NCBI GenBank assembly: GCA_021683455.1
Contig: GCA_021683455.1_3051.1
Length of the DNA stretch: 64,000 nucleotides
Reading direction: 5' to 3' (one strand)
Source: a phage
In this document: piece after piece, positions 1-64,000 of the stretch
Layout of the letters: each line of letters starts with the position of its first letter
How positions within the stretch are numbered: position 1 is the first letter of the stretch
The notes under the pieces: model-generated
The model's input: only the letters and a program-made list of their open reading frames with translations
The model's database searches: none
What the model was told of the DNA's origin: nothing
Program-made: the position numbers and the translations under genes

Positions 1-641
<641 letters not shown>

Positions 642-642
<1 letters not shown>

Positions 643-878
643 TGGAAGGTTTAATTGAAGCTATTAAATCAAACGACCTCGTAGCCGCTCGTAAATTATT
701 TGCTGAAGCCATGGCTGCAAGAACGACTGATTTAATCAAAGAAGAAAAAATCACTATCGCTCGTAATTTCTTAATTGAGGGTGAAGAACCTGATGACGAG
801 GATGACGACGAAGATAGCGATGATGATAAAGACGACAAAAAAGACAAAGACTCTGACGAAGACGAGGATGATGAATAA
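642..878 (+). CDS. 67: prohead core protein gp67 with poly-Asp/Glu tail
   Basis: 78-aa ORF, ATGA overlap with gene 20 stop; extremely acidic C-terminus ([15 protein letters not shown]...); position between 20 and 68. Confidence 0.8.
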
Positions 879-1303
879 TGATTCTAATCCCTGAAACTCA
901 TGAATTAGTTCTCGAGAATGTCGAAGCACTTATTCCTGAAGCACAGGGTCGCTTTGACGAGTTGTCTTCTGCTTTAAATAAAGACGATATAAATAAAATT
1001 ATCGAGAATATGCTTGATGATGAAACTGATTTAGCGGTTGCATTAGCTTCTATTAATGAAAATATGCCGTTAAATGAATTTATCGTTAAACATGTTTCTG
1101 CCCGTGGTGAAATTACTCGCACTAAAGATCGCAAAACCCGCGAACGTAATGCATTTCAAACTACCGGGTTGTCTAAAGCAAAACGTAGACAAATTGCTCG
1201 TAAAGCTACCAAAACGAAGATTGCCAATCCAGCAGGTCAATCTCGTGCTCAGCGTAAGCGTAAAAAAGCTCTTAAACGCCGTAAAGCATTAGGATTAAGC
1301 TAA
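878..1303 (+). CDS. 68: prohead core protein gp68
   Basis: 141-aa ORF, start overlaps gp67 stop, basic C-terminal tail; synteny 67-68-21. Confidence 0.75.
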
Positions 1304-1941
1304 TGAATGAACCCCAATTGCTAATTGAAACTTGGGGTCAACCTGGCGAAATTATTGATGGTGTGCCAATGCTTGAATCCCATGATGGGAAAGACTTAGG
1401 TTTAAAACCTGGTTTATACATCGAAGGAATATTCATGCAAGCAGAAGTCGTCAATAGAAATAAACGTCTTTATCCAAAACGTATATTAGAAAAAGCGGTA
1501 AAAGACTATATTAATGAGCAAGTTTTAACTAAACAAGCTCTCGGAGAATTAAATCATCCTCCACGCGCTAATGTTGACCCAATGCAAGCCGCTATCATTA
1601 TAGAAGATATGTGGTGGAAAGGAAATGACGTATACGGACGAGCTCGTGTTATTGAAGGTGACCACGGTCCTGGAGATAAATTAGCAGCTAATATTCGTGC
1701 CGGATGGATTCCAGGAGTTTCTTCTCGTGGATTAGGTTCATTGACTGACACAAATAAAGGTTATCGTATCGTAAACGAAGGATTCAAATTAACTGTAGGT
1801 GTTGATGCAGTATGGGGTCCAAGTGCTCCAGATGCATGGGTAACTCCTAAGGAAATTACCGAATCACAGACGGCGGAAGCCGATACAAGTGCCGATGACG
1901 CCTATATGGCTCTCGCAGAGGCCATGAAAAAAGCGTTATAA
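1303..1941 (+). CDS. 21: prohead core scaffold protein and protease gp21
   Basis: 212-aa ORF; length and position match the T4 prohead protease; followed by a TATAAATA late promoter and gene 22. Confidence 0.85.
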   Translation: MNEPQLLIETWGQPGEIIDGVPMLESHDGKDLGLKPGLYIEGIFMQAEVVNRNKRLYPKRILEKAVKDYINEQVLTKQALGELNHPPRANVDPMQAAIIIEDMWWKGNDVYGRARVIEGDHGPGDKLAANIRAGWIPGVSSRGLGSLTDTNKGYRIVNEGFKLTVGVDAVWGPSAPDAWVTPKEITESQTAEADTSADDAYMALAEAMKKAL

Positions 1942-1944
1942 ATA
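1937..1944 (+). promoter_or_regulatory. late promoter TATAAATA upstream of gene 22
   Basis: Exact TATAAATA about 28 nt upstream of the gene 22 ATG. Confidence 0.6.
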
Positions 1945-1971
1945 TTATTATCTAAACAACAGGACTACAAA

Positions 1972-2781
1972 ATGCTTAAAGAACAACTGATTGCCGAAGC
2001 GCAGAAAATTGATGCTTCCGTTGCTCTTGATAGTATTTTCGAATCAGTTAATATTTCTCCGGAAGCAAAAGAAACTTTCGGCACTGTATTCGAAGCTACC
2101 GTCAAGCAGCACGCCGTTAAATTAGCTGAATCTCATATCGCTAAAATTGCTGAAAAAGCAGAAGAAGAAGTAGAAAAAAATAAAGAAGAAGCAGAAGAAA
2201 AAGCTGAGAAGAAAATCGCTGAGCAAGCTTCTAAATTCCTTGACCATCTTGCAAAAGAATGGCTCACTGAAAATAAATTAGCAGTAGATAAAGGCATCAA
2301 AGCCGAACTGTTTGAATCCATGCTTGGTGGATTGAAAGAGCTCTTCGTTGAACACAACGTTGTTGTTCCAGAAGAATCAGTTGATGTTGTAGCTGAAATG
2401 GAAGAAGAACTGCAAGAACATAAAGAAGAATCAGCTCGTCTGTTCGAAGAACTCAATAAGCGTGACGCATATATCAATTATGTGCAGCGTGAAGTGGCAT
2501 TGAGCGAAAGTACTAAAGATCTGACTGAGTCTCAAAAAGAAAAAGTCTCTGCTCTGGTCGAAGGTATTGATTATTCAGATGCATTCTCAAGCAAATTGAG
2601 TGCCATCGTAGAAATGGTGAAGAAATCTAATAAAGATGAAAGCACTATTACTGAGAGTATAAATACTCCTGATACTGAAGCAGCCGGACTGAATTTCGTC
2701 ACTGAAGCTGTAGAAGATAAATCTGCGCAAGGTGCAGAAGATATTGTAAGTGTATATGCGAAAGTCGCATCTCGTTTCTAA
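1972..2781 (+). CDS. 22: prohead core scaffold protein gp22
   Basis: 269-aa highly charged, coiled-coil-like (EEEVEKNKEEAEEKAEKK) ORF between 21 and 23. Confidence 0.85.
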   Translation: MLKEQLIAEAQKIDASVALDSIFESVNISPEAKETFGTVFEATVKQHAVKLAESHIAKIAEKAEEEVEKNKEEAEEKAEKKIAEQASKFLDHLAKEWLTENKLAVDKGIKAELFESMLGGLKELFVEHNVVVPEESVDVVAEMEEELQEHKEESARLFEELNKRDAYINYVQREVALSESTKDLTESQKEKVSALVEGIDYSDAFSSKLSAIVEMVKKSNKDESTITESINTPDTEAAGLNFVTEAVEDKSAQGAEDIVSVYAKVASRF

Positions 2782-2799
2782 TTTTAAAGGTTAACACAA

Positions 2800-4365
2800 A
2801 TGACTATCAAAACTAAAGCTGAACTTTTGAACAAATGGAAGCCATTACTGGAAGGTGAAGGTTTACCGGAAATTGCTAATAGCAAACAAGCGATTATCGC
2901 TAAAATCTTTGAAAACCAGGAAAAAGATTTCCAGACAGCTCCGGAATATAAAGACGAAAAAATTGCTCAGGCATTCGGTTCTTTCTTAACAGAAGCTGAA
3001 ATCGGTGGTGACCACGGTTACAATGCTACCAACATCGCTGCAGGTCAGACTTCTGGCGCAGTAACTCAGATTGGCCCAGCTGTTATGGGTATGGTACGTC
3101 GTGCTATTCCTAACCTGATTGCTTTCGATATTTGCGGTGTTCAGCCGATGAACAGCCCGACTGGTCAGGTATTCGCACTTCGTGCGGTATATGGTAAAGA
3201 CCCAATCGCTTCCGGCGCTAAAGAAGCATTCCACCCAATGTATGGTCCAGATGCAATGTTCTCTGGTCAGGGTGCTGCTAAGAAATTCGCTGCTTTGAAA
3301 GCAAGTGATACTCTTGAAGTTGGAACTATTTACACCCACTTCTTCCAGGACACTGGTACTGTGTATCTGCAAGCTACAGAAGCTAAACAAATTGATTCAG
3401 GCGCATCTGACGCAGCTAAATTAGATGCTGAAATTAAGAAACAAATGGAAGCAGGTGTACTGGTAGAAATCGCTGAAGGTATGGCTACTTCTATCGCTGA
3501 ACTCCAGGAAGGTTTTAACGGTTCTACCGATAACCCATGGAATGAAATGGGCTTCCGTATCGATAAGCAAGTTATCGAAGCTAAATCTCGTCAGCTGAAA
3601 GCTGCTTACTCTATTGAATTAGCACAAGACCTCCGCGCTGTTCATGGTATGGATGCTGATGCTGAACTGTCTGGTATTCTGGCTACCGAAATTATGCTGG
3701 AAATCAACCGCGAAGTTGTTGATTGGATTAACTACTCCGCTCAGGTTGGTAAATCTGGTATGACCCTGACTCCGGGTTCTAAAGCTGGTGTATTCGACTT
3801 CCAGGACCCAATCGATATTCGTGGTGCTCGCTGGGCGGGTGAATCCTTTAAAGCTCTGTTGTTCCAGATTGACAAAGAAGCAGTTGAAATTGCTCGTCAA
3901 ACCGGTCGTGGTGAAGGTAACTTCATTATCGCTTCCCGTAACGTAGTTAACGTTCTGGCTTCAGTTGATACCGGCATTTCTTATGCTGCACAAGGTCTGG
4001 CTACCGGCTTTAACACTGATACTACCAAGTCAGTATTTGCTGGTGTTCTGGGTGGTAAATACCGTGTATATATCGACCAGTATGCTAAACAGGATTATTT
4101 CACTGTAGGTTATAAAGGTCCGAACGAAATGGATGCTGGTATTTACTACGCTCCATATGTAGCTCTGACTCCACTGCGTGGTTCTGATCCGAAGAACTTC
4201 CAACCGGTAATGGGGTTCAAAACTCGTTACGGTATCGGTATCAACCCATTTGCAGAATCCGCTGCTCAGGCTCCGGCTTCTCGCATTCAGAGTGGTATGC
4301 CTTCTATCCTGAACAGCCTTGGTAAGAACGCTTACTTCCGCCGTGTATATGTTAAAGGTATCTAA
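2800..4365 (+). CDS. 23: major capsid protein gp23
   Basis: 521-aa ORF, length and sequence character of the T4 major head protein; strong GC-poor codon bias of a highly expressed late gene; followed by a terminator hairpin. Confidence 0.95.
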   Translation: MTIKTKAELLNKWKPLLEGEGLPEIANSKQAIIAKIFENQEKDFQTAPEYKDEKIAQAFGSFLTEAEIGGDHGYNATNIAAGQTSGAVTQIGPAVMGMVRRAIPNLIAFDICGVQPMNSPTGQVFALRAVYGKDPIASGAKEAFHPMYGPDAMFSGQGAAKKFAALKASDTLEVGTIYTHFFQDTGTVYLQATEAKQIDSGASDAAKLDAEIKKQMEAGVLVEIAEGMATSIAELQEGFNGSTDNPWNEMGFRIDKQVIEAKSRQLKAAYSIELAQDLRAVHGMDADAELSGILATEIMLEINREVVDWINYSAQVGKSGMTLTPGSKAGVFDFQDPIDIRGARWAGESFKALLFQIDKEAVEIARQTGRGEGNFIIASRNVVNVLASVDTGISYAAQGLATGFNTDTTKSVFAGVLGGKYRVYIDQYAKQDYFTVGYKGPNEMDAGIYYAPYVALTPLRGSDPKNFQPVMGFKTRYGIGINPFAESAAQAPASRIQSGMPSILNSLGKNAYFRRVYVKGI

Positions 4366-4380
4366 TCTTTGACGATTTAA

Positions 4381-4396
4381 GGGACCTTCGGGTCCC
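4381..4396 (+). terminator. stem-loop terminator after gene 23 (GGGACC-TTCG-GGTCCC)
   Basis: Perfect 6-bp GC-rich stem with TTCG tetraloop followed by T-run. Confidence 0.6.
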
Positions 4397-4413
4397 TTTA
4401 GTTGTTTTTATGG

Positions 4414-4421
4414 TATAAATA
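4414..4421 (+). promoter_or_regulatory. late promoter TATAAATA upstream of gene 24
   Basis: Exact TATAAATA about 28 nt upstream of the gene 24 ATG. Confidence 0.6.
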
Positions 4422-4448
4422 AATCATATAAACTGAAAGGAAAGCGCA

Positions 4449-5732
4449 ATGGCTAAAATCAACGAACTTCTGCGCGAATCAACCACAACGAATAGCAACT
4501 CAATCGGTCGCCCAAATCTCGTTGCTTTGACTCGCGCTACCACTAAATTAATATATTCTGACATTGTAGCAACGCAAAGAACTAATCAACCTGTTGCTGC
4601 TTTTTATGGTATCAAATACCTTAACCCAGACAACGAATTTACATTTAAAACTGGTGCTACTTATGCTGGCGAAGCTGGATATGTAGACCGAGAAAAAATC
4701 ACAGAATTAACAGAAGAGTCTAAATTAACTCTCAATAAAGGCGATTTATTCAAATATAATAATATCGTTTATAAAGTATTAGAAGATACACCATTTGCTG
4801 ATATTGAAGAAAGTGATTTAGAATTAGCTCTTCAGATTGCAATTGTTCTTTTAAAGGTTCGTCTATTTTCTGACGCAGCGTCAACAAGCAAATTTGAAAG
4901 CTCTGATAGTGAAATTGCGGATGCTAGATTCCAGATTAATAAATGGCAAACCGCAGTTAAATCTCGTAAACTTAAAACTGGTATCACGGTTGAATTAGCA
5001 CAAGATTTAGAAGCAAATGGATTCGATGCTCCTAATTTCTTAGAAGATTTGCTTGCAACTGAAATGGCAGATGAAATCAATAAAGATATTCTGCAGTCTT
5101 TGATTACAGTATCAAAACGTTATAAAGTTACAGGAATTACTGATACTGGATTCATTGATTTGAGTTATGCATCTGCACCTGAAGCTGGTCGTTCATTATA
5201 CCGAATGGTATGCGAAATGGTTTCGCATATCCAAAAAGAATCAACTTATACAGCAACGTTCTGTGTTGCTTCTGCTCGTGCCGCTGCGATTCTTGCTGCA
5301 TCTGGTTGGTTAAAACATAAACCAGAAGATGACAAGTATCTTTCACAAAATGCCTATGGGTTCTTAGCTAATGGTTTACCGCTTTATTGCGATACTAACA
5401 GCCCATTAGATTATGTAATCGTTGGCGTAGTAGAAAATATCGGTGAAAAAGAAATTGTTGGATCAATTTTCTATGCTCCGTATACAGAAGGTCTCGACTT
5501 AGATGACCCTGAACATGTAGGTGCATTTAAAGTTGTGGTTGATCCAGAAAGCTTACAACCGTCTATCGGTTTATTAGTTAGATATGCTTTATCTGCAAAT
5601 CCTTACACCGTAGCAAAAGATGAAAAAGAAGCAAGAGTAATTGATGGTGGAGACATGGATAAAATGGCGGGTCGTTCAGATTTGTCCGTTTTATTAGGTG
5701 TTAAGCTACCAAAAATTATCATTGATGAATAA
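4449..5732 (+). CDS. 24: capsid vertex protein gp24 (gp23 paralogue)
   Basis: 427-aa ORF directly downstream of gene 23; shares motifs with gp23 (ELAQDL, GSIFYAPY / GIYYAPY). Confidence 0.9.
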   Translation: MAKINELLRESTTTNSNSIGRPNLVALTRATTKLIYSDIVATQRTNQPVAAFYGIKYLNPDNEFTFKTGATYAGEAGYVDREKITELTEESKLTLNKGDLFKYNNIVYKVLEDTPFADIEESDLELALQIAIVLLKVRLFSDAASTSKFESSDSEIADARFQINKWQTAVKSRKLKTGITVELAQDLEANGFDAPNFLEDLLATEMADEINKDILQSLITVSKRYKVTGITDTGFIDLSYASAPEAGRSLYRMVCEMVSHIQKESTYTATFCVASARAAAILAASGWLKHKPEDDKYLSQNAYGFLANGLPLYCDTNSPLDYVIVGVVENIGEKEIVGSIFYAPYTEGLDLDDPEHVGAFKVVVDPESLQPSIGLLVRYALSANPYTVAKDEKEARVIDGGDMDKMAGRSDLSVLLGVKLPKIIIDE

Positions 5733-5738
5733 AACAAA

Positions 5739-5754
5739 GGGACCGAAAGGTCCC
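5739..5754. terminator. bidirectional stem-loop terminator between gene 24 and rnlB (GGGACC-GAAA-GGTCCC)
   Basis: Perfect hairpin flanked by A-run and T-run, between convergent genes. Confidence 0.6.
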
Positions 5755-5761
5755 TTTTTAT

Positions 5762-6766
5762 TTAGCTCACCAACTCAATCCAAGCCGGACGAAGTACATC
5801 TTGTACCATTTTAACTAATTCCTTTTTAACCAAAGAAGGATTATCTGCTTGAGTTAGAGCAATACCTTCACGAGAAGTTTCTTCCAAAATATCTTGGACA
5901 GTTAGCCCCATCACCTTTCCAAAATCCTTTGGACCAATTTCGCCAATTTTAGAAATAACGTTATTTACTCGGTTCAGTGTAACGTAACAAGCTAAAATTC
6001 CCACCAATTTGTTATCAGCTTCTGACAATTCAACTTTAGCTTTAATAGGCTTATCAGACTTTTTCTTTTCACTAAATTTAGAATTCTTGCATTTGATGGC
6101 TACACGATTGCGATTAGGCAGCCAAGAAGGATAACAAGGTTTCAATACATATCCTTCAGCGGTAAATACTTCGCCTTTGGCTTCGGCATTCCAAACGCAT
6201 TTATTTGCATCAACTAATCCAGCATGGTCTACTGTAAAATTATAATCTTGGATGACAGAATCTAAATCATTTGGCAATTTAATAAGCTCTTCAAATTTAC
6301 CGCGACCTAAAAGTGGAGCGATTTTAAACCCAAATGAATTACAGAATGATTCCATCATATAATCATCGACATAAGTCACATCACCACTTTCTGTAGTGAC
6401 AATAATGTCAAATACATAAAAATCTTTATCACCATAATCAACATTCTTCTGAATGCCAGGTCCAGCGAATTCGCCAAAGACTTGATAAGATACAACCGCT
6501 GAAGTTTCCATAATATCTTGTACTGCTTTAATGGAATCAGCGTAATTTTTTAGAATAATTTCATACCCAAAGAAATCTTCAGCAGGAAGAATCGGTCCAG
6601 TACGTTTAGCGCAAGTTACTTTATCACGCTCAATAATCAATGAGAAATTTGTGCCGTGAATCTTTTCACGAGCTACCCATTCGCCGCCAGTCAATCCCAA
6701 GCTATAAAGTTTTTCAATAAATTTAGAGTTGTAATGATTTTCAAGACTGCTATACTTTTTAAACAT
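5762..6766 (-). CDS. rnlB: RNA ligase 2
   Basis: 334-aa ORF; N-terminal nucleotidyltransferase lysine motif (REKIHGTNF); length and position downstream of gene 24 as in T4. Confidence 0.85.
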
Positions 6767-6775
6767 AATTAATCC

Positions 6776-7054
6776 TCAAAATGTAATTTCTAACCAATCA
6801 CCATCACGCTGATCACTATTGACTTTAAAATTAAATCCTTCTTTTCTCAGCCAATCACCAATTTCTTCAGTAATCAATTTATCACGAGCAGTACAATAAT
6901 AACTAAAATATGTTTTACCTTGTTCAGCTGCTTTATTAGCAAGTTCTGAAAAATCTTTAATAAAACACTCTAGCTTAAACTGTTTACTTTTTAATGCTTT
7001 TTCACGTAATTGATTAGCAAAAGATTCATTTTCATAAAGATCATACTGTTCCAT
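6776..7054 (-). CDS. hypothetical protein (T4 24.2 position)
   Basis: 92-aa ORF, tightly packed between rnlB and the next ORF. Confidence 0.5.
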   Translation of the reverse strand: MEQYDLYENESFANQLREKALKSKQFKLECFIKDFSELANKAAEQGKTYFSYYCTARDKLITEEIGDWLRKEGFNFKVNSDQRDGDWLEITF

Positions 7055-7057
7055 TTT

Positions 7058-7255
7058 TCACCTTTTATTAATGTGTCTTTTTCTATAGACAACTTTTTCT
7101 CGAGTCTCAAATTTATTCTTTGCAGTCATAGCTCGAGCCCATAATACAGCCACTTCTTTCGCCTGTAAGTTTAATTCACGAGCAATTTCAATGAATGACT
7201 TTCCAGACTCATGAAGTGTAAACACCACAACTTCAGTTCTCATAATCAATCTCAT
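7058..7255 (-). CDS. small hypothetical protein with helix-turn-helix-like segment (T4 24.3 position)
   Basis: 65-aa ORF; segment SFIEIARELNLQAKEVAVLWARAM resembles an HTH; true start may be the internal Met at codon 5. Confidence 0.45.
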   Translation of the reverse strand: MRLIMRTEVVVFTLHESGKSFIEIARELNLQAKEVAVLWARAMTAKNKFETREKVVYRKRHINKR

Positions 7256-7324
7256 GTTATCGAGTTGGTGCCATTATATACATCATTTTCTGATCGTGTT
7301 TTGGATGCTTTCAAAATGAAAAAA

Positions 7325-7337
7325 GGGCCGAAGCCCC
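7325..7337 (-). terminator. stem-loop terminator downstream of hoc
   Basis: GGGC-CGAA-GCCC hairpin flanked by A-run/T-run, immediately 3-prime of the hoc stop. Confidence 0.5.
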
Positions 7338-7343
7338 TTTCGA

Positions 7344-8762
7344 TTATGGATAAGTATAGATGATACCAGTTTCTAAAGCAGTTTTATGGATGATGTATCC
7401 ATTACGTGATTCTTGAACATCAACTTCTGGATAATCTTTCATCATCTTCTGAAGCGTATAACGATGCAAGTAGTACTTACTATCTGGATCATCAGTTTTC
7501 CAATCTTTACCTTCTTCTGTCATTTTTTGGATTTCATCCATAACCCACCAACCGCACCAGATGTAAGCTGAAGTACGGTGTGGAAGAGGATGAACATAAG
7601 GCAATTCACCTTCTGGTTCCGGAGCAACTTTATCAGTTACCTGAACTTGACCCGTCGTTTTAACTGTTTTGCTATCATAATCAGTAGCAGTAACAGTTGC
7701 CGTAACTTCAATAGTTTGACTTCCAATAGATGAGGTATCAACGGTATATACATTAGTTGACCCTTCTGCAGGAGAAGAATCTTTCTTCCATGAATATTCA
7801 ATTTGCGCTTCTTCTGGAGCACCAGTGACATTAGCGGTAAATGTAGCTGAAGCATCTTGCTGAACGTTAATAGAAGGAGGAGTCAATGTAACCTGTGGAT
7901 TCATTGTCTTCTTATTAACTGTTAATGATACTTCATTAGAAGTAACTTCCTTTTCATTGTAATTTTCTGCTGTTACTTGGGCTACGCATTTAATTCTTTT
8001 TACTCCACTTGTAGTTGGAGTATAGCTAAATGTAGAGTTAGTTTCTCCACCAACTTGAGAATCATCTACATACCATTTATATGTAGCAGACGCTCCATCA
8101 GGTTGAGAAGCTAAGGCAGCAGTAAATTGAACTGGGGTTCCAATTACTCCTGCTGGAGGACTATTAGGAGTTACTGCCAAAGTAGTTGTCTGTGTCTTTT
8201 TATTAACAGTCAGTGATACTTCATTCGAAGTAACGGTTTTTTCATCATAATTTGTCGCGGTTACTTGAGCTACACACTTGATTTTTTTAACTCCGCTGGC
8301 GGCAGGAGTGTAATTAAATGTAGCAGAAGTCGCTTCGTCTACAGGAGAATCGTCAACGTACCATTGATACGTAGCAGATGCACCTGATGGCTGCGAAGCT
8401 AAGGCAGCAGTAAATTTAACAGCTGTTCCGATTACTCCAGCAGCGGGACTATTGGGAGTTACTGCCAATGTAGTTGTCTGAGTTTTATTTTTAACCGTTA
8501 TAGTAGTTGATGCTTGAGCTGTTTCAGGACTACTATCTGCAACTTGGTTTGTTGCAACTACCTTAATAGTCTTTTGACCGGCAGGTCCTTTTAACGTATA
8601 ATCAAAAGTTGCAGACGTTTCTTCCTGCGGTGCATCGTCAACAGTCCAAGCATAGGTAATAGGTCCATCTCCAGTTTGACCACTGGGCGTAGCAGTAAAC
8701 TGCTGAGTCTGATCTATAACTCCAGCAGGTGTTTTAGGAGTTATATCAACTGTAAAAGCCAT
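7344..8762 (-). CDS. hoc: Hoc outer capsid decoration protein, four Ig-like domains plus capsid-binding C-terminal domain
   Basis: 472-aa ORF; four tandem ~95-aa Ig-like modules (two nearly identical) followed by a Trp/Tyr-rich C-terminal domain; position between 24.x ORFs and inh. Confidence 0.85.
   Translation of the reverse strand: MAFTVDITPKTPAGVIDQTQQFTATPSGQTGDGPITYAWTVDDAPQEETSATFDYTLKGPAGQKTIKVVATNQVADSSPETAQASTTITVKNKTQTTTLAVTPNSPAAGVIGTAVKFTAALASQPSGASATYQWYVDDSPVDEATSATFNYTPAASGVKKIKCVAQVTATNYDEKTVTSNEVSLTVNKKTQTTTLAVTPNSPPAGVIGTPVQFTAALASQPDGASATYKWYVDDSQVGGETNSTFSYTPTTSGVKRIKCVAQVTAENYNEKEVTSNEVSLTVNKKTMNPQVTLTPPSINVQQDASATFTANVTGAPEEAQIEYSWKKDSSPAEGSTNVYTVDTSSIGSQTIEVTATVTATDYDSKTVKTTGQVQVTDKVAPEPEGELPYVHPLPHRTSAYIWCGWWVMDEIQKMTEEGKDWKTDDPDSKYYLHRYTLQKMMKDYPEVDVQESRNGYIIHKTALETGIIYTYP
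7917..8492 (-). repeat. tandem ~288-bp duplication inside hoc encoding two near-identical Ig-like domains
   Basis: Protein segments KNKTQTTTLAVTPNSPAAGVIGTAVKFTAALASQP... and NKKTQTTTLAVTPNSPPAGVIGTPVQFTAALASQP... (96 aa each) are ~85 percent identical; DNA copies are likewise near-identical. Confidence 0.85.
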
Positions 8763-8771
8763 ATGTTATCC

Positions 8772-9452
8772 TTATTTTAATGTTACGAAAGAAGAATTGC
8801 GTGTTTCACGAATTAAAACTGATCCGTCGCGATTAATGTAATAAATTAAGCTAAACAAAGTTTGGTGTGCTGACGCGTGTTCAAAACTAGTTGGATGAGA
8901 TTTCCAATCAGGAGTTTCAGCGATCCATTGATAAATCCACCAAGGAACCGTACAGAATCCTGGATTTTTCCCCAATAATTGAAGATTCGGGCTAAAGTTT
9001 TCCGGAAGAGTAAATACAGACGGCTTTTCAGATTCAATAATCTCAGCTACAGCTTGTTCAAACTTTTCTTCAACAAAAGGAGTGTCTTCAATCAAAACGT
9101 CAGTATTTTCAGGAATTTTATCCGTTTCTACCACTTCAATTTTAATATCAGATTTAACTGGAGAATCAATCAGAAGTGCTGCTTCTGGATTAACTTCTTC
9201 ATCGTCATATTTTAATCCCTCTGCAGCATCAGCAGCATCAATTAAGTCTTTAATAGATAACCCATCAGTCTCTGGCATAGGTTCACTAGCGAGCTTCTGG
9301 AGGGCTTCTTCAATATCAACAACGATATTATCAAAAGATTTATTCTTTTTGACCTTTATACCAAACTGTTCAGCGTATTCAGCTAATTTAGCTTTAGCTT
9401 CTTTATTATCATCAAGAGCCTTCAGCTCTGCAATATAATCTTTATCTATCAT
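8772..9452 (-). CDS. inh: Inh, inhibitor of prohead protease (hoc.1 position)
   Basis: 226-aa ORF immediately upstream of hoc on the same strand; length and synteny as in T4. Confidence 0.65.
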   Translation of the reverse strand: MIDKDYIAELKALDDNKEAKAKLAEYAEQFGIKVKKNKSFDNIVVDIEEALQKLASEPMPETDGLSIKDLIDAADAAEGLKYDDEEVNPEAALLIDSPVKSDIKIEVVETDKIPENTDVLIEDTPFVEEKFEQAVAEIIESEKPSVFTLPENFSPNLQLLGKNPGFCTVPWWIYQWIAETPDWKSHPTSFEHASAHQTLFSLIYYINRDGSVLIRETRNSSFVTLK

Positions 9453-9466
9453 AATATTTCCTCAGT

Positions 9467-9474
9467 ATAAATAT
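9467..9474 (+). promoter_or_regulatory. late promoter TATAAATA upstream of GIY-YIG endonuclease gene and uvsW
   Basis: Exact TATAAATA about 28 nt upstream of the ATG at 9502. Confidence 0.55.
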
Positions 9475-9501
9475 AGATATATTTATTACTCGGAAAATAG
9501 T

Positions 9502-10119
9502 ATGTACCACTTTGTATATGAAACAACAAATCTAATAAATGGTAAAAAGTATATAGGAAAACACTCTACTGATGACTTGAATGATGGTTACCTTGGTTCC
9601 GGTAAGGCAATTCAGCAGGCTATAAAGAAATATGGTGAAAACAATTTCTCTAGAACAATACTAAAAGAGTTTAAAACTTCTGAAGAAGCGTACATGTATG
9701 AAGAAGAAATTATAACTCCTGAACTAATAAAAAGCAAAAATTATTATAATATGAAACCTGGTGGAATTGGTGGAATTGTTATGACTACAGAGGTTATAAC
9801 AAAGATGAAAGAATCTTCCGCTAAAAGATTTGAAAACTCACCAGGCACGGTATTAGGTAAAACTTGTTACACTAATGGAACTAAAAATATTTTTATTAAA
9901 CCTGGAGAACTTGTTCCAGAAGGATTTGTAAAAGGGATGGTTCATCCTAATAGAAAGTCCAGAAAAGGATGTAAAGTCAAACCGACTACCACAGGAACTT
10001 TTTGGGTCAATAATGGCGCAATAAATAAATTAATACAACCAGACGGTATTATTCCCGACGGATTTATTAAAGGTCGTCTCATGAAAAGAGATTCTAAAGG
10101 CAAATTTAGTAAGGCATAA
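9502..10119 (+). CDS. GIY-YIG family homing endonuclease (SegE-like position between inh and uvsW)
   Basis: 205-aa ORF with N-terminal GIY-YIG module (HFVYETTNLINGKKYIGKHST...GSG), basic C-terminal DNA-binding region. Confidence 0.75.
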   Translation: MYHFVYETTNLINGKKYIGKHSTDDLNDGYLGSGKAIQQAIKKYGENNFSRTILKEFKTSEEAYMYEEEIITPELIKSKNYYNMKPGGIGGIVMTTEVITKMKESSAKRFENSPGTVLGKTCYTNGTKNIFIKPGELVPEGFVKGMVHPNRKSRKGCKVKPTTTGTFWVNNGAINKLIQPDGIIPDGFIKGRLMKRDSKGKFSKA

Positions 10120-10121
10120 TT

Positions 10122-11630
10122 ATGGATATTAAAGTACATTTTCACGACTTCAGTCATGTACGCATCGATTGTGAAGAGAGCACGTTCCACGAATTAAGAG
10201 ATTTCTTTTCGTTTGAGGCCGATGGATATAGATTTAACCCTCGCTTCAGATATGGCAACTGGGATGGACGAATCCGTCTTTTAGATTATAATCGCCTTCT
10301 TCCATTCGGCTTAGTCGGGCAAATTAAAAAGTTCTGTGATAACTTTGGCTATAAAGCCTGGATTGACCCACAAATTAACGAAAAAGAAGAATTATCAAGA
10401 AAAGATTTTGATGAATGGCTTTCTAAATTAGAAATCTATTCAGGAAATAAAAGAATTGAACCACACTGGTATCAAAAAGATGCAGTGTTCGAAGGATTAG
10501 TTAATCGTCGTAGAATTCTTAATCTTCCAACATCTGCAGGTAAATCTTTAATTCAGGCTCTGCTTGCGCGATATTATTTGGAAAATTATGAAGGTAAAAT
10601 TCTTATCATTGTTCCAACAACTGCTCTAACAACTCAGATGGCTGATGATTTCGTTGACTATCGTTTATTCAGTCATGCAATGATAAAGAAAATCGGTGGT
10701 GGAGCATCAAAAGATGATAAATATAAAAATGATGCACCAGTCGTTGTTGGTACATGGCAAACTGTAGTAAAACAACCAAAAGAATGGTTCTCACAGTTTG
10801 GAATGATGATGAATGATGAATGTCATCTTGCTACAGGAAAAAGTATTTCATCTATCATATCAGGTTTAAATAACTGTATGTTCAAATTTGGTCTATCTGG
10901 TTCATTACGTGATGGCAAAGCCAATATCATGCAGTATGTTGGAATGTTTGGCGAAATATTTAAGCCAGTAACGACTTCTAAGTTAATGGAAGATGGACAA
11001 GTAACTGAGCTAAAAATTAATAGTATTTTTCTTCGTTATCCTGATGAGTTCACTACTAAATTAAAGGGAAAAACTTACCAAGAAGAAATAAAAATTATTA
11101 CGGGGCTTAGTAAAAGAAATAAATGGATCGCTAAATTAGCTATTAAGCTTGCGCAAAAAGATGAAAACGCTTTTGTCATGTTTAAACATGTATCGCACGG
11201 TAAAGCTATTTTCGATTTAATTAAAAATGAATACGATAAAGTTTATTACGTATCAGGGGAAGTTGATACCGAAACCCGCAATATAATGAAAACCTTAGCT
11301 GAAAATGGTAAAGGAATAATTATAGTAGCTAGTTATGGTGTATTTTCTACTGGTATTTCAGTTAAAAATCTGCATCACGTTGTTTTAGCGCACGGTGTTA
11401 AATCAAAAATCATTGTATTACAAACAATCGGTCGTGTATTACGTAAGCATGGTTCTAAGACAATAGCAACTGTCTGGGACCTCATAGATGACGCGGGCGT
11501 AGTTTCTAAATCAAAAACATCTTCTAAAAAATACTCGCATTTAAACTATCTTTTAAAACATGGACTTGATCGTATTCAGCGTTATGCTGATGAAAAGTTT
11601 AATTATGTGATGAAAGAGGTTAAACTTTGA
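10122..11630 (+). CDS. uvsW: UvsW RNA-DNA and DNA-DNA helicase
   Basis: 502-aa ORF; SF2 helicase motifs (Walker A PTSAGKS, DEAH-like MNDECH); length as in T4 UvsW. Confidence 0.9.
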   Translation: MDIKVHFHDFSHVRIDCEESTFHELRDFFSFEADGYRFNPRFRYGNWDGRIRLLDYNRLLPFGLVGQIKKFCDNFGYKAWIDPQINEKEELSRKDFDEWLSKLEIYSGNKRIEPHWYQKDAVFEGLVNRRRILNLPTSAGKSLIQALLARYYLENYEGKILIIVPTTALTTQMADDFVDYRLFSHAMIKKIGGGASKDDKYKNDAPVVVGTWQTVVKQPKEWFSQFGMMMNDECHLATGKSISSIISGLNNCMFKFGLSGSLRDGKANIMQYVGMFGEIFKPVTTSKLMEDGQVTELKINSIFLRYPDEFTTKLKGKTYQEEIKIITGLSKRNKWIAKLAIKLAQKDENAFVMFKHVSHGKAIFDLIKNEYDKVYYVSGEVDTETRNIMKTLAENGKGIIIVASYGVFSTGISVKNLHHVVLAHGVKSKIIVLQTIGRVLRKHGSKTIATVWDLIDDAGVVSKSKTSSKKYSHLNYLLKHGLDRIQRYADEKFNYVMKEVKL

Positions 11631-12319
11631 ATTATAAATTAATATATGATAATTTAATTAATAGAGCCCAGAATCGGGCTCGCCTTAATGGATACACTGA
11701 AACACATCATATAATTCCTAGATGTATGGGTGGTACAAATGATAAGTGTAATTTAGTAGAACTAACGGCTGAAGAACATTTTATAGCCCATAAACTTTTA
11801 GCTAAAATTCATCCAAACCATTACGGTATAATTAAAGCTGTTATATGTATGGGGATGAATTCAAATACTCATGAAAGACATGTTAATAAATCTTACGCAT
11901 GGGAACGTCGTAAAATGGCAGAACTTCAATCCGGCGAAGGTAATCCATTTTACGGAAAACACCATACGGAAGAACATAAACAATATATGTCAAAACTCAT
12001 GAAAAGTCGTCCAATTACATGGGGAAATAAAATTAGTAAAACTAAAAGAATGAACCCAACGAAATGGACTGAAGAAGCTAAAAGATTACATTCAATCAAT
12101 CAATCGGGTAAAAATAACGGCATGTATGGAAGGAAACATTCTGCTAAATCTATTCAGAAAATTAAAGATAACATGCCAGATAATTCAGGAGCTAATAACC
12201 CAGCTGCTAAACCTATAGAAGTAAATGGTGTTAAATATAAATGTATGAAAGATGCTTCTAAAGCTACTGGATTATCAATGTACAAACTAAGAATACTTAG
12301 AAAAACAGTTAATTTATAA
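11624..12319 (+). mobile_element. free-standing HNH homing endonuclease gene inserted between uvsW and uvsW.1
   Basis: Intergenic endonuclease ORF at a position that I recall as a direct uvsW/uvsW.1 junction in T4. Confidence 0.6.
11627..12319 (+). CDS. HNH homing endonuclease with NUMOD-like C-terminal repeats; probable TTG start
   Basis: 230-aa ORF; HNH motif HHIIPRCMGGTNDKCNLVELTAEEHFIAH; repeated GK/RKHxxE/S motifs (NPFYGKHHTEEHKQYMSK, NGMYGRKHSAKSIQKIKD); in-frame stop at 11621-11623 leaves TTG at 11627 as the only start that keeps the N-terminus; overlaps the uvsW stop TGA. Confidence 0.8.
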   Translation: MNYKLIYDNLINRAQNRARLNGYTETHHIIPRCMGGTNDKCNLVELTAEEHFIAHKLLAKIHPNHYGIIKAVICMGMNSNTHERHVNKSYAWERRKMAELQSGEGNPFYGKHHTEEHKQYMSKLMKSRPITWGNKISKTKRMNPTKWTEEAKRLHSINQSGKNNGMYGRKHSAKSIQKIKDNMPDNSGANNPAAKPIEVNGVKYKCMKDASKATGLSMYKLRILRKTVNL

Positions 12320-12331
12320 GGGCTTCGGCCC
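12320..12331 (+). terminator. stem-loop (GGGC-TTCG-GCCC) between HNH gene and uvsW.1
   Basis: GC stem with TTCG tetraloop followed by T-rich tract. Confidence 0.45.
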
Positions 12332-12332
12332 T

Positions 12333-12578
12333 TTGGAGAAAAAGATGTTACTAGAATTTAAACAATTTCTTTATGAAGCTTCTATTGATGAATTTATGGG
12401 TAAAATTGCCTCTTGTCAAACATTAGAAGGTTTAGAAGAACTTGAAGCTTATTATAAGAAAAGAGTCAAAGAAACTGAATTAAAAGATACTGATGACATC
12501 TCTGTGAGAGATGCTTTGGCAGGAAAAAGAGCTGAATTAGAAGATTCAGACGATGATGAAGTAGAAGAAAGCTTTTAA
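12333..12578 (+). CDS. uvsW.1: UvsW.1-like small acidic protein
   Basis: 81-aa ORF downstream of uvsW, acidic C-terminus; synteny. Confidence 0.6.
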   Translation: MEKKMLLEFKQFLYEASIDEFMGKIASCQTLEGLEELEAYYKKRVKETELKDTDDISVRDALAGKRAELEDSDDDEVEESF

Positions 12579-12657
12579 ATTAAAAAAGGCCCAACCGAAA
12601 AGGAAGGGCCAAAACTATAGACTAAAGGTCACACTATAGCAAAAGTTGTGTTTCATT

Positions 12658-12801
12658 TAATTGTTCTTCCGAACTTTCTGAAACTGGTAGTTCTTTAATG
12701 TAATTATAGCAAGGCCCAGGATGTACAGGACCTTTGTCTGTTTCAACAACCAATGCAGAATCGATTGGAGTTTTACAGACAACACAAATCTTATCTGACA
12801 T
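12658..12801 (-). CDS. small Cys-containing hypothetical protein (47 aa)
   Basis: ATG at 12801 preceded on minus strand by TATAAATA; sequence MSDKICVVCKTPIDSALVVETDKGPVHPGPCYNYIKELPVSESSEEQ; below the ORF-track size cutoff. Confidence 0.3.
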
Positions 12802-12826
12802 GATTGTCTCCTCTGAATTATATATC

Positions 12827-12834
12827 TATTTATA
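12827..12834 (-). promoter_or_regulatory. late promoter TATAAATA (minus strand) upstream of small ORF 12658..12801
   Basis: Reverse complement of 12827..12834 is TATAAATA, about 25 nt upstream of the ATG. Confidence 0.45.
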
Positions 12835-12924
12835 ACCCCATCTTAAAGCGCATTTCTTGTACACGCTTTAAACATGCTTCCATTTCTGCTAAAAGTCTAA
12901 ATACTTCTTTATAATTTGTCATAT

Positions 12925-13152
12925 TTACCCCATATCTCTCATATGCATATCAATGCCCATATCTTTAGAATAAAAATATTCATCAAGATATCCGGCAAAT
13001 TTTCCTTTAATATAAAGGACATCTTCACCACACGGGTGGTCGGCCAGGATACGAATATCCTGACGCTTAAGATTATGCTTTTTCATTAAGAATTGAATTT
13101 CCGTTTCAAATTCTTCTTCATAATTAAAAGCATCATCAATGCTATATCTCAT
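12925..13152 (-). CDS. hypothetical protein (uvsY.-1 position)
   Basis: 75-aa ORF, start overlaps uvsY stop region; synteny. Confidence 0.5.
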   Translation of the reverse strand: MRYSIDDAFNYEEEFETEIQFLMKKHNLKRQDIRILADHPCGEDVLYIKGKFAGYLDEYFYSKDMGIDMHMRDMG

Positions 13153-13565
13153 TATTTTCCAGCCTCAAATGCTCGCATGTCTTGAATATGCTTAATAGCA
13201 AATCCACGTGATTTAATAGCATCAAGAGCTCCGCTACAGAAATCCAATAAAATCCCCCAATATTGTAACGAGGTATCAACCTTTAAAACATCCTTATCAG
13301 CTGATAGAACTGTTTTCATTTCTGATTTCTCGTAACGATCCATACTAAATTCATCACCATCTCCTCGTCCCGAGTAGTAATCTAATTTAGCTTTAAGAGC
13401 AACTTTTTTCTGTGCTTCAATTCTAAGCATTTCCTTTTTAATACTTGAATGCTTATTAAGCCATTTACTATATAACATCACATTATTAGCTGCTTCATAC
13501 TGTAATTTAGTCGAATCTATAAACACATCTTTCTTCAATTCTTCTTGAAGATCTTCTAATCTCAT
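13152..13565 (-). CDS. uvsY: UvsY recombination mediator protein
   Basis: 137-aa ORF, length and sequence character of T4 UvsY; preceded by MotA-box middle promoter. Confidence 0.9.
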   Translation of the reverse strand: MRLEDLQEELKKDVFIDSTKLQYEAANNVMLYSKWLNKHSSIKKEMLRIEAQKKVALKAKLDYYSGRGDGDEFSMDRYEKSEMKTVLSADKDVLKVDTSLQYWGILLDFCSGALDAIKSRGFAIKHIQDMRAFEAGK

Positions 13566-13605
13566 ATTGTTCTCTATTCAATTGTTATTGGATGGACTTA
13601 GATTC

Positions 13606-13631
13606 ATTATACCACGTTTTAACGTGAAGCA
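13606..13631 (-). promoter_or_regulatory. MotA-dependent middle promoter of uvsY (MotA box TGCTTCA plus TATAAT)
   Basis: Minus-strand sequence TGCTTCA-N13-TATAAT upstream of the uvsY ATG; matches the T4 middle promoter architecture. Confidence 0.55.
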
Positions 13632-14030
13632 TTATACCCTATTACTGGAAGCCAGTTGCAGTTTTATCTGCTCAATATCATCAGGGTTATCGATGACTGA
13701 AAAGCGTATTTCTACTATCAGAGTATAATCATCATAAACGGGTATCACATTAACTGCTAATTTATCAATACGTGGCTCATAGTTTCTTACTGCGCTTTCA
13801 ATGTTACGCTCAACCGTGTCAGCAGTAAGAGGAGTCATATTCTCAAAAAGTTGGTCAGATAAATCACATCCAAATTCAGGGTCAAACGGTCTTGAACCTT
13901 TTCTTGTTGTAATAATTCCTAAAAGACTATTTTTAATTGACCTTAATCCAAGTGATCTTGAAACGTCTTTGTTCCAATCCATTTTCATCTCTGGGTCAAT
14001 ATCAGAATAAAGCTTATTAATATTTGCCAT
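13632..14030 (-). CDS. 25: baseplate wedge protein gp25
   Basis: 132-aa ORF; size and synteny (25-26 divergent from 51) as in T4. Confidence 0.85.
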   Translation of the reverse strand: MANINKLYSDIDPEMKMDWNKDVSRSLGLRSIKNSLLGIITTRKGSRPFDPEFGCDLSDQLFENMTPLTADTVERNIESAVRNYEPRIDKLAVNVIPVYDDYTLIVEIRFSVIDNPDDIEQIKLQLASSNRV

Positions 14031-14656
14031 TACAATAGCTCAAAGAATTCTTTGAGTCCTCTTATTACATGAGCGTGAGTTTTTCCACACTCTGGACATT
14101 TAATTGGAACAGCCAAATAAACAGTAGGCTTTAAAAGCATATCTTTTATAGCTACAATATCTGACTCTGTGATGATAGAATATAAATCTTCCAATTCTTT
14201 TTCATTTAAGTCTTCAACTGGAATGCTTTCCCCGTTAGCGTGAATCGTTTCTATACATGATACTATCATGTGGGCTATATTTTTATCATCAAAAATTTTA
14301 GGGTAATGGAATTTAATTTTAATGTCACCCAGTGTATACCAGAGGTCTTCTGGTGCATCTATTTGTGTATGTAATAGATTTATATGGGTTGGTATTTCAG
14401 TTCCACAGGTGCACTTCCAGGAGTTTTCGTGATTAACTTCACCAAGAGAATGTGCCCATAAATGAATCAATAATAGTTCTGATTCTTGGCGGTTTAAATC
14501 TTTTGCATTTGTACAGTCTTTGATTAGCTTTTTAACAATTGCTTCTACAGAACCATTATTTTTGGCAGTAATAAGTTCTAGATATTCTTTAAGCGTGAAT
14601 GCGCGACAATTGATTATTTTAGAACCAACTCTCACATCAAATTTGTATTCATACAT
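14030..14656 (-). CDS. 26: baseplate hub protein gp26
   Basis: 208-aa ORF, ATGA-type overlap with gene 25; synteny. Confidence 0.8.
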
Positions 14657-14677
14657 ATTTAGCTCCTTTATTTATCA

Positions 14678-14689
14678 TATTTATAAATA
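14678..14689. promoter_or_regulatory. overlapping divergent late promoters (palindromic TATTTATAAATA) for genes 26 (minus) and 51 (plus)
   Basis: TATAAATA on plus strand at 14682..14689 and on minus strand at 14678..14685, in the 50-bp gap between divergent late genes. Confidence 0.6.
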
Positions 14690-14706
14690 GAATAAAAGGA
14701 GCATCT

Positions 14707-15459
14707 ATGGCAAACATTATTCGTTGTAAATTACCAGATGGTGTTCATCGTTTTAAACCATTTACGGTAGAAGATTATCGAGATTTTTTGTTAGTTCGAA
14801 ACGATATAGAACATCGGTCACCACAAGAACAAAAAGAAGTAATTGCTGATTTAATTGCTGATTATTTTGGAGACTATCCAAAGACTTGGCAACCATTTAT
14901 ATTTTTGCAGGTATTTGTAGGTTCAATAGGTAAAACTAAAGTACCAGTCACATTTGTATGTCCAAAATGTAAAAAAGAAAAGACAATTCCATTTGAAATA
15001 TATCAAAAAGAATTAAAGGAACCTATTTTTGATGTAGCTAATGTTAAAATTAAATTAAATTTTCCTTCTGAGTTTTATGAAAATAAAGCAAAGATGATTA
15101 CTGAAAATATTCATTCTGTTCAAGTAGATGAAATGTGGTATGATTGGAAGGAAATTAGTGAATCAAGTCAAATAGAACTTGTTGACGCCATCGAGATAGA
15201 AACATTAGAAAAAATTCTCGATGCAATGAATCCTATTAATTTAACATTGCACATGTCGTGTTGTGATAAGTACATTAAAAAATACACTGATATAGTAGAT
15301 GTGTTTAAGCTATTAGTTAATCCAGATGAGATATTTACTTTTTATCAAATTAATCACACGCTTGTAAAAAGTAATTATAGCTTAAATTCAATAATGAAAA
15401 TGATTCCTGCCGAGCGCGGATTCGTATTAAAACTGATTGAGAAGGATAAACATCAATGA
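14707..15459 (+). CDS. 51: baseplate hub assembly catalyst gp51
   Basis: 250-aa ORF; size and position as T4 gp51. Confidence 0.8.
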
Positions 15460-16628
15460 GTATGTTACAACGTCCTGGATATCCAAATCTCAGCGTTAAA
15501 TTATTTGAGAGTTATGACGCTTGGAGTAATAATAGATTTGTTGAATTAGCTGCTACTATTACCACATTAACTATGCGTGACTCTCTTTATGGTCGAAATG
15601 AAGGAATGCTGCAGTTTTATGATTCTAAAAACATCCATACAAAAATGGATGGAAATGAAATAATTCAGATTTCTGTAGCTAATGCAAACGATATTAATAA
15701 TGTTAAAACACGAATTTATGGATGCAAGCATTTTTCCGTGTCAGTAGATTCAAAAGGCGATAACATCATTGCTATTGAATTGGGAACTATTCATTCTATA
15801 GAAAATCTTAAATTTGGTAGACCATTTTTCCCTGATGCCGGTGAATCTATAAAGGAAATGCTTGGCGTAATTTATCAAGATCGTACATTATTAACTCCAG
15901 CGATAAATGCTATTAATGCTTATGTTCCTGATATTCCATGGACTAGCACATTTGAAAACTATTTGTCATATGTAAGAGAAGTTGCTCTAGCGGTAGGAAG
16001 CGATAAGTTCGTATTTGTATGGCAAGACATCATGGGAGTTAACATGATGGACTATGATATGATGATAAATCAAGAACCATATCCAATGATTGTAGGTGAG
16101 CCAACTTTAATAGGTCAATTCGTCCAAGAATTGAAATATCCATTAGCATATGATTTTGTTTGGTTGACTAAATCAAACCCGCATAAACGCGATCCAATGA
16201 AAAATGCTACTATCTATGCTCATTCATTTTTAGATTCTTCATTACCAATGATTACTACAGGAAAGGGTGAAAACTCTATTGTAGTGTCAAGGTCAGGTGC
16301 TTATTCTGAAATGACTTATAGAAATGGATATGAAGAAGCTATTCGTCTTCAGACTATGGCGCAGTATGATGGTTACGCTAAATGTTCTACTGTCGGTAAT
16401 TTTAACTTGACTCCCGGCGTTAAAATTATTTTTAATGATAGTAAAAACCAATTTAAAACAGAATTTTACGTTGATGAAGTTATTCACGAATTATCAAATA
16501 ATAATTCCGTAACTCATCTTTATATGTTCACTAATGCAACGAAACTGGAAACAATCGACCCAGTTAAGGTTAAAAATGAATTTAAAACTGATACTACCAC
16601 TGAAGAAAGTAGTTCTTCCGATAAGTAA
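15456..16628 (+). CDS. 27: baseplate hub protein gp27
   Basis: 390-aa ORF, ATGA overlap with gene 51. Confidence 0.9.
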
Positions 16629-17109
16629 TAAAGAAGTTTCTATTCCTAAAATGGGTCTTAAACATTATAACATTTTAAAAGATGTTAAAGGTCCTGATGA
16701 AAATTTAAAACTTCTTATTGATTCTATTTGTCCGAATTTATCACCGGCAGAAGTTGATTTCGTTTCCATTCATTTGCTAGAATTTAATGGAAAGATTAAA
16801 TCTCGTAAAGAAATAGATGGTTATACTTATGATATTAATGACGTTTATGTATGCCAAAGATTGGAATTTCAATACCAAGGAAATACATTTTATTTTAGAC
16901 CTCCTGGAAAATTTGAACAATTTTTAACTGTAAGCGATATGTTATCCAAATGCTTGCTTAAGGTCAATGATGAAGTTAAAGAAATTAATTTTCTTGAGAT
17001 GCCAGCATTTGTTTTAAAATGGGCAAATGATATTTCTACAACTTTAGCAATTCCTGGCCCTAATGGTCCAATAACCGGAATTGGCAATATTATTGGATTA
17101 TTTGAATGA
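16576..17109 (+). CDS. 28: baseplate hub distal subunit gp28
   Basis: ORF-track ORF 16534..17109; internal ATG at 16576 gives 177 aa (T4 gp28 length as I recall); overlaps 3-prime end of gene 27. Confidence 0.75.
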
Positions 17110-18878
17110 AAAAGCCACAAGAAATGCAAACGATGCGTAGAAAAGTTATTTCAGATAATAAACCAACACAGGACGCGGCTAAATCCGCTTCTAATACTTT
17201 ATCTGGTCTTAATGACATTTCTACAAAATTAGATGATGCTCAAGCTGCTTCTGAATTAATAGCTCAGACTGTTGAAGAAAAATCAAATGAAATAGTTGGA
17301 GCAATTGATAACGTTGAAAGCGCAGTAAGTGATACTACTGCCGGTTCTGAGTTAATTGCTGAAACTGTTGAAATTGGAAACAATATTAATAAAGAAATCG
17401 GTGAATCGCTCGGAAGCAAATTAGATAAATTAACAAGTTTACTGGAACAAAAAATTCAGACAGCTGGAATTCAGCAAACTGGAACGAGTTTAGCAGTAGT
17501 CGAAAATGCTATTCCTGTTAAAGTCGTCGAGGATGATACAGCTGAATCTGTGGGTCCTTTATTACCGGCTCCTGAAGCAGTTAATAATGATCCTGATGCT
17601 GATTTTTTCCCTACCCCTCAGCCAATTGAACCAAAACAAGAGTCTCCAGAAGAGAAGCAAAAAAGAGACGCATTTAACTTAAAAATATCTAATGCATTAG
17701 ATAAATTAACAAAGACAGTTGATTTCGGATTTAAGAAATCTATTTCAATTACTGATAAAATATCTAGTATGCTATTTAAGTATACCGTCAGTGCTGCTAT
17801 TGAAGCTGCTAAAATGGTTGCATTGATAATGGCTGTTGTTATTGGAATAGACCTGCTGATGGTTCATTTTAAATACTGGTCAGATAAATTTTCAAAAGCC
17901 TGGGATTTATTTGGTACTGATTTTACTAAATTCTCTAGCGAAACCGGAACATGGGGTCCTTTATTACAAAGCATCTTTGATTCTATTGATAAAATTAAAC
18001 AACTTTGGGAAGCTGGAGATTGGGGCGGATTAACAGCAGCTATTGTTGAAGGGCTTGGAAGTGTTCTTTATAATTTAGGAGAGCTTATTCAATTAGGTAT
18101 GGCTAAATTATCTGCAGCAATTCTTCGAGTTATTCCTGGCATGAAGGATACTGCTGATGAAGTAGAAGGAAGAGCATTAGAAAATTTTCAAAATTCTACT
18201 GGAGCATCTCTTAATAAAGAAGACCAAGAAAAAGTAGCAAATTATCAAGATAAACGAATGAATGATGATCTTGGCCCAATAGCAAAAGGATTAGACAAAA
18301 TTGCGAATTGGAAAACTCGTGCATCTAACTGGATTCGTGGTGTAGATAATAAAGAAGCATTGACTACTGACGAAGAACGTGCAGCAGAAGAAGAAAAATT
18401 AAAACAACTTTCACCGGAAGAAAGAAAAAATGCTTTAATGAAAGCTAATGAAGCTCGTGCTGCGATGATTCGTTTTGAAAAATACGCTGATTCAGCTGAT
18501 ATGAGCAAAGACTCAACGGTTAAATCAGTTGAATCTGCCTATGAAGACCTTAAAAAACGGATGGATGACCCGGATTTAAATAATTCACCGGCGGTTAAAA
18601 AAGAACTTGCTGCTAGATTTTCTAAAATTGATGCTACTTATCAAGAGCTCAAGAAAAATCAGCCTAATGCCAAACCTGAAACTTCTGCTAAATCGCCAGA
18701 AGCGAAACAGGTCCAGGTGATTGAAAAGAACAAAGCACAACAAGCTCCTGTTCAACAAGCATCTCCTTCAATCAATAATACTAATAATGTTATTAAGAAA
18801 AATACTGTCGTTCATAATATGACACCTGTCACAAGCACAACTGCTCCTGGTGTATTTGGTGCGACGGGAGTTAATTAA
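17106..18878 (+). CDS. 29: baseplate hub / tail length determinator gp29
   Basis: 590-aa ORF, ATGA overlap with gene 28; size as T4 gp29. Confidence 0.9.
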   Translation: MKKPQEMQTMRRKVISDNKPTQDAAKSASNTLSGLNDISTKLDDAQAASELIAQTVEEKSNEIVGAIDNVESAVSDTTAGSELIAETVEIGNNINKEIGESLGSKLDKLTSLLEQKIQTAGIQQTGTSLAVVENAIPVKVVEDDTAESVGPLLPAPEAVNNDPDADFFPTPQPIEPKQESPEEKQKRDAFNLKISNALDKLTKTVDFGFKKSISITDKISSMLFKYTVSAAIEAAKMVALIMAVVIGIDLLMVHFKYWSDKFSKAWDLFGTDFTKFSSETGTWGPLLQSIFDSIDKIKQLWEAGDWGGLTAAIVEGLGSVLYNLGELIQLGMAKLSAAILRVIPGMKDTADEVEGRALENFQNSTGASLNKEDQEKVANYQDKRMNDDLGPIAKGLDKIANWKTRASNWIRGVDNKEALTTDEERAAEEEKLKQLSPEERKNALMKANEARAAMIRFEKYADSADMSKDSTVKSVESAYEDLKKRMDDPDLNNSPAVKKELAARFSKIDATYQELKKNQPNAKPETSAKSPEAKQVQVIEKNKAQQAPVQQASPSINNTNNVIKKNTVVHNMTPVTSTTAPGVFGATGVN

Positions 18879-18886
18879 GGAATAAT

Positions 18887-19981
18887 ATGGCAATTGTTAA
18901 AGAAATAACTGCTGATTTAATTAAAAAGTCCGGTGAAACAATTTCAGCCGGACAGAGTACTAAATCAGAAGTAGGAACTAAAACATACACAGCCCAGTTT
19001 CCAACTGGGCGTGCTAGTGGTAATGACACTACAGGGGACTTCCAGGTAACAGATCTATATAAGAATGGATTATTATTTACTGCATACAATATGTCATCTA
19101 GGGATTCTGGAAGTCTTAGAACGATGAGATCTAACTACTCTTCTTCATCTTCGAGTATTTTACGTACAGCCAGAAACACTATCAGTAATACAGTATCAAA
19201 ACTATCAAATGGACTAATATCAGATAATAATTCAGGAACAATAAGTAAAGTTCCTGTTGCAAATATTCTTTTACCTAGATCTAAATCTGACGTCGATACG
19301 TCATCACATAGATTTAATGATGTTCAAGATAGTCTTATTACAAAAGGCGGAGGTACTGCTACTGGTGTGCTAAGTAATATGGCTTCAACTGCAGTATTTG
19401 GTGCGCTTGAAAGTATAACACAAGGAATAATGGCTGATAATAATGAACAGATCTATACAACAGCTAGAAGTATGTATGGCGGTGCTGAAAATAGAACAAA
19501 AGTGTTCACCTGGGATTTGACTCCACGCTCAACAGAAGATTTAATGGCTATTATTAATATCTATCAGTATTTTAACTATTTTTCTTACGGTGAAACTGGT
19601 AAATCTCAATATGCTGCTGAAATAAAAGGATATTTAGATGAGTGGTATCGTTCTACATTTATTGAACCATTAACGCCAGAAGACGCGATTAAAAACAAGA
19701 CGTTATTTGAAAAAATGACATCGAGTTTAACGAACGTTCTTGTAGTTTCAAACCCGACAATTTGGATGGTGAAAAACTTTGGTGCAACTTCTAAATTTGA
19801 TGGAAAGACTGAAGTATTCGGTCCATGCCAAATACAGAGTATTAGATTTGATAAAACACCAAATGGTAACTTTAATGGATTAGCTATTGCTCCTAACCTT
19901 CCAAGTTCTTTTACACTCGAGATTACTATGAGAGAGATTATTACGTTAAACCGTGCTTCTTTATATACGGGGACTTTCTAA
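18887..19981 (+). CDS. 48: baseplate tail tube cap gp48
   Basis: 364-aa ORF; size and synteny. Confidence 0.9.
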   Translation: MAIVKEITADLIKKSGETISAGQSTKSEVGTKTYTAQFPTGRASGNDTTGDFQVTDLYKNGLLFTAYNMSSRDSGSLRTMRSNYSSSSSSILRTARNTISNTVSKLSNGLISDNNSGTISKVPVANILLPRSKSDVDTSSHRFNDVQDSLITKGGGTATGVLSNMASTAVFGALESITQGIMADNNEQIYTTARSMYGGAENRTKVFTWDLTPRSTEDLMAIINIYQYFNYFSYGETGKSQYAAEIKGYLDEWYRSTFIEPLTPEDAIKNKTLFEKMTSSLTNVLVVSNPTIWMVKNFGATSKFDGKTEVFGPCQIQSIRFDKTPNGNFNGLAIAPNLPSSFTLEITMREIITLNRASLYTGTF

Positions 19982-20946
19982 TGTATTCTTTAGAGGAATT
20001 TAATAATCAAGCAATAAACGCAGACTTCCAACGTAATAATATGTTCAGCTGTGTTTTTGCTACAACTCCATCAACTAAAAGCTCATCGTTAATAAGCTCA
20101 ATTAGTAACTTTGCTTATAATAACTTGGGTCTAAATTCAGATTGGTTGGGATTAACTCAAGGTGATATTAATCAGGGAATTACCACGCTAATTACCGCTG
20201 GCACACAAAAACTAATAAGAAAATCGGGAGTCAGTAAATATCTTATTGGCGCTATGAGTCAGCGTACTGTTCAGAGTTTATTAGGCTCATTTACAGTTGG
20301 TACATATTTAATTGACTTCTTTAACATGGCATATAACTCATCTGGATTGATGATATATTCTGTAAAAATGCCAGAGAATAGATTATCCTATGAAACTGAC
20401 TGGAACTATAATTCTCCTAATATTCGTATAACTGGAAGAGAATTAGACCCTTTGGTTATTTCATTCAGAATGGATTCAGAAGCTTGTAACTATCGTGCAA
20501 TGCAAGACTGGGTTAACGCTGTTCAAGACCCAGTAACTGGATTGCGTGCTTTACCGCAAGATGTCGAGGCAGATATTCAGGTTAATCTTCATTCTCGCAA
20601 TGGATTACCTCATACTGCGGTGATGTTCACTGGATGCATTCCAATATCAGTGAGCGCTCCTGAGTTATCATATGATGGAGATAACCAAATAACTACATTT
20701 GACGTTACTTTTGCGTATAGAGTGATGCAGGCTGGAGCAGTTGATAGACAAGCTGCCCTTGAATGGCTTGAATCTGCTACTATAAATGGTATTCAAAGCG
20801 TTCTCGGAAATAGTGGAGGTGTTACTGGACTATCTAATTCGCTTTCACGACTTAGTAGATTAGGGGGAACTGCAGGAAGCATTTCAAATATTAATACTAT
20901 GACAGGAATTGTCAATTCGCAAAGTAAAATATTAGGAGCAATATAA
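19981..20946 (+). CDS. 54: baseplate tail tube initiator gp54
   Basis: 321-aa ORF with ATGA-type overlap to gene 48. Confidence 0.9.
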   Translation: MYSLEEFNNQAINADFQRNNMFSCVFATTPSTKSSSLISSISNFAYNNLGLNSDWLGLTQGDINQGITTLITAGTQKLIRKSGVSKYLIGAMSQRTVQSLLGSFTVGTYLIDFFNMAYNSSGLMIYSVKMPENRLSYETDWNYNSPNIRITGRELDPLVISFRMDSEACNYRAMQDWVNAVQDPVTGLRALPQDVEADIQVNLHSRNGLPHTAVMFTGCIPISVSAPELSYDGDNQITTFDVTFAYRVMQAGAVDRQAALEWLESATINGIQSVLGNSGGVTGLSNSLSRLSRLGGTAGSISNINTMTGIVNSQSKILGAI

Positions 20947-20950
20947 CAAT

Positions 20951-20968
20951 GGGGACCGAAAGGTCCCC
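20951..20968. terminator. bidirectional terminator hairpin (GGGGACC-GAAA-GGTCCCC) between gene 54 and convergent early ORF
   Basis: 7-bp perfect GC stem, GAAA loop, T-run downstream. Confidence 0.6.
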
Positions 20969-20974
20969 ATATTT

Positions 20975-21265
20975 TTATTTACGGAATGAAATAAAAGCAG
21001 CAACTGAAGAAACAGAGGTTTCTTCAATATAAACCTCAATTTTTACCGGAGCTTCTGACTCAAATTTACCTGTTACTACACCTTGGAAAATACTTTCAGT
21101 CTGTTCTGGCTTTGAAAAATTTTCAGAAGGAAAAATTCCAAACTTTTTATCGGTTCCGAAAATTTTAATAAATTCATCATAAACTGCTTCATTGAAAGCG
21201 TTATCAGCGGGAATAACGCCCTCAACGACGAGTTCTTGACCTAAAAAGCGCAAAGAAGATTTCAT
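20975..21265 (-). CDS. hypothetical protein (alt.-2-like position)
   Basis: 96-aa ORF with its own early promoter and leader. Confidence 0.5.
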   Translation of the reverse strand: MKSSLRFLGQELVVEGVIPADNAFNEAVYDEFIKIFGTDKKFGIFPSENFSKPEQTESIFQGVVTGKFESEAPVKIEVYIEETSVSSVAAFISFRK

Positions 21266-21296
21266 TTTGTGTTCCTCATGTTATGTCAGTAAAACT

Positions 21297-21326
21297 ACTA
21301 TAACACAATACGAGGGACTTGTAAAC
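21297..21326 (-). promoter_or_regulatory. sigma70-like early promoter (GTTTAC-N17-TTATAG) for ORF 20975..21265
   Basis: Minus-strand GTTTACAAGTCCCTCGTATTGTGTTATAGT; near-identical copy upstream of alc at 36586..36615. Confidence 0.55.
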
Positions 21327-23383
21327 TACATTTTGAACTTTTTAGACATTCCGTTGATGTTAACCAAAGAAGCTAAGATTTGAGAAACTTCGCTTTCCTC
21401 TTCTTTTGATTCTTCTACAAGGAATTGATTAAATCTAGCCATTGGACGAACTTCTCCGGTTTCCATCAAATGGTCACCATCATATACCGATTCCTCTAAT
21501 TGTTCAGAAGGAGGAACAATCGTGCCTTCAATTAGATACTTATTATAAGCGGTTTCTTTCATCATGTACGTACTTACTTTATTAATCTTCAGTAAAATTC
21601 CACGTGGTAGAATAACTTCAGCTTCTGATGGAAATCCTGATAAATGACCTGGAACGATAACTTTGATTCGCTCAGCTCCTTTAATTACCATACCCACGCT
21701 AGTTTCAGCATCTTCATTAGCATATGTAGAATGACTACCCATATGCATCAAATCTTCTGCATCAACAGAACCTTCTCCTTCGCCAGAAAATACTGCGCCG
21801 GAATCATCTAGAGCCATATAGTTTTTACCATGCTCACCGAAGATATTTGGTTTAAGCGATGTGGATACGAAGTTCTTGAAATAGAACATTTTATTTTCAA
21901 TGTTATGACGCAAAGTTTTAAAGGTAACTTCTTGTCCACGGTAAAGTGTAGTTCCTGGAGGAAGAACTGAACCTTTAGCGAATGCAGAATCAAGCGTCTC
22001 AATATGTTTAATAGCTCGTTCCATATATTCTTCACGGGTAGAATCTGGTTTACCTAAAAGGAATGAGTTCATTTCAACATATGAATCTGCACAATAATCT
22101 TCAATTACATCAGATTCAGCCTGAGTTAATCCTTTTGGAGTTACTTCAGTACTTGCATATTCATATGCCTGAGCGGCAGATTCATCAATTAATTTATAAA
22201 TTCCATTCATTACAAATTGAATAATAGCTGTCTTTTCATCTGGTGTAGCTTTAGAACCTTTAACTAAATCATTGATAATTTTCTTAATAACATCAAAACT
22301 ATTAGAAATATTAATGTCAGCAAGATCGCTTAAAATTTTATCAGTTTTATAATCAAAGAATTCTTTATTCTTTAAATATTCTTGAGAACCTTGATATGTT
22401 ATATCGCTCTGCAACTTGATAGATGGATCACGTAAACGTGCATGGGCTAATGCAATATGATTTCGGAAACTTTCTAGTTCATAATCGTTAGATTTAAAAC
22501 GAGAAGCACTTCTCATACCACCGATAGCTCCTTTGCTAAAGTTTGAACCAATCTGGATAACCCCGGAGTTCATTGGTCCTTCTGCTTTATACACCGGAAC
22601 TTTAGATTCAAACTCTTGATATTTCTTAGCAGCGAAGCTATCGCCTTGAAGCGAAGCATCGACAGTAGAATATTGAGCTTGTGCTGCTAATCGACGACTA
22701 ATTTTAGTTTTCTGAATAACAGCTTGATCCGTACGCTTATCATTTTCTAAAGCAATAGAAGCAGCAACTGCGACAGCTTTAGGAACAGCATTACCTGTTT
22801 TAACATCTACATAAACATCACCGACCTTCGATTCAACTTTTGTGAATAGCTCTGTTGAAATAGGAGGTACACCTGGAATGTCTTCTAAATTGGCATTTTT
22901 ACGGTAAACCATAATATATGCATATTTCTTATCATAGTCCCAGATTTCCTTTAAAAGAACATATCGACCTGCTCCTTTAGTACGTACTAAGCGGTCAGCA
23001 ATAACTTGCATTTGACGAGCTGCGCCATTTGTTTTACTTTTTAGTACGCGGAATAGGCATGCATCAATTTTATACTGTTTCATTGTTTGAAGAGCAGTAT
23101 CAAAAACAGCATTAATGACGCCAATTGGATTTCCACCCAAGTTTTTAAGCTTAACTAACGATAATTTCTCGTTGACACCTATCATTACGATATGCATCAT
23201 TTTGTCGCCTGGCTTAACGTTTTTATTCGTATCACCACCAGAGGTGTATGTACAAAATCTAAATCCAGGAAGCACGCTTTCTTCACCGGCTTGAATAGCA
23301 AAAATTTGAGGTATTTTATGCTTAGGATTTAAGTTAACAACCGGCGCCGAAGCGCCGTCAAATAATTCTGTAATAAGTTCCAT
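21326..23383 (-). CDS. Alt-family ADP-ribosyltransferase, paralogue 2 (alt.-1 position)
   Basis: 685-aa ORF; N-terminus MELITELFD shared with the adjacent Alt gene; R-S-E ART signature (YRGQ, FVSTSL, EAEVILPRG). Confidence 0.8.
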   Translation of the reverse strand: MELITELFDGASAPVVNLNPKHKIPQIFAIQAGEESVLPGFRFCTYTSGGDTNKNVKPGDKMMHIVMIGVNEKLSLVKLKNLGGNPIGVINAVFDTALQTMKQYKIDACLFRVLKSKTNGAARQMQVIADRLVRTKGAGRYVLLKEIWDYDKKYAYIMVYRKNANLEDIPGVPPISTELFTKVESKVGDVYVDVKTGNAVPKAVAVAASIALENDKRTDQAVIQKTKISRRLAAQAQYSTVDASLQGDSFAAKKYQEFESKVPVYKAEGPMNSGVIQIGSNFSKGAIGGMRSASRFKSNDYELESFRNHIALAHARLRDPSIKLQSDITYQGSQEYLKNKEFFDYKTDKILSDLADINISNSFDVIKKIINDLVKGSKATPDEKTAIIQFVMNGIYKLIDESAAQAYEYASTEVTPKGLTQAESDVIEDYCADSYVEMNSFLLGKPDSTREEYMERAIKHIETLDSAFAKGSVLPPGTTLYRGQEVTFKTLRHNIENKMFYFKNFVSTSLKPNIFGEHGKNYMALDDSGAVFSGEGEGSVDAEDLMHMGSHSTYANEDAETSVGMVIKGAERIKVIVPGHLSGFPSEAEVILPRGILLKINKVSTYMMKETAYNKYLIEGTIVPPSEQLEESVYDGDHLMETGEVRPMARFNQFLVEESKEEESEVSQILASLVNINGMSKKFKM

Positions 23384-23386
23384 GAT

Positions 23387-25483
23387 TTATCCTTGAACGA
23401 ACTTGTAAGGCATGTTTGCAATATCTATGCAAGACGCAATAATTCCAAGAGATGATTCTACTTTTTGTTTAACATTTGATGAAACAAATGATGCAAAGTC
23501 AACTCTGTCTTCTATTTCAATATCACCTGTCATTGCAACTACTTCACCAGTTTCCATTAGACGGTCTCCGTCATAGATTATCGATTCGGTGAGCTCTTCC
23601 GTGGTCATAACTTCAGCTTGAATGAGTTTTGTATTATTAGATGTTGTTCCGTCATTATTAGAAGCATCAGTTATTTTATTAACTTTGACCATCAATCCAC
23701 GCGGTAGAATAACTTCAGCTTCTGTTGCTATTCCGAGACTTCCTGGATATACAACATTAACTTTATGAGCTCCATCAATTGCCCATCCTATTTGAACTTT
23801 AACGTATTCAGGATTTTCTTTATACGCTCTTATTTCGTTTGGATTAATAGTTATTCCTTCTTCATTTTTATCAACTGTTAATTCATTGCGAGCTTCTGGT
23901 TCTAAAAGACCAATACCAGCATGTGTGATTCCAAAACGTCCAAAAATGATAGGAGTTAAAGAAGTAGATACAAAATTTCTGAAGTAGAACACTTTATTTT
24001 TAACTAACGCTTCATATATAGGAGCAGTCATACTTTGAGCACGATAAACTGTAATGCCTTCTGGTATACGGTCACCATTTTCAAAAGCTGAATCTAAGTT
24101 ATTTATAGCAGATTCAATTTCTTTTTCATTCATTACATCATATCGTTCTGGATTGTAACGACCTAAAAGAAGATTATTGATGTCAGTATATCCTGAACCG
24201 CAATATTCTCTAATGCCACGCTTTTGTGATGGAGTATATTTAGAACCATCGCGTGCAATAGTAATATCAATCATTGGACCAGCACCAATTCCAGAAAAAC
24301 TGTAAATCATTCGTTTGAGGAATTTAGTTTTTGCTGCGTTCCAGGAATTTTTAGTTATTTCTTCCCAGACTTCATCTGATTGTCCTTTACGATTTTTATT
24401 ATGATTAGCAAGCCATTTATCTTTATAATCTTCAAAGAATTGATTTACAGCTGCTGCGTATTTCTCTAAACATTTTATTGAAGTAGTTGGTTCATTTTTA
24501 ATTGCATTAAAAATTACTTCTTTAATTTTTTCTGAAACTTCACCGACTTGACTCATTGGAAAGAATTTATAATCATAGTGAAGTTCATCTGCCGTTCCTT
24601 CAGCAATAATTTTTGCTGCCTTTGTTTTAGAAGCTAATGAATTAATTCCAATTTTCATTTCTTCTGCTTCGGGAATTAAAGGTGCAGTAGCTGGTTTATT
24701 AAAATTGGCTGCTGTAGATTCATACTTCTGGAATAATTCACTTTCAAATCTAGAAGATTCCAATGACTGACTTTGTGCAATTGCTCTACGGGAAATTTTA
24801 ACTTTAACGATTACAGCTTGGTCAGAACGTTTATCATTTTCTTGTGCAATAGATGCTGCAATTGCCTCATTTTTAGTTACTTGAGCTCCAGTATCTTTAT
24901 TGATATAAACATCACCGACCTTCGATTCAACTTTAGTAAAGAGCTCTGTACTAATTTCCGGAACTCCTGGAATGTCTTCTAGTGATACATTTTTGCGATG
25001 TATAAGAATATATGCATACTTTTTATCGTAATCCCAGAGTTCCTTAAGAAGGACGTATCTGCCACCTGAACGACTACGGATAAGTCTATCAGCAATAAGT
25101 TGAATTTGTCGAGCTTGACCGGCGGTTTTAGACTTAAGAATACGAAGCATGCAGGCATCAATTTTATATTGACGCATTGTTTGCATTGCAACAGTAAAAA
25201 CTGAATTGATATAATTAATCGGGCTTGGACCAAGACCTTTTAATTTAGCAATTGAACCTTTAGCAGTTAATGTAAAAGGAACAATATGCATCATTTTATC
25301 GCCCATCTTTAAATCGCGATTAGTATCACCTCCAGATGTATATGTACATAAACGAAAGCCTGGCTGTTCAATTGCATCATCAACATGAACTGAAAAAATT
25401 TGCGGTATTTTCTTCTTTGGATTTAAGTTTGTAATCGGAAGAGTAGTATCTTCGTCAAATAATTCTGTAATAAGTTCCATCAT
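23387..25483 (-). CDS. alt: Alt ADP-ribosyltransferase (packaged internal head protein)
   Basis: 698-aa ORF adjacent to gene 30; R-S-E ART signature (YRAQ, FVSTSL, EAEVILPRG); preceded by a TATAAATA late promoter. Confidence 0.8.
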   Translation of the reverse strand: MMELITELFDEDTTLPITNLNPKKKIPQIFSVHVDDAIEQPGFRLCTYTSGGDTNRDLKMGDKMMHIVPFTLTAKGSIAKLKGLGPSPINYINSVFTVAMQTMRQYKIDACMLRILKSKTAGQARQIQLIADRLIRSRSGGRYVLLKELWDYDKKYAYILIHRKNVSLEDIPGVPEISTELFTKVESKVGDVYINKDTGAQVTKNEAIAASIAQENDKRSDQAVIVKVKISRRAIAQSQSLESSRFESELFQKYESTAANFNKPATAPLIPEAEEMKIGINSLASKTKAAKIIAEGTADELHYDYKFFPMSQVGEVSEKIKEVIFNAIKNEPTTSIKCLEKYAAAVNQFFEDYKDKWLANHNKNRKGQSDEVWEEITKNSWNAAKTKFLKRMIYSFSGIGAGPMIDITIARDGSKYTPSQKRGIREYCGSGYTDINNLLLGRYNPERYDVMNEKEIESAINNLDSAFENGDRIPEGITVYRAQSMTAPIYEALVKNKVFYFRNFVSTSLTPIIFGRFGITHAGIGLLEPEARNELTVDKNEEGITINPNEIRAYKENPEYVKVQIGWAIDGAHKVNVVYPGSLGIATEAEVILPRGLMVKVNKITDASNNDGTTSNNTKLIQAEVMTTEELTESIIYDGDRLMETGEVVAMTGDIEIEDRVDFASFVSSNVKQKVESSLGIIASCIDIANMPYKFVQG

Positions 25484-25503
25484 ATCCTCTCTAGTGTTTA
25501 TTC

Positions 25504-25511
25504 TATTTATA
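25504..25511 (-). promoter_or_regulatory. late promoter TATAAATA (minus strand) upstream of alt
   Basis: Reverse complement of 25504..25511 is TATAAATA, about 20 nt upstream of the alt ATG. Confidence 0.55.
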
Positions 25512-25517
25512 AAATTA

Positions 25518-25533
25518 AAGGCCCGAAGGCCTT
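25518..25533 (-). terminator. stem-loop (AAGGCC-CGAA-GGCCTT) between small ORF and alt
   Basis: Perfect hairpin in the alt upstream gap. Confidence 0.45.
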
Positions 25534-25721
25534 TAATAATCTATTGGTAAGAGAGTACGATATATTTCAAACTTTGGACCTTTTTCATAAGCATCAAAAG
25601 TTTCTGTGAATTTATTATAAGCATATGCATCTATAAATTCGAGAATGACTTGTGATACAGAAGTAGAAACATCTCCACCTTCTTTTTGAGCAATGACAAT
25701 TGTTTCTAAGTAAGCTTTCAT
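25533..25721 (-). CDS. hypothetical protein
   Basis: 62-aa ORF, ATGA-type overlap with gene 30 stop. Confidence 0.4.
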   Translation of the reverse strand: MKAYLETIVIAQKEGGDVSTSVSQVILEFIDAYAYNKFTETFDAYEKGPKFEIYRTLLPIDY

Positions 25722-27181
25722 AGACCAGTTACCTCATGAAAATCACCAAATACATCCTCGAATGTATTAGCTTTAGTTTTATCTTCACGTAAACGAATTG
25801 CAATTGGAAGAAATAGCTTAACGTAATCAGTACGTCCATCTAATTTTACCCAGCCGTTGCATTCGCACTCTAGAATTTTTCCAATATAATAATTTTGGTT
25901 TTCCATAATGCGAGTACGGTCAAGTTCATGCGATTTTACGCCGGCTTTATCTTTTAAGCCTGAACCAGCATTTACTTTAATTTTTCCACACTCTGATTCA
26001 AGAATGAAACCACCTGCTTTAGTAGGGTCTTTACGGTGAGGATAAATTCCTACAATTTTTAAATCAACATCAATTACTTCTTTAAATTTATAAAGATTTT
26101 TTGAACGAGCATTTTCCCATAATCCATCGATATTTTTGAGAATAATACCTTCAAGACCTTGGTCAATATACTTTTTGTAAATTACCTTAGCTTCATCTAG
26201 GTTATTTACTATCTGGTTTTCAATTAAAATTACTTTATCATAGCCTGATGTCATTTGTTCTAGTTTAGAAAAACGTACATCATATTTTAAACGAAACGCC
26301 GGAAGACCGTATATTTCTACCAACGGAACATAATCCCAGACCTGAAACTTCATGCATTGAGCTTCTTTTTCTGAAATAGTTCCCTTTAAAGATTTATTAG
26401 CGATTCCATTAGAAGTAGTACGTGATTCAGCTACTTCGGCGAATTCTTTAGCTTTACTAATTTCAGGATAAGCATCAAAAAGAAAATCTAGGCCTTCTGG
26501 CTCCTTTTCAACTTGCTCATGGTATACCAATTCGCCATCAATTAACACACCTTCTGGATGAATCTGGCGAGCTTCTGCAGTCATTTTGATTAACTCTTCC
26601 TTGAGAAGATCTAATCCTAGATATTCATTACCAGCTCGTGATAAAAGACGAACATCATCTAATTCATCACCTCTGACTTCAGCAAAGCACCGAGCTCCAT
26701 CAGCTTTTAATTGGGCAAAGGCTGGAAATTTGATATTCTTATTAATGCCTTTTTCATCATAAGAACTTGCCAGCATTTGAGGTTGTTCAGGAATTAAACC
26801 TGGCCAAACTTTGTTTGCAATAGATACTGATGCACCGCATTCAAGGTCTCGCATCATCACCCGACGCAAAACTTCAACATCATCTTTTTTACCGTCAGTA
26901 ATATATCCAGTTAATTCCTCAATTGCCGCATTTCCAGTCAATTTCCGAGTAGCTAATGTGAATTCAATGAAGTCAAGCATATCGGTAAGAGTCAACATTC
27001 CAAAACTCTGGGTAGCAATACCAGGTTTAGGCCATTTCTTGATATAATACTGTAACCCACGAGAATAAGTCAGACGATATACTCGTTTGAGCAATTCATT
27101 ATCTTTATTCTTTTCAAGAATTGCTTGCTTTTGCTTAGTTGAACCAATAGATGCTATTTCATTCAGAATTTTAAGAATCAT
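25718..27181 (-). CDS. 30: ATP-dependent DNA ligase gp30
   Basis: 487-aa ORF; adenylation motif KADGAR (FAQLKADGARCFAEV); size as T4 ligase. Confidence 0.9.
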   Translation of the reverse strand: MILKILNEIASIGSTKQKQAILEKNKDNELLKRVYRLTYSRGLQYYIKKWPKPGIATQSFGMLTLTDMLDFIEFTLATRKLTGNAAIEELTGYITDGKKDDVEVLRRVMMRDLECGASVSIANKVWPGLIPEQPQMLASSYDEKGINKNIKFPAFAQLKADGARCFAEVRGDELDDVRLLSRAGNEYLGLDLLKEELIKMTAEARQIHPEGVLIDGELVYHEQVEKEPEGLDFLFDAYPEISKAKEFAEVAESRTTSNGIANKSLKGTISEKEAQCMKFQVWDYVPLVEIYGLPAFRLKYDVRFSKLEQMTSGYDKVILIENQIVNNLDEAKVIYKKYIDQGLEGIILKNIDGLWENARSKNLYKFKEVIDVDLKIVGIYPHRKDPTKAGGFILESECGKIKVNAGSGLKDKAGVKSHELDRTRIMENQNYYIGKILECECNGWVKLDGRTDYVKLFLPIAIRLREDKTKANTFEDVFGDFHEVTGL

Positions 27182-27447
27182 TGTTCATCCTTTAGAGTTT
27201 GGTTTACAGCTCTATTATAAATCAATTCATCATTAAGCTCAGTCAAAGACCTGTGGTACGTGGTTCTAACTTTATTTCCTTGCATCCAGTGCTTGACGTA
27301 AATGAAACCTTGCTCTACACATTTTTTAAAAATTCGTTCGTCTTTTTGAGCTCGGAATTCTGGATTGCATCTAAAAAATTGATTTACGTGACCGTAATCA
27401 CGTGTAGTATTACCTTCATTTTCATAAATAGTATGAACAACAAACAT
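27178..27447 (-). CDS. hypothetical protein (30.1 position)
   Basis: 89-aa ORF, overlapping start/stop with neighbours. Confidence 0.5.
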   Translation of the reverse strand: MFVVHTIYENEGNTTRDYGHVNQFFRCNPEFRAQKDERIFKKCVEQGFIYVKHWMQGNKVRTTYHRSLTELNDELIYNRAVNQTLKDEQ

Positions 27448-28289
27448 TAGAATGCTCCTTGTAAAATATTATCACCACTAGTAGGTCTATTATACAAATA
27501 CTCTATGCCACCAGGTTTAATATAGTTCCATGTATGAAATGGATGCACATGATATGGATGTGTATAATATGGATGGTATGGATTTAATCCAGGAGTTCTC
27601 CAGGTAGTATTCCAACGAAAAGAATCGTTTTTAATCATCTTTTCAATTACATCTTTTATAGCTTTTTCACTATCAAAACTTTCTTTATTTTCATTCGATG
27701 GAAAAAGCTTATTCTCTACATCATTCCATGTATAAACTCGCTGTGCAGTTTTTGGAATACTGTCACGCTCCCCTCGAGCCATCCAATAAACAGGAACATT
27801 TAATATTTCACTCGCGTGATCGCAGTGGTGAGCGAGATCGTCAATATAACAAATTACGTTATATTTCTCTTTTGCCTTTTTGAACAACTCTTCTTTTGAA
27901 GAATCATGACCACACATCAATACTTCTGAGAAGGCACCAGGAAAAAGAGCATTCAAATTAAATTGACGATTCAGCAGAGCGTCAATAGAATCACCCAATG
28001 CTGTAACAGCTACAAAATTATAATCTTCTTTTAATTTGTTAATTACACACAGGGCATCTTTATATGGAGACAAGTAACGAATAAAATCTGAACGATTGTA
28101 TTTTTCAATTAACTTGACGCCAAGTTCTTCATCGCAATTAAAGAGCTTACCAGGAGAAATAAATTTTTCGTCCTGAATCATTTTTAAAATATGTTCTAAT
28201 GGAAGATTATATTTTTGGGCAAAATAAGGAAGACCTGATTGCCAGCTTAAACATACACCATCAATATCAGTCAAAATAGTAGGCTTCAT
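27447..28289 (-). CDS. HAD-superfamily hydrolase-like protein with His/Tyr/Pro-rich C-terminal tail (30.2 position)
   Basis: 280-aa ORF; HAD motif I DIDGV at residues 8-12, motif II VAVTA, motif IV YIDD; C-terminal NPYHPYYTHPYHVHPFHTWNY. Confidence 0.55.
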   Translation of the reverse strand: MKPTILTDIDGVCLSWQSGLPYFAQKYNLPLEHILKMIQDEKFISPGKLFNCDEELGVKLIEKYNRSDFIRYLSPYKDALCVINKLKEDYNFVAVTALGDSIDALLNRQFNLNALFPGAFSEVLMCGHDSSKEELFKKAKEKYNVICYIDDLAHHCDHASEILNVPVYWMARGERDSIPKTAQRVYTWNDVENKLFPSNENKESFDSEKAIKDVIEKMIKNDSFRWNTTWRTPGLNPYHPYYTHPYHVHPFHTWNYIKPGGIEYLYNRPTSGDNILQGAF

Positions 28290-28750
28290 AGAGAGTCTCT
28301 TAATAGGTTTAACACATCAATAAATTCAGCTTCGGTTAGTATTGTATCATCTTTTGTTAGACCGCTGGCCATGCTGTGCTTCAAAACTTTTCCTTTCGAG
28401 GCTTGTAATGCATCACGAAACCCTTTATTTTGGATCGCGGCTTCAAAATATGCATTTGTGTATAATTCTTTCCACGCTGGAGAGTATCTTGAAAACGGAA
28501 CTCCGAGCCAGAAGAGGGTCCCACGGTCCTGAGCTCTAGCATAAGACCTTCCAGCTTGTTGGGCGGCAAGCCCGGATAACCCAAATACACGACGTTGCTG
28601 TTCAACATTTTTCACCTTACATCCTTGGAGAAATCCTTCAAGACCTCCGAATTGAATACCATCCATGACAAAAGGCCATTGGGCGAAATTACTTAATGCA
28701 CATGATGGCCATTTAAAATTGCTTCTAATCTCTAACTCAGACATTTTCAA
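28286..28750 (-). CDS. YbiA/NADAR-like (DUF1768-type) protein (30.3 position)
   Basis: 154-aa ORF; N-terminal ALSNFAQWPFVMDGIQF resembles the SNF-x-x-WP...DG core of E. coli YbiA-type N-glycosidases (from memory). Confidence 0.45.
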   Translation of the reverse strand: MKMSELEIRSNFKWPSCALSNFAQWPFVMDGIQFGGLEGFLQGCKVKNVEQQRRVFGLSGLAAQQAGRSYARAQDRGTLFWLGVPFSRYSPAWKELYTNAYFEAAIQNKGFRDALQASKGKVLKHSMASGLTKDDTILTEAEFIDVLNLLRDSL

Positions 28751-28943
28751 TACTTATAATTTCAACATCAGCCCAATGACCATAGCAAGGAAGACGAAAC
28801 TCAACTGGCCAGTCACTACCCTTTTCTAGTATAATAGACTTGACTTGTGGTTCTTCATGCTCGTCAGTATATGGATTTTTATCTGTTACTTTATATGTGA
28901 CCTTAATGTACTGAATTCCAAAAATCTTATTAATTATATTCAT
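28737..28943 (-). CDS. hypothetical protein
   Basis: 68-aa ORF in tightly packed early cluster. Confidence 0.4.
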   Translation of the reverse strand: MNIINKIFGIQYIKVTYKVTDKNPYTDEHEEPQVKSIILEKGSDWPVEFRLPCYGHWADVEIISIENV

Positions 28944-29137
28944 ACTAATTCCTTTAATCCGTAAATAGGAGATAATTCATCACCCATACGAAGGTCTTCA
29001 TTTCCATCTACCCAGGAAACAATATAAGCCTCTTTTATTTGAATACCACTCCATTTAAATGGAGGTAGAACCTTAGAAATTAATCCAGGTATACCAACTC
29101 CCTTTAATTCAACAGTTTGACCTAAAAAGAATTTCAT
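28940..29137 (-). CDS. hypothetical protein
   Basis: 65-aa ORF, ATGA overlap. Confidence 0.4.
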   Translation of the reverse strand: MKFFLGQTVELKGVGIPGLISKVLPPFKWSGIQIKEAYIVSWVDGNEDLRMGDELSPIYGLKELV

Positions 29138-29475
29138 TAGAACCTCATCTGAAAACCATGTGATTTAACATTACCGCCGCCAATATCAGAAATGTTAATT
29201 TCACGCGCAATTGAAGGGTCAATGTCAATTTCACCATTAAGTTTAGCGATAGCTAAAGTATCACGCCCATTTACTGTACGGAATTCTAAAGGACAAACCA
29301 CATCAACATAATTTTTAATCGATTCACTAGTAGGTTGCAAATGAGCAGGAAGGTCTTTAGGCGCCTTAGAGAAAACCACTTCACAAAAATTTTTGCGGGT
29401 GTCAAAATAAGTAGTCATAAACATAATATTTTCCTCAGTAAGGGGCTGAAGCCCCTCATTTATTTTAAATATCAA
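29137..29475 (-). CDS. hypothetical protein (start uncertain; may begin at internal Met 29424 or 29418)
   Basis: 112-aa ORF; a GC hairpin at about 29441..29458 lies within the annotated 5-prime end. Confidence 0.4.
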   Translation of the reverse strand: MIFKINEGLQPLTEENIMFMTTYFDTRKNFCEVVFSKAPKDLPAHLQPTSESIKNYVDVVCPLEFRTVNGRDTLAIAKLNGEIDIDPSIAREINISDIGGGNVKSHGFQMRF

Positions 29476-29830
29476 ATTCGTTAAGAACTACATCAAAGAT
29501 TGCTTCAAGATGCTCAGGTTTAGCTCTATTACTCAGAATATGACGAATCCAAGTTTTAACCAGAAGCTTACGATTAACGCCATTCCAGCAAGGATGAGTC
29601 CCTAAATCACGTTGACGAAAATCATCATCTAAAGCGATTTTAAAATTTGAACCTTCCATTGTGATTGAAACCGTGATGCCATTTTCAAATCGCATATAAA
29701 CGTAGTTAGGAGTCATATACTGTTCAATTTCGCATACTGAACCATTTTGATGTTTCCAAAGGCAAATAGTATCAATAGAACCTGCAATACCATTAGAAAC
29801 ATATTTACGTTCAAAGTTGATGTAGTTCAT
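29465..29830 (-). CDS. hypothetical protein
   Basis: 121-aa ORF preceded by an early promoter. Confidence 0.45.
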   Translation of the reverse strand: MNYINFERKYVSNGIAGSIDTICLWKHQNGSVCEIEQYMTPNYVYMRFENGITVSITMEGSNFKIALDDDFRQRDLGTHPCWNGVNRKLLVKTWIRHILSNRAKPEHLEAIFDVVLNEFDI

Positions 29831-29867
29831 TTTTATTCTCCGAGATGTTTAATTGCGGTACAGGTAT

Positions 29868-29896
29868 ATAATATCATATCCTGTACCAAAGTAAAC
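29868..29896 (-). promoter_or_regulatory. sigma70-like early promoter (GTTTAC-N17-TATTAT)
   Basis: Minus-strand GTTTACTTTGGTACAGGATATGATATTAT upstream of ORF 29465..29830. Confidence 0.5.
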
Positions 29897-29898
29897 AA

Positions 29899-30231
29899 TT
29901 ATTTTACTACTTTCCAGTACTTCATGTCAAGTTTACCAACTTTTTTCATCTTCTCAATTAAGCGTTCGGCACGTTGGCGAGCTGTAACATAATACCATTC
30001 ACCTAATTCATTTTGTTCAATTTTTCCAACGATTACTGTATTCAATTCATAAATCCAACCAGTAAAGAAATTATGAACTTGAATTGTAAAGGTGAAATCT
30101 GTTCCCATACCTTCTGTTGTTTCTACTTCAATAATATCACCTTCAACTGCCATTAAGAACCACATAGTTTCATCATATTTACCATTGAAGCATTTAGTTT
30201 TAACTGCAGCGTTCAGATTAATCGTTTTCAT
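29899..30231 (-). CDS. hypothetical protein
   Basis: 110-aa ORF preceded by an early promoter. Confidence 0.45.
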   Translation of the reverse strand: MKTINLNAAVKTKCFNGKYDETMWFLMAVEGDIIEVETTEGMGTDFTFTIQVHNFFTGWIYELNTVIVGKIEQNELGEWYYVTARQRAERLIEKMKKVGKLDMKYWKVVK

Positions 30232-30258
30232 TTTATTCTCCTTTGTTTGTGTAAGATA

Positions 30259-30289
30259 ATACTATCACAAAGGAACCATTACTGTAAAC
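30259..30289 (-). promoter_or_regulatory. sigma70-like early promoter (TTTACA-N18-TAGTAT)
   Basis: Minus-strand GTTTACAGTAATGGTTCCTTTGTGATAGTAT upstream of ORF 29899..30231. Confidence 0.4.
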
Positions 30290-30319
30290 AACTTTATGCA
30301 ATCTTTGGAAAATAAAAAA

Positions 30320-30337
30320 GGACTCCCGAAGGAGTCC
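30320..30337 (-). terminator. stem-loop terminator (GGACTCC-CGAA-GGAGTCC)
   Basis: 7-bp perfect stem, A-run/T-run flanks, immediately 3-prime of ORF 30343..30519. Confidence 0.55.
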
Positions 30338-30342
30338 TCAAC

Positions 30343-30519
30343 TTATGCTTTCTGCTTACCAAAACGAGAAGCATCATCTCGAAGAACCGCACGTGCTCGG
30401 CGCATGATCTTCTCAACAGTTTGATTGATACGAGAGTTCGACCCACGCTTGTAGCCAGCGCGTTTAGAATCACCAACTTTCTTTTCAACTGCTTTCTTTG
30501 CTTTAGCTTGTTTTGCCAT
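30343..30519 (-). CDS. small basic protein (58 aa)
   Basis: ORF-track ORF 30343..30561; probable start at internal ATG 30519 (MAKQAKAKKAVEKK...); Lys/Arg-rich. Confidence 0.4.
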   Translation of the reverse strand: MAKQAKAKKAVEKKVGDSKRAGYKRGSNSRINQTVEKIMRRARAVLRDDASRFGKQKA

Positions 30520-30764
30520 TATAAATTCTCTTTTAAATGAAAATGCAGGACTTATTGGCATTGCCTGCGCAAGCCCTCAAGGGGAACATAGGTTTTTGGA
30601 TATTTAACGACCAGGATAACCATAAACCCGTCATCATTCACATTCAAGAGGTACACCGTAAAACTGCCGGGGTCTTAAAACTATAATGATTCGCAAATCA
30701 TTAATCAGACAGTTCGACGGCTCCTCGATTTTAGCTCACACTAAGGCAGTGAATCTCCAATAAA

Positions 30765-31013
30765 TTACTTCAATGTTACCACAAAGTGACGAACTGCTTT
30801 TCGTGCAGCAGAAGCCAGAGGCTTGGCATATTTAAGTTCATCTTTTTCCTGAAGCTCAGCAGCTAATGCAGTTTGAGCAGGATTCAGATGTTTGAAATAA
30901 CGCAGGATTTCAAGAGCTTCGGCTTCAACATCAATAGATGCGCCATAGTTTTCGTGACCATTATTCCATGCGTTTCGTTGCAGTTCAAGAGCGTGTTGTA
31001 ATTGTTTAATCAT
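30765..31013 (-). CDS. rIII: rIII lysis inhibition accessory protein (cytoplasmic antiholin)
   Basis: 82-aa ORF; size and position next to gene 31 as in T4. Confidence 0.8.
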   Translation of the reverse strand: MIKQLQHALELQRNAWNNGHENYGASIDVEAEALEILRYFKHLNPAQTALAAELQEKDELKYAKPLASAARKAVRHFVVTLK

Positions 31014-31161
31014 TTAAAAAATTCTCGTTAGAGATTAAAACTCGGTAGTCACGTTCTTCTGAATTTCATCTTCTTTCGACAGATCTCTCAGTTGTAGACT
31101 ACCACGTAGAATTGTTCGGGTAACTTATTATTCCGACACCCAATTCATATTATTATTTATA

Positions 31162-31497
31162 TCACTTATAAAGACATGGAATAGCTTTATAGTGGCAAGT
31201 GACGAATTTTTGTTTAATTTCTTTTGGCTGCTTAAGACCCAGAGCTACAAAAGGATGCGGAACATTTCGAATTTGACCAACTGGAAGAGAAGTCAAATCA
31301 CCAACTTCGCAGAAACCTTCAGGAACATCAGGACCGACAGAGTGAACTACACACAGTTCAGGAACTTCACCTTGAACACGTTTACCGATAATAAGTCCTG
31401 ATTCTGTAACTTCTTCATCACCGGCTTGTGCAGGTTCAGAAACTAAAATAACATATTCACCGACAGCACGAATTGGCAGCTGTTGTACTTCAGACAT
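31162..31497 (-). CDS. 31: gp31 co-chaperonin (GroES analogue for gp23 folding)
   Basis: 111-aa ORF; size and sequence character of T4 gp31. Confidence 0.85.
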
Positions 31498-31554
31498 CGT
31501 TTTTCCTTTTTTGTTAACAGATGAATTAATAATAACAAATAATTCTTAAAGCAT

Positions 31555-31863
31555 TTATTTACCAATAAATTGGAGTAAATGCTCAACTTTCATACCATTA
31601 ACAGAAATCAATTTGTCAATAGAAAAACCTCGCCAAGCGCCAAGTTCAATATCAAATACTGGAATCATGTCAGTAGATTCTTTCCGAGTAGATTCAGTCA
31701 ATTTACCGGTTTGCATGGTTGGCATAAAGTCTGCATCACGAGTACCTTTCATAGTACGAATAGTACCATCAGACTTTTCAAAAACTACGTTTGAAACACC
31801 CATGGACAATTTAGTTTTCAAAATTTCGCGAATTGCTACTTTCTGCTCAGTTGTCAGTTTCAT
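31555..31863 (-). CDS. hypothetical protein
   Basis: 102-aa ORF between gene 31 and cd. Confidence 0.5.
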   Translation of the reverse strand: MKLTTEQKVAIREILKTKLSMGVSNVVFEKSDGTIRTMKGTRDADFMPTMQTGKLTESTRKESTDMIPVFDIELGAWRGFSIDKLISVNGMKVEHLLQFIGK

Positions 31864-32100
31864 TTATTTACCTATTACAGTTTTAATATGAGTTGTTCCA
31901 CGTTCTTTAAGGGTGGAAAGCAATTTTTGGCATTTTTCTAAATCAGATTTCCAACTATATGGTCTATCAATACAAACCCATTCTGACTTATAATACTGCT
32001 TCCATTTAGAGAAAAAATATTTCTTATACTCTACAGCAAATGAAATATTCTCATTAGAATAAGAACTAATTGCTGTGAGCTGTACCAAACGAAATTTCAT
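31864..32100 (-). CDS. hypothetical protein
   Basis: 78-aa ORF, abuts cd and the upstream ORF. Confidence 0.45.
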   Translation of the reverse strand: MKFRLVQLTAISSYSNENISFAVEYKKYFFSKWKQYYKSEWVCIDRPYSWKSDLEKCQKLLSTLKERGTTHIKTVIGK

Positions 32101-32681
32101 TATTCACCACAGAATTCGTTGATATTTTCCCAGTTTAACTTATTCAAGTTTTTCTTAGGAACATTAAACACTTCAATACCTGCATTTCGCAGAATATCAT
32201 CCCAGCCAGGTTTATTTTTATCGTATGTTTCACAATAAACCAACTTTTTAATACCAGATTGAGCTATTGCTTTTGCACAATCTGGACAAGGAGAAAGTGT
32301 TACATACATAGTAGCACCTTCAATAGAAGAACCATTTCGTGCAGCAAACAAAATTGCATTTAGCTCAGCATGAATTTCATTTTTAGACGACCATTCAGAG
32401 TGAGCGCTGCGGTGTTCTTTCGCCAAGACAAAACGATCAGTTGAACCAAATGATACACATTCAGGCTTATGGCCTTGAATGATAGTGTGTTTAGGCTTAT
32501 TCAACAACCATCCTTGCTCAGCAGCATAATCACAACAGTTCACACCCCCGGCAGGTGAACCATTATATCCGGTAGAAATAATACGTCCATTCTTTTCAAT
32601 TACTGCTCCTACCTTCCAGGAGCAACATTTTGATTCCTGCGATACTAAATATGCAATTTGAAGTACTGTACTCGCTTTCAT
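32100..32681 (-). CDS. cd: dCMP deaminase
   Basis: 193-aa ORF; cytidine/deoxycytidylate deaminase zinc motifs HAELNA and PCPDC. Confidence 0.9.
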   Translation of the reverse strand: MKASTVLQIAYLVSQESKCCSWKVGAVIEKNGRIISTGYNGSPAGGVNCCDYAAEQGWLLNKPKHTIIQGHKPECVSFGSTDRFVLAKEHRSAHSEWSSKNEIHAELNAILFAARNGSSIEGATMYVTLSPCPDCAKAIAQSGIKKLVYCETYDKNKPGWDDILRNAGIEVFNVPKKNLNKLNWENINEFCGE

Positions 32682-33016
32682 TTCATAATCACCAGATAAG
32701 CAGATTTAGCAGTTTCAACACGATAAATTTCGTGACGAAGTTTAGTTATACTTTTAATAACAGAACTAATTATATTCTGCCCATCTTTAAAGCGGTTTTT
32801 CTTATCAATAAAAATTGCGCCAACCATCTTTTTGTGAAGCTCAACTGGATACTTCGTCACAATAATAGCATCATATACGGAAGGATGAATACTATTTACT
32901 AGAGTGTCATTCATTAAAGTTATTCTAATGAACTGTGCTGTTTCAGAGTCAAGCGCTCTATGATCGCCAGTATCATTTTCAAGACAATTATCAATTATAT
33001 CAGTTAAATTCATCAT
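32678..33016 (-). CDS. hypothetical protein (cd.x cluster)
   Basis: 112-aa ORF with ATGA overlap. Confidence 0.45.
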   Translation of the reverse strand: MMNLTDIIDNCLENDTGDHRALDSETAQFIRITLMNDTLVNSIHPSVYDAIIVTKYPVELHKKMVGAIFIDKKNRFKDGQNIISSVIKSITKLRHEIYRVETAKSAYLVIMK

Positions 33017-33252
33017 AGTACGCCATACACCCTTTGTGCTTCAACTAATCCATCAAAATCTAATTTAAGATGTGATATTTGATCGCCATCACCTGGATTC
33101 ACAATTACTAATACTGAACGAGGAGTTTCGGTAATAACACGAACCGATGTTTCAGGAAATCGTTCAGAAACCTTATTTACCAATTCCTGTGCAAATAGCT
33201 TAACTTTTTCTTGGAATTCTTTAACGGTAATCGGTTTTTCACTTAACAGCAT
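33013..33252 (-). CDS. hypothetical protein (cd.x cluster)
   Basis: 79-aa ORF preceded by an early promoter. Confidence 0.45.
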   Translation of the reverse strand: MLLSEKPITVKEFQEKVKLFAQELVNKVSERFPETSVRVITETPRSVLVIVNPGDGDQISHLKLDFDGLVEAQRVYGVL

Positions 33253-33281
33253 TTTGTTTTCCTCATTTGTTTGGTAGAGCT

Positions 33282-33311
33282 ATAATATCACAACTCTACC
33301 GTAAAGTAAAC
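33282..33311 (-). promoter_or_regulatory. sigma70-like early promoter (GTTTAC-N18-TATTAT)
   Basis: Minus-strand GTTTACTTTACGGTAGAGTTGTGATATTAT upstream of ORF 33013..33252. Confidence 0.5.
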
Positions 33312-33313
33312 TA

Positions 33314-33595
33314 TTAAATTGCTTTGAATTCTGCTGTCTGCGATTCAAAACGAATATCGCCTTTGATGACTAGCTCAGCATCAAGACCGAATACAACAAT
33401 GATATGTGCAGAACCTGGATACAACGTGATGGCAATAGAATCCACCTGGTCTGGAAGCAAAGTGTTCAATACATGAGTCACTTGAGCATGGATTCGAAGC
33501 TCGGCTGCGTTATCAAGCTTTTCAAACATATTATTAGCGATAATTTGACTAAACACTACTTCTACGATTTTAGAATAAGTCGGAAACATATTCAC
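33314..33595 (-). CDS. hypothetical protein (cd.x cluster)
   Basis: 93-aa ORF. Confidence 0.45.
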   Translation of the reverse strand: MNMFPTYSKIVEVVFSQIIANNMFEKLDNAAELRIHAQVTHVLNTLLPDQVDSIAITLYPGSAHIIVVFGLDAELVIKGDIRFESQTAEFKAI

Positions 33596-33792
33596 CTCAC
33601 ATAATTTTCTTCAAGCCAATTAATAACATCCAACGCATTATCAAAAGTTGAACCATCTACTATGTCTTCTGTTTCATAATCAAGAATATCTATGTCTACT
33701 CTTCCATCAACAATAGGCCATAAACAAAATAGATATTTCTTTTCTTTTTCAATTTTATCACAAAGTTGATAAATCTTTTCTATGTTATTCAT
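33592..33792 (-). CDS. hypothetical protein (cd.x cluster)
   Basis: 66-aa ORF with ATGA overlap. Confidence 0.4.
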   Translation of the reverse strand: MNNIEKIYQLCDKIEKEKKYLFCLWPIVDGRVDIDILDYETEDIVDGSTFDNALDVINWLEENYVR

Positions 33793-33981
33793 AAGTTTTC
33801 CATGGTAAAGGCAGTTTAGTTTTCTTTACTGTTAGTTCAACATCAGGATTCTTTTCTCTTAATTTAAGGCATTCCTCCCAAGCTCTGATTTCACTAGTGA
33901 ATACACAAAATTGCCCATTACTAGTACCGACTAAACCACTATTTACAATAATAATAGCCCAAGTTTCATGATGCCACGCCA

Positions 33982-33982
<1 letters not shown>
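33785..33982 (-). CDS. hypothetical protein (start probably ATG overlapping pseT stop)
   Basis: ORF-track ORF 33785..34012; internal ATG at 33982 overlaps the pseT TAA stop (TAATG). Confidence 0.4.
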
Positions 33983-35186
<1,204 letters not shown>

Positions 35187-35420
35187 TTATTTTTTCTCAA
35201 CCAATGATTGAATATAATCATGTAGGTCTTTAGATGCTTTACCCCACTTATTTTGATATTCATTTTTAAGATTAGCACGAGATTGAGCTAATAAAACATC
35301 ATTAGTTGGAGGTAAAGATTCTAACCGCTGAATCTGGCGTCCGTAAATCATTGCAGCCATCTCGGATTCATAAATCAATCCTTTGAGATGTTCAAATTGA
35401 TGCCATGAAATCATTTGCAT
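35187..35420 (-). CDS. hypothetical protein
   Basis: 77-aa ORF. Confidence 0.4.
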   Translation of the reverse strand: MQMISWHQFEHLKGLIYESEMAAMIYGRQIQRLESLPPTNDVLLAQSRANLKNEYQNKWGKASKDLHDYIQSLVEKK

Positions 35421-35710
35421 TTATCCTCTTTTAACTCTTTACGATAATAACATATCATAGTTTTCTGGTCATGTACATATCGTTTTACGTCATTAAGCCA
35501 AATACGAAATTCCTGAGAATCTTCAAATGGCATACCGACCCAAGCTTTACCATCAATAACTTTAACTTGCCAGGATAGTTTAGCTTCGTCATATGACTTT
35601 ATTTGTACAGGCCAATTAGGATGAACTGTTTCTTTCTTTACTTCTAGAGGCTTTGTCGAACAACCAACTAGAAGACCAATAGATAATATTACTGCTGATA
35701 GTTTAATCAT
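35411..35710 (-). CDS. outer-membrane spanin (Rz1-like lipoprotein)
   Basis: 99-aa ORF; signal peptide with lipobox LLVGC (MIKLSAVILSIGLLVGCSTKP); directly downstream of a TM plus coiled-coil protein. Confidence 0.55.
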   Translation of the reverse strand: MIKLSAVILSIGLLVGCSTKPLEVKKETVHPNWPVQIKSYDEAKLSWQVKVIDGKAWVGMPFEDSQEFRIWLNDVKRYVHDQKTMICYYRKELKEDKCK

Positions 35711-36060
35711 TTAGAAAGGTCCTGGATGTCTTCTGCGAACTTGTTGAAGGAGTTGTTGATTTGTTTTTCAACCAATCCTGGCTTACGAGCCACCACATCC
35801 GCCTTCTTTGCGTCTTTGCGCAGTTTTTCATTTTCACGCTCAATAGCAGCAATCGCCTCACGATTTTTATTATTCATCGCATCAATATAATTATACTGAA
35901 TTCGCAAATTATTTAATGCTAAAGCGTTTTTATTGGCCGTTTTTGTAATTTCAGTAACTGATGTTTCTAATCTTTCTACCTTATTTTTTAAAATAATAGA
36001 TGTTCCGCCTAATGCTATTACAATTAATAGCAAACCTGCTGTAGTATTACTTAATTGCAT
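35707..36060 (-). CDS. inner-membrane spanin (Rz-like)
   Basis: 117-aa ORF; N-terminal transmembrane helix (AGLLLIVIALGGTSIIL) followed by a charged coiled-coil region; overlaps the lipoprotein gene start. Confidence 0.55.
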   Translation of the reverse strand: MQLSNTTAGLLLIVIALGGTSIILKNKVERLETSVTEITKTANKNALALNNLRIQYNYIDAMNNKNREAIAAIERENEKLRKDAKKADVVARKPGLVEKQINNSFNKFAEDIQDLSK

Positions 36061-36557
36061 AAAGTTTTAATAACCTCTACAATATCATCTTGAGAAAGAC
36101 CGTTAATTAAAATATGATGTTCAGCCGGAGATTTAGAAATTTTAAAGCACGCCGCAACATCTTCTGCCATATCAGATGCGCTACGATTTGGATTACTAAT
36201 TCCAAGACGATGCTTTCCAGTCAAAGGATTAACGATGATATAGCATTTACAGCTATTAATGTGAACATTAGGTTGAGTCTGATTAATGAATACTTCACAA
36301 TCGTATTTCGCAAACTGATTTTCTAAAAAGACTTTCATCTCCTCAACCGCATCGGGAAGCATATCACGGGCTTGCTCAAGACGACGATTTCGATATTCTT
36401 TAGTGGTCGTTTTCCGTTTGACTTGCTTCGCTAAATCTTTCTTAAGATCGGTGATATATCCAACTCGACGATTTCCTTTGAATACAGAAATCCCATCTGT
36501 AGTATCACCGTATGCTTCAACGACCATTTCAGTAGTAATAAGCTGCAAATCCATCAT
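36051..36557 (-). CDS. alc: Alc-like protein (inhibitor of host transcription; assignment by size and synteny)
   Basis: 168-aa ORF between the pseT.x/spanin ORFs and rnlA; preceded by an early promoter and conserved leader. Confidence 0.55.
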   Translation of the reverse strand: MMDLQLITTEMVVEAYGDTTDGISVFKGNRRVGYITDLKKDLAKQVKRKTTTKEYRNRRLEQARDMLPDAVEEMKVFLENQFAKYDCEVFINQTQPNVHINSCKCYIIVNPLTGKHRLGISNPNRSASDMAEDVAACFKISKSPAEHHILINGLSQDDIVEVIKTLCN

Positions 36558-36585
36558 AAAGTCCTCATGTTATGTCAGTAAGACT

Positions 36586-36615
36586 ACTATAACACAACAT
36601 GAGGGACTTGTAAAC
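36586..36615 (-). promoter_or_regulatory. sigma70-like early promoter (GTTTAC-N17-TTATAG) for alc
   Basis: Minus-strand GTTTACAAGTCCCTCATGTTGTGTTATAGT; promoter plus leader near-identical to 21266..21326. Confidence 0.55.
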
Positions 36616-36618
36616 AGC

Positions 36619-38210
<1,592 letters not shown>

Positions 38211-38218
38211 AATAAAAT

Positions 38219-38232
38219 GGGCCTTGCGGCCC
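38219..38232 (-). terminator. stem-loop (GGGCC-TTGC-GGCCC) between nrdB and denA
   Basis: Perfect 5-bp GC stem in the short nrdB-denA gap. Confidence 0.45.
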
Positions 38233-38237
38233 ACTCC

Positions 38238-39416
38238 TTAAAAGTATTTTTTAAAACTCATCATAACTTTATCATCAACATCATTATCAATCTGTGCAAC
38301 AAGATAAGATGACAGTTCTACTTCTTGCGGCGCTGATTGAACATTATCAGAATTAAGGTATTCACGAATCCAAGGATATGGATGTTTAACCGGAGCATCG
38401 GTAATCGGGCATGGAAGACCGCACTGTTTCATACGAGATACAGTTAAGTAATCAATAAAGCTCCACATGCTATTTGTATTTAATCCAGGAACATCGCCAT
38501 CTTTAAATAAATGAACTGCCCAATCTTTTTCTTGGCGGTTAACTTCCATGAAAATATCAACTGCTTCTTGTTCACACTCTTTGGCAATTTTAACCCATTC
38601 ATCACCATCAGTGCCAAGTTGAAGTTGACGAATAATATATTGTGTACCTTTAAGATGAAGCTGCTCATCACGTGCAATGAACTTCATAATCTTGGCATTA
38701 CCTTCCATGATTTCCATGTTCTTATGGAAGTTGAAAGTACATGCAAAGGATACATAAAAACGAATAGCTTCCAGAGCATTGATAACATGAAGACACAGAT
38801 AGAGAGACTTCATTAGGTCATGTTTACATTCTTCCATGTGCATAAGACTATTTGAATATGCATCTAAATCATATTCATTTTCGGAAAAACGTTTAAAAAT
38901 TTCTTTGGCATTTTCCCATTCACGAGTCTTGACTAGAACATCGTCATAATAGCGGCCAATAGACTCAGCACGTTTCATAATAGCTTCATCTAATACAATT
39001 TCATCAAATACCTTCGATGGATCAGTATAAAGATTTCGCATGATATGAGTATACGAACGAGAGTGAATAGTTTCACTGAATGTCCATGTAGCAACCCATG
39101 TATCAAGACTTGGGTCTGAAATTAACGACATAAGTACAGCAGATGGTGCACGACCCTGAATGCTATCTAGAAGTGATTGATACTTCAGGTTATTAGTAAA
39201 AATATCTTGCTGATATTGAGGAAGCTTGTTAAATTGCGCAGCATCCATCATTAAGTTTACTTCTTCAGGACGCCAGAAAAATGACAACTGCTTTTCGGTT
39301 AAATCTTCAAAAACTTTATGACGTTGAATATCATAACGCGCAATACCAAGACCTGAACCAAAAAACATAGGTTCTTTTAAAACATCAACTGGATTTGTAT
39401 TAAAAACTGTGCTCAT
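38238..39416 (-). CDS. nrdB: ribonucleotide reductase small subunit NrdB, uninterrupted (no intron)
   Basis: 392-aa continuous ORF with the diiron-tyrosyl radical protein character; single open frame. Confidence 0.9.
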   Translation of the reverse strand: MSTVFNTNPVDVLKEPMFFGSGLGIARYDIQRHKVFEDLTEKQLSFFWRPEEVNLMMDAAQFNKLPQYQQDIFTNNLKYQSLLDSIQGRAPSAVLMSLISDPSLDTWVATWTFSETIHSRSYTHIMRNLYTDPSKVFDEIVLDEAIMKRAESIGRYYDDVLVKTREWENAKEIFKRFSENEYDLDAYSNSLMHMEECKHDLMKSLYLCLHVINALEAIRFYVSFACTFNFHKNMEIMEGNAKIMKFIARDEQLHLKGTQYIIRQLQLGTDGDEWVKIAKECEQEAVDIFMEVNRQEKDWAVHLFKDGDVPGLNTNSMWSFIDYLTVSRMKQCGLPCPITDAPVKHPYPWIREYLNSDNVQSAPQEVELSSYLVAQIDNDVDDKVMMSFKKYF

Positions 39417-39467
39417 AAATTTTCCACTTAGTTAATAGATAGTGACTCGTCCATGAGTCAAATTATA

Positions 39468-41732
39468 TCATAATTTACAGGATGAACAATCTTCAGCTTT
39501 TGGAGTTTCTATTTCATAATCATCAGTACCAGAACCATCACGGGTATTATGATAATAGAAATTTTTTCCGCCAAAATACCAAAAATACAAAAGGTCATCA
39601 ATCATTATTGACATTGGAACCTTTCCTTTTGGAAAAATCTGCGGGTCATAATATGTATTCGCCGAAGCTGATTGACAAACCCATTTCAGCATAATAGCTA
39701 CCTGCGTAAGATAAGGTTTATTACCTTTCTTAGCTAATTTCCATGTATAATCATAGAGGTCTATGTTATGCTCAATATTGGGCACGACTTGATTAAAGGA
39801 GCCCTCTTTTGATTCTTTAACAGAGACTGGTCCACGTGGAGGCTCGATACCGTTTGTACTGTTAGAAACTTGGGAAGATGACTCACATGGCATAAGTGCT
39901 GATAATGTGCTATTACGGATGCCAAAGAGCTTAAGGTCTTCCCGCAGCGACGACCAGTCACAAACGTATTTTGGAGCTGCGATTTGGTCAATCTTTTTAT
40001 TGTACCAGTCGATAGGTAATTCGCCTCGAGACCAACGAGTGTCTGAATAATATTCACAAGGTCCTTTTTCTTTGGCGAGTTTAATGGATGCTTTAATGAG
40101 TCCATACTGTAATCTCTCAAATAATTCATGTGTTAAATCGTTAGCATCTTCATAAGAAGCAAAGTTACTTGCCAGCCAAGCTGCATAGTTAGTAACACCT
40201 ACACCGAGGTTACGACGCTTTTTAGCTTTTTCTGCTTCAGGAACTGGATATCCTTGGTAATCCAAAAGATTATCGAGAGCACGAACTTGGACTTCTGCCA
40301 ATTCATTAATTTTATCTTGGTCTTGCCAGTCAAAATTATCCAGTACGAATGCAGAGAGAGTACACAATCCAATTTCAGCATCTGGACTATTCACATCATT
40401 TGTTGGAATAGCAATTTCACAACACAAGTTACTCTGACGAATAGGTGCCTTTTCACGAATAAACGGAGTATAGTTATTCGTATTATCAATGAACTGCACA
40501 TAAATCCTTGCTGTTCCTGAGCGTTCAGTCATGAGCAATTCAAATAGTTCACGGGCTTTAATACGCTTTTTACGAATATTAGGGTCTTTTTCTGCTGCTT
40601 CGTATAATTCACGGAAACGGTCTTGGTCTTTAAAATAAGAATAATAAAGCTCGCCACCCATTTCATGCGGACTGAACAAAGTAATGTAATCGTTCTTTCC
40701 AAAACGTTCCATCATCAGGTCATTCAGCTGAACACCATAATCCATATGACGAATGCGGTTTTCTTCTACGCCTTTGTTATTTTTCAAAACAAGAAGATTT
40801 TCAACTTCCAAATGCCAAATAGGATAATAAGCAGTAGCAGCGCCGCCACGAATTCCACCCTGTGAGCATGATTTAACAGCAGTCTGAAAATGTTTCCAAA
40901 AAGGAATAACACCGGTATGGCGTACTTCACCCATGCCAATCTTAGAACCTTCGGCACGAATCATACCAACATTAATACCAATTCCAGCACGTTTGGAGAT
41001 ATATTCAACAATTGAAGCGGAAGCCTTATTGATAGACTTTAATGAATCACCTGCCTCAATAACAACGCATGAACTAAACTGTCGAGTCGGAGTACGGCAA
41101 CCAGCCATAATAGGAGTTGGCAGTGAAATCTGTCGAGTAGATACTGCTTCATAAAAACGGATAACATGTTTTAATCTATCAACAGGTTCATCTTGATGCA
41201 ATGCCATTCCAATAGTCATAAATGCAAACTGTGGAGTTTCATAAATTTGACCGGTGGTTTTATCTTTAACTAGATATTTTTCTTTTAATTGCATCGCCCC
41301 GGAATAAGTAAATTCCATATCCCGCTCGTGCTTAATTTTTGATTCTAAAAATGTAATTTCTTCTGCTGAATATTTTGACAATAATTCAGGGTCGTATTTA
41401 CCTTCATTTACACAGTAAGAAATATGGTCAATAAATGAACGTGGTTCATACTGCCCATAAACATGCTTACGAAGAGCGAACATTAAACAACGTGCAGCTA
41501 CATATTGATAATCAGGCTCTTCAACCGAAATAGAATTCGCAGCGGCCTTAATGACAATAGTCTGAATATCATCAGTTGTCATTCCATCACGGAGATAAGA
41601 TTTAATATTTTCATATAATTCATAAGGATCGACTGATGTTCCTTCAGCTGCCCAAGATAAAACTTTAATAATTTTTTGTGGGTCAAAGCTCTGAGAAACA
41701 CCACTACTTTTGATAACATTAATTAATTGCAT
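39468..41732 (-). CDS. nrdA: ribonucleotide reductase large subunit NrdA
   Basis: 754-aa ORF; class Ia RNR motifs including the C-terminal CESSS...CSSC redox tail. Confidence 0.95.
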   Translation of the reverse strand: MQLINVIKSSGVSQSFDPQKIIKVLSWAAEGTSVDPYELYENIKSYLRDGMTTDDIQTIVIKAAANSISVEEPDYQYVAARCLMFALRKHVYGQYEPRSFIDHISYCVNEGKYDPELLSKYSAEEITFLESKIKHERDMEFTYSGAMQLKEKYLVKDKTTGQIYETPQFAFMTIGMALHQDEPVDRLKHVIRFYEAVSTRQISLPTPIMAGCRTPTRQFSSCVVIEAGDSLKSINKASASIVEYISKRAGIGINVGMIRAEGSKIGMGEVRHTGVIPFWKHFQTAVKSCSQGGIRGGAATAYYPIWHLEVENLLVLKNNKGVEENRIRHMDYGVQLNDLMMERFGKNDYITLFSPHEMGGELYYSYFKDQDRFRELYEAAEKDPNIRKKRIKARELFELLMTERSGTARIYVQFIDNTNNYTPFIREKAPIRQSNLCCEIAIPTNDVNSPDAEIGLCTLSAFVLDNFDWQDQDKINELAEVQVRALDNLLDYQGYPVPEAEKAKKRRNLGVGVTNYAAWLASNFASYEDANDLTHELFERLQYGLIKASIKLAKEKGPCEYYSDTRWSRGELPIDWYNKKIDQIAAPKYVCDWSSLREDLKLFGIRNSTLSALMPCESSSQVSNSTNGIEPPRGPVSVKESKEGSFNQVVPNIEHNIDLYDYTWKLAKKGNKPYLTQVAIMLKWVCQSASANTYYDPQIFPKGKVPMSIMIDDLLYFWYFGGKNFYYHNTRDGSGTDDYEIETPKAEDCSSCKL

Positions 41733-42049
41733 AAGTCCTCAACTTGAAAATCGTCTTTAAACAATCGGTTAACTATATGAGCTATTATATCACCATGACA
41801 CGGCTTTGGTTTACATGTGCATCCTAGCCTCATTCCACGTAAAGGCTCTAAATGTGCTTTAGTTATTTCTCCGGATTTAATTCGACGTATAAAATCTTTT
41901 TTGAATAATTCAATGGCAGCCTCCCGGCTGCCAGCATCTTTACCGACGTAATTCCCCCAAAATGTACCACGGTGAATATTAACATCAAAGTCGGATTTAT
42001 ATTTATTCACTACTCGGCATATACGGCCTGCGCGGTTGTAAGTGTTCAT
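41723..42049 (-). CDS. hypothetical protein with CxC...P..CHGD motif (nrdA.1 position)
   Basis: 108-aa ORF; motif [17 protein letters not shown]. Confidence 0.5.
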
Positions 42050-42266
42050 ATTGTTCTTCCGTTAAAACAGTAATATCGTAGTAACAGTCAGAAGAAGTTT
42101 TAACTGTGGAAATTTTATTATCAAAATACTCACGAGTCATTTTATGGGTATAATATTTTTTGCCATAAATGATAATAGGCTGATTTGGTCCTGGAACTTC
42201 TAACTCACTTGGATTAGGAAGTGTAAAAAGAACTACACCAGAAGTATCCTTAAATCGTAAAATCAT
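42003..42266 (-). CDS. hypothetical protein (nrdA.2 position)
   Basis: 87-aa ORF overlapping its neighbours. Confidence 0.4.
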
Positions 42267-43123
42267 ATTGCCATTTTCCCTTTAATTGCCGGATGTGATT
42301 CATAATTTTCAAGGATAAAATCTTTCGGTTTCATGTATTCAGTTAACCAGTAAAGCTGTGTTTTGGTGTCACAATTTTCAAACTCTATAGGCCAATCAAT
42401 TTTAAGTTCGCACAGTTCTTTAGGCTCACGACGTAAAATTTCTTTACATTGTTCTACGTGATTCATATAGATGTGAGTATTACCACCAGAAAATATCAAA
42501 TCTCCTGGGATAAGATTACACATCTTAGCTACAATATGAACTAACGTAGCATATGATGCAATATTAAATGGAAGACCGAGGAAAACATCTACCGAACGTT
42601 GATACCACTGCAAATCTAAATAGCCATTACGCACATTAAACTGATAGAACATATGACAAGGTGGTAATGCCATATATTTAAGTTCAGCTGGATTCCACGC
42701 AGAAACAATTTGACGCCTATCATTTGGCAGTTTTTTAATACGATCAACAACTTCTATAATTTGGTCTACACCGCCAAAATCACGCCACTGTTTTCCATAA
42801 ATTGGACCAAGTTCACCGCTATGGTATCCTAAATCTTTTGCTTGATTTTCGTAATTTTCATCCCAGACTGTTTTGCCTTGAATTGATGAATCATGTTGAA
42901 TTAATCGCAAATCATTGACATTTGTGCTTCCTGATAAAAACCATATTAGCTCAGCAATGCATGCATTCCAGGCGAGCTTTTTAGTTGTTACTGCAGGAAA
43001 ACCTTTAGTTAAATCCCAACGCAATTTAGTACCGAACAGAGCAATTGTTCCTGTGCCCGTTCGGTCATCGGTTTCATAGCCATTTTCAAAAATGTCTTTA
43101 ATTAAATCTTGGTATTGTTTCAT
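42263..43123 (-). CDS. td: thymidylate synthase, uninterrupted (no intron)
   Basis: 286-aa continuous ORF; ThyA catalytic motifs (LPPCH, active-site Cys region). Confidence 0.95.
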
Positions 43124-43168
43124 TTAGTACCTTATATAAATTATAATACATTTTATGAAGCTAAATAA

Positions 43169-43516
43169 TCAATACGGTTTAGCAACAAATTTTCTCTCAA
43201 TTTCAGGCGTGAAATATAATTCTTTACCACGTTTGGAAAAGCGACCAATAATATGATAATTATTCTCATCAAACGTAATATTACCAATATCCATAGCTTT
43301 CAACCAAATATCGATATTTCTATCTAGCTTTATGTCAAAATTCCAATACGGAGAACTATTACCGAAAATACTGCAAGCGGATTCAGTGAAACAACTGCTA
43401 TAAATCTTGTCTTTAGGAACTACCAATTGATAGACGCCTTTAATAAACTGAGGACCCTGCCACTTTGGTTGTTTCTCATCTTTTTCTAATAGAATAGGGT
43501 AATAATTAAAATTCAT
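43169..43516 (-). CDS. hypothetical protein located between frd and td
   Basis: 115-aa ORF; frd and td are adjacent in T4 as I recall. Confidence 0.5.
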   Translation of the reverse strand: MNFNYYPILLEKDEKQPKWQGPQFIKGVYQLVVPKDKIYSSCFTESACSIFGNSSPYWNFDIKLDRNIDIWLKAMDIGNITFDENNYHIIGRFSKRGKELYFTPEIERKFVAKPY

Positions 43517-43535
43517 ATTTCCGCCACACGTTATT

Positions 43536-44358
<823 letters not shown>

Positions 44359-44374
<16 letters not shown>

Positions 44375-44718
44375 TGAAAAGAGTCATGAGCATATCCGCT
44401 AGCGTCAATCATTTTAACTAAAGTTACCATTCCTCTGTTAACTGCTTGCGCGATTTCATCAAAAACTTCGTCACTATCATCGTAAAGATCATTAAAAAGT
44501 TCTAGCACGTTCTTCTGAACTTTTAATTTACGGCCGACAATTTCGCCTACAGTAAATTCGTTTCCGCCAAATCCAGCGTAAAATGTAATTACACCCATTA
44601 ACTGGCTTTCACGAGAATCTATGTCGTGTGATAAATTAATAAAAGCCGTCCCAGGCGCGGTTTTAAGTTGGCAACGAATTTTTACTTGGGTAATTCCAGT
44701 TATATGAATGTTAGACAT
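44359..44718 (-). CDS. hypothetical protein (frd.x cluster)
   Basis: 119-aa ORF. Confidence 0.45.
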
Positions 44719-44728
44719 AATATTTTCC

Positions 44729-44971
44729 TCAGACAGACTTTTTCACAATTTTCCAATCAGCTTTAAACTGATCAACGTCAGAATGGTAAATCCAGAATCC
44801 TGCGCTTTCTCCGTCTTCATAAAGAGGACATCCATCGCATTCATCTTCCCATCCCATATCACGTAAAAGATGTTCAGCTTTTTCAATGAGTTCAGAATCT
44901 TTACCGATGATATTAAAATACCATTTACCTCTAACTTCTGAATCTTTAATGCTCTGGCGTTGTAATCTCAT
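44729..44971 (-). CDS. hypothetical protein (frd.x cluster)
   Basis: 80-aa ORF preceded by an early promoter. Confidence 0.45.
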   Translation of the reverse strand: MRLQRQSIKDSEVRGKWYFNIIGKDSELIEKAEHLLRDMGWEDECDGCPLYEDGESAGFWIYHSDVDQFKADWKIVKKSV

Positions 44972-44999
44972 TTTATTCTCCTCAGTAGTTGATAGGGTA

Positions 45000-45029
45000 A
45001 TAGTATCACACTACTACCCTGTTGTAAAC
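45000..45029 (-). promoter_or_regulatory. sigma70-like early promoter (GTTTAC-N18-TACTAT)
   Basis: Minus-strand GTTTACAACAGGGTAGTAGTGTGATACTAT upstream of ORF 44729..44971. Confidence 0.5.
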
Positions 45030-45031
45030 AA

Positions 45032-45292
45032 TTATTTTTGAATTTTATCGAGCCACTTACCAAGCTTAATCATTTCTTTAGTAGCCTTTTCCATACTTCT
45101 GAACTTAACCAATAGAGGATAGGTATCGACACCCATAACTAAATTGGTTGCAAGACTGTGTTCACCCACAAGCCATAACGAATACGTTTGAATATCGAGC
45201 CCGTAATTTCTGTCTTTATGGACCCGTACACCCATCACTTCAAATTTCTCACTAGCTTTTTCTACCGCATCCAGGAAATCATCTTTAGTCAT
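45032..45292 (-). CDS. hypothetical protein (frd.x cluster)
   Basis: ORF-track ORF 45032..45334; start taken at ATG 45292, abutting the upstream ORF stop. Confidence 0.4.
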   Translation of the reverse strand: MTKDDFLDAVEKASEKFEVMGVRVHKDRNYGLDIQTYSLWLVGEHSLATNLVMGVDTYPLLVKFRSMEKATKEMIKLGKWLDKIQK

Positions 45293-45293
45293 A

Positions 45294-45680
45294 TTAGGCC
45301 TTGAAAGTTTTTCGCAAAAGTTCAATGATTTCATCTACATTGTTTTCGTCAACAATGCAGTGAATTTTTGTTACGCCAGAAACTATACCTTCATTAGCGG
45401 ATTGAGGCTTTTCTAAAGTTACCTCAGTAAAGTATTTGAATTCTTCAGAGTAAATCTCAAAATACGTCTCAAGTGGGCCACCCGCCATGTATTCAGTGCC
45501 GTCTTCCATAGTTACACGTACCACACAGTCACCAGCACAATCATCACTTTCTATTTCATCTACAACAAAACTAGGTCCGTGCTTCTCTATTAAATTTAGC
45601 ATCATTACATTGCAACGGCACTCGTTAGCAAAGTCATTTTTAAATAAAGGGTTAATGATATAAGTTTTTCCAACTTCCAC
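45294..45680 (-). CDS. hypothetical protein (frd.x cluster)
   Basis: 128-aa ORF. Confidence 0.45.
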   Translation of the reverse strand: MEVGKTYIINPLFKNDFANECRCNVMMLNLIEKHGPSFVVDEIESDDCAGDCVVRVTMEDGTEYMAGGPLETYFEIYSEEFKYFTEVTLEKPQSANEGIVSGVTKIHCIVDENNVDEIIELLRKTFKA

Positions 45681-45724
45681 TTTGATTTCCTCATTTTAAC
45701 GGGGCTATAATAGCCCCTTGATAA

Positions 45725-45955
45725 TTATTGTTCAATCAGTCCCATGTAAAATTCTGCGTCTTCAGAATCCATGCCATCACAATATTCATTAGCCATAAAG
45801 CGGGTAAGGTCTTCAAGAGGACCTTCAATGACAATAGAAAAATTGCAATAATTGGGATCATCATGAATACTTGTGATACTAAGTTCAGGATAACGATTAC
45901 GAATAATCTCTTCAATATATTCAAAATCAACGATGTCAATATCAACTTTAGCCAT
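45725..45955 (-). CDS. hypothetical protein (frd.x cluster)
   Basis: ORF-track ORF 45725..46081 reads through the promoter; start taken at ATG 45955 (MAKVDIDIV...). Confidence 0.4.
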
Positions 45956-45998
45956 ATTATTTTCCTCTTTAATCATCAGCAGTATTGCCGATAGTTGT

Positions 45999-46028
45999 AT
46001 AGTACCATAAAGCCTTATGTTTGTAAAC
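45999..46028 (-). promoter_or_regulatory. sigma70-like early promoter with AT-rich upstream element (GTTTAC-N18-TACTAT)
   Basis: Minus-strand GTTTACAAACATAAGGCTTTATGGTACTAT preceded by TTTTTTTATTTCAAAATTTTTTTCACAAAAC; near-identical copy at 62693..62752. Confidence 0.55.
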
Positions 46029-46060
46029 CGTTTTGTGAAAAAAATTTTGAAATAAAAAAA

Positions 46061-46079
46061 GGGGACCTCTAGGGTCCCC
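46061..46079 (-). terminator. stem-loop terminator downstream of gene 32 (GGGGACC-loop-GGTCCCC)
   Basis: 7-bp GC stem flanked by A/T runs, 20 nt 3-prime of the gene 32 stop. Confidence 0.55.
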
Positions 46080-46101
46080 AATTAATTAGTAATATAATCT
46101 A

Positions 46102-47010
46102 TTAAAGGTCATTCAAAAGGTCATCCAGGTCCGTGTCATCAGCACTAGATGAACTGCCAGAGCTTGAGCTCATAAAATCATCTTCAGTTTTTGTATTGAA
46201 GTCATCAACATTGAATGCATCCAAATCATCAGCAACTTTATCGGCTTTCTTAGCAGCAGTTGCTGCGGCACCACCCATAGCAGCAGTTCCCATAACTTGA
46301 CTGAACTTAGTGCTCAGTTCTTCAAACGATTTGAATTTATCTTTAGAAGTCATTTCAGAAAGGTCAACCATTTGTTCGAACAGTTCTTTCTGGAAAGATT
46401 CATCGTCAATGTTTGGAATCGCAGATTGATTCAGGAATTTAGATTCGTCGTAGTTACTAAATCCAGAAACTTGTTTAACTTTCAGTACAAAGTTAGCACC
46501 TTCCCACGGACAAGTTACATCAACCGGAGTTTCACCCATTTCAACATCAACTGCAATCATTGCATTGATTTTATCCCAGATTTTCTTGCCGAAACGGTAT
46601 TTAAATACTTTACCTTCGTTTTCTGGAGCAGCTGGGTCTTTTACTACAAGAATGTTAGCCCAGTAAGAAGTTTTACGTTTAACAAGACCGTACTCTTTAT
46701 TGTCAGTGTTGTACAAATCATTTTTACTGATGTACTGACATACTGGACAAGAATCGTAATCACCGTGGGTAGATGAACAGTTTTCAATATACCATTTACC
46801 ATTTTTCTTGAAACCGTGATTTACAAGAATTGCGAATGGTGCTTGTTCATCATTTTTAGACGGAAGAAAACGAATTACTGCTTGACCGTTACCCGCATTG
46901 TCGAGTTTCAGTTTCCACTCGCCTTTATCTTCAGAAGAAAAACCACCTTTATTTCCAGCCAGTTTAGCCATTTGTGCAGCGAGTTCAGCAGTAGATTTAC
47001 GTTTAAACAT
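46102..47010 (-). CDS. 32: single-stranded DNA-binding protein gp32
   Basis: 302-aa ORF; zinc-binding Cys/His cluster ([11 protein letters not shown]) and acidic C-terminal tail. Confidence 0.95.
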
Positions 47011-47080
47011 TTTTATTTCCTTTTTAATTTAATTAACAGTTGGTGCTATGACGATGTATGACCTCATAGCTGGTCAGTGA
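47011..47080 (-). promoter_or_regulatory. gene 32 5-prime leader: autoregulatory translational operator (pseudoknot region plus AU-rich tract with repeated UUAAA)
   Basis: Minus-strand leader ...GACCAGCTATGAGGTCATACATCGTCATAGCACCAACTGTTAATTAAATTAAAAAGGAAATAAAAATG, matching the known T4 gene 32 operator architecture. Confidence 0.55.
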
Positions 47081-47093
47081 GATAATTATAATC

Positions 47094-47101
47094 TATTTAT
47101 A
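47094..47101 (-). promoter_or_regulatory. late promoter TATAAATA (minus strand) upstream of gene 32 leader
   Basis: Reverse complement of 47094..47101 is TATAAATA. Confidence 0.5.
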
Positions 47102-47109
47102 ATAAGCAA

Positions 47110-47763
47110 TTAATACTTACAAGATTTCACAGTTTCAATAAAAACTTTTTTAGCTTCCTGTGAATCGATATTTAAAATTTTTCTATAAGCCTTTAACTTT
47201 ATAGAATAATTATTCCAGACTAAATTATCAGTCTGTTCATCATGTTTATCAATTATATTTAAAAACGAATCAAGCAAGATAAACGTCTCAAACGAAATTA
47301 TGTTCGACTGAAGCAGTTTAAAAATATAACTTGATTGAACTTTTGGATTATACTCAAAAATTTCTTTAAAAGCAGAAACTTCAACTTTTTTACTAAAATA
47401 ATAAATGTTGCGAATATCTTCTTCAAACTTAAATTTAATTTGCTTTAAGCGTCCGATATATTCACGATAAAACACAAGTGCATCAGCATCAGAGATGTCG
47501 CCAATCCAAGCATCTTGGTTAGCTACAAGATTGCTAATAAAAATTAAAGTCAATTCTTTTAATTTATACTTTTCTGATAGCTTTTGGAAAAAATACTTAT
47601 CTCTTCGTTTTTGATAAGCGGCATCAGACACCCGCATGCACCAATTGTACTTAATAACATCATATTTTCCATTCATATGTTGTTTTATCATTAAGTATAA
47701 TTTATAAACTGATTTACCATCAATATATCTTTCACCACCAGCAGGCATGCGGAGTTTAATCAT
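47110..47763 (-). CDS. 59: gp59 helicase loading protein
   Basis: 217-aa ORF; size and synteny (33-59-32). Confidence 0.85.
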   Translation of the reverse strand: MIKLRMPAGGERYIDGKSVYKLYLMIKQHMNGKYDVIKYNWCMRVSDAAYQKRRDKYFFQKLSEKYKLKELTLIFISNLVANQDAWIGDISDADALVFYREYIGRLKQIKFKFEEDIRNIYYFSKKVEVSAFKEIFEYNPKVQSSYIFKLLQSNIISFETFILLDSFLNIIDKHDEQTDNLVWNNYSIKLKAYRKILNIDSQEAKKVFIETVKSCKY

Positions 47764-48098
47764 AGCAGAAAGTCTAACGTATTCGTTTTTTCACATCTAA
47801 CAACAGAAGGGCGTAAAAGATTTTCGTCAATAGCTTCTGATTGAATTTTTTCAATTATACCCGAAGGAATAAATTTAGCAAATTGAGTTTCAGGAATAGA
47901 GTTTTCTTCCAAGAATGCTGTCGTAGCTTCAAGATAACTCATTCCAAACTCTTCTACCATTTTTTCAATAATAAATCCATTTTCTTGACGATCAAGAAGC
48001 TTTGCTATTTCATCCTTTTCTTTCTTGATTGAAAGTTCTTTTTCTGAAAGACCGGTCTCATCGACCGGACGAATATCATTTAGAGAAAACTGTGTCAT
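47760..48098 (-). CDS. 33: gp33 late transcription co-activator
   Basis: ORF-track ORF 47760..48107; start taken at ATG 48098 (MTQFSLNDIRP...) giving 112 aa; ATGA overlap with gene 59. Confidence 0.8.
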   Translation of the reverse strand: MTQFSLNDIRPVDETGLSEKELSIKKEKDEIAKLLDRQENGFIIEKMVEEFGMSYLEATTAFLEENSIPETQFAKFIPSGIIEKIQSEAIDENLLRPSVVRCEKTNTLDFLL

Positions 48099-48345
48099 AA
48101 AGTTCAACTACCTCTTCAGTTTCAGCTTCAAACACATCACGGTTATCTTTATGATATAGAGCTAATAGACGATTAAACATCTTGCCGTCAACACCAAGTT
48201 CATCTTTAGCACGAATTCGAATATCTTTAATCAATTCATTATAACCGGAAATTTTCAGTTTATGATCAGATGCTTCTTTAATAAATTTAGCCAAGTCTTC
48301 GCCATGGATAGCTTCATCAAATTCAACCATTTCTTTTTTAGCCAT
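48076..48345 (-). CDS. dsbA: DsbA double-stranded DNA-binding protein
   Basis: 89-aa ORF; size and position between rnh and 33. Confidence 0.75.
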   Translation of the reverse strand: MAKKEMVEFDEAIHGEDLAKFIKEASDHKLKISGYNELIKDIRIRAKDELGVDGKMFNRLLALYHKDNRDVFEAETEEVVELYDTVFSK

Positions 48346-48353
48346 TATTCACC

Positions 48354-49271
48354 TCAAAATTCATTAATGCTATTAGTTAATTTAGAAAGACCCGCTTTTA
48401 CAAAATATGAATAAATTTTGCCACGCGGTGGTAATTTATATGAATTATAGTAATTCACAATGTTTGAAGCAATATTATCAGGAATATAATCAAAATCAAT
48501 TAGAACTAAATTTTCTTTATAACGATTATATTCAGATTCTGTGAGAAGCACCTTAGCTTGCTCACGGTCATTAGCAATAGCTTCAACGATTGAAGTTTTC
48601 ATTGAAGGGGTTCGTTCACCTTCAACTTTGGTAAACCAAAAGTCAGATCGTACTTTAACTGAAGCAACGTTATCCTTTTTGTCGCCCTTAAGGATTTTAG
48701 TCATACAGTCAATTTCAGCAGAACCGCTTTTAATTTTAACCCATTTCTTGTGCATCGGTGACCATTGCTTAACATTTGGGTATTTGTGAAGTTGAGTAAA
48801 GTCACCATCCGATGAAATGATTAAAATCTTGTGTCCTTCTAAAGAGAACTTTTTAACAAGAACAGCAATGTGGTCATCTGCTTCATACTTATCGATATCC
48901 ATAACAATGTATGGCATATAAGCTTTCAATTCATCTATAACTTTGTGGCTGGATTCAAAATAACCTTCCCAGTCCCAAGTCGATTCTTCTCGTGCTTTTC
49001 CACGGTTTTTCTTATAATAATAAGCGAAATCACGACGCCAGTATCCAGATTTCGCGTTATCAATACACAGTACAATTTTAGTGTATCCAAGAGTTTTTGC
49101 TTTTTTGACATTAAACTTAATTGAGTTCAATATCAAATGACGAACCATTGATAAATTAATTTTTTCTTTATCTGGGAAGTTTACTAAAGCAGTTGAAAGC
49201 GCAATTTGACTAAAGTCAATAAAGCAAATTCCTTCTTTGTAATCTTCATCCAGCATCATTTCTAAATCCAT
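48354..49271 (-). CDS. rnh: RNase H (5-prime to 3-prime exonuclease, FEN-1 family)
   Basis: ORF-track ORF 48354..49286; start taken at ATG 49271 (MDLEMMLDEDYKEG...) giving 305 aa. Confidence 0.85.
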   Translation of the reverse strand: MDLEMMLDEDYKEGICFIDFSQIALSTALVNFPDKEKINLSMVRHLILNSIKFNVKKAKTLGYTKIVLCIDNAKSGYWRRDFAYYYKKNRGKAREESTWDWEGYFESSHKVIDELKAYMPYIVMDIDKYEADDHIAVLVKKFSLEGHKILIISSDGDFTQLHKYPNVKQWSPMHKKWVKIKSGSAEIDCMTKILKGDKKDNVASVKVRSDFWFTKVEGERTPSMKTSIVEAIANDREQAKVLLTESEYNRYKENLVLIDFDYIPDNIASNIVNYYNSYKLPPRGKIYSYFVKAGLSKLTNSINEF

Positions 49272-49333
49272 ATGAACCTCGTTCAATTAGTGAGATTTCT
49301 ATTATATACCATCCAAATCTTAAAGTAAACAAG

Positions 49334-49341
49334 TATAAATA
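49334..49341 (+). promoter_or_regulatory. late promoter TATAAATA upstream of gene 34
   Basis: Exact TATAAATA about 35 nt upstream of the gene 34 ATG. Confidence 0.6.
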
Positions 49342-49375
49342 CTTATTATTGAAAACACAATAGGAGCCCGGGAGA

Positions 49376-52300
49376 ATGGCCGAGATTAAAAGAAAGTTCA
49401 GAGCAGAAGACGGTCTGGACGCAGGTGGTGATAAAATAATCAACGTAGCTTTAGCTGATCGTACCGTAGGAACTGACGGTGTTAACGTTGATTACTTAAT
49501 TCAAGAAAACACAGTTCAACAATATGATCCAACTCGTGGATACTTAAAAGATTTTGTAATCATTTATGATAACCGCTTTTGGGCTGCTATAAATGATATT
49601 CCAAAACCAGCAGGAGCTTTTAATAGCGTACGCTGGAGAGCATTACGTACTGATGCAAACTGGACAACTGTTTCGTCAGGACCTTATCAATTAAAATCAG
49701 GCGAATCGATTTCAGTTAACACCGCAGCGGGTAATGACATTACATTTACTTTGCCATCTTCTCCAATTGATGGTGATACTATCGTTCTCCAAGATATTGG
49801 AGGAAAACCTGGAGTTAACCAGGTTTTAATTACAGCTCCGGTACAAAGCATTGTAAACTTTAGAGGTCAACAAGTACGCTCAGTACTAATGACTCATCCA
49901 AAATCACAGATAGTTTTAATTTTTAGTAATCGTCTGTGGCAAATGTATGTTGCTGATTATAGCAGAGAAGCGGCAGTTGTAACGCCAGCGAGTCTTTATC
50001 AAGCGCAATCAAACGATTTTATCGTGCGTAGATTTACTTCTGCTTCAGCAATTAATATTAAACTTCCTAGATTTGCTAATCATGGGGATATTATTAATTT
50101 TGTTGATTTAGATAAATTAAATCCGTTATATCATACTATCGTTACTACATACGATGAAACGACTTCAGTACAAGAAGTTGGAACTCATTCCATTGAAGGC
50201 CGTACATCTATTGATGGTTTCTTGATGTTTGATGATAATGAGAAATTGTGGAGATTGTTTGACGGGGATAGTAAAGCACGTTTACGCATTATAACGACTA
50301 ATTCTAATATTCGTCCAAATGAAGAAGTCATGGTATTTGGCGCGAATAATGGAACAACCCAAACAATTGAACTTCAGCTTCCAACTGATATTTCTATCGG
50401 TGATACTGTTAAAATTTCCATGAATTACATGAGAAAAGGACAAACAGTTAAAATCAAAGCTGCCGGTGAAGATAAAATTGCTTCTTCAGTTCAATTGCTG
50501 CAATTCCCAAAACGTTCAGAATATCCACCTGAAACTAAATGGGTGACTGTTCAAGAATTAGTTTTTAATGGCGAAACCAATTATGTTCCAGTTTTACAGC
50601 TTGCTTATATCGAAGATTCCGATGGAAAATATTGGGTTGTACAGCAAAACGTTCCAACTGTAGAAAGAGTAGACTCTTTAAATAATTCTACTAGAGCAAG
50701 ATTAGGCGTAATTGCTTTAGCTACACAGGCTCAAGCTAATGCTGATTTAGAAAATTCTCCACAAAAAGAATTAGCAATTACTCCAGAAACGTTAGCTAAT
50801 CGTACTGCTACAGAAACTCGTAGAGGTATTGCAAGAATAGCAACTACTGCCCAAGTGAACCAGGATACTACATTCTCTTTTGCTGATGACCTTATCATCA
50901 CTCCTAAAAAGTTGAATGAAAGAACTGCTACAGAAACTCGTAGGGGTGTCGCTGAAATTGCTACGCAGCAAGAAACTAATACAGGGACCGATGATACTAC
51001 AATCATTACTCCTAAAAAGCTTCAAGCTCGCCAAGGTTCTGAATCATTATCTGGTATTGTAACTTTTGTATCTACTGCAGGTGCTACTCCGGCTTCTAGC
51101 CGTGAATTAAATGGTACAAATGTTTATAATAAAAACACTAATAATTTAGTTGTTTCGCCAAAAGCTTTGGACCAGTATAAAGCTACTCCTACTCAACAGG
51201 GTGCAGTAATTTTAGCAGTTGAAAGTGAAGTAATTGCTGGTCAAAGTCAAGAAGGATGGGCAAATGCTGTTGTAACTCCAGAAACGTTACACAAAAAGAC
51301 ATCAACTGATGGAAGAATTGGTTTAATTGAAATTGCTACACAAAGTGAAGTTAATACAGGAACTGATTATACTCGTGCAGTCACTCCTAAAACTTTAAAT
51401 GACCGTAGAGCAACTGAAAGTTTAAGTGGTATAGCTGAAATTGCTACACAAGTTGAATTCGACGCAGGCGTCGACGATACTCGTATCTCTACACCATTAA
51501 AAATTAAAACTAGATTTAATAGTACTGATCGTACTTCTGTTGTTGCTCTATCTGGATTAGTTGAATCAGGAACTCTCTGGGACCATTATACCCTTAATAT
51601 TCTTGAAGCAAATGAGACACAACGTGGTACACTTCGTGTGGCTACACAAGTTGAAGCTGCTGCTGGAAAATTAGATAATGTTTTAATAACTCCTAAAAAG
51701 CTTTTAGGTACTAAATCTACTGAAGCACAAGAAGGTGTTATTAAAGTTGCAACACAAACCGAAACTGTTGCTGGAACATCGGCAAATACTGCTGTATCTC
51801 CAAAAAATTTAAAATGGATTGTGCAGAGTGAACCTACTTGGGCAGCTACTACTGCGATAAGAGGTTTTGTTAAAACTTCATCTGGTTCAATTACATTTGT
51901 CGGTAATGATACAGTCGGTTCTACCCAAGATTTAGAACTGTATGAGAAAAATAGCTATGCAGTATCACCATACGAATTAAACCGTGTATTAGCAAATTAT
52001 TTGCCATTAAAAGCAAAAGCTACAGATAGTAATTTATTGGATGGTCTAGATTCATCTCAGTTCATTCGTAGGGACATTGCGCAGACGGTTAATGGTTCAC
52101 TAACCTTAACCCAACAAACGAATCTGAGTGCCCCTCTTGTATCATCTAGTACTGCTACGTTCGGTGGATCAGTTTCAGCAAATAGTACATTAACTATTTC
52201 TAATACTGGAACAGCAACTCGATTGATTTTTGAGAAAGGACCTCAAACTGGAACAAACCCAGCCCAAACGATGACTGTTAGAGTGTGGGGAAATCAATTT

Positions 52301-53245
52301 AGTGGGGAATTAGATACAACACGTTCTACCGTATTTGAAGTTAGTGATGAAACATCTAGTCATTTTTATTCTCAGCGCAATAAAGCTGGAAATATAACAT
52401 TTAATATCAACGGTACAGTAACACCGATAAATGTTAATGCTTCAGGAACATTGAATGCAAATGGCGTAGCAACATTTGGTAATTCAGTCACTGCAACTGG
52501 TGAAATTATTTCTCGAAGCGCAAATGCTTTCCGTGCTATTAACGGAAATTATGGTTTCATTGTTCGCAATGATGGATCAGTAACGAATTTTATGCTTACT
52601 GCATCGGGTGATCAGACTGGTGGATTTAATGGATTACGTCCTTTGGCTATTAATAATGCATCTGGTCAAGTAACGATTGGTGAAAGCTTAATCATCGCCA
52701 AAGGTGCTACTATAAATTCTGGTGGTTTAACTGTTAATTCGAGAATTCGTTCTCAAGGTACTAAAACTTCTGATTTATATACCCGTGCGCCAACATCTGA
52801 TACTGTAGGATTCTGGTCAATTGATATTAATGATTCAGCTACTTATAACCAGTTCCCAGGTTATTTTAAAATGGTTGAAAAAACTAATGAAGTGACTGGT
52901 CTTCCATATTTAGAACGTGGCGAAGAAGTTAAATCTCCTGGTACATTGACTCAGTTTGGTAACACACTTGATTCGCTTTATCAAGATTGGATTACTTATC
53001 CAACGACGCCAGAAGCGCGTACCACTCGTTGGACCCGCACATGGCAGAAAACCAAAAATTCTTGGTCAAGTTTTGTTCAGGTATTTGATGGAGGTAACCC
53101 TCCTCAACCGTCTGATATCGGTGCTTTACCATCTGATAATGCTACAATGGGTAATCTTACTATTCGTGATTTCTTACGAATTGGTAATGTTCGCATTATT
53201 CCTGACCCAGTGAATAAAACTGTTAAATTTGAATGGGTTGAATAA
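49376..53245 (+). CDS. 34: long tail fibre proximal subunit gp34
   Basis: 1289-aa ORF (the T4 gp34 length); internal repeated motifs; followed by 35-36-37-38. Confidence 0.95.
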   Translation: MAEIKRKFRAEDGLDAGGDKIINVALADRTVGTDGVNVDYLIQENTVQQYDPTRGYLKDFVIIYDNRFWAAINDIPKPAGAFNSVRWRALRTDANWTTVSSGPYQLKSGESISVNTAAGNDITFTLPSSPIDGDTIVLQDIGGKPGVNQVLITAPVQSIVNFRGQQVRSVLMTHPKSQIVLIFSNRLWQMYVADYSREAAVVTPASLYQAQSNDFIVRRFTSASAINIKLPRFANHGDIINFVDLDKLNPLYHTIVTTYDETTSVQEVGTHSIEGRTSIDGFLMFDDNEKLWRLFDGDSKARLRIITTNSNIRPNEEVMVFGANNGTTQTIELQLPTDISIGDTVKISMNYMRKGQTVKIKAAGEDKIASSVQLLQFPKRSEYPPETKWVTVQELVFNGETNYVPVLQLAYIEDSDGKYWVVQQNVPTVERVDSLNNSTRARLGVIALATQAQANADLENSPQKELAITPETLANRTATETRRGIARIATTAQVNQDTTFSFADDLIITPKKLNERTATETRRGVAEIATQQETNTGTDDTTIITPKKLQARQGSESLSGIVTFVSTAGATPASSRELNGTNVYNKNTNNLVVSPKALDQYKATPTQQGAVILAVESEVIAGQSQEGWANAVVTPETLHKKTSTDGRIGLIEIATQSEVNTGTDYTRAVTPKTLNDRRATESLSGIAEIATQVEFDAGVDDTRISTPLKIKTRFNSTDRTSVVALSGLVESGTLWDHYTLNILEANETQRGTLRVATQVEAAAGKLDNVLITPKKLLGTKSTEAQEGVIKVATQTETVAGTSANTAVSPKNLKWIVQSEPTWAATTAIRGFVKTSSGSITFVGNDTVGSTQDLELYEKNSYAVSPYELNRVLANYLPLKAKATDSNLLDGLDSSQFIRRDIAQTVNGSLTLTQQTNLSAPLVSSSTATFGGSVSANSTLTISNTGTATRLIFEKGPQTGTNPAQTMTVRVWGNQFSGELDTTRSTVFEVSDETSSHFYSQRNKAGNITFNINGTVTPINVNASGTLNANGVATFGNSVTATGEIISRSANAFRAINGNYGFIVRNDGSVTNFMLTASGDQTGGFNGLRPLAINNASGQVTIGESLIIAKGATINSGGLTVNSRIRSQGTKTSDLYTRAPTSDTVGFWSIDINDSATYNQFPGYFKMVEKTNEVTGLPYLERGEEVKSPGTLTQFGNTLDSLYQDWITYPTTPEARTTRWTRTWQKTKNSWSSFVQVFDGGNPPQPSDIGALPSDNATMGNLTIRDFLRIGNVRIIPDPVNKTVKFEWVE
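50770..51810 (+). repeat. degenerate tandem coding repeats in gp34 (motif ITPKKL...T.ETRRG...IAT...E.N.GTDDT)
   Basis: At least seven copies of a ~35-aa motif, e.g. ITPETLANRTATETRRGIARIATTAQ, ITPKKLNERTATETRRGVAEIATQQE, VTPKTLNDRRATESLSGIAEIATQVE. Confidence 0.6.
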
Positions 53246-53253
53246 GAGGTATT

Positions 53254-54369
53254 ATGGAAAAATTTATGGCAGAGTTTGGACAAGGATATGTCCAAACGCC
53301 ATTTTTATCGGAAAGTAATTCAGTAAGATATAAAATAAGTATAGCGGGTTCTTGCCCGCTTTCTACCGCAGGACCATACGTTAAATTTCAAGATAATCCT
53401 GTAGGAAGTCAAACATTTAGCGCAGGCCTTCATTTAAGAGTTTTTGACCCTTCCACGGGAGCATTGGTTGATAGTAAGTCATATGTTTTTTCGACTTCAA
53501 ATGATACTACATCAGCTGCTTTTGTTAGTTTCATGAATTCTTTTTCAAGCAATAGACTTGTTGCCATATTAACTAGCGGAAAGGTTAATTTTCCTCCTGA
53601 AGTAGTATCTTGGTTAAGAACGGCAGGAACATCTGCTTTTCCATCTGATTCTTTATTGTCAAGATTTGACGTATCATATGCTGCCTTTTACACTTCTTCT
53701 AAAAGAGCTATCGCACTAGAGCATGTTAAACTGAGTAACAGAAAAAGCACAGATGACTATCAAACTATATTAGATGTAGTATTTGATAGTTTAGAAGATG
53801 TTGGAGCGACAGGATTTCCTAAAAGAACATATGAAAGCGTTGAGCAATTTATGTCAGCTGTCGGTGGAACTAATAACGAAATTGCACGTCTACCTACAGC
53901 ATCTGCAATAAGTAAACTTTCTGACTATAATTTAATTCCTGGAGATGTTCTTTATCTTAAAGCACAACTATATGCTGATGCTGATTTATTAGCGTTGGGA
54001 ACTACTAATATTTCAATTCGTTTTTATAATGCGTCGAATGGATATATTTCCTCTACCCAAGCTGAGTTTACTGGACAAGCTGGGTCATGGGAATTAAAGG
54101 AAGATTATGTAGTTATTCCAGAAAATGCAGTAGGATTTACGATATACGCACAGAGAACTGCACAAGCGGGTCAAGGCGGTATGAGAAATTTAAGCTTTTC
54201 TGAAGTGTCAAGAAATGGCGGCATTTCAAAACCTGCTGAGTTTGGCGTCAATGGTATTCGAGTTAATTATATCTGTGAATCTGCTTCACCTCCGGATATA
54301 ATGGTACTTCCTACGCAAGCATCGTCTAAAACTGGTAAAGTGTTTGGGCAAGAATTTAGAGAAGTATAA
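53254..54369 (+). CDS. 35: long tail fibre hinge (knee) protein gp35
   Basis: 371-aa ORF immediately after gene 34. Confidence 0.85.
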   Translation: MEKFMAEFGQGYVQTPFLSESNSVRYKISIAGSCPLSTAGPYVKFQDNPVGSQTFSAGLHLRVFDPSTGALVDSKSYVFSTSNDTTSAAFVSFMNSFSSNRLVAILTSGKVNFPPEVVSWLRTAGTSAFPSDSLLSRFDVSYAAFYTSSKRAIALEHVKLSNRKSTDDYQTILDVVFDSLEDVGATGFPKRTYESVEQFMSAVGGTNNEIARLPTASAISKLSDYNLIPGDVLYLKAQLYADADLLALGTTNISIRFYNASNGYISSTQAEFTGQAGSWELKEDYVVIPENAVGFTIYAQRTAQAGQGGMRNLSFSEVSRNGGISKPAEFGVNGIRVNYICESASPPDIMVLPTQASSKTGKVFGQEFREV

Positions 54370-54374
54370 ATTGA

Positions 54375-54392
54375 GGGAGCCTTCGGGTTCCC
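54375..54392 (+). terminator. stem-loop after gene 35 (GGGAGCC-TTCG-GGTTCCC)
   Basis: GC-rich hairpin with one wobble pair, T-run downstream. Confidence 0.5.
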
Positions 54393-54400
54393 TTTTTCTT

Positions 54401-54408
54401 TATAAATA
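54401..54408 (+). promoter_or_regulatory. late promoter TATAAATA upstream of gene 36
   Basis: Exact TATAAATA about 24 nt upstream of the gene 36 ATG. Confidence 0.6.
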
Positions 54409-54431
54409 CTATTAAAATAAAGGGGCATACA

Positions 54432-55088
54432 ATGGCTGATTTAAAAGTAGGTTCAACAACTGGAGGCTCTGTCATTTGGCATCAAGGAAATTTTCCATTG
54501 AATCCAGCCGGTGACGATGTACTCTATAAATCATTTAAAATATATTCAGAATATAATAAACCACAAGCAACTGATAACGATTTCGTTTCTAAAGCTAATG
54601 GTGGTACATATTTAAATAAAGTAATTTTTAATAAAGGAATGACTGTTCCTGGTGCTGGGTCAGGTGACAACGGCATTTTTGCCGGTCCTGGTGATAATGC
54701 CACATATGATACTACAAATATGGATATTGTTTCATGGTATGGTATCGGCTTTAAATCATCACAAGGAGCAGCAGGTAGAACTGTAGTAATTAACACACGA
54801 AACGGAGATATTAGCTCAAAGGGTGTAATTGAAGCATCACAAATACGCGCAACTTCGTTATCACCAGTAAATAATTATGACCTTACGAGAAAAGATTATG
54901 TTGATGGGGCAATAAATATTGTTACAACAAATGCAAACTCTAGAGTATTACGCTCTGGAGACACTATGACAGGAAATTTAACTGCGCCAAACCTTTTTTC
55001 ACAGAATCCTGCATCTCAACCCTCGCATGTTCCGCGATTTGACCAAATCGTAATTAAGGATTCTGTTCAAGATTTCGGCTATTATTAA
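54432..55088 (+). CDS. 36: long tail fibre distal connector gp36
   Basis: 218-aa ORF; size and synteny. Confidence 0.85.
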   Translation: MADLKVGSTTGGSVIWHQGNFPLNPAGDDVLYKSFKIYSEYNKPQATDNDFVSKANGGTYLNKVIFNKGMTVPGAGSGDNGIFAGPGDNATYDTTNMDIVSWYGIGFKSSQGAAGRTVVINTRNGDISSKGVIEASQIRATSLSPVNNYDLTRKDYVDGAINIVTTNANSRVLRSGDTMTGNLTAPNLFSQNPASQPSHVPRFDQIVIKDSVQDFGYY

Positions 55089-55096
55089 GAGGACTT

Positions 55097-59234
<4,138 letters not shown>

Positions 59235-59266
59235 TTTTTGAATAAATATCCTTAAAAGGAGGGTCT

Positions 59267-59923
59267 ATGGCAGCACCTAGAATATCATTTTCGCCCTCTG
59301 ATATTCTATTTGGTGTTCTAGATCGCTTGTTCAAAGATAACGCTACCGGGAAAGTTCTTGCTTCCCGGGTAGCTGTCGTAGTTCTTTTGTTTATGATGGC
59401 GATTGTTTGGTATAGGGGAGATAGTTTCTTTGAGTACTATAAGCAATCAAAGTATGAAACATACAGTGAAATTATTGAAAAGGAAAGAAATGCACGCTTT
59501 GAATCTGTCGCCCTGGAACAACTCCAGATAGTTCACATATCATCTGAGGCAGACTTTAGTGCGGTGTATTCTTTCCGCCCTAAAAACTTAAACTATTTTG
59601 TCGATATTATAGCATATGAAGGAAAATTACCTTCAACAATAAGTGAAAAATCACTTGGAGGATATCCTGTTGATAAAACTATGGATGAATATGCAGTTCA
59701 TTTAAATGGACGTCATTATTATTCCAACTCAAAATTTGCTTTTTTACCAACTAAAAAGCCTACTCCCGAAATAAACTACATGTACAGTTGTCCATATTTT
59801 AATTTGGATAATATCTATGCTGGAACGATAACCATGTACTGGTATAGAAATGATCATATAAGTAATGACCGCCTTGAATCAATATGTTCTCAGGCGGCCA
59901 GAATATTAGGAAGGGCTAAATAA
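59267..59923 (+). CDS. t: holin t
   Basis: 218-aa ORF; single TM segment near the N-terminus (VAVVVLLFMMAIVWY) and large periplasmic domain; position after gene 38. Confidence 0.9.
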   Translation: MAAPRISFSPSDILFGVLDRLFKDNATGKVLASRVAVVVLLFMMAIVWYRGDSFFEYYKQSKYETYSEIIEKERNARFESVALEQLQIVHISSEADFSAVYSFRPKNLNYFVDIIAYEGKLPSTISEKSLGGYPVDKTMDEYAVHLNGRHYYSNSKFAFLPTKKPTPEINYMYSCPYFNLDNIYAGTITMYWYRNDHISNDRLESICSQAARILGRAK

Positions 59924-60196
59924 TTATTTGTTTGTATACATTTCTAAATATCTATATACACCCTCAAAACCCTCGTTGAATTCGTCGATGAGGGTTTTCT
60001 TATCTTCTTGAGTTAATTCAGAAACAATTTTACGGAATGAATTCTGATTTAATTTTCTACCTTCGTGTGTTACTCCAATCTCATTCAGAAATGCAATAAA
60101 ATTAGCACGATTCTCAACAATATCTTCTCTGGAAAATTTAATCAAAATAGACGCAACAGTAATAATTTCACGAACTGTATCAATATTTTTATTCAT
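59924..60196 (-). CDS. asiA: AsiA anti-sigma70 factor
   Basis: 90-aa ORF; size and sequence character of T4 AsiA; strong early promoter upstream. Confidence 0.85.
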   Translation of the reverse strand: MNKNIDTVREIITVASILIKFSREDIVENRANFIAFLNEIGVTHEGRKLNQNSFRKIVSELTQEDKKTLIDEFNEGFEGVYRYLEMYTNK

Positions 60197-60227
60197 TAAC
60201 TATACCACTCAATTAGTTGACTTTATT

Positions 60228-60257
60228 ATAATATCATCAGACGCTTGATTTGTAAAC
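60228..60257 (-). promoter_or_regulatory. sigma70-like early promoter for asiA (GTTTAC-N18-TATTAT)
   Basis: Minus-strand GTTTACAAATCAAGCGTCTGATGATATTAT upstream of the asiA ATG. Confidence 0.55.
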
Positions 60258-60357
60258 TGGTCTGTGTTATTTTCTTCAAAAATTTTTTCTACGAATTCCT
60301 TGAACGACTCACGTTCCTGAGCTACATTGTGCTCGATTACCTTTTCAAGATTATGAC

Positions 60358-60636
60358 TCATTCGAAATAATCTTCAATTTCGTAATCATGGACGTAAATC
60401 ATTATAGTTTTTAATACATCATCAATACTTTTTCCTGGAGCTGGAATTACGTAAAAATATCCTGCTTTTGAGAGGTCTTTATAAGTTCCAACCAAGAAAT
60501 CATTATTCTCGAGATGTAATTCTTCAACTAATTCATTAACAATTGAGTGGTATAAATTTGGTAGAAACTTATATAGCTTTTCTAGAATATCAATTTTGAT
60601 TGTGTATTGAACCACAGACTGAGAATCAATAATCAT
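60358..60636 (-). CDS. arn: Arn-like anti-restriction protein (assignment by size and synteny)
   Basis: 92-aa acidic ORF upstream of asiA, where T4 encodes Arn. Confidence 0.5.
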   Translation of the reverse strand: MIIDSQSVVQYTIKIDILEKLYKFLPNLYHSIVNELVEELHLENNDFLVGTYKDLSKAGYFYVIPAPGKSIDDVLKTIMIYVHDYEIEDYFE

Positions 60637-60719
60637 AGACCTTCCCCTTATGTTTCTGTTTGCGATTAGATTCTTTAAACGCTTTCTTCTTATCCTTATG
60701 AACAGAAGCTTTATTAAAA

Positions 60720-60938
60720 TTATGTTTTGCGACTAAATTGTTCATAATGCTGAATTACCTCTCTTAAACATTTGCATGTGAATGAAAACTTTTTAGCTAC
60801 ACCACATTCAAATATATGTTCTCTTAAATCACGTGTATCAGTATATCCCATCTCAACAATAAAATGCCTTATTAGATTTTTATCTTTATCATTGAGAGAA
60901 TTAAAATAATCAGATTTTGAATTAATTTCCCTGGCCAA
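60720..60938 (-). CDS. hypothetical protein (arn.x cluster)
   Basis: 72-aa ORF. Confidence 0.4.
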   Translation of the reverse strand: MAREINSKSDYFNSLNDKDKNLIRHFIVEMGYTDTRDLREHIFECGVAKKFSFTCKCLREVIQHYEQFSRKT

Positions 60939-61218
60939 ATTGAATCACCTTCAGTTGACGTTTTAATTCTTTTATCATTTCTTCGTTCATCGCAATATAA
61001 AGATCGCGTAAAGCAGGTTTTAGCATTCCATTTACCGGAGAACTAAATGGGCATACATAATCTTTTCCTACAAGCTTTTTGGTAAATTCCATATCACAAA
61101 ATTTAAATGCCGGCTCATTCGCATAAATTCCCCAATTAGTTGACATCATTTTATTGGCATATTCCAGTGCCTGGATTTGATTCATAATTCCATCGATTTG
61201 AAACTTTTTAATATTCAT
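60922..61218 (-). CDS. hypothetical protein (arn.x cluster)
   Basis: 98-aa ORF. Confidence 0.4.
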   Translation of the reverse strand: MNIKKFQIDGIMNQIQALEYANKMMSTNWGIYANEPAFKFCDMEFTKKLVGKDYVCPFSSPVNGMLKPALRDLYIAMNEEMIKELKRQLKVIQFGQGN

Positions 61219-61679
61219 TAGTAAAGGTCCTCAGAGTAAAGTTCTTTTTCACTACCACCGCGTTCAATACGTACTTGTCCAGCGTAAGTTGCAATAATCA
61301 TTGCTTCTTCACGTGTCCAATAATTACTATATTGGTCAATAAACCCTTGGTCATCATCACAAACTTGTTGAGTAACTAATTGAGGTTTAACTACATCTAA
61401 AACTTCTGCCATATCTTTAGAATAATGACGAGCACCTGGAATAATAAGAGTTCGTCCATCTTTTAATTTAAAACGGTTGGCTGCACAGACAATTCGTCGT
61501 TGGTACTTTTGGTTTTCATCCCAGTATGCAGTCTGCCAACAGATTTCAGGAACTTCTTTCAGGATATCTTCTTCTGTACATTTATAACCATGCGCTTTAA
61601 ATTTTTCAACAAGACTTTCTGGAGTTTCACGAGATAAAGGAACATTCAGCATTTTTAAACGATTAATAAATGGGTTCAT
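61218..61679 (-). CDS. hypothetical protein (arn.x cluster)
   Basis: 153-aa ORF with ATGA overlaps. Confidence 0.45.
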
Positions 61680-62005
61680 TTAAACCATCCTTTAATACGT
61701 TGCCACAAAGTTTTCTGTTGAGCTTTGTTAACACCAATTGAACGAATAACTGGTTGAGATTCCTGGAATTCTTTATAATCAGCAAGGTAAATTTCGTAAG
61801 CTGAATCCGTAAAGGAACTTATCGCTGCCATGAAATTATTGCGAATACCTATTGGAGCATCTTTACTGTCACGAATAATCATGTATTTACCAGTCTTAAT
61901 CTTTACAATAGTTCCAAGATAAGCTCCATGGTACCAAATGTCCCACCCCTCTTGAGTGGGTTCTGCACAACGACGAAGTTCATTGATAATTTCTAACTTG
62001 TTCAT
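61676..62005 (-). CDS. hypothetical protein (motA.1 position)
   Basis: 109-aa ORF directly downstream of motA. Confidence 0.45.
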
Positions 62006-62015
62006 TATTTATTCC

Positions 62016-62651
62016 TCACAGTTCAGATGCTACAGTGATTACAGCTTCAATGTTTTCTGCTGAGCGTTTAATGTCAAGATACACATTACCGTTTTTAGCG
62101 ATTTTACAAGACATTCCGATATCAGTAAATTTCTGAATATGATGTTCCATCATTTTGTATCCAAAAATTCGCATATTTCCATTATTGTTAATTTCAAAAT
62201 TGCGAATTCCGTGAGTGCGTTTTTCTAAAATAGCAAGATAGTTACTACGATAAGTTTCAACTTTTTTAAGAACAAATCCATTTTCATCTAAAAGTTTTAA
62301 CATAAAGTCTTTATCTTCTTCCATATCAGAAGTAATCTCGCGAGCTTTACGAGTTGCTCGTTTTTTCAGCAGTTCCGGAGCATTTTCCTGTGCGTATAAA
62401 GTTGCTGCATTTGAAATAATATCCTGAGCTTCACCAGTAATGATTAATCCATCACCAGATTTCTCCACCAGGCCTTTTTTAATCAATACCCCAATATTAC
62501 TATTAACTACTGCATTACCTAAATCTGGATGCACCTCACGAACTTCTGCAGCTGTAATGAAATCTTTCTTAGCAATAGTAATTAAAATCGCAGCAGTTTT
62601 TTCATTCAGAACATCGTTAGAAGCTTTGATGATGTAAGTTACTTTAGACAT
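62016..62651 (-). CDS. motA: MotA middle-transcription activator
   Basis: 211-aa ORF; size and sequence character of T4 MotA. Confidence 0.85.
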   Translation of the reverse strand: MSKVTYIIKASNDVLNEKTAAILITIAKKDFITAAEVREVHPDLGNAVVNSNIGVLIKKGLVEKSGDGLIITGEAQDIISNAATLYAQENAPELLKKRATRKAREITSDMEEDKDFMLKLLDENGFVLKKVETYRSNYLAILEKRTHGIRNFEINNNGNMRIFGYKMMEHHIQKFTDIGMSCKIAKNGNVYLDIKRSAENIEAVITVASEL

Positions 62652-62692
62652 TTTCTAATCTCCGTAATTCTGTATCAGTAGTTGATAGTTGT

Positions 62693-62722
62693 ATAGTACC
62701 ACAGTATGCTTTGGTTGTAAAC
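62693..62722 (-). promoter_or_regulatory. sigma70-like early promoter for motA with AT-rich upstream element (GTTTAC-N18-TACTAT)
   Basis: Minus-strand GTTTACAACCAAAGCATACTGTGGTACTAT preceded by TTTTTTATTTCAAAATTTTTTTCACAAAAC; paralogous to 45999..46058. Confidence 0.55.
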
Positions 62723-62753
62723 CGTTTTGTGAAAAAAATTTTGAAATAAAAAA

Positions 62754-62773
62754 GGGAGAGCCGAGGCTCTCCC
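62754..62773 (-). terminator. stem-loop terminator (GGGAGAGCC-GAG-GCTCTCCC)
   Basis: 8-9 bp GC-rich stem flanked by A-run/T-run, 3-prime of the small ORF after gene 52. Confidence 0.55.
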
Positions 62774-62778
62774 TAAAA

Positions 62779-62928
62779 TTACTGCATGACTGTGATAACT
62801 GTCATGATAACACGTTGAATTCCGAATGCAAGAAGACCTCCTGCTACGGCTGGAACAACACCTAAACCCGCCAGTAAAATGCTACCGGATACTAATGCAG
62901 CGCTTGTAATACCTATAAATGGACTCAT
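62779..62928 (-). CDS. small hydrophobic protein (49 aa; 52.1-like position)
   Basis: ATG at 62928 overlapping the gene 52 stop; sequence MSPFIGITSAALVSGSILLAGLGVVPAVAGGLLAFGIQRVIMTVITVMQ is almost entirely transmembrane-like; below the ORF-track size cutoff. Confidence 0.35.
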   Translation of the reverse strand: MSPFIGITSAALVSGSILLAGLGVVPAVAGGLLAFGIQRVIMTVITVMQ

Positions 62929-64000
62929 TTGATTTCCTCTAAATCTTTAGTGTATTCGGTAACTACATCAGTAGTTTTCCAATATTCGTTTTCTTCTTTC
63001 TTAGCTTTAGCTTCTTCAGCAAGTTTCTTTGCTTCGTCGGAAGTCATATGAAAAATATTCATTCCAACTAGTTTATCAACATAAGAAGAATACATATCAA
63101 TTTTAGAAAGTTCTTCGGTCAGTTCTTTGCGAGTTTTACCCTGCACAACGATTTCACCTGAAATTACTTTCTTAATGAAATGTGCCTTGGCAAAGGCTAA
63201 ACGAAAAGCTGACTCAGTTTCTTTGATTTTGTTATCAATTCGCTTTTGGACATAAGTTTTACGAACTTCAACGAAGTCTTTAATTAAATCGACTACGTTA
63301 TCGTAAACTTGTAGTTTTCCTTTCTCATTAATAACCGTAATATTCTGAGAACGACGCTCAATTAACCCAAAGTCTTTCATAATTTTTGCATGGCGTTCTT
63401 CTTCATTATCGCTCAAAGAATATTCTTTACGGAATTTAACTTTAAAGCCAAAACCATGCTCACCACAAGCATCATCCCATGTAATGAAGCCTTTATCTTC
63501 AAGTGGGTCTAAGATTTTACTCACATAAGTTTCACGATCATACTTATACGGAATCTCAGTGATATGCATTTGAGTTCGTGAAGTAAACTTATATGTTCCA
63601 CGAATTTCATATTGCCCATCAATTTCAACGACTTCACCACGAAATTCTGGGAATTCTACCTTCGGTTTAGTTACTTTCTTTCCTTGAAGAGCTTGTAATA
63701 CAGCTTTCTTAACAGAAGAAACGCTATGAGGAAGAATGTAAGTTGCATAACCAGTTGCAATACCGGAAACGCCATTAAGAAGAACAGTAGGAATAATAGG
63801 CAAATAGAAAGCAGGCGGAATGTGTTCTTTATCTTGATGTACCGGAGCATATTCAGTATCTTTATATACGTTATAGAAATTTTTACTTACACGAGCAAAA
63901 ATATAACGACTTGCTGCTGCTTTTTGGACGGTACGAGAACCAAAGTTTCCTTGACCATCTAACAAAGGAAAGTTATTATTCCAAGTATTCGCCATCAAAG
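62925..64000 (-). CDS. 52: DNA topoisomerase II medium subunit gp52, C-terminal part (5-prime end lies beyond the window end)
   Basis: GyrA-like motif LLDGQGNFGSRTVQKAAASRYIFARVS; reading frame open to the window edge. Confidence 0.8.
   Translation of the reverse strand, partial: LMANTWNNNFPLLDGQGNFGSRTVQKAAASRYIFARVSKNFYNVYKDTEYAPVHQDKEHIPPAFYLPIIPTVLLNGVSGIATGYATYILPHSVSSVKKAVLQALQGKKVTKPKVEFPEFRGEVVEIDGQYEIRGTYKFTSRTQMHITEIPYKYDRETYVSKILDPLEDKGFITWDDACGEHGFGFKVKFRKEYSLSDNEEERHAKIMKDFGLIERRSQNITVINEKGKLQVYDNVVDLIKDFVEVRKTYVQKRIDNKIKETESAFRLAFAKAHFIKKVISGEIVVQGKTRKELTEELSKIDMYSSYVDKLVGMNIFHMTSDEAKKLAEEAKAKKEENEYWKTTDVVTEYTKDLEEIK

Follow-up and report, generated by a model that had tools for sequence, protein, structure and literature searches.

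Genomic context of the hoc gene

We analysed a stretch of phage DNA of 64,000 nt (the window), in which a single open reading frame encodes a 472-aa Hoc (highly immunogenic outer capsid protein, the head decoration fibre) (Table 1). Across its first 25 kb, the window shares 95-98% identity with Tequatrovirus genomes such as G157lw, KIT03, KMB39 and T6, and the locus order inh - hoc - 24.3 - 24.2 - rnlB - 24 - 23 matches that of the annotated genomes of T4 GT7, KIT03, UFV-AREG1 and KMB39. By its sequence, the window comes from a Tequatrovirus (T4-like) genome.

A phmmer comparison with T4 Hoc from the PDB (5vf3_Z, 376 aa) gave E = 5e-217 for the window protein, with the alignment falling into two stretches (query residues 1-113 and 189-472) and skipping one module. 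Residues 189-472 align with residues 93-376 of T4 Hoc, and over the C-terminal ~95 residues the two proteins hardly differ. The exact 472-aa protein is public in NCBI as EIU5839750.1, a "PKD domain-containing protein" of Escherichia coli on a 106-kb contig; its source is apparently a phage sequenced inside a bacterial assembly and recorded under a generic name only. At 90% identity, the window Hoc belongs to a 58-member cluster that also includes the Hocs of WilhelmHis, wV7, Sf21 and others, and the best DNA identity of the window hoc to a phage record in a megablast search is 94.5%.

Three other ORFs lie in or near the locus. A 72-aa ORF at 7637-7855 (minus strand), in another frame and wholly within the part of hoc that encodes the D3 domain, is probably spurious. 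An ORF for a SegE-type GIY-YIG homing endonuclease (9502-10119, plus strand) is located between inh and uvsW, and directly after uvsW there is a 230-aa ORF with a TTG start and a NUMOD3 motif (11627-12319, plus strand). The latter is present in KMB39 and UFV-AREG1 and absent from the same position in G157lw and NiC89; because its presence varies among phages, it looks like a variable mobile endonuclease.

Table 1. Coordinates of hoc, its domains and repeat landmarks, and flanking genes in the window
Feature	Position	Strand	Residues	Remarks
rnlB	5762-6766			Small ORFs (24.3/24.2) between rnlB and hoc
hoc CDS	7344..8762	minus	472 aa	Single ORF
C-terminal capsid-binding domain	7344..7625	minus	380-472 + stop codon	T4 Hoc homology
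Ig-like domain homologous to T4 Hoc domain 3 (D3)	7626..7907	minus	286-379	T4 alignment, Pfam, model
m2, second D2-type Ig-like module	7908..8195	minus	190-285	Closest counterpart of T4 domain 2
m1, first D2-type Ig-like module	8196..8483	minus	94-189	Extra relative to T4
Ig-like domain 1 (D1)	8484..8762	minus	1-93	Translation; predicted beta-sandwich, high pLDDT
22-nt identical run	8395..8416 (m1) = 8107..8128 (m2)	minus		Longest m1/m2 identity
11-nt identical run	8470..8480 (m1) = 8182..8192 (m2)	minus		
inh-like ORF	8772-9452			Adjoins hoc

Domain architecture of the window Hoc

The reading frame, the alignment with T4 Hoc and an AlphaFold2 model agree on four Ig-like modules followed by a capsid-binding domain, as an earlier note on this DNA had proposed from the letters and the open reading frames. 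The model, which was built on a 48-sequence alignment, predicts four beta-sandwich domains and a C-terminal domain, with 10-residue-block pLDDT values of 78-96, mostly at or above 86, across residues 1-380, and the strand patterns that it assigns to the two D2-type modules match each other. The C-terminal domain is modelled at low confidence (pLDDT 40-66); it is nearly identical to residues 284-376 of T4 Hoc, and its columns in the 48-sequence alignment are mostly invariant. Among Pfam families, PKD reaches its gathering score in two stretches, the best of which covers residues 195-267 in m2, and Ig_3 and I-set match residues 289-367 at scores just under their cut-offs.

The model's top Foldseek matches in the PDB consist of several Ig domains in a row, as in Dscam Ig1-4, Sidekick Ig1-4 and ICAM-5 D1-D4. 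RB49 Hoc is not among the top 50 PDB matches, which are instead generic multi-Ig proteins; the matches thus support an Ig-string fold for the predicted structure and nothing more specific. The window protein has what defines a T4-type Hoc, namely homology in the capsid-binding domain, an N-terminal string of Ig-like domains and a conserved locus.

T4 Hoc (PDB 5vf3 and 8t1x), encoded at the same gene position, is shorter (376 aa; 1131 nt) and has three Ig-like domains and the capsid-binding domain, so that the window Hoc has one module more, again as had been proposed. The D1, D3 and C-terminal domains of T4 Hoc are collinear with those of the window protein and highly similar to them, and T4 domain 2 is identical to m2 at 258 of 288 nt. 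What T4 Hoc lacks is the 96-aa m1, which in the window sits between D1 and the T4-like D2.

A diverged tandem repeat within hoc

A repeat search identified a tandem direct repeat with a period of 288 nt (7905-8192 and 8193-8480), and TRF delimited it to 7905-8495, with 2.1 copies and a score of 707. The extra module is thus an in-frame tandem copy, 288 nt long, of a D2-type module, with 96 aa in each copy, and the interval first assigned to it (7917-8492) was about right, the in-frame modules being 8196-8483 and 7908-8195.

The copies are less alike than the earlier note had held. It gave ~85 percent identity at the protein level and called the modules nearly identical in DNA; the actual figures are 78 of 96 aa (81%) and 221 of 288 nt (76.7%). 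The 67 differing sites are distributed over codon positions 1, 2 and 3 as 13, 10 and 44, so that 44 of the 96 third positions differ. The main differences in protein sequence are SPVDEATSATF in place of SQVGGETNSTF and TATNYDEKT in place of TAENYNEKE. In the central 168 nt, identity is only 70% and synonymous sites are saturated, whereas the ends of the modules are more alike. Nei-Gojobori estimates between m1 and m2 are pS 0.61, dS ~1.28, dN 0.116 and omega ~0.09, with the qualification that dS on 96 codons is noisy and that gene conversion between the modules distorts the estimate. On these figures, the similarity of m1 and m2 is far beyond chance, yet the repeat is a diverged one. Neither module is disrupted, and the omega of ~0.1 between the copies indicates purifying selection on both.

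Four-Ig Hoc among Tequatrovirus phages

Megablast with the window hoc matched 665 phage records. From these, we drew a systematic sample of 60 rows spread over the ranking, of which 55 were full-length Tequatrovirus rows. The four-Ig form (1419 or 1425 nt in one piece) was found in 20 of the 55 (about 36%), the three-Ig form (~1131 nt; including T4, T6, T2 and RB3) in 30 and the five-Ig form in two, frequencies that derive from a 60-row sample of databases biased to E. coli/Shigella isolates and containing near-duplicate genomes. PNJ-9 has a two-Ig hoc. Furthermore, in a search of 5.8 billion proteins, the best 120 clusters included 30 with proteins of 468 or 472 aa and nine with proteins of 567-570 aa. 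Thus, the four-domain Hoc is common among close relatives, an outcome that the earlier note had itself named as counting against its reading.

A five-Ig hoc (1701-1710 nt; 567-570 aa; three D2-type modules) is present in at least 23 Tequatrovirus phage records, among them OV877085.1 (UGKSEcP1), OV876900.1, OL310488.1, OR539218.1 (KMB26), KY290975.3, LN881728.1 (slur03) and LR597660.1 (T4_ev151); the name of the last suggests that it may be a laboratory-evolved or recombinant phage. Irregular forms of hoc occur in OR757454.1 (BYEP02), KX452698.1 (KNP5), MZ501066.1 (FriedrichMiescher) and OP572230.1/OP555980.1 (UFV05/06), with match spans of 1496 and 2072 nt, a gene annotated as "Hoc part 1 / part 2", or 1418-nt genes given as several CDS. 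Such forms fit frameshifts, insertions or sequencing errors in a dispensable gene.

Recombination junctions among closely related hoc alleles

The closest genome overall, that of G157lw (97.7% identity across 25 kb), encodes a Hoc with three Ig modules. Between this hoc and that of the window, D1 differs at 2 of 279 nt and D3 with the C-terminal region at 11 of 564 nt, and the single D2 module of G157lw is identical to m2 at 275 of 288 nt. At the 67 sites that distinguish m1 from m2, however, the G157lw module is m1-like at the first 12 and m2-like from there on, with 54 of 55 sites agreeing with m2 and one with neither copy, and the switch maps inside the 22-nt run that is the longest stretch of identity between m1 and m2. 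A chimera that switches within the longest identical run is what would be expected from an unequal homologous crossover within a four-Ig allele like that of the window. A duplication of the G157lw module, by contrast, cannot yield m1 of the window.

Eight of the 11 differences between the window and G157lw in D3 and the C-terminal region fall within 13 nt (7653-7665), a clustering that suggests a short gene-conversion patch rather than point mutations.

The hoc of ESh24, also three-Ig, differs from that of the window at 1 of 279 nt in D1, and its switch from m1 to m2 follows the first informative site, inside the 11-nt identical run. Since the junctions in G157lw and ESh24 are distinct, they point to two events, and the simplest reading of the alignments is that of two independent in-frame 288-nt deletions, each converting a four-Ig allele into a three-Ig one. 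For ESh24, the direction is ambiguous: this allele could be ancestrally three-Ig, with m1 inserted later into the window lineage by recombination.

Comparison with the four-Ig phage NiC89 bears on this alternative. Module 1 of NiC89 is identical to m1 of the window at all 288 nt, whereas the two D1 regions differ at 57 positions, so that the window hoc joins a D1 of the G157lw/ESh24 type to an m1 of the NiC89 type. The identity extends over 305 nt, from 3 nt before the end of D1, through the whole of m1, to 14 nt into m2. In the sequence downstream of this tract, the window and NiC89 differ at 19 of 838 nt, from which ~6.9 differences would be expected per 305 nt (Poisson P ~0.001). An ESh24-like three-Ig allele (D1-m2-D3) might therefore have recently gained an old m1 when a four-Ig phage like NiC89 infected the same cell, and the unexpectedly long identical tract, the very different D1 of NiC89 and the fact that the three-Ig phages ESh24 and G157lw have the nearest counterparts of the window's D1, m2 and D3 would all fit such a gain. 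However, the 67 nt of m1 fused to m2 in G157lw would then need a further event, and a transfer in the opposite direction, out of the window lineage into NiC89, would account for the identical tract just as well; we consider this scenario unlikely. Under either the deletion or the gain reading, the comparisons indicate that m1 is an old module that passes from genome to genome, not a new duplicate.

The single modules of other three-Ig alleles are of the m2 type (T4 and locus L002), of the m1 type (locus L004) or mosaic (KIT03 and UFV-AREG1). We painted the single D2 of 78 three-Ig proteins by m1/m2-diagnostic residues, and 43 were scored as m2-type, 14 as m1-type and several as hybrids, all on four diagnostic positions in an 8-residue stretch (module residues 47-54). 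On the question of whether all three-Ig forms are simple m1-to-m2 chimeras, the painting thus gave a mixed picture, one that shows mosaicism among three-Ig modules.

Age and origin of the duplicated pair

The earlier note regarded the repeat as a recent duplication. Between the window hoc and the orthologous parts of other hoc genes, dS is 0.03-0.05 for G157lw, about 0.06-0.1 for NiC89 (downstream part), about 0.25-0.34 for KMB39 and 0.27-0.6 for T4. Against these values, the dS of ~1.3 between m1 and m2, which is near saturation, means that the modules are more diverged from each other than the window hoc is from that of T4. The same holds within other four-Ig phages, in which m1 and m2 are identical at 225 (NiC89), 215 (KMB39) and 222 (IMG/VR locus L001) of 288 nt.

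We then cut 120 homologous cluster representatives into modules and compared these with each other. The m1 modules of four-Ig forms share, on average, 84.8 of 96 aa with each other and 84.7 with the m1 modules of five-Ig forms, and the m2 modules of four-Ig forms share 82.5 of 96, compared with 76.3 of 96 between m1 and m2. Nearest neighbours are mostly modules of the same position. Within single proteins, m1 and m2 are identical at 71-82 of 96 aa in 29 of the 30 four-Ig proteins, with one exception at 54 of 96. Thus, m1 and m2 behave as positional orthologs across phages, which implies that the duplication had occurred before these alleles diversified.

A recent in situ, in-frame 288-bp tandem duplication specific to the window phage would agree with the exact tandem arrangement of the repeat, with its preserved frame and with its length of one domain. 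Such an event would, however, leave near-identical synonymous sites and be absent from close relatives, whereas the copies differ at 67 of 288 nt, mostly at third positions, hundreds of further phages share this diverged pair, and m1 recurs unchanged in NiC89. We give this explanation practically no credence; by these sequence comparisons, the duplication is old and its recent origin is refuted. That the repeat is an artefact of assembly, a mis-expanded repeat, is just as improbable: copies that differ at 67 sites (23% nucleotide divergence) are unambiguous to an assembler, the reading frame is intact, the 1419-nt architecture recurs in numerous genomes assembled independently, NCBI already has the exact protein and m1 is matched in full by the independently sequenced phage NiC89, so that the repeat can be taken as genuine.

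We therefore favour an explanation in which the D2-type pair would have arisen by an old in-frame 288-nt tandem duplication, or by unequal exchange between diverged hoc alleles, after which both m1 and m2 would have been retained under purifying selection. On this account, the number of Ig modules in Hoc (2, 3, 4 or 5) is a population polymorphism, which homologous recombination reshuffles, both among the diverged repeats and among phages that infect the same cell, and the recent events in the window lineage look like 288-nt in-frame deletions (four Ig to three) rather than a gain. Taken as a whole, this account of an old four-Ig allele class reshuffled by recombination is, in our judgement, very likely to be correct, and the window hoc would accordingly rank, with the same high confidence, as an ordinary member of a widespread and long-standing four-Ig class.

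The two independent deletion junctions among near-identical alleles, together with the coexistence of two-, three-, four- and five-Ig forms, suggest a further possibility, that of an "accordion" in which recombination-driven in-frame gains and losses of 288 nt between diverged D2-type repeats recur over short times. We put this forward tentatively, as possible rather than probable. If it is true, selection might act through such changes to fit the fibre's length and valency to adherence on mucus or other surfaces in different hosts.

Relation to known Hoc proteins

Among known proteins, the 472-aa Hocs of NiC89, Sf23, G28, slur02, KMB39 and ime09 share the architecture, the length and the positional orthology of m1 and m2 with the window Hoc, and the 474-aa forms in AR1, wV7 and Sf21 group with the 472-aa Tequatrovirus Hocs; the window protein differs from other 472-aa Tequatrovirus Hocs only by mosaicism at the level of alleles. 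The 568-aa five-Ig Hocs (UGKSEcP1/2, EC101, KMB26, YUEEL01 and slur03/08/14) have counterparts of m1 and m2 as their first two D2-type modules, together with a third that the window Hoc lacks.

Outside this group, two loci of more distant T4-like phages (L005, 1501-2919; L006, 1501-2916) encode Hocs of 471-472 aa that also have four Ig-like domains and a capsid-binding domain, with only ~50% identity to the window Hoc. Their duplicated module is of the D3 type, not the D2 type (in L006, the copies are identical at 65 of 80 aa and 213 of 282 nt, with dS ~1.1), which indicates an expansion independent of that in the window. Two-Ig Hocs of 279-282 aa are encoded by distant T4-like loci (L011, 1501-2349; L018, 1501-2340), an apparently independent contraction of the Ig string. 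The Hoc-like protein of Klebsiella phage PMBT63, likened here to the window Hoc by its description, has four Ig-like domains and a capsid-binding domain, and its published account remarks on the additional Ig domain compared with T4 (PMC13435897).

Published work already states that the number of domains in Hoc proteins varies widely. Fokine et al. (2023; PMC10385173) described 650 Hoc homologs with strings of Ig-like domains ranging from one domain (PG7) to ten (Muldoon), and Fu et al. (2024; PMC11853027) reported the two-Ig variant in PNJ-9. Gain and loss of Ig modules in Hoc is thus general and already recognised, and the four-Ig Hoc itself is already known. Our literature search found general statements and single cases (PMC10385173, PMC11853027, PMC13435897; nothing pertinent in PMC10580926) and no explicit map of the 3/4/5-Ig polymorphism and its junctions within Tequatrovirus. 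The four-Ig Hoc, as a common and already sequenced variant, carries little weight as a discovery, and mapping the polymorphism within Tequatrovirus would be an incremental addition.

Implications for the Hoc fibre

In T4, every gp23 hexamer has a single Hoc monomer at its centre, which makes 155 per capsid; the protein is dispensable for growth and forms a fibre ~180 A long (PMC10385173). By analogy, the C-terminal domain of the window Hoc would bind the centres of gp23 hexamers, with the Ig string extending outwards as a roughly straight fibre. It is a reasonable inference that this fibre is longer than that of T4 by one Ig domain, which we estimate to be on the order of 4 nm.

Additionally, the residues SLT have been described as the MUC2-binding site in D2 of the PNJ-9 Hoc (PMC11853027). 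By sequence match only, the same residues are found in both m1 and m2, within EVSLTVNKK. D2 being implicated in mucin binding, the window Hoc may offer two related but non-identical D2 surfaces.

To conclude, the deletion junctions provide a ready PCR assay (1419 versus 1131 nt) for the rate at which modules change. With about a third of isolates encoding what would be a longer fibre, and with a module number that can be changed by simple recombination, the three-Ig Hoc of T4 is not a safe default for Tequatrovirus in studies of therapy, vaccine display and mucus adherence.

Follow-up and report, generated by a model that had tools for sequence, protein, structure and literature searches.

A phage helicase gene bracketed by two homing endonuclease genes (HEGs) of different families raises the question of whether the nucleases have left their mark on the gene between them. 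This arrangement was proposed for uvsW by a sequence-only reading of the window, the whole stretch of 64,000 nucleotides of phage DNA analyzed here, which placed a GIY-YIG gene directly upstream of uvsW and an HNH gene directly downstream, and both placements held. By sequence similarity, the genome holding the window is a Tequatrovirus, because the best matches of the 4-kb locus region, among the 727 phage records that match it, were Escherichia phage vB_EcoM-G28 (98.9%) and phage T6 (97.8%). The whole two-nuclease feature extends from about 9466 to 12331, while the interval 9453-10119 takes in the spacer and segE only. The genes of the locus are listed below; uvsY.-2, on the minus strand, comes after uvsW.1 in the gene order.

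8772-9452, minus strand: inh, a gene call that adjoins the spacer.
9453-9501: 49-nt spacer between inh and segE, which holds TATAAATA.
9502-10119, plus strand: segE, free-standing GIY-YIG homing endonuclease gene of 205 amino acids (T4 SegE identity, Pfam PF19835, PHROG 314).
10122-11630, plus strand: uvsW, intact helicase gene of 502 amino acids with mosaic ends (Pfam UvsW_N, ResIII and Helicase_C).
11627-12319, plus strand: MobE-like HNH homing endonuclease gene of 230 amino acids with a TTG start (two NUMOD3, PHROG 655, MobE homology).
12335-12338, plus strand: Shine-Dalgarno sequence GGAG of uvsW.1.
12345-12578, plus strand: uvsW.1 (Pfam UvsW-1), with the ATG at 12345 as in the T6 annotation.

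The product of the upstream gene is identical to T4 SegE at 203 of 205 residues. The two substitutions (E97 and T100 here, D and A in T4) are conservative and lie outside the N-terminal catalytic domain. The dedicated Pfam model PF19835 (SegE_GIY-YIG) scored 35.2 bits on the protein (cutoff 25), the generic model PF01541 scored 21.5 bits, slightly below its cutoff of 22.6, and PHROG 314 was matched at E=2e-43. The SegE half of the arrangement is already known. Its insertion site is listed as inh/uvsW and its target as uvsW (PMC2988022 Table 1), and in T4 x RB30 crosses, as far as the summary of Kadyrov 1997 in PMC2330249 goes, SegE homing into the segE-less RB30 was nearly 100% with co-conversion of the flanks. 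The place of cleavage is disputed, being given as the inh-uvsW spacer (PMC2330249) or as uvsW (PMC2988022).

Judged by its sequence, the downstream open reading frame is a MobE-family HNH/NUMOD3 endonuclease with intact motifs and a predicted nuclease activity. The protein contains two NUMOD3 motifs (Pfam, E=7.6e-14) and matches the PHROG 655 family annotated as “homing endonuclease” at E=3.9e-60, and its closest T4 paralogue is MobE, with 42% identity over 168 amino acids. Its N-terminal motif reads E-x-HH-I-I-P-R-C-M-G-G...N-L-V-x-L-T-x-x-E-H-x-x-A-H, and alignments of 30 and 37 homologues, T4 MobE among them, show no variation at H28, N42, H51 or H55, nor at P31, C33, G36 or E50; catalytic residues were thus absent from neither of the two nuclease genes. 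A family profile aligned the HNH motif to McrA (6ghc, E=2.4e-4) and also to the group II intron RT-En domain 6me0 and to Cas8-HNH. Residues about 157-216 matched the I-TevI DNA-binding domain 1i3j (profile E=2e-7), which was also the top Foldseek match of the AlphaFold (AF2) model. This model has a pLDDT of 88.8 and shows strands at 25-28 and 43-46 followed by a helix at 48-61; Foldseek listed Cas8-HNH, the Gme HNH structure 4h9d and McrA at non-significant E values of 0.28-1.6, with 0.28 for the best HNH match. The Pfam HNH model PF01844 remained below its cutoff on this protein (16.2 versus 21.4 bits, E=0.012). The PF01844 model is short, and MobE-type HNH domains are divergent. The combination of an HNH domain with an I-TevI-like domain is typical of the modular shuffling among phage HEGs.

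Across segE and the HNH gene, dN/dS ranged from 0.05 to 0.16 and all copies examined were intact, so both genes are under purifying selection. For the HNH gene the value was 0.05, which argues that its open reading frame is a translated protein despite the TTG start and a possible pairing of the Shine-Dalgarno sequence and start, features that might otherwise signify little or no translation. Public records label the gene variously as “hypothetical protein”, “mobD”, “MobE” or “group I intron endonuclease”. Several mob-like HNH genes have been counted in T6, without detail (Petrov et al., PMC2993671), and our literature search found no paper describing an HNH gene at uvsW|uvsW.1. The gene is annotated but unstudied, a new member of the MobE-like family.

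The comparison of uvsW flanks across T4-like genomes recovered all four presence/absence states of segE and the HNH gene among close Tequatrovirus relatives. Both genes are present in the window, T6, PST and G28; T4 has segE only, with no gene between uvsW and uvsW.1; two IMG/VR genomes have the HNH gene only; and two genomes have neither. The insertion junctions of segE and of the HNH gene were identical in all Tequatrovirus copies aligned. Out of about 509 Tequatrovirus-level records, segE was found in 159, the HNH gene in 49 and both in 32, and the doubly flanked uvsW is annotated in T6, Yersinia phage PST, G28 and others. The layout is therefore real but ordinary, being common in public genomes that include the classical phage T6. 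Co-occurrence exceeded the expectation under independence (32/17/127/333, odds ratio 4.9, uncorrected for kinship and duplicate records).

In addition to the gene itself, the sequence-only reading had assigned segE a late promoter of its own, TATAAATA, and this claim did not stand. The elements of the upstream junction are the following.

9466-9473, plus strand: late-promoter motif TATAAATA, read as the ancestral uvsW late promoter from its conserved position across genera.
9480-9487, minus strand: leftward late-promoter partner facing inh, TATTTATT on the plus strand and AATAAATA on the minus strand, with a predicted promoter function.
9490-10121, plus strand: the segE insertion, consisting of a 5' leader, the segE open reading frame and a new uvsW ribosome-binding region, missing from segE-free relatives.

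Of 36 related loci from many genera, 34 have the motif 36-44 nt ahead of uvsW, and every locus without segE keeps the divergent architecture TATAAATA-N6/7-TATTTATA(A/T) between inh and uvsW. Ownership of the promoter by segE was ruled out, as the motif and its divergent partner occur without segE. In the alignment, the spacer with TATAAATA is identical in segE-free genomes up to 9489, and the match to them resumes, in diverged form, in uvsW. Because the motif is found upstream of uvsW in segE-free genomes, it is read as the ancestral uvsW promoter, and by this comparison segE is inserted behind a pre-existing uvsW late promoter, which it has captured. This view agrees with a review that places the promoter of segE in the non-coding DNA ahead of the gene (PMC2988022). 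The octamer count in the window was not above chance (15 found, 9 expected), and the copy at 9466-9473 was the sole one on the plus strand in the locus. A motif scan of segE and of the surroundings of the HNH start found no MotA-type middle promoters, and a sigma-70-like scan gave fewer sites than in shuffled sequences.

The downstream junction was reconstructed from the uvsW ends of genomes with and without the HNH gene, and its elements in the window are listed here.

11616-11619, plus strand: Shine-Dalgarno sequence GAGG of the HNH open reading frame, within the surrogate uvsW codons K-E-V-K-L-stop and 7 nt before the TTG.
11664-11681, plus strand: GC-rich hairpin GAGCCC-AGAATC-GGGCTC in HNH codons 13-18, with no U-tract.
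12302-12319, plus strand: last codons of the ancestral uvsW, K-T-V-N-L-stop, now displaced; HNH-free genomes have the identical sequence at the 3' end of uvsW.
12320-12331, plus strand: GGGCTTCGGCCC hairpin with a UUCG loop between the stop and uvsW.1, ancestral and also present in HNH-free genomes.

HNH-free genomes end uvsW with ATG AAA ACA GTT AAT TTA TAA, followed by the GGGCTTCGGCCC hairpin and uvsW.1. The window ends it with ATG AAA GAG GTT AAA CTT TGA, and the TTG start of the HNH open reading frame overlaps this stop (TTGA). The HNH open reading frame itself closes with AAA ACA GTT AAT TTA TAA, which are the displaced uvsW codons and supply its C-terminus and stop. On this alignment, the HNH cassette is inserted inside the last five uvsW codons and provides uvsW with a surrogate end and stop; because the cassette replaces the codons that it displaced, UvsW stays one full-length polypeptide. 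The insertion was also considered as the cause of the uvsW/uvsW.1 split, and this was ruled out, since all HNH-free loci and genera that were examined have the split too, and the literature already describes it.

A 5' coding hairpin was present, with differing sequences, in all four HNH lineages found at the uvsW site. Its role as a family-wide RNA element was ruled out, since a comparable fold occurred in 23 of 77 members of the wider family, no more than in control segments. Sequestration of the Shine-Dalgarno sequence and start of the HNH open reading frame was likewise rejected: only weak AU-rich pairing was found, and the z score of -2.4 came mainly from the downstream GC hairpin.

If homing had shaped uvsW, divergence should be concentrated at its ends, and a check of polymorphism there found 26-30% nucleotide divergence against about 2% in the core, co-varying with the nucleases. 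Two diverged patches were delimited.

10127-10257, plus strand: segE-linked diverged patch covering uvsW codons 2-46, the predicted SegE target/immunity region.
11492-11629, plus strand: HNH-linked diverged patch covering uvsW codons 456-502, the predicted HNH target/immunity region.

Between genomes with and without segE, the 5' patch showed 35 differences (25.9%), with 21 synonymous and 5 non-synonymous codons, and between genomes with and without the HNH gene, the 3' patch showed about 43 differences (29.8%), with 15 synonymous and 11 non-synonymous codons. The uvsW core of 1.2 kb differed by 1.8-2.7%, and the differences were clustered at p=8e-13 for the 5' patch and p=6e-19 for the 3' patch. 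Residues 1-456 of UvsW are identical to those of T4 UvsW. The outer flanks inh and uvsW.1 were essentially identical between alleles, and in the alignment the uvsW.1 sequence was the same in genomes with and without the HNH gene. In all nine genomes aligned, the type of each patch matched the presence or absence of its nuclease gene. Across 50,697 phage records, the segE-type patch was found in 158 and segE, counted at at least 95% identity, in 159, while the HNH-type patch and the HNH gene were each found in 49. Because some of these records are GenBank/RefSeq duplicates or come from related genomes, the matching counts do not represent independent events.

Partial patches were also found. 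OES_C-1, which is HEG-free, has HNH-type sequence in the distal half of the 3' patch only and segE-type sequence at the distal tip of the 5' patch only. UFV11, also HEG-free, matches the segE type over the distal 50 bp of the 5' patch. Next to the empty insertion site, both phages invariably show the HEG-free type. Such variable tract endpoints would be expected from repeated conversion and recombination at the insertion points.

The same mosaic could in principle have arisen from ordinary recombination with divergent phages, the gene ends being generic breakpoints and the nucleases passengers. T4-like genomes are generally mosaic, much of this mosaicism is not HEG-linked (PMC2993671), and donors of the patches were found in no sampled genus. 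However, the patches lie exactly against the HEG insertion points and occur almost one-to-one with the HEGs, the inh and uvsW.1 flanks are not diverged, the HNH-linked pattern recurs in three genera, and SegE-dependent co-conversion was shown experimentally, as the summary in PMC2330249 indicates. We therefore consider this explanation very improbable and favor homing with co-conversion as the source of the patches.

As to where the patch sequences came from, a donor among the sampled genera was not supported, and the HNH-type patch was an outlier to everything. The segE-type patch was marginally closer to loci with SegE homologues (70% versus 62-63%). The 3' patch would reflect either accumulated immunity changes or import from unsampled donors, and the diverged patches presumably protect their carriers from cleavage. 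Three genera share a convergent change from TAC GTA to TAT GTN beside the insertion site. It is suggestive of the target core, but chance predicts about that many shared third-position changes, so no such claim is made.

Relatives of both nucleases occupy the same places in other lineages. SegE homologues (64-66% and 48%) were found at inh|uvsW, and HNH homologues 54-70% identical to the one in the window lie between uvsW and uvsW.1 in other genera, with 4 nt shared between the HNH start and the uvsW stop; the phages that carry them are the Jiaodavirus Klebsiella phage pzk-kv6-1, the Dhakavirus Escherichia phage PSD2002 and Morganella phage Rgz1. In the Dhakavirus copy, uvsW ends in K-E-V-Q-I-stop with GAGG and TTG, and the HNH open reading frame ends with the local ancestral M-K-Q-V-D-L-stop, while the Jiaodavirus copy duplicates the final N-L-stop/ATG overlap only. 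Each lineage thus has its own right junction, an argument for separate HNH insertions into a conserved site. In both Jiaodavirus and Dhakavirus, the HNH-linked patch was again found, made up largely of synonymous changes. Over the last 54 codons, Jiaodavirus uvsW alleles with and without the HNH gene differed by 19.8%, with 22 synonymous and 3 non-synonymous changes, against 1.8% in the rest of the gene, and in Dhakavirus the last ~210 nt were 67-82% identical, compared with 95-100% elsewhere.

The uvsW tails of alleles lacking the HNH gene were 76-81% alike across genera. A patch shared among HNH-carrying alleles of different genera was not found, as these were 62-72% identical to one another and no closer than to HNH-free alleles. 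Because the HNH-free tails are alike and the HNH-carrying tails are outliers, the HNH family appears to be tied to a well-conserved uvsW 3' sequence, of which its carriers hold a heavily recoded version.

These observations also bear on whether the HNH gene still homes. It might instead be stranded or domesticated, with the 3' patch a relic of one ancient insertion followed by vertical inheritance or ordinary recombination. This would fit the presence of the gene in just 49 of ~509 Tequatrovirus records, its weak TTG start, and copies that differ about as much as the flanking genes, with no sign of a recent sweep. Against it, the catalytic motif is intact with a dN/dS of 0.05, the gene is scattered over different Tequatrovirus species with and without segE, four groups carry this lineage at one site, where the right junction differs by lineage and so points to separate insertions, and the diverged patch recurs in three genera. 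A gene that no longer homes is thus unlikely, and an HNH gene that homes into the uvsW 3' end is preferred.

Taken together, it is very likely that two independent free-standing HEGs bracket uvsW and that homing with co-conversion has shaped both of its ends. A late transcript starting from 9466-9473 would span segE, uvsW, the HNH gene and uvsW.1; we infer this transcript because TATAAATA occurs only once on this strand in the locus and MotA-type boxes were not found. During mixed infection, SegE, in keeping with its published activity, would cut segE-less genomes at the inh/uvsW junction or the uvsW 5' end, and repair from the segE-carrying genome would transfer segE and, with it, about 135 bp of the diverged uvsW 5' end. 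The HNH enzyme is probably made at a low level, by translation coupled to that of uvsW on the late message, because its TTG start overlaps the uvsW stop. By analogy with MobE, on which its predicted activity, target and expression are modeled, it would nick the conserved uvsW 3' end of HNH-less genomes, and its gene would be copied in along with about 140 bp of diverged sequence that presumably resists cleavage. As the two genes lie 1.5 kb apart, each conversion event may carry the other nuclease gene as well. The expectation that this locus is a hotspot of marker exclusion and gene conversion in mixed infections is accordingly borne out by the published homing of SegE, by the HEG-linked patches of ~135 bp and by the recombinant alleles.

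Two further readings are put forward tentatively, as possible but somewhat doubtful: segE, uvsW and the HNH gene may form a linked drive cassette of ~2.9 kb, and the HNH lineage may be a uvsW 3'-end specialist in at least four T4-like groups. A break or nick by either nuclease would be repaired by a tract that carries the other across the 1.5 kb between them. Each insertion of the specialist inside the last uvsW codons would have supplied a surrogate C-terminus, stop and Shine-Dalgarno sequence, with the displaced host codons reused as the end of the HNH open reading frame itself.

Another view of the pair is that the nucleases are kept mainly as weapons or tools of the phage, excluding rival uvsW alleles or driving break-induced amplification or recombination nearby. 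HEG-mediated partial exclusion of T2 by T4 is established (PMC2330249, PMC2993671), SegB is reported to drive the amplification of anti-defence loci in T6 (PMC13096335), and the two HEGs co-occur beyond independence. However, the locus shows no cargo other than uvsW, most Tequatroviruses do without either gene, and such a role is compatible with homing and does not replace it. As the main reason for their maintenance it appears improbable, and homing is retained as the preferred account.

Nothing here changes the current understanding of homing, and a specialist would be unsurprised. For annotation, the upstream gene should be named segE and the downstream gene an uncharacterised MobE-family HEG. 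The locus displays the footprints of intronless homing in clean natural form at either end of one essential-pathway gene, and it also contains an HEG in coding sequence that mends the damage by bringing replacement codons. As sequenced phages offer all four allelic states and recombinant intermediates, it is a convenient place to ask how long co-conversion tracts are, whether HEGs promote each other's spread and how a nick by the HNH enzyme would lead to conversion.

Among known systems, the upstream half corresponds directly to T4 SegE. It is the same gene, with the same inh/uvsW site, upstream TATAAATA and uvsW 5' haplotype as in T4, and no functional difference would be expected from the two conservative substitutions. 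For the downstream half the nearest precedent is T4 MobE, which is promoterless and co-transcribed, contains an internal hairpin, nicks a neighbouring gene and mobilises its neighbour in trans (Wilson & Edgell 2009). PHROG 655 and the N-terminal HNH motif are common to MobE and the uvsW-site protein, both genes are promoterless with a start codon that overlaps the stop of the upstream gene, and T4 mobE has an internal terminator hairpin at the same codon position as the hairpin at 11664-11681. The two differ in site, nrdA|nrdB for MobE and uvsW|uvsW.1 here, and in the C-terminal half, where MobE has a Cys-rich tail and the protein here an I-TevI-like HTH; in addition, the gene here starts with TTG, its hairpin lacks a U-tract, and its activity is predicted only. 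With I-TevI the protein shares a similar DNA-binding domain, but this domain is fused to HNH here and not to a GIY-YIG catalytic domain. The tentative linked-pair reading is analogous to the mobilisation of I-TevIII by MobE in trans.

Placement within host coding sequence likewise has parallels in Aeh1 mobE, in nrdA, and T4 mobA, in gene 60/39; those two split the host gene, whereas here the last 4-5 uvsW codons are displaced and replaced. The footprint itself resembles that of SegF and SegG, for which Belle in 2002 and Liu in 2003 are said to have described intronless homing with localised marker exclusion. In that system, free-standing HEGs cut a conserved neighbour away from the insertion site and flanking polymorphisms are co-converted, leaving HEG-linked patches of the kind found at uvsW. 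The difference is that here two HEGs of different families would act on opposite ends of one 1.5-kb gene.

Features near uvsW, in window positions
7344-8762, minus strand: Hoc, 472 aa
9466-9487: conserved divergent motif pair TATAAATA-N6/7-TATTTATA(A/T) in the inh|uvsW spacer
11664-11681: strong GC hairpin within codons 12-18 of the HNH ORF
12579-12625: GC-rich inverted repeat with A-runs and T-runs on its flanks, between the converging uvsW.1 and uvsY.-2

The divergent motif pair is found upstream of uvsW in 34 of 36 comparison loci from several Tevenvirinae genera (loci within L005-L042), and it probably represents back-to-back late promoters, the rightward one serving uvsW and the leftward one inh. 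The inverted repeat downstream of uvsW.1 corresponds to the bidirectional terminator whose conservation Nolan et al. 2006 pointed out. Hoc is longer in the window than in T4 (376 aa) and contains an additional internal repeat of the Ig-like module, with the alignment to T4 Hoc starting only at residue 95.

The uvsW reading frame is intact in the window, whereas in the T6 record (MH550421) a 1-nt deletion, TTTAAA to TTTAA, at the equivalent of window position 11184 shifts the frame, and the gene is therefore annotated there as two pieces. This deletion could be a genuine mutation of the laboratory strain or a sequencing error. The T4 RefSeq record (NC_000866) still carries the annotation of a fused uvsW of 587 aa, and it is unlike every relative at the uvsW stop codon and the GGGCTTCGGCCC hairpin (positions 6172-6200 of the T4 locus, L004). 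In these relatives uvsW and uvsW.1 are separate genes, as they are in the literature (PMC1524935).

Two Tequatroviruses without homing endonuclease genes (HEGs) at this locus, OES_C-1 and UFV11, have uvsW ends that mix the sequence type accompanying a neighbouring nuclease gene with the HEG-free type, and in every case it is the HEG-free type that borders the empty insertion site. These alleles could act as natural substrates in target-site mapping.

Some Dhakavirus-like contigs carry a 232-aa ORF between uvsY.-2 and uvsY (L032:4977-5675 and L041:2897-3595, both on the minus strand, and L034). The ORFs of L032 and L034 share 36% tblastn identity with the N-terminal domain of SegE, and that of L041 has no Pfam match at E<0.01. 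The uvsW-uvsY region may collect HEGs in other genera as well. Since tblastn searches of the 64-kb window with SegE and the HNH protein yielded no further paralogue at E<1e-3, the T4 HEGs that would map to this span, segD, mobE, segG and I-TevI, appear to be absent from this phage or very divergent in it.

The hairpin near the 5' end of the HNH ORF occupies the same codons in all four lineages with an HNH gene between uvsW and uvsW.1 (the window, L036, L040 and L042), and it is not general among 72 more distant members of the HNH family. T4 mobE also has a strong GC hairpin at the corresponding codons (L039:1233-1252), and the hairpins of mobE and the uvsW-site lineages are unlike in both nucleotide sequence and encoded residues. 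Finally, the 62 nt coding for the HNH motif (11696-11757) share 92-93.5% DNA identity with mobB of T4 and RB55, while the HNH protein is distant from these MobB proteins outside that stretch, a pattern that could have arisen by gene conversion among paralogous HEGs or through strong constraint on the motif.

Follow-up and report, generated by a model that had tools for sequence, protein, structure and literature searches.

The stretch of phage DNA analyzed here (64,000 nt; hereafter, the window) carries a reading frame between the helicase gene uvsW and its neighbor uvsW.1, which raises the question of what this frame encodes, how it came to lie there, and how it is translated. In T4-like genomes lacking a homing endonuclease gene (HEG) at this position, only 25 nt part uvsW from uvsW.1, and the gene is therefore an insertion relative to T4. 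The GenBank annotation already contains a homing endonuclease with the identical TTG start, and full-text searching of the literature found no paper on the gene. The features of the region are listed in Table 1.

Table 1. Sequence features of the uvsW–uvsW.1 region (positions in the window)
Feature	Position	Strand	Evidence or remarks
Late-promoter consensus of T4 (TATAAATA), 5′ of segE	9466–9473	+	Closest exact plus-strand copy of a late-promoter motif 5′ to the endonuclease gene
uvsW helicase gene, 502 aa; 3′ end bears the insertion	10122–11630	+	UvsW_N (8.3e-44), ResIII, DEAD, Helicase_C
Distal divergent patch of uvsW	11490–11543	+	Encodes VVSKSKTSSKKYS where T4 has VKPKSANTKKKYV; 62–65% identity to T4 vs. 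100% just upstream
Proximal uvsW tract, candidate immunity/co-conversion tract	11544–11609	+	With the endonuclease gene in every sampled record
Cassette-borne substitute uvsW tail ATGAAAGAGGTTAAACTTTGA (MKEVKL and stop)	11610–11630	+	Holds GAGG, the TAA of the HEG frame, and the TTGA overlap
HNH homing endonuclease ORF, 230 aa	11627–12319	+	TTG start; TAA stop at 12317–12319; −1 frame relative to uvsW
HNH (beta-beta-alpha-metal) nuclease core, residues 23–59	11693–11803	+	H28, N42, H51, and H55 family-invariant
Two NUMOD3 DNA-binding motifs	11933–12175	+	GEGNPFYGKHHT at residue 103; GKNNGMYGRKHS at residue 161
C-terminal I-TevI-like region, predicted DNA-binding: second NUMOD3, short strands, helix-turn-helix-like end	12095–12298	+	Match to PDB 1i3j
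Ancestral uvsW tail (AGA)AAAACAGTTAATTTATAA	12299–12319	+	Original frame; last codons (KTVNL) and stop of the endonuclease ORF; right-hand repeat copy
T4-type native spacer: UUCG-tetraloop hairpin GGGCTTCGGCCC (12320–12331) and GGAG Shine-Dalgarno of uvsW.1 (12335–12338)	12320–12344	+	Outside the insert; identical in HEG-less L014 and L015
uvsW.1, 77 aa; ATG at 12345, directly 3′ of the insertion	12345–12578	+	PF11637 (5.8e-29); 100% identical to T4

The original prediction, made from the sequence alone, of a 230-residue HNH reading frame with NUMOD-like repeats between the two genes was borne out by an HNH core, two NUMOD3 motifs, and a match to phrog_655 ("homing endonuclease"; E = 3.9e-60, residues 1–217). 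NUMOD3 (PF07460) was detected in two stretches at E = 7.6e-14 (51.8 bits vs. a cut-off of 20.4). The Pfam HNH model (PF01844) stayed below its gathering score (16.2 bits vs. 21.4; E = 0.012). The precomputed Pfam assignments of 120 listed homologues, with PF07460 in 93, no family in 24, and PF01844 only in P0071, suggest that this endonuclease family scores poorly against the PF01844 model. The four catalytic-core residues given in Table 1 formed invariant columns in an alignment of 57 homologues. The endonuclease profile aligned the motif ErHHIiP..GG.d..N.v.L....H to the HNH motifs of McrA (6ghc; E = 4e-4), a group II intron maturase (6me0; E = 1e-3), and Cas8f-HNH. An AF2 model of the protein placed strands at residues 25–28 and 43–46 and a helix at residues 48–61 (pLDDT about 96), and fold searches with the whole model recovered no convincing HNH endonuclease. 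The top Foldseek match was the DNA-binding domain of I-TevI (PDB ID: 1i3j), which was also matched at E = 0.0059 by the single sequence and at 1e-08 by the profile. Judged by sequence, the protein belongs to the Mob-type HNH endonucleases and carries two NUMOD3 motifs together with a predicted I-TevI-like DNA-binding tail; no paralogue was encoded in the window. The label "group I intron endonuclease" borne by the copies in G28, G8, and G2540-3 was rejected, as there is no intron and the match to TIGR01453 is too weak (30 bits vs. a cut-off of 56, covering the C-terminal DNA-binding half only). No Rfam family reached its gathering score between 9300 and 13000, group I introns included, and the ORF directly abuts uvsW and uvsW.1.

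The gene had been described as filling the gap between uvsW and uvsW.1, and this description required correction. It is inserted within the last ~5 codons of uvsW, for which it supplies a substitute tail and stop, and it exits through the ancestral tail. The segment 11610–11630 is an imperfect direct repeat of 12299–12319, the left uvsW tail being a recoded repeat of the ancestral right-hand tail. From AAAACAG (12302) onward, the sequence is identical to the empty site of the HEG-less T4-like phages L014 and L015. Read in this way, the endonuclease ORF is without a stop codon of its own and ends on the ancestral TAA of uvsW. The same arrangement was found in two orthologues, those of PSD2002, with 21 nt common to the RB69-type empty site, and MT446411, with an 18-nt perfect direct repeat. 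The end coordinate given earlier (12332) was also incorrect, in that it takes in the GGGCTTCGGCCC hairpin, which is native T4-type sequence outside the insert.

Next, we considered the start codon. In the endonuclease frame, a TAA (11621–11623) is followed by ACT and then by TTG (11627–11629), after which the frame is open as far as its terminal TAA; uvsW ends in CTT TGA with its stop at 11628–11630, so that start and stop overlap as TTGA (11627–11630). The TTG at 11627 held up as the sole start that preserves the N-terminus, given the in-frame TAA and the finding that the homologues all begin with MNYxxxY at this codon. No ATG-initiated product retains the whole HNH motif, because in-frame ATG codons begin only at codon 34 (in CMGG), past the HH dipeptide of residues 27–28. 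Direct reading of the sequence showed the TTG in the window and in seven further copies, and the 56-nt uvsW/endonuclease junction was 100% identical in 39 of 49 records. Across nine lineages, ATG, GTG, or TTG was found at the same codon, and in all nine the start overlaps the uvsW stop by 4 nt (NTGA), as translational coupling to uvsW predicts. Since the orthologues share both the codon position and the overlap, the start assignment and the proposed coupling are well supported at the sequence level.

The expression level implied by this start is probably less simple than initially thought. A GAGG Shine-Dalgarno sequence (11616–11619) lies 7 nt upstream of the TTG and is made by the recoded uvsW tail; its predicted duplex with the anti-Shine-Dalgarno was −6.5 kcal/mol for the cassette tail vs. 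+0.4 for the T4-type tail. Start-codon strength and Shine-Dalgarno strength were inversely related across the nine lineages: all four TTG lineages had a strong site (−5.9 to −6.5 kcal/mol), whereas the ATG and GTG lineages had none (−1.0 to −3.0). The uvsW coding sequence does not force the TTG, because the final Leu could equally be encoded by TTA, giving ATGA. The start-codon states were interspersed on the endonuclease identity matrix, and several independent switches would therefore be required. Together with the pattern of initiation signals, this argues for expression that may be tuned rather than simply weak, and the "deliberately weak" expression of the original prediction appears oversimplified. 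On this view, the inverse pattern and the interspersed start codons would be comparative evidence for a selfish nuclease held by selection at a set expression level, not minimized.

We found no exact TATAAATA late-promoter motif on the plus strand between 9474 and 12400, and the gene therefore looks promoter-less within a segE-uvsW-HEG-uvsW.1 unit (segE, 9502–10119). A promoter of its own was rejected on the same observation and on sigma-70-type matches that were fewer than in shuffled sequence. An RNA hairpin sequestering the Shine-Dalgarno and the TTG, of the sort described for I-TevI and mobE, was likewise rejected, as the local structure was predicted to be weak, unrelated hairpins dominated, and none was common to the orthologues. 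In most genera, the ancestral uvsW stop that ends the nuclease ORF forms an ATGA overlap with uvsW.1. These features can tentatively be combined into one reading, to which we give somewhat less than even weight: a seamless insertion into a coupled gene pair, with selection for a set (not minimal) level of nuclease expression and a target within the last ~90–250 nt of uvsW. If this reading is true, a coupling chain from uvsW through the nuclease to uvsW.1 has been preserved in most genera.

To place the gene among its relatives, we compared the locus in 502 phage records containing the flanks. The gene was present in 49 of them (including T6 and PST), and each full-length copy listed, as well as each one retrieved, overlapped the uvsW or helicase CDS. 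T4 and other T4-like phages have a clean empty site. The original prediction correctly placed uvsW and uvsW.1 side by side in T4, and the gene is missing from about 90% of the relatives as well; it is thus far from being conserved at this locus in all T-even genomes. Eight other lineages carried orthologues with 50–70% identity at the same uvsW/uvsW.1 junction, and across all nine lineages, including the present one, protein identity was 50–85%. Among six TTG-started copies, comparisons with >10 substitutions gave dN/dS values of 0.04–0.08 (dS up to 0.18), and this ratio of about 0.05 shows that the gene is under purifying selection. It is apparently functional.

The 3′ end of uvsW next to the gene was divergent. 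The window was 100% identical to T4 on both sides, and uvsW was 97–100% identical up to about 11440, but its last ~140 nt were only 62–84% identical. This one-sided divergence recurred in L004 vs. L021 and in L008 vs. L017, giving three independent pairs of HEG-carrying and HEG-less genomes in all. The final 201 nt of uvsW gave bimodal identity values, with 49 records at ≥95%, equal to the number carrying the gene, and 306 at ≤90%, and the sampled rows fitted this division. The proximal tract differed from HEG-less alleles by about 10 substitutions, mostly synonymous and in third positions. The distal patch is usually linked to the gene, although separable from it: phage OES_C-2, a HEG-less recombinant, has the patch without the gene and T4-type sequence in the proximal tract. 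A common foreign origin of the HEG-linked tracts across lineages was not found; they were 60–77% identical and no more alike than HEG-less alleles, so that no single donor tract is identifiable. The divergent tract probably marks the cleavage target. It could instead be ordinary mosaic polymorphism that merely hitch-hikes with the gene, as the occurrence of its distal half without the gene in OES_C-2 would allow.

These distributions bear on whether the gene is a mobile element or a domesticated resident, inherited vertically since before the Tevenvirinae genera split, lost from most lineages, and kept where it is beneficial, for example through competitor exclusion or a DNA-binding or regulatory role. 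Several observations are what residence would predict: the orthologues occupy exactly the same junction in nine lineages, purifying selection is strong, and the ATGA relay to uvsW.1 is kept in most genera. Endonuclease divergence and UvsW divergence were also correlated across lineages (r = 0.64), a pattern that is also consistent with a long vertical history rather than with repeated homing. Nevertheless, presence and absence flip, with abrupt boundaries and in three lineages, between genomes whose sequences on either side are 98–100% identical, and a foreign-looking uvsW tract is attached to the gene. Such switches, together with the tract, indicate recent lateral acquisition by recombination, not ancient descent plus loss, and we consider residence improbable. 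It also overlaps the homing explanation in part, because competitor exclusion is itself a known consequence of homing endonuclease activity.

Two further alternatives concern whether and how the TTG-started frame is expressed. In Escherichia coli, translation starts less efficiently at TTG than at ATG, some orthologues use ATG, and in phage BF15 the copy has lost 4 nt and its CDS is truncated; the gene might accordingly have become an unexpressed relic after an ATG-to-TTG mutation in this lineage. However, the substitution pattern of the six intact TTG copies is incompatible with a pseudogene, four divergent lineages have kept the TTG, all of them with a strong Shine-Dalgarno at 5–7 nt, and the identity of 39 of 49 junctions points the same way, making silence or decay very unlikely. 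The position of the ORF in the −1 frame, overlapping the uvsW end, would also accommodate a UvsW-nuclease fusion, made if ribosomes slipped into the −1 frame close to the uvsW stop, or else a shorter protein could start at Met34. The TAA at 11621–11623 leaves only 11624–11630 for a shift, and no slippery heptamer was found there or in the orthologues; a product starting at Met34 would be missing four residues that show little or no variation in the family (Y23, E25, H27, and H28). As orthologues have ATG or GTG at the codon of the TTG, a product of either kind seems the least credible of the possibilities weighed here.

The best explanation, in which we have considerable confidence, is that a ~0.8-kb cassette bearing a free-standing homing endonuclease gene of the Mob HNH type was inserted inside the last few codons of uvsW. 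The cassette comprises a recoded uvsW 3′ stretch of about 70–140 nt; the substitute tail MKEVKL with its own TGA stop and the GAGG Shine-Dalgarno; and the stop-less endonuclease ORF, running through the ancestral KTVNL tail to the ancestral TAA. The comparisons above directly support this structure, its patchy occurrence at one fixed position, the one-sided divergent tract linked to it in three lineages, the action of purifying selection, and conservation of both the start position and the 4-nt overlap. Having no promoter of its own, the gene would share a transcript with segE, uvsW, and uvsW.1, probably one made late in infection. Ribosomes that finish uvsW at the TGA, or that bind at the GAGG, may then initiate at the overlapping TTG. 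By analogy with Seg and Mob enzymes, the enzyme would cut or nick the uvsW 3′ end of a HEG-less relative in mixed infection, repair from the HEG-carrying genome would copy the gene with the adjacent recoded uvsW tract, and the recoded tract and the insertion itself would shield the carrier from cleavage.

The closest known counterparts are the Mob enzymes of T4 (MobA–E, especially MobB and MobE), which share the N-terminus MNYxxIY and the HNH core ETHHIIPRCMGG...NLV.LT.EEH. MobB was 44% identical to the endonuclease over residues 1–122 (E = 3e-26), and a 62-nt stretch of DNA was 93.5% identical. The present gene, apparently promoter-less, is flanked by conserved genes that run in the same direction, and its start overlaps the upstream stop. 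Seg and Mob cassettes are promoter-less, and coupling through a stop/start overlap (UAAUGA) has been proposed for mobE/nrdA (Edgell, Gibb and Belfort 2010; PMC2988022). Unlike the T4 Mob proteins, the endonuclease has a C-terminal half made of two NUMOD3 motifs and an I-TevI-like domain, its gene starts with TTG rather than AUG, and its ORF ends on the tail and stop codon of the host gene. The matching C-terminal ~70 residues correspond to the DNA-binding domain of I-TevI, the GIY-YIG enzyme of the T4 td intron; this domain is modular, has been shuffled between nuclease families, and includes a NUMOD3-like element. In contrast to I-TevI, the catalytic domain here is HNH, not GIY-YIG, and the gene lies outside any intron. 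SegE of T4, a GIY-YIG enzyme encoded between inh and uvsW, is likewise the product of a free-standing homing endonuclease gene adjoining uvsW, and its target is the uvsW of HEG-less relatives (PMC2988022). However, segE occupies its own intergenic position at the 5′ end of uvsW, starts with ATG, and belongs to another nuclease family.

The gene is an ordinary element of an already annotated kind, a further uncharacterized member that leaves the general understanding of homing endonuclease elements unchanged. Its insertion site, the 3′ end of uvsW, does not appear on the list of 15 T4 endonuclease sites in the review cited above (PMC2988022), and it adds an uncharacterized site to the catalogue of T-even homing-endonuclease loci. 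The locus also illustrates harmless embedding in a host operon, in which the displaced codons are replaced, a ribosome-binding site is built from host C-terminal codons, and the host stop is borrowed. Localized marker exclusion around uvsW would be predicted in crosses of T6-type with T4-type phages, which would be relevant to phage recombination mapping and to the design of phage cocktails. In addition, the misleading database labels "group I intron endonuclease," "mobD/MobE," and "uvsW-A/uvsW-B" can be corrected.

Finally, we considered whether the separation of uvsW and uvsW.1 is itself the scar of this endonuclease element, as in the genes-in-pieces arrangement of Aeh1 nrdA. Aeh1 mobE in the split nrdA is likewise an HNH endonuclease gene within a coding region with host function preserved, but UvsW is not split into functional pieces, because only its last ~5 codons are displaced and replaced. 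The scar interpretation was unsupported: UvsW.1 homologues were all small stand-alone proteins, and a UvsW-UvsW.1 helicase fusion was found neither among 75 word-indexed matches nor among the 27 from an exhaustive HMMER search that covered 1.84 billion representatives. In the few longer proteins with a UvsW.1 domain recovered by the latter search, the domain sits N-terminally.

The window holds a T4-like genome (Tequatrovirus), the best database identity of its first 24 kb being 97.7%. The original prediction of a 230-aa HNH/NUMOD open reading frame between uvsW and uvsW.1 was borne out by its coordinates, by two NUMOD3 motifs in the product (Pfam, 7.6e-14), and by a match to phrog_655 "homing endonuclease" (PHROGs, 3.9e-60). 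In the same Pfam search, the HNH match of this homing endonuclease gene (HEG) product was below threshold and the I-TevI DNA-binding match was weak. An alignment of 57 homologues showed invariant Y3, H28, P31, G36, N42, L46, E50, H51, H55, L58, and G110, and the resulting profile matched the I-TevI DNA-binding domain 1i3j (1e-08) and the HNH motifs of McrA, a group II intron maturase, and Cas8f-HNH. T4 MobB was 44% identical to the product across the N-terminal 122 residues, and both start with MNY. Together, these matches give an architecture in which a Mob-type HNH nuclease at the N-terminus is followed by two NUMOD3 motifs and, last, by a DNA-binding region like that of I-TevI. By sequence, the HEG belongs to, and would work like, the Mob-type free-standing HNH homing endonucleases, with putative homing. 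The label "group I intron endonuclease" in some GenBank records was rejected, as an intron is absent and TIGR01453 scored 30 bits, short of its 56-bit cut-off. A 62-nt stretch of the HNH core was 93.5% identical to T4 mobB DNA, in contrast to the 44% protein identity, and could stem from strong constraint or from patchy gene conversion with a paralogous endonuclease gene.

Features at and around the uvsW/uvsW.1 junction of the window
Feature	Coordinates	Strand	Remarks
Late-promoter motif TATAAATA	9466	+	Exact; before segE
segE	9466-10119		GIY-YIG, 205 aa; span includes motif at 9466
uvsW	10122-11630	+	Ends ...GTT AAA CTT TGA
Recoded uvsW end ATGAAAGAGGTTAAACTTTGA	11610-11630		MKEVKL*
TAA	11621-11623		-1 frame relative to uvsW; followed by ACT
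TTG start	11627-11629		Same frame as TAA
TTGA	11627-11630		Overlap of HEG TTG with uvsW TGA
HEG ORF	11627-12319	+	230 codons open; TAA at 12317-12319
Late-promoter motif TATAAATT	11633-11640		Near-consensus; just past HEG start
mobB-like stretch	11696-11757		ORF nt 70-131
Late-promoter motif TATAAATG	12236-12243		Near-consensus; inside HEG ORF
Return to empty-site sequence AAAACAGTTAATTTATAAGGGC...	12302		Within HEG ORF, original uvsW frame
uvsW.1	12345 (ATG start)	+	PF11637, 5.8e-29
Hairpin GGCCC-AACCGAAAAGGAA-GGGCC	12588-12610		Between convergent uvsW.1 and uvsY.-2

The predicted in-frame TAA and the TTG overlapping the uvsW stop codon were both read in the sequence. TTG also held as the sole start preserving the N-terminus: no in-frame ATG precedes codon 34, which lies past the invariant H28, so an ATG start gives no product with the full HNH motif. 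Antisense ORFs at the locus reached at most 49 aa, with nothing else notable on either strand, and no Rfam family matched there.

The HEG was found in 49 phage records, compared with 502 for its flanks. Carriers include T6, Yersinia phage PST, G28, G8, ACG-C40, HY03, and UFV-AREG1; the gene is thus not common to all T-even genomes, being absent from T4, its RB relatives, and most other records. Every full-length copy listed or retrieved overlapped a uvsW or helicase CDS, and the CDS was annotated identically in T6 and PST at 693 nt, a length that implies the TTG start. No paper describing the HEG was found in the literature searched, and the T4 mobile elements listed in a 2010 review do not include an endonuclease at uvsW/uvsW.1 (PMC2988022). 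The HEG adds an uncharacterised new member to the Mob-type group, at a site outside the T4 literature searched, and is already in GenBank annotation, sometimes mislabelled. Annotation of the locus is inconsistent across databases: uvsW.1 is named "uvsW-B" or "DNA helicase" in other records, and in the T6 record MH550421 (1724-3231) uvsW is given as a pair of CDSs ("uvsW-B", 2887-3231, after uvsW, 1724-2821), which suggests a frameshift or sequencing error.

Insertion boundaries were defined by alignment with two HEG-less T4-like phages (L014 and L015), whose empty site reads ...TACGTA ATG AAA ACA GTT AAT TTA TAA GGGCTTCGGCCC TTTGGAGAAAAAG ATG(uvsW.1). Because the window follows this sequence from 12302 in the uvsW frame, the HEG, with its C-terminus ...RKTVNL*, ends in the ancestral tail and at the ancestral stop codon of uvsW and has no stop codon of its own, while the functional uvsW terminates on a recoded copy. 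The element thus sits inside the last ~5 codons of uvsW, between the copies of an imperfect 21-nt direct repeat. The same arrangement was found in PSD2002, where the right copy ATGAAACAGGTGGATTTATGA is the RB69-type empty site, and in MT446411, with an 18-nt perfect repeat AATTAAACAGGTGGAAAT. An origin of the uvsW/uvsW.1 split in the HEG was tested and found no support. The T4 RefSeq record fuses the two genes through an old GC-hairpin error, still present as a 587-aa CDS: NC_000866 reads TTTAATAAGCTTCGGCCC at 6180-6200, where T4-like genomes and the window (12310-12331) read TTTATAAGGGCTTCGGCCC. The uvsW/uvsW.1 overlap is ATGA in most non-T4 genera (HEG-less relatives L017-L023), and in the HEG-carrying L004, L008, L037, and L039 the borrowed stop retains this overlap, giving a three-gene chain with 4-nt overlaps. 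In T4-type phages, by contrast, uvsW and uvsW.1 lie 25 nt apart, and the spacer contains a UUCG hairpin and a GGAG Shine-Dalgarno (SD) sequence.

All HEG homologues begin with MNY(K/Q/R/E)x(I/H)Y, so the TTG aligns with the family Met1. The 56-nt uvsW/HEG junction was 100% identical in 39 of the 49 records; the other 10 carried one mismatch, which in ZN18 lies at codon 7, outside the TTG. Orthologues with 50-70% identity to the window protein occur in eight further lineages, all between uvsW and uvsW.1 with a 4-nt overlap with the uvsW TGA. Retention of the overlap in nine of nine lineages supports the predicted translational coupling to uvsW and follows established thinking, stop/start-overlap coupling having been proposed for mobE (PMC2988022). 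A UvsW fusion through -1 frameshifting is unlikely, as the shift would have to fall within the 7 nt left by the TAA that lies two codons upstream, and a slippery motif is absent.

Four lineages start the HEG with TTG (window type, PSD2002, MT446411, and L039), L037 with GTG, and four with ATG (L008, Rgz1/L010, L038, and L040). The uvsW sequence does not dictate TTG, as its final Leu may be TTA, yielding ATGA. All four TTG lineages carry GAGG or AGGTGG 5-7 nt upstream, with anti-SD duplexes of -5.9 to -6.5 kcal/mol, compared with -1.0 to -3.0 kcal/mol in the ATG and GTG lineages. The SD sequence of the window arises from Thr-to-Glu recoding of the uvsW tail, for which the T4-type tail gives +0.4 kcal/mol. 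This association probably does not reflect pure common descent, although nine lineages are too few for firm statistics, since start-codon states are interspersed on the HEG identity matrix: the window protein is nearest to ATG/GTG lineages (66-70% identity), and those of PSD2002 and MT446411 to an ATG lineage (74-75%). The inverse relation between SD strength and start codon suggests tuned HEG expression in place of the deliberately weak expression that was originally predicted. The HEG finding holds and is neat, though ordinary and of modest interest; the anatomy of the insertion and the pattern of start codons and SD sequences might be its sole points mildly novel to a specialist.

Among TTG-started copies (window, T6, PST, G8, ZN18, UFV-AREG1, and HY03), dS reached 0.18 and dN/dS was 0.04-0.08 in comparisons with >10 substitutions, which argues for a functional gene. 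The BF15 copy (L035, 401-1089) has a 4-nt deletion and an annotated CDS truncated to 195 aa, and may be decaying or a sequencing error.

Identity of the window to T4 was 97-100% across uvsW to about 11440. By 60-nt windows, it dropped to 62-65% in the two that start at 11468 and 11498, was 82-84% in the two that start at 11528 and 11558, and returned to 100% directly after the insertion. This one-sided divergence was repeated in two further lineages with close HEG-less relatives: L004 versus L021 (67-83% over the last ~260 nt of uvsW) and L008 versus L017 (72-90% over the last ~170 nt), both 100% downstream. Over the last 201 nt of uvsW, 49 records, equal to the HEG-positive count, had >=95% identity to the window, 306 had <=90%, and 4 were intermediate. 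One intermediate, OES_C-2 (L033), is a HEG-less recombinant with the distal patch (11490-11543), T4-type sequence from 11544, and an empty site; it reflects either recombination beside the cassette or a distal patch that is an independent polymorphism. As OES_C-2 keeps this patch without the HEG, the HEG-associated part comprises the proximal ~70 nt and the recoded tail, which accompany the HEG in every record sampled; the proximal differences are almost all synonymous, third-position changes. Linked tracts of this kind classically mark free-standing homing endonucleases that target an adjacent conserved gene; on this basis, the likely target would lie in the 3' end of HEG-less uvsW or span the insertion point. 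OES_C-2 (1500-1760) also lacks segE.

On the + strand, the closest exact match to the late-promoter motif precedes segE, and none lies between it and the HEG, which points to the HEG being a promoter-less cassette of a segE-uvsW-HEG-uvsW.1 unit, as are seven T4 Seg and Mob genes (PMC2988022). The segE gene is 98-100% identical to T4 and directly upstream of uvsW, so uvsW has a different homing endonuclease gene at either end. Of the two near-consensus T4 late-promoter motifs, that at 11633 is not conserved in orthologues; the other, ~100 nt upstream of uvsW.1, could serve as an embedded uvsW.1 promoter. Promoters embedded in this way are known from other Seg and Mob genes. The hairpin downstream of uvsW.1, undetected by a simple terminator scan, corresponds to the conserved bidirectional terminator reported there (PMC1524935).

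Follow-up and report, generated by a model that had tools for sequence, protein, structure and literature searches.

Two early genes of a T4-like phage, alt.-3 and alc, each stand behind a copy of the same 54-nt cassette, in which a T4-type early (sigma-70) promoter runs into a short leader that is complementary to the promoter itself. In RNA that enters from upstream, promoter and leader are predicted to fold on each other into a hairpin that contains the Shine-Dalgarno sequence, and at alc this pairing is maintained by covariation in eight genera. The arrangement suggests a gate on translation that acts in cis, with the ribosome site hidden in read-through RNA and exposed in RNA started at the cassette's own promoter, a reading to which we give somewhat better than an even chance.

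The duplicated promoter and leader

The window, i.e., the whole stretch of 64,000 nucleotides that was analysed, is Tequatrovirus on sequence comparison: the region around the cassettes is 96–97% identical to many genomes of that genus, including KIT03, RB51 and wV7. The names of its ORFs (alt.-3, alt.-2, alc and rnlA) were assigned by comparison with RB51 and T4, and the features in and around the two cassettes are as follows.

20949..20970, no strand assigned: bidirectional terminator-like hairpin at the gene 54/alt.-3 junction, the end of the leftward transcription unit (terminator scan)
20975..21265, minus strand: alt.-3, 96 aa, the gene behind copy 1 (comparison with RB51 and T4)
21273..21326, minus strand: cassette copy 1 (alt.-3), GTTTACAAGTCCCTCGTATTGTGTTATAGTAGTTTTACTGACATAACATGAGGA (pattern search, alignment and repeat finding)
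21297..21305, minus strand: extended -10, TGtTATAGT, of the alt.-3 cassette (consensus scan)
21320..21325, minus strand: -35, TTTACA, of the alt.-3 cassette (consensus scan)
21326..23383, minus strand: alt.-2, a full-length Alt paralogue of 685 aa that adjoins the alt.-3 cassette on its upstream side (comparison)
25504..25511, minus strand: late-promoter consensus TATAAATA, just upstream of alt, which lies at 23387-25483 (motif search)
36051..36557, minus strand: alc, 168 aa, the gene behind copy 2 (comparison)
36562..36615, minus strand: cassette copy 2 (alc), GTTTACAAGTCCCTCATGTTGTGTTATAGTAGTCTTACTGACATAACATGAGGA (pattern search, alignment and repeat finding)
36586..36594, minus strand: extended -10, TGtTATAGT, of the alc cassette (consensus scan)
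36609..36614, minus strand: -35, TTTACA, of the alc cassette (consensus scan)
36619..37779, minus strand: rnlA (RNA ligase 1/gp63), upstream of the alc cassette (comparison); its true start is probably the ATG at 37743

The number of paralogues in the alt region varies.

That promoter-plus-leader cassettes stand before both genes on the minus strand had been proposed in an earlier note on this DNA, and the proposal was borne out by the alignment and by a consensus scan, with the coordinates of the first copy unchanged and the start of the second moved by 3 nt, from 36565 to 36562. The two copies match at 51 of 54 positions (94%), the differences falling at cassette positions 16, 18 and 34, and repeat finding independently returned the same pair at 94% identity. 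The match extends well past the polymerase contacts, as the note had held, rather than being confined to consensus positions. The search for more copies that it had called for gave exactly two pattern matches on the two strands of the 64-kb window, both of them minus, and none in 100 dinucleotide-preserving shuffles; there was no third copy in the window, where the best other site agreed at no more than 30 of the 54 positions.

The identity has sharp borders, beginning with the G of GTTTAC and ending directly after GAGGA, past which the flanks are unrelated (CTTTATG vs ACACAAAATG), as are the final 4–7 nt before the two start codons. At the other end, both cassettes begin within 0–4 nt of the upstream stop codon: the G that opens the alt.-3 copy is the final base of the alt.-2 stop codon, TAG, and the first G of the alc copy lies 3 nt past the rnlA stop, so that the cassette spans the rnlA–alc gap as far as the Shine-Dalgarno sequence.

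Both copies carry a -35 of TTTACA, a 17-nt spacer and TGtTATAGT, with matches at 10 of 12 sigma-70 consensus positions, and the TG two bases 5' of the -10 hexamer TATAGT constitutes a TGn extended -10. The earlier parse had the 17-nt spacer right, but its GTTTAC and TTATAG are better replaced by TTTACA and TATAGT with the TG, the hexamer TTATAG being shifted by one base and matching only 2 of 6 -10 consensus positions. Transcription of alc is predicted to start at the A at 36579, 7 nt past the hexamer, on the grounds of spacing and of a (C/T)TTAC context that is conserved in other genera; for alt.-3, spacing predicts a start at the A at 21290. The leader is ~20 nt long and ends in the Shine-Dalgarno sequence GAGGA. 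A-tracts, a candidate UP-like region, lie upstream of both copies, within the upstream coding sequences, and the late-promoter motif TATAAATA is absent from both cassettes. By T4 omics data, the RNA and the protein of alc and alt.-3 are all classed as early, and the genes further upstream fall into later classes, rnlA being early in RNA and late in protein, and denA and alt middle in RNA and late in protein (PMC9697503 supplements). In T4, alt.-3 is an early gene that is dispensable and has no assigned function (PMC11618068).

Predicted pairing of the promoter with its own leader

The cassette is self-complementary, in that positions 7–31, comprising the spacer and the -10, pair with positions 36–57, comprising the leader and the Shine-Dalgarno sequence. 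Folding placed the following features, all on the minus strand.

21271..21318, minus strand: predicted hairpin of the read-through RNA, alt.-3
21273-21277, minus strand: Shine-Dalgarno GAGGA of alt.-3
36559..36609, minus strand: predicted hairpin of the read-through RNA, alc, with its 5' arm at 36585-36609, loop at 36581-36584 and 3' arm at 36559-36580
36562-36566, minus strand: Shine-Dalgarno GAGGA of alc, inside the 3' arm, which is the whole leader

The -10 lies inside the 5' arm, and the 3' arm opens with the predicted own-promoter start, at about position 37. The read-through RNA of alc in the window folds at -27.7 kcal/mol (z -4.9, with 0 of 200 shuffles equally stable) and that of T4 alc at -24.7 kcal/mol (z -3.6), and at alt.-3 the corresponding values are -16.8 kcal/mol (z -2.3) in the window and -23.0 kcal/mol (z -4.9) in T4. 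The own-promoter leader, when folded, is essentially unstructured (0 to -1.8 kcal/mol). For alc in the window, the probability that the Shine-Dalgarno sequence is unpaired is 0.03 in the read-through RNA vs 0.67 in the own-promoter RNA. At the alt.-3 of the window, these probabilities are 0.20 and 0.26; there the hairpin is weakened by G18A, which gives a stem-breaking A.C mismatch, and gating at this copy may be weak, or the hairpin may be a passenger of the duplication.

The self-complementarity offers an explanation of the identity of the two leaders, since each leader position pairs with a promoter position, and the derivation of the alt.-3 copy from an alc-type cassette, considered below, is a further one. 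The identity had earlier been taken to suggest a shared post-transcriptional control site, and in the form of a cis-acting hairpin this idea is supported by the folding and by the covariation at alc; no site for a trans-acting factor was seen. A RegB site was rejected, the Tequatrovirus cassette having no GGAG, as was a RegA operator, no A/U-rich operator around the AUG being recognisable when the sequence was judged by eye. A scan with Rfam 15 gave chance-level hairpin matches only, at 15–23 bits against gathering scores of 50–135. The terminator scan called no intrinsic terminator at either cassette, and what follows the stem, CUUUAUGAUGG at alc and ACACAAAAUG at alt.-3, contains no U-run, both of which speak against intrinsic termination. 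Folding energies of the sense and antisense strands were inconsistent across genera, T4 favouring sense (-24.4 vs -15.4) and Melville antisense.

Comparative evidence on the pairing came from the rnlA–alc gaps of other genera, which were fetched by tblastn with Alc. In eight genera (Tequatro-, Gelderland-, Jiaoda-, Karam-, Dhaka-, Braga-, Kanagawa- and Winklervirus), the same layout is kept before alc, i.e., GTTTAC, a 5' arm, the -10, and a 3' arm with the Shine-Dalgarno sequence, while the sequences of the arms differ by genus, e.g., ATCTCCGTTTAGTT/AACTAAACGGAGAT, ATCCTCATCAG/CTGATGAGGAT and AACCTCTCATTTTTA/(T)GAAAATGAGAGGTT. The hairpins of all eight are more stable than shuffles (z -4.1 to -5.7). 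RNAalifold found no consensus structure in a MAFFT alignment of 12 alc upstream regions, a result attributable to shifts of 2–3 nt in the pairing register between genera, and for that reason the comparison was made alignment-free, by setting the duplex that each spacer forms with its own leader against duplexes formed across genera. The own duplexes sum to -163.6 kcal/mol vs a permuted mean of -93.3 (sd 11.9), and only 1 of 100,000 permutations was as low. In the same eight genera, the alc Shine-Dalgarno sequence has an unpaired probability of 0.00–0.03 in read-through RNA vs 0.31–0.80 in own-promoter RNA, and in several of them the 3' arm contains GGAG. The hairpin is lost at alc in RB69 (Mosigvirus; z -0.2) and weak in a Marfavirus, and must therefore be dispensable in some lineages; in Gaprivervirus another ORF occupies its position, and Acinetobacter and Aeromonas phages have other arrangements.

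The design also recurs within T4. Among 33 GTTTAC-type cassettes scanned in its early regions, seven have a spacer that forms a duplex of -16 kcal/mol or lower with its own leader, where cross-pairings lead one to expect 0.22, and none of 20,000 permutations matched the observed duplex total. The seven precede regB, denV, ndd.4, alc, motB.2, alt.-3 and nrdC.8, with denV and regB being the strongest, and the five other than alc and alt.-3 fold likewise, at z -4.2 to -5.8.

As to the distribution of the pair itself, T4 carries it at the same loci, its two copies differing from each other at a single base. A blastn search with the 54-mer gave 999 places in 500 phage records, or ~2 per genome; all 500 records are T4-like, no best place falls below 90% identity, and the copies with a flank read all lie before alc or alt.-3. 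A base-by-base reading of 23 copies gave one consensus for both loci, GTTTACAAGTCCCTCGTGTTGTGTTATAGTAGTCTTACTGACATAACATGAGGA, with 11 variable positions, the variants being private to one copy in all four of the variant-bearing genomes in which both copies were read. Ongoing gene conversion between the copies was rejected on account of these private variants, which, with the two fixed loci, mark the pair as an old and fixed feature of the genus. The substitutions within the genus (five that keep pairing and two that break it) are near the chance level for transitions and too sparse to test the structure. Pattern scans of IMG/VR and metagenomes returned only a handful of T4-like contigs, most of the hits being chance matches, and no extra or relocated copies.

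Outside Tequatrovirus, the alt.-3 of RB69, VR25, Melville and WG01 stands behind an early promoter of its own, whose spacer holds a small hairpin, and a conserved leader (..AACATGAGGAA..ATGAAATCT), and in these four the pairing of spacer with Shine-Dalgarno sequence is absent. Since alt.-3 there has a different promoter and lacks the pairing, the Tequatrovirus copy was probably acquired, and acquired once. The simplest reading of the sequences is that the ancestor of Tequatrovirus swapped its alt.-3 promoter for an alc-type cassette, in an exchange that would have been bounded by the shared GTTTAC and ATGAGGA. A strong early promoter, a ribosome site and a putative temporal gate could in this way move between genes as one 54-nt block of regulatory behaviour. 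It is only as history, i.e., as one past transfer to alt.-3, that the earlier suggestion of a recombination substrate that moves modules finds support; nothing points to mobility at the present day. Genes 30 and 31 are essential in T4. A viable deletion between the repeats was rejected, as a crossover between the copies would remove 15.3 kb that includes both genes and would therefore be lethal.

Proposed gating of translation and its alternatives

In the mechanism that we favour, RNA entering from upstream (from rnlA into alc, and from alt and alt.-2 into alt.-3) would carry both arms, fold, and hide the ribosome-binding site, whereas RNA started at the cassette's own promoter, at about position 37, would carry the 3' arm only and be open for translation. 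The synthesis of Alc, and within Tequatrovirus that of Alt.-3 too, would then rely mainly on own-promoter, immediate-early transcripts, with later read-through RNA adding little. That such read-through occurs is plausible from the sequence, as the terminator scan predicted no terminator between rnlA and alc and there is a late promoter upstream of alt. Late RNA reading through alt, alt.-2 and alt.-3 probably originates at the latter, at 25504-25511, and from there should extend up to the hairpin at 20949-20970. In T4, some early proteins, Alc, RegB and others among them, are made in a short burst despite having genes in long, still-transcribed units. Gating by the hairpin, if real, would be a simple cis rule behind this pattern of synthesis.

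A hairpin at such a place might instead insulate transcription units, by terminating or attenuating transcription or by stabilising the 3' ends of the upstream mRNAs (rnlA, alt.-2), and its overlap with the Shine-Dalgarno sequence would then be incidental. There are precedents: the stem-loops of promoter-early stem-loop (PeSL) cassettes in RB49 and phi1 cut a downstream lacZ as strongly as the rrnB T1 terminator (PMC2839356), and GenBank X04567 labels the equivalent denV and regB hairpins “pot. transcription terminator”. The start of both cassettes right behind the upstream stop codon would also suit an insulator. However, a U-run after the stem is absent in all eight genera and in the seven T4 cassettes, the terminator scan is empty at both cassettes, and the Shine-Dalgarno sequence lies in the 3' arm every time, which a pure terminator or stabiliser would not need; the missing U-tract and this constant placement weaken the insulating role enough that we consider it unlikely. 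The proximity of the stop codons could equally speak for a different action on read-through RNA, namely translational coupling to the upstream ORF, or a shielding of the Shine-Dalgarno sequence from RegB or other nucleases. In earlier work, secondary structure inhibited RegB and the GGAG of denV proved resistant in vivo (PMC1702504), and the GGAG within the 3' arm of several genera would fit such shielding; the Tequatrovirus cassette, however, has GAGGA and no GGAG. As for coupling, the geometry suggests that a ribosome that terminates on rnlA would get no further than the base of the stem, leaving the 12-bp core, with the Shine-Dalgarno sequence, intact. Either of these actions strikes us as improbable.

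Other explanations give the hairpin little or no part. The cassette could be a plain strong early promoter that was duplicated in the ancestor of Tequatrovirus, the copies being alike through that ancestry and low divergence, with the hairpin idle at alt.-3 and perhaps of little account at alc. At the ~95–97% identity of the genus in this region, 54 nt would be expected to differ by 1–3 bases, and the confinement of variants to single copies, without signs of concerted evolution, and the lack of such a hairpin at the alt.-3 of other genera are all as this account would have them. It leaves unexplained, though, why the pairing at alc has been kept with different sequences in eight genera, and why T4 has an excess of self-complementary cassettes (7 vs 0.22 expected), and we hold out little hope for it. 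Alternatively, the repeat might be kept as a patch of homology for module-shuffling recombination, after the PeSL model. The cassette was probably transferred to alt.-3 once in the past, the number of paralogues varies in the alt region, and PeSL-mediated exchange has been documented in RB49 and phi1 (PMC2839356) and, in the part of the later study that concerns PST and T4, inferred by genome comparison (PMC4122927). Against it stand the ~2 copies per genome over 999 places in 500 genomes, with all flank-read copies before alc or alt.-3, the absence of extra or relocated copies from the IMG/VR and metagenome scans, and the 15.3 kb between the direct repeats, with genes 30 and 31, whose deletion would be lethal; a present role of this kind is very improbable.

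Place among known T4 elements

The element belongs to known kinds, i.e., T4 early promoters, PeSL-type cassettes and ribosome-site hairpins with a nested promoter. The architecture was already annotated at two other T4 genes; what is new is that the cassette is exactly duplicated, that its pairing covaries across genera at alc, and the hypothesis of early-only gating. As a promoter, the cassette carries the -35, TGn and -10 of the T4 early consensus, whose “uber” UP/-35/TGn/-10 architecture has been described (Hinton 2010, PMC2988021). That consensus accounts for a likeness of only ~55–75%, as is found between the alc and alt.-3 cassettes within genomes of other genera, and not for the 94–98% found in Tequatrovirus.

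Likeness is closer to the PeSL cassettes of T4-type phages (Arbiol et al. 2010, PMC2839356; and, in its account of the cassette, Comeau et al. 2014, PMC4122927). These too are compact intergenic cassettes that run from an upstream stop codon through a strong, sigma-70-like early promoter, a stem-loop and a Shine-Dalgarno sequence to a start codon, and they too are repeated within one genome; the consensus given in that account for PST and T4, TTTACW-N17-TAYWAT (PMC4122927), fits our cassette at all but one -10 position. The stem-loop of a PeSL can take five positions, i.e., upstream of the -35, over the -35, between the -35 and -10, over the -10, or just before the start site (PMC2839356). In contrast to all five, the stem here runs from just after the -35 to the Shine-Dalgarno sequence and crosses the start site, so that its 3' arm is the transcribed leader with the Shine-Dalgarno sequence. 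The PeSL stem-loop has been read as a terminator and its cassette as a recombination linker, whereas the present stem lacks a U-tract and its copies keep to two fixed loci; the association of PeSLs with insertions, deletions and module exchange between close relatives was likewise not seen here, a single ancient transfer being all that the sequences suggest. Should gating prove wrong, what would be left is a duplicated early promoter that is conserved and of PeSL type, nothing unusual in this group of phages.

No T4 record of the phage collection searched annotates a regulatory feature at the rnlA–alc gap. For denV and regB, the same architecture can be seen in record X04567, which is reportedly that of Valerie et al. 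1986. The record (T4 58.3-65.5 kb) lists “imperfect inverted repeats” C/C' (denV) and D/D' (ORF 61.9, i.e., regB), in which the first arm comes after the -35, the -10 is enclosed by the repeat, and the ribosome-binding site is in the second arm. Those repeats differ from ours in belonging to other genes with other sequences, in having been taken for potential terminators of the upstream gene, and in not being duplicates of each other.

In its predicted working, the cassette most resembles the hairpins that sequester the ribosome-binding sites of T4 e, soc, 49 and I-TevI around a nested promoter (reviewed by Uzan and Miller 2010, PMC3014915). There, a long RNA initiated upstream buries the Shine-Dalgarno sequence or the AUG, as folding predicts here; a promoter within the region of the 5' strand gives rise to transcripts that lack this strand and are translated, as the geometry would have it here; and the structure is conserved among relatives, as it is here, by covariation, at alc in eight genera. 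Those four cases are backed by toeprinting or genetic proof, whereas the present cassettes are known from sequence and folding. That review of T4 post-transcriptional control gives only e, soc, 49 and I-TevI as such hairpins, with mobE appearing in its references, and does not mention alc (PMC3014915). The nested promoters differ: those four genes have a late one (TATAAATA), with translation late only, whereas the cassettes have an early sigma-70 promoter, so that the predicted effect is reversed, to translation early only.

The recurrence of the design in T4 led us to consider, tentatively and at somewhat less than even odds, that alc and alt.-3 are duplicated members of a portable class of self-complementary promoter–leader modules in the Tevenvirinae that gate translation temporally in cis. 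In such a class, the 5' UTR would be the reverse complement of the promoter core, about one-fifth of T4 early promoters would belong to it, and translation would be from the proximal immediate-early transcript only, with delayed-early, middle and late read-through RNA being silenced. If so, the “potential terminator” hairpins of X04567 would be mainly translational devices, and the class would be the mirror image of the gate that restricts gene e to late translation.

Self-complementary early cassettes in T4

The T4 genome (AF158101; comparison loci L098-L100) carries five more early promoter cassettes in which the spacer is complementary to its own Shine-Dalgarno sequence and leader, with duplexes of -16 to -21 kcal/mol and hairpin z of -4.2 to -5.8. 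Each is placed below by the AF158101 coordinate of the G of GTTTAC.

8218, motB.2 cassette
53943, nrdC.8 cassette
62797, regB cassette
65413, denV cassette
166807, ndd.4 cassette

Together with the copies before alc and alt.-3, these make up seven of the 33 GTTTAC-type early cassettes of T4 with a spacer-leader duplex at -16 kcal/mol or lower, against an expectation of 0.22. Inverted repeats that flank the -10 on both sides and contain the ribosome-binding site had already been annotated for denV and ORF 61.9 (regB) in an old T4 record, X04567.1 (locus L101, 1726-1768 and 4334-4392), where they were labeled potential transcription terminators.

Variants of the cassette and its design in other genera

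Natural variants of the -10 include TACAGT, in two copies of the alc cassette from IMG/VR and metagenome contigs (L046, L090), and TATAAT, which matches the consensus perfectly and is carried by a single copy at alt.-3 (L091). A change in the hairpin loop, G32A, recurs at both the alc and alt.-3 loci in different genomes.

The spacer-to-Shine-Dalgarno hairpin is also found beyond alc in other genera, since the Salmonella phage Melville (L073) has a second promoter of this design upstream of CPT_Melville_206 (about 6520-6586, minus strand; duplex -18.1 kcal/mol). In RB69 (L066, 1443-1510), the leader of alc, CAACAACACGAGGAG, shows perfect complementarity to the 5' arm of the T4 hairpin (duplex -19.8 kcal/mol), but the phage's own spacer holds a local hairpin resembling those of alt.-3 promoters, which suggests that the promoter half was swapped in Mosigvirus.

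The alt region and other repeats in the window

At the alt.-3 copy an alternative pairing is available, in which the 5' arm meets AACACAAAATGA, the stretch with the alt.-3 start codon, at 10 of 12 positions (21262-21273 with 21302-21313). The window's alt.-2 (21326-23383) is a full-length Alt paralogue of 685 aa, as in RB51; T4 retains only short remnants, alt.-1 and alt.-2 (L002, 2066-2451), and in WG01 three Alt paralogues follow one another. A 288-nt tandem direct repeat (7905-8480; two copies, 77% identical) apparently lies within a coding region.

Early-promoter cassettes of a second repeated family, 76 nt long and 86% identical, are also present, and their likeness runs upstream past the -35, taking in an A/T-rich stretch and a run rich in G. 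Several other early promoters bear a palindrome in which the spacer pairs with +1 to +10, not with the Shine-Dalgarno sequence, e.g., GGTACAGG...CCTGTACC.

45990-46065 and 62684-62759 (also 44982-45013 vs 62675-62706), second cassette family
46028 and 62722, minus strand, promoters of that family
29896, 33311 and 45029, minus strand, promoters with the spacer/+1 to +10 palindrome

Among the five subclasses of PeSL, the promoter-early stem-loop cassettes of T4-type phages (PMC2839356), the one with the stem-loop overlapping the -10 matches the three palindromic promoters.

Follow-up and report, generated by a model that had tools for sequence, protein, structure and literature searches.

The T2-like phage examined here carries two intact, adjoining genes for Alt-family ADP-ribosyltransferases (ARTs), both on the minus strand of the 64,000-nt stretch of DNA that was analysed (referred to below as the window). 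The locus is probably an ordinary case of the two-gene alt arrangement that is widespread in the Tevenvirinae, and both products would be late, packaged and injected arginine ARTs with different targets. The arrangement itself is already known, and most sequenced Tequatroviruses have it; what is added here is the mechanism of the deletion in T4, the mosaic nature of the upstream gene, the clustering of domains by genome or by position, the purifying selection on both copies and the retention of the gp21 sites.

Gene pair, protein architecture and catalytic residues

A preliminary description of this DNA had claimed two tandem, diverged Alt-family genes, and this was confirmed with the same ORF coordinates. 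The genes and their neighbours are:

25533..25721, minus strand: alt.1, the upstream neighbour, 62 aa (Pfam 'Phage_blade', PF24647, E = 1.7e-29)
23387..25480, minus strand: upstream alt gene, 697 aa from the second ATG (the ORF from 25483 encodes 698 aa)
21326..23383, minus strand: downstream alt paralog, 685 aa ('alt.-2' in RB14, 'hypothetical protein T2_202' in T2)
20975..21265, minus strand: alt.-3, the next gene downstream, 96 aa (DUF5498; PF17602, E = 1.1e-61)

The second ATG (25480) is the most likely start of the upstream gene, because it is the start annotated in RB14 and T2 and because the spacing to the GAGG Shine-Dalgarno sequence fits better; the protein then begins MELITELFD. Both proteins match PF03496 (ADPrib_exo_Tox) in Pfam (downstream E = 5.5e-20, 72 bits; upstream E = 6.1e-38, 130.6 bits; curated cut-off 23.4) and phrog_802, 'Alt-like RNA polymerase ADP-ribosyltransferase' (downstream E = 6e-256, residues 1-685; upstream 2e-271, residues 1-696), and their close homologs bear precomputed PF26846 (Tevenvirinae_ADPRT) in addition to PF03496. 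The genomic position between DNA ligase/alt.1 and alt.-3/gene 54 is kept in comparison with T4, T2, RB14, AR1, SH7 and IME341, and the alt.1 flank is likewise present in T4, T2, RB14, AR1 and Dhakavirus. The protein encoded by the upstream gene shares 99% aa identity with RB14 alt.

Each protein of ~690 aa consists of four parts: an alpha/beta N-terminal domain (residues ~1-238) which is genome-specific, an all-helical centre, an ART domain of the C3/VIP2/Vis type (R-S-ExE) and a disordered C-terminal tail. The two copies are 41% identical over their full length (BLASTP, E = 2e-162), and the shared N-terminus that had been described is evident in the 68% identity of residues 1-238, with 36% in the ART domain and 21% in a forced alignment of the central ~170 residues. 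These central regions had been called essentially unrelated; this is true of their sequences, as the central segments alone have no detectable similarity by BLASTP (E = 3.4) or hhalign (profile-profile probability 0.4%), but not necessarily of their fold, as AlphaFold models show closely similar arrangements of helices in the two.

The R-S-E residues were checked codon by codon, and invariance was judged in alignments of 17 and 13 sequences:

24041..24043, minus strand: catalytic Arg R480 (YRAQ) of the upstream copy, codon CGT; invariant column
23960..23968, minus strand: S-T-S 505-507 of the upstream copy; S505 and S507 invariant
23714..23722, minus strand: E-A-E 587-589, ARTT motif of the upstream copy; opposite E575-M-E577 of T4 Alt in the alignment
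21938..21940, minus strand: catalytic Arg R482 (YRGQ) of the downstream copy; invariant column
21857..21865, minus strand: S-T-S 507-509 of the downstream copy; codon check and alignment
21617..21625, minus strand: E-A-E 587-589, ARTT motif of the downstream copy; codon check and alignment

The R, S-T-S and E-x-E residues are invariant for both copies in these alignments, and both ART domains align with T4 E575/E577. The claim that both genes keep the full R-S-E signature thus stands; loss of catalytic residues was looked for, and none has been lost. The ExE motif, rather than QxE, marks arginine specificity, and an ART fold is predicted for both copies in AlphaFold (AF2) models built from shallow alignments of 13-17 sequences. 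Both copies are apparently catalytically competent. In T4 Alt, the substitution E577A abolishes activity (PMC11404850).

Both Alts have the catalytic fold, R, S-T-S and E-x-E in common with the C3, VIP2, iota, CDTa and Vis toxins (PF03496); the latter are secreted bacterial proteins with other delivery domains, whereas Alt is delivered by the phage capsid and has the Tevenvirinae-specific N-terminal domain PF26846. T4 gpAlt itself is a 682-aa NAD+--arginine ADP-ribosyltransferase which is packaged in the head and injected. The upstream gene is the T4 alt ortholog by position (between alt.1 and alt.-N) and by both termini, and resembles it in late promoter context, in the ITE-6 and LTE motifs and in R/STS/ExE, but its central and catalytic cassette differs and is Dhakavirus-like instead (aa identity to T4 Alt: N-terminus 99%, centre 32%, ART 67%, C-tail 94%). 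In architecture and in all motifs the downstream copy agrees with gpAlt, at 41-43% identity, but its centre has no detectable sequence similarity to T4 Alt.

Transcription signals, packaging and processing

The following signals were located around the two genes:

25517..25534, minus strand: GC-rich hairpin AAAGGCCTTCGGGCCTTT followed by a T-rich tract, terminator-like, overlapping the alt.1 stop codon
25504..25511, minus strand: TATAAATA, 21-28 nt upstream of the alt start
23381..23400, minus strand: junction of the two genes, CAAGTTCGTTCAAGGATAAATCATG, with the upstream TAA, 3 nt (ATC) and the downstream ATG

The hairpin was read by eye and was not listed by the consensus scanner. The motif TATAAATA, the T4 late-promoter consensus, is not found directly upstream of the downstream copy; a second occurrence lies inside the upstream gene (24100-24107) and might or might not add to transcription of the downstream gene. 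The AAGGA Shine-Dalgarno sequence of the downstream gene sits in the last codons of the upstream gene and this, together with the 3-nt gap, suggests that the genes are co-transcribed and may be translationally coupled. The single TATAAATA promoter before the first gene would drive late transcription of both. The alt.-3 gene is preceded by a sigma-70/early-type promoter-like site of its own (21325-21297; TTTACA-17-TATAGT with an upstream TG), and therefore probably lies outside the late alt transcript unit.

Each T4 head contains ~40 copies of Alt, which gp21 cuts at ITE-6 and LTE-619, sites mapped by mass spectrometry (PMC5694885; PMC9026906). Both copies had been described as keeping the probable capsid-targeting N-terminus, and the N-terminal processing/targeting motif ITE-6 is indeed present in both; a second gp21 motif is found at the aligned position, LTE-632 in the upstream and LEE-631 in the downstream copy, and the tail beyond it has pLDDT < 50. 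Both copies thus keep, as predicted sites, the two prohead-protease motifs mapped in T4 Alt, and the predicted mature form of the downstream protein comprises residues 7-631. Both proteins would be ejected together with the DNA and, within the first seconds after infection begins, would modify host proteins by NAD+-dependent mono-ADP-ribosylation of arginines.

The downstream protein could instead be a functional ART which is not delivered by the capsid, and which acts inside the cell late in infection, as ModA and ModB do early, or is mainly a structural component of the prohead core. This would fit the virion proteome of the two-copy phage SH7, a shallow survey of 14 proteins with 2 Alt peptides, in which one ADP-ribosylase was found, the product of the ORF at 119150-121210, which is the upstream copy. 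It would also fit the fact that no dedicated promoter was identified for the downstream gene, and no direct evidence was found in the literature for its protein being made, packaged, processed or active. We nevertheless consider this reading unlikely, as the downstream protein keeps the whole genome-specific N-terminal domain, 68% identical to that of its neighbour, together with the MELITE propeptide and an L-x-E exactly at the position of the T4 LTE-619 cut, followed by a disordered tail, and its gene lies in the predicted late transcription unit adjoining the baseplate genes.

T4 remnant and distribution of the second gene

The comparison with T4 alt and alt.-1 which had been proposed was carried out and, besides the orthology of the upstream gene with T4 alt, it indicates that T4 alt.-1/alt.-2 are the frameshifted deletion remnant of a full-length paralog, matching the downstream gene; the T4 RefSeq note describes them as 'an old duplication of the first part of gene alt'. 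These ORFs (61 and 67 aa) share 96% nt identity with the opening 348 nt of the downstream gene (BLASTN), their reading frame is split by a 1-nt deletion in an A-run, and the T4 3' flank matches the window from the last codons of the downstream gene onward. The ~1.7 kb missing in T4 lies between two 9-nt direct repeats, both of which are intact in the window:

23036..23044, minus strand: first copy of CTAAAAAGT, at codons ~114-116 in the downstream gene; left boundary of the sequence missing from T4
21337..21345, minus strand: second copy of CTAAAAAGT, in the final codons of that gene; right boundary of the sequence missing from T4

The two BLASTN HSPs of the T4 remnant against the window overlap on this 9-mer. 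T4 lost the second gene by a frameshift and a deletion between the 9-nt repeats. Of 499 related records, 91 have the same deletion junction, and one metagenomic contig has a single chimeric alt gene. As T4 and ~18% of the related records are without the second gene, the phage can do without it, at least on laboratory hosts.

The two-gene block was found by DNA search in at least 364 phage records, including T2, RB14, RB51, RB68, AR1 and wV7, and a protein search found the downstream protein in 397 records, at full length and with an identity of at least 95%. RB14 annotates the pair as alt and alt.-2; its 'alt.-2', T2_202, AR1_201 and SH7 gp188 are downstream-copy orthologs of 685 aa which occupy the same place in the genome, have 98-99% aa identity and show no material difference, and the window is another member of this group. 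The preliminary description had left it undecided whether the arrangement is catalogued for T-even phages: it is, in hundreds of GenBank/RefSeq records, and the paralogy was already noted by Nolan et al. 2006 and in the T4 RefSeq notes, but no function for the second copy is documented in the literature searched.

The remnant in T4, the records sharing its deletion and the chimeric contig could mean that the downstream copy is a redundant duplicate heading for loss, an expendable back-up or pseudo-enzyme with no distinct role, and T4 Alt is itself non-essential (PMC9026906). We regard this as distinctly improbable, given that the dN/dS of the downstream gene is 0.04 across all four regions (at most 0.06 in any one of them), below the 0.07-0.08 of the upstream gene, that its catalytic R/STS/ExE residues are invariant, that it is full-length in the 397 records, and that a positional ortholog is retained in another genus (Dhakavirus). 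Both copies are under strong purifying selection.

Evolutionary history and possible targets

The duplication had been described as old, and this is borne out by a third-codon-position identity of only 52% in the shared N-terminal domain and by Dhakavirus IME341, in which the layout is ligase-alt.1-Alt-Alt-alt.-3-gp54, as in the window, and the downstream Alt is the one most closely related to that of the window. The tandem pair predates the Tequatrovirus/Dhakavirus split. In the Dhakavirus (IME341/JS10) pair the downstream copy belongs with its counterpart in the window by central module and by ART lineage (identity 45% in the centre and 57% in the ART domain), but the N-terminal domains are genus-specific, being 42-46% identical to those of the window.

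Simple in-place duplication followed by divergence, as first proposed, did not hold, since the upstream gene is recombinant and the domains cluster differently. The ends of this gene are 96-99% identical to T4 alt, and its protein is 65% (centre) and 95% (ART) identical to the Dhakavirus upstream Alt. The exchanged segment was located by sliding-window identity:

23636..24265, minus strand: exchanged cassette of the upstream gene (nt ~1216-1845, ART domain), 86-94% nt identical to the IME341 upstream Alt and 54-80% to T4 alt

The upstream gene is thus a recombinant mosaic, T4-like at its ends and with a Dhakavirus-like catalytic cassette. N-terminal domains group by genome, with 68% and 66% identity within a genome and the lower values above across genera, and the centre and ART domain group by position, which implies cassette exchange and/or concerted evolution. 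The effector part passes between genera through recombination.

Identical DNA at the two starts had also been reported. The 25-nt string quoted occurs exactly twice (23359 and 25456), and the identity extends to 28 nt (ATGGAACTTATTACAGAATTATTTGACG) rather than ~24, but the run is not unique and is only modestly beyond chance, as there is a second identical run of 30 nt at codons ~183-192, runs of at least 30 nt were reached in 72 of 5000 codon-column shuffles, and the 5' ends of the Dhakavirus pair are not shared. Duplication in place within this phage lineage, recent and followed by very fast divergence of the centre, would be the simplest reading of the identical starts and would agree with the second run and with N-terminal domains that resemble each other more closely inside one genome than across genera, but it is hardly credible and is already contradicted by the identity data, namely the third-position value, the 95% identity of the upstream ART domain to the Dhakavirus upstream copy, and a downstream centre and ART domain which resemble the Dhakavirus downstream copy more than they do the adjacent gene (21% and 36%), with no identical 5' run in the Dhakavirus pair.

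The upstream and downstream alleles both diverge from T4 across the centre and the ART domain. [quoted passage not shown] Different host targets for the two copies are most likely, since the two proteins have completely different centres and ART surface loops, and it is plausible that the centre is a target-recognition module. The proposal rests on sequence divergence and on one preprint concerning alleles of the upstream gene, in which plating on Mokosh type I was rescued by T4 Alt but not by Bas37 Alt (bioRxiv 10.1101/2025.11.20.689424); Alt alleles are therefore functionally non-equivalent. A phage with both enzymes would gain a broader injected repertoire for takeover or counter-defence.

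Beyond this two-gene form with different targets, we tentatively suggest that alt may be a polymorphic-effector locus, in which a fixed or homogenised delivery N-terminus and propeptides are combined with swapped helical and ART cassettes, and the second Alt hits a different host target, possibly a component of anti-phage defence. In the polymorphic-toxin-like phage effectors, MuF-fused toxins and polyvalent proteins (Iyer et al. [quoted passage not shown] If the locus is of this kind, T4 would be an unrepresentative single-effector model. Nearly all Alt biology derives from T4, which lost the second enzyme, and T2, RB14, AR1 and hundreds of therapeutic-candidate phages encode, and perhaps inject, a second conserved, predicted arginine ADP-ribosyltransferase, with the first enzyme occurring as non-interchangeable mosaic alleles. 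In view of recent evidence that T4 Alt helps to evade the Mokosh type I defence system, screens for counter-defence or host takeover would find in the second Alt a cheap and well-defined candidate.

The tandem Alt genes and their products

A Tequatrovirus segment of the T2/RB14 type lies in the window; in it, genes 48 and 54, on the plus strand, are followed on the minus strand by alt.-3, two long open reading frames (ORFs), alt.1 and the DNA ligase gene. The 4.9 kb around the Alt pair shares 97-97.6% identity with KIT03, wV7, RB68, RB51 and RB14. The two ORFs were found where the preliminary description had placed them:

20975-21265, minus strand: alt.-3 (DUF5498), 96 aa
21326-23383, minus strand: downstream Alt gene, the Alt paralog, 685 aa
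23387-25483, minus strand: upstream Alt gene, the alt ortholog, 698 aa as the longest ORF
25533-25721, minus strand: alt.1, 62 aa, matching the recent Pfam family PF24647 'Phage_blade'

The upstream ORF opens with ATGATG, and the second ATG (25480) gives a 697 aa protein beginning MELITELFD. This is the start annotated for the RB14 and T2 orthologs; it is favoured by the spacing of the GAGG Shine-Dalgarno sequence and agrees with the published processing numbering of T4 Alt (ITE-6).

The two proteins are 41% identical over their full length (BLASTP, E = 2e-162), both score far above the cut-off for Pfam ADPrib_exo_Tox, and the match to the PHROG Alt family spans each protein from end to end; neither was matched by any NCBIfam model. 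In a PDB sequence search the downstream protein had no match, the upstream protein had weak partial matches to the ADP-ribosyltransferase (ART) domain only (E ~4e-4), and no solved Alt structure was among the matches. The complete R-S-E signature described for both copies was confirmed codon by codon as R, S-T-S and E-x-E, at R480, S505-S507 and E587-E589 upstream and R482, S507-S509 and E587-E589 downstream. These residues align with T4 E575/E577 and are invariant across alignments of 13-17 Alt proteins, so the possible loss of catalytic residues that would make one copy a pseudo-enzyme is not borne out. In T4 Alt, activity is abolished by E577A (PMC11404850). In comparisons with RB14 and T2 the upstream gene has a Nei-Gojobori dN/dS of 0.07-0.08 and the downstream gene one of 0.04, which does not exceed 0.06 in any of its regions, centre included. 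Judged from their sequences, both Alt genes look functional.

Identity between the copies is unevenly distributed: residues 1-238, the shared N-terminus of the preliminary description, are 68% identical, the ART domain 36%, the tail 41%, and the centre 21% in a forced alignment. Compared alone, the centres showed no homology (BLASTP E = 3.4; hhalign probability 0.4%). The claim that they are unrelated therefore holds for sequence, but not for predicted helix pattern, as AlphaFold2 models, made from shallow alignments (pLDDT 74.7 and 75.8), agree in architecture. In each, an alpha/beta N-terminal domain (~11-235), whose secondary-structure elements come in one order in both copies, is followed by an all-helical region of closely similar helix pattern, the ART domain and a disordered tail. 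Extreme divergence and replacement are both candidate origins of the two centres; the models lean towards one fold shared by them.

Distribution of the pair and the T4 remnant

Whether this arrangement was catalogued for T-even phages had been left as a question, and it is indeed already known. The region was found by megablast in 544 phage records, 364 of which cover 80% or more of the two-gene block; tblastn located the downstream protein, with an identity of 95% or above, in 397 records, T2 included. The genes are annotated 'alt' and 'alt.-2' in RB14, and RefSeq names both 'Alt-like RNA polymerase ADP-ribosyltransferase' in RB14, RB51, RB68, AR1, wV7 and SH7. Nolan et al. 2006 reported T4 alt.-1/alt.-2 as paralogs of alt, and a full-length duplicate of alt in phage 44RR (PMC1524935); a note in the T4 RefSeq record gives the same paralogy and describes alt.-1/alt.-2 as a partial duplication of alt. 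A literature search on the function, name and virion detection of the second Alt returned only Nolan 2006 and annotation notes. The upstream gene is polymorphic in Tequatroviruses: 293 records share at least 95% identity with the allele of the window, and 211 lie at 60-80%, as do the T4- and AR1-type alleles that were sampled. The downstream gene, where it occurs, is essentially monomorphic.

The suggested comparison with T4 alt.-1 was run, and T4 has only a remnant of the downstream gene. T4 alt.-1 (61 aa) and alt.-2 (67 aa) together share 96% nt identity with the first 348 nt of the window gene, their frame is broken by a 1-nt deletion in an A-run, and the match resumes in the closing codons of the gene. 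What the two BLAST segments have in common is the 9-nt direct repeat CTAAAAAGT, which is intact twice in the window:

23036-23044, minus strand: CTAAAAAGT, first copy
21337-21345, minus strand: CTAAAAAGT, second copy

As the repeat stands at both edges in the window, T4 therefore lost ~1.7 kb by deletion between the 9-nt direct repeats. The annotated partial duplication of alt fits these data less well than a deletion remnant of a full-length paralog. The comparison covered L002 4553-4938 and L006 4066-4451. A T4-junction probe gave a single-piece match in 91 of 499 records and split halves in the remainder, and the full second gene survives in about four of every five relatives sequenced. At the alt locus T4 represents the derived state.

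Mosaic history of the locus

Dhakavirus IME341 has the same ligase-alt.1-Alt-Alt-alt.-3-gp54 layout as the window; alt.1 also adjoins alt in T4, T2, RB14, AR1 and SH7. The N-terminal domains of the two pairs group by genome (68% identity within the window, 66% within IME341, 42-46% across genera). The centre and ART group by position, at 45% and 57% between downstream copies and 19-21% and 36-39% between upstream and downstream copies. The ART of the window upstream protein is 95% identical (aa) to that of the IME341 upstream copy, as opposed to 67% to that of T4. In DNA, the upstream gene shares 96-99% identity with T4 alt over nt 1-~700 and again from ~1890 through its 3' end, and nt ~1216-1845 (23636-24265, minus strand) share 86-94% nt identity with the IME341 upstream Alt (L007 2413-4497), which indicates inter-genus recombination inside the gene. 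From the domain-wise identities and the DNA mosaic it follows that the pair is old and that the effector cassette moved between genera. An old duplication followed by divergence, as first proposed from an observation that is confirmed here, is right in outline but too simple as a history. The N-terminal domains would either co-evolve with their own capsid or be homogenised between neighbours.

The 25-mer noted at the two starts occurs exactly twice, and the identity extends 28 nt from each ATG. A 30-nt identical run between the paralogs lies at codons ~183-192, 72 of 5000 codon-column shuffles (about 1.4%) produced a run of 30 nt or longer, and the 5' ends of the Dhakavirus pair differ between copies. 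The 28-nt run is only mildly remarkable, and a reading of it as a special regulatory or conversion signature was set aside as weak.

A T4-like metagenomic contig of 65 kb (Logan SRR24155011) has just one alt gene, flanked by alt.1 and alt.-3 (L008 5001-7055). The product is upstream-type for ~195 residues and downstream-type thereafter, with the switch at the 30-nt paralog-identical run, suggesting unequal crossing-over; the chimera could also have arisen in assembly, and no conclusion here is based on it. Among BFVD matches, other T4-like phages (Acinetobacter phages ZZ1 and Henu6, Citrobacter phage CF1) have 'split' Alt genes, in which the N-terminal part and the ART occupy different ORFs, which suggests that the alt locus has been broken and rebuilt in several lineages.

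Expression, delivery and putative function

Two exact copies of TATAAATA, the T4 late-promoter consensus, were located by sequence around the pair:

25504-25511, minus strand: late-promoter motif, 21-28 nt before the first gene
24100-24107, minus strand: second exact motif, inside upstream alt, ~720 nt before the downstream gene start

The first is preceded by a hairpin ending alt.1, which was read straight from the sequence and missed by the consensus terminator scan. The motif occurs 15 times in the window, where about 9 occurrences are expected, and the copy inside alt may be an internal late promoter or a chance match. The stop of the first gene and the start of the second are 3 nt apart, and the second has its own AAGGA.

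T4 Alt is a prohead core protein of about 40 copies which is ejected with the DNA, and is trimmed by the prohead protease gp21 at ITE-6 and LTE-619, losing 63 C-terminal residues (PMC5694885; PMC9026906). Both window proteins start MELITE, and the site aligned with LTE-619 is LTE-632 in the upstream copy and LEE-631 in the downstream copy, followed in both by an invariant S-x-x-YDGDxLMETGE; the tail beyond is the low-confidence part of both AlphaFold2 models. We infer that the second protein is co-transcribed, packaged and processed. In the virion proteome of SH7, a two-copy phage, only the upstream protein was detected (2 peptides; 14 proteins in total). Both Alts are most likely made late, packaged in the head, trimmed by gp21 and then injected, to act as arginine-specific mono-ADP-ribosyltransferases with different substrates. 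The remaining interest lies in the standard model phage being without the second Alt, whose targets have hence been outside past study.

According to a preprint, T4 Alt helps the phage to escape Mokosh type I, a role that the Alt of its close relative Bas37 cannot fill (10.1101/2025.11.20.689424), so sequence variation in Alt has functional consequences. The alt neighbourhood already has a counter-defence connection, because C-terminal extension mutations in Alt.-3 allow T4 to evade the CmdTAC defence system (PMC11618068). In the window alt.-3 has its own early-type promoter-like site (21325-21297, TTTACA-17-TATAGT), and a perfect 9-bp GC-rich hairpin at 20949-20970, between the convergent gene 54 and alt.-3, scores as a terminator on either strand and probably works in both directions.
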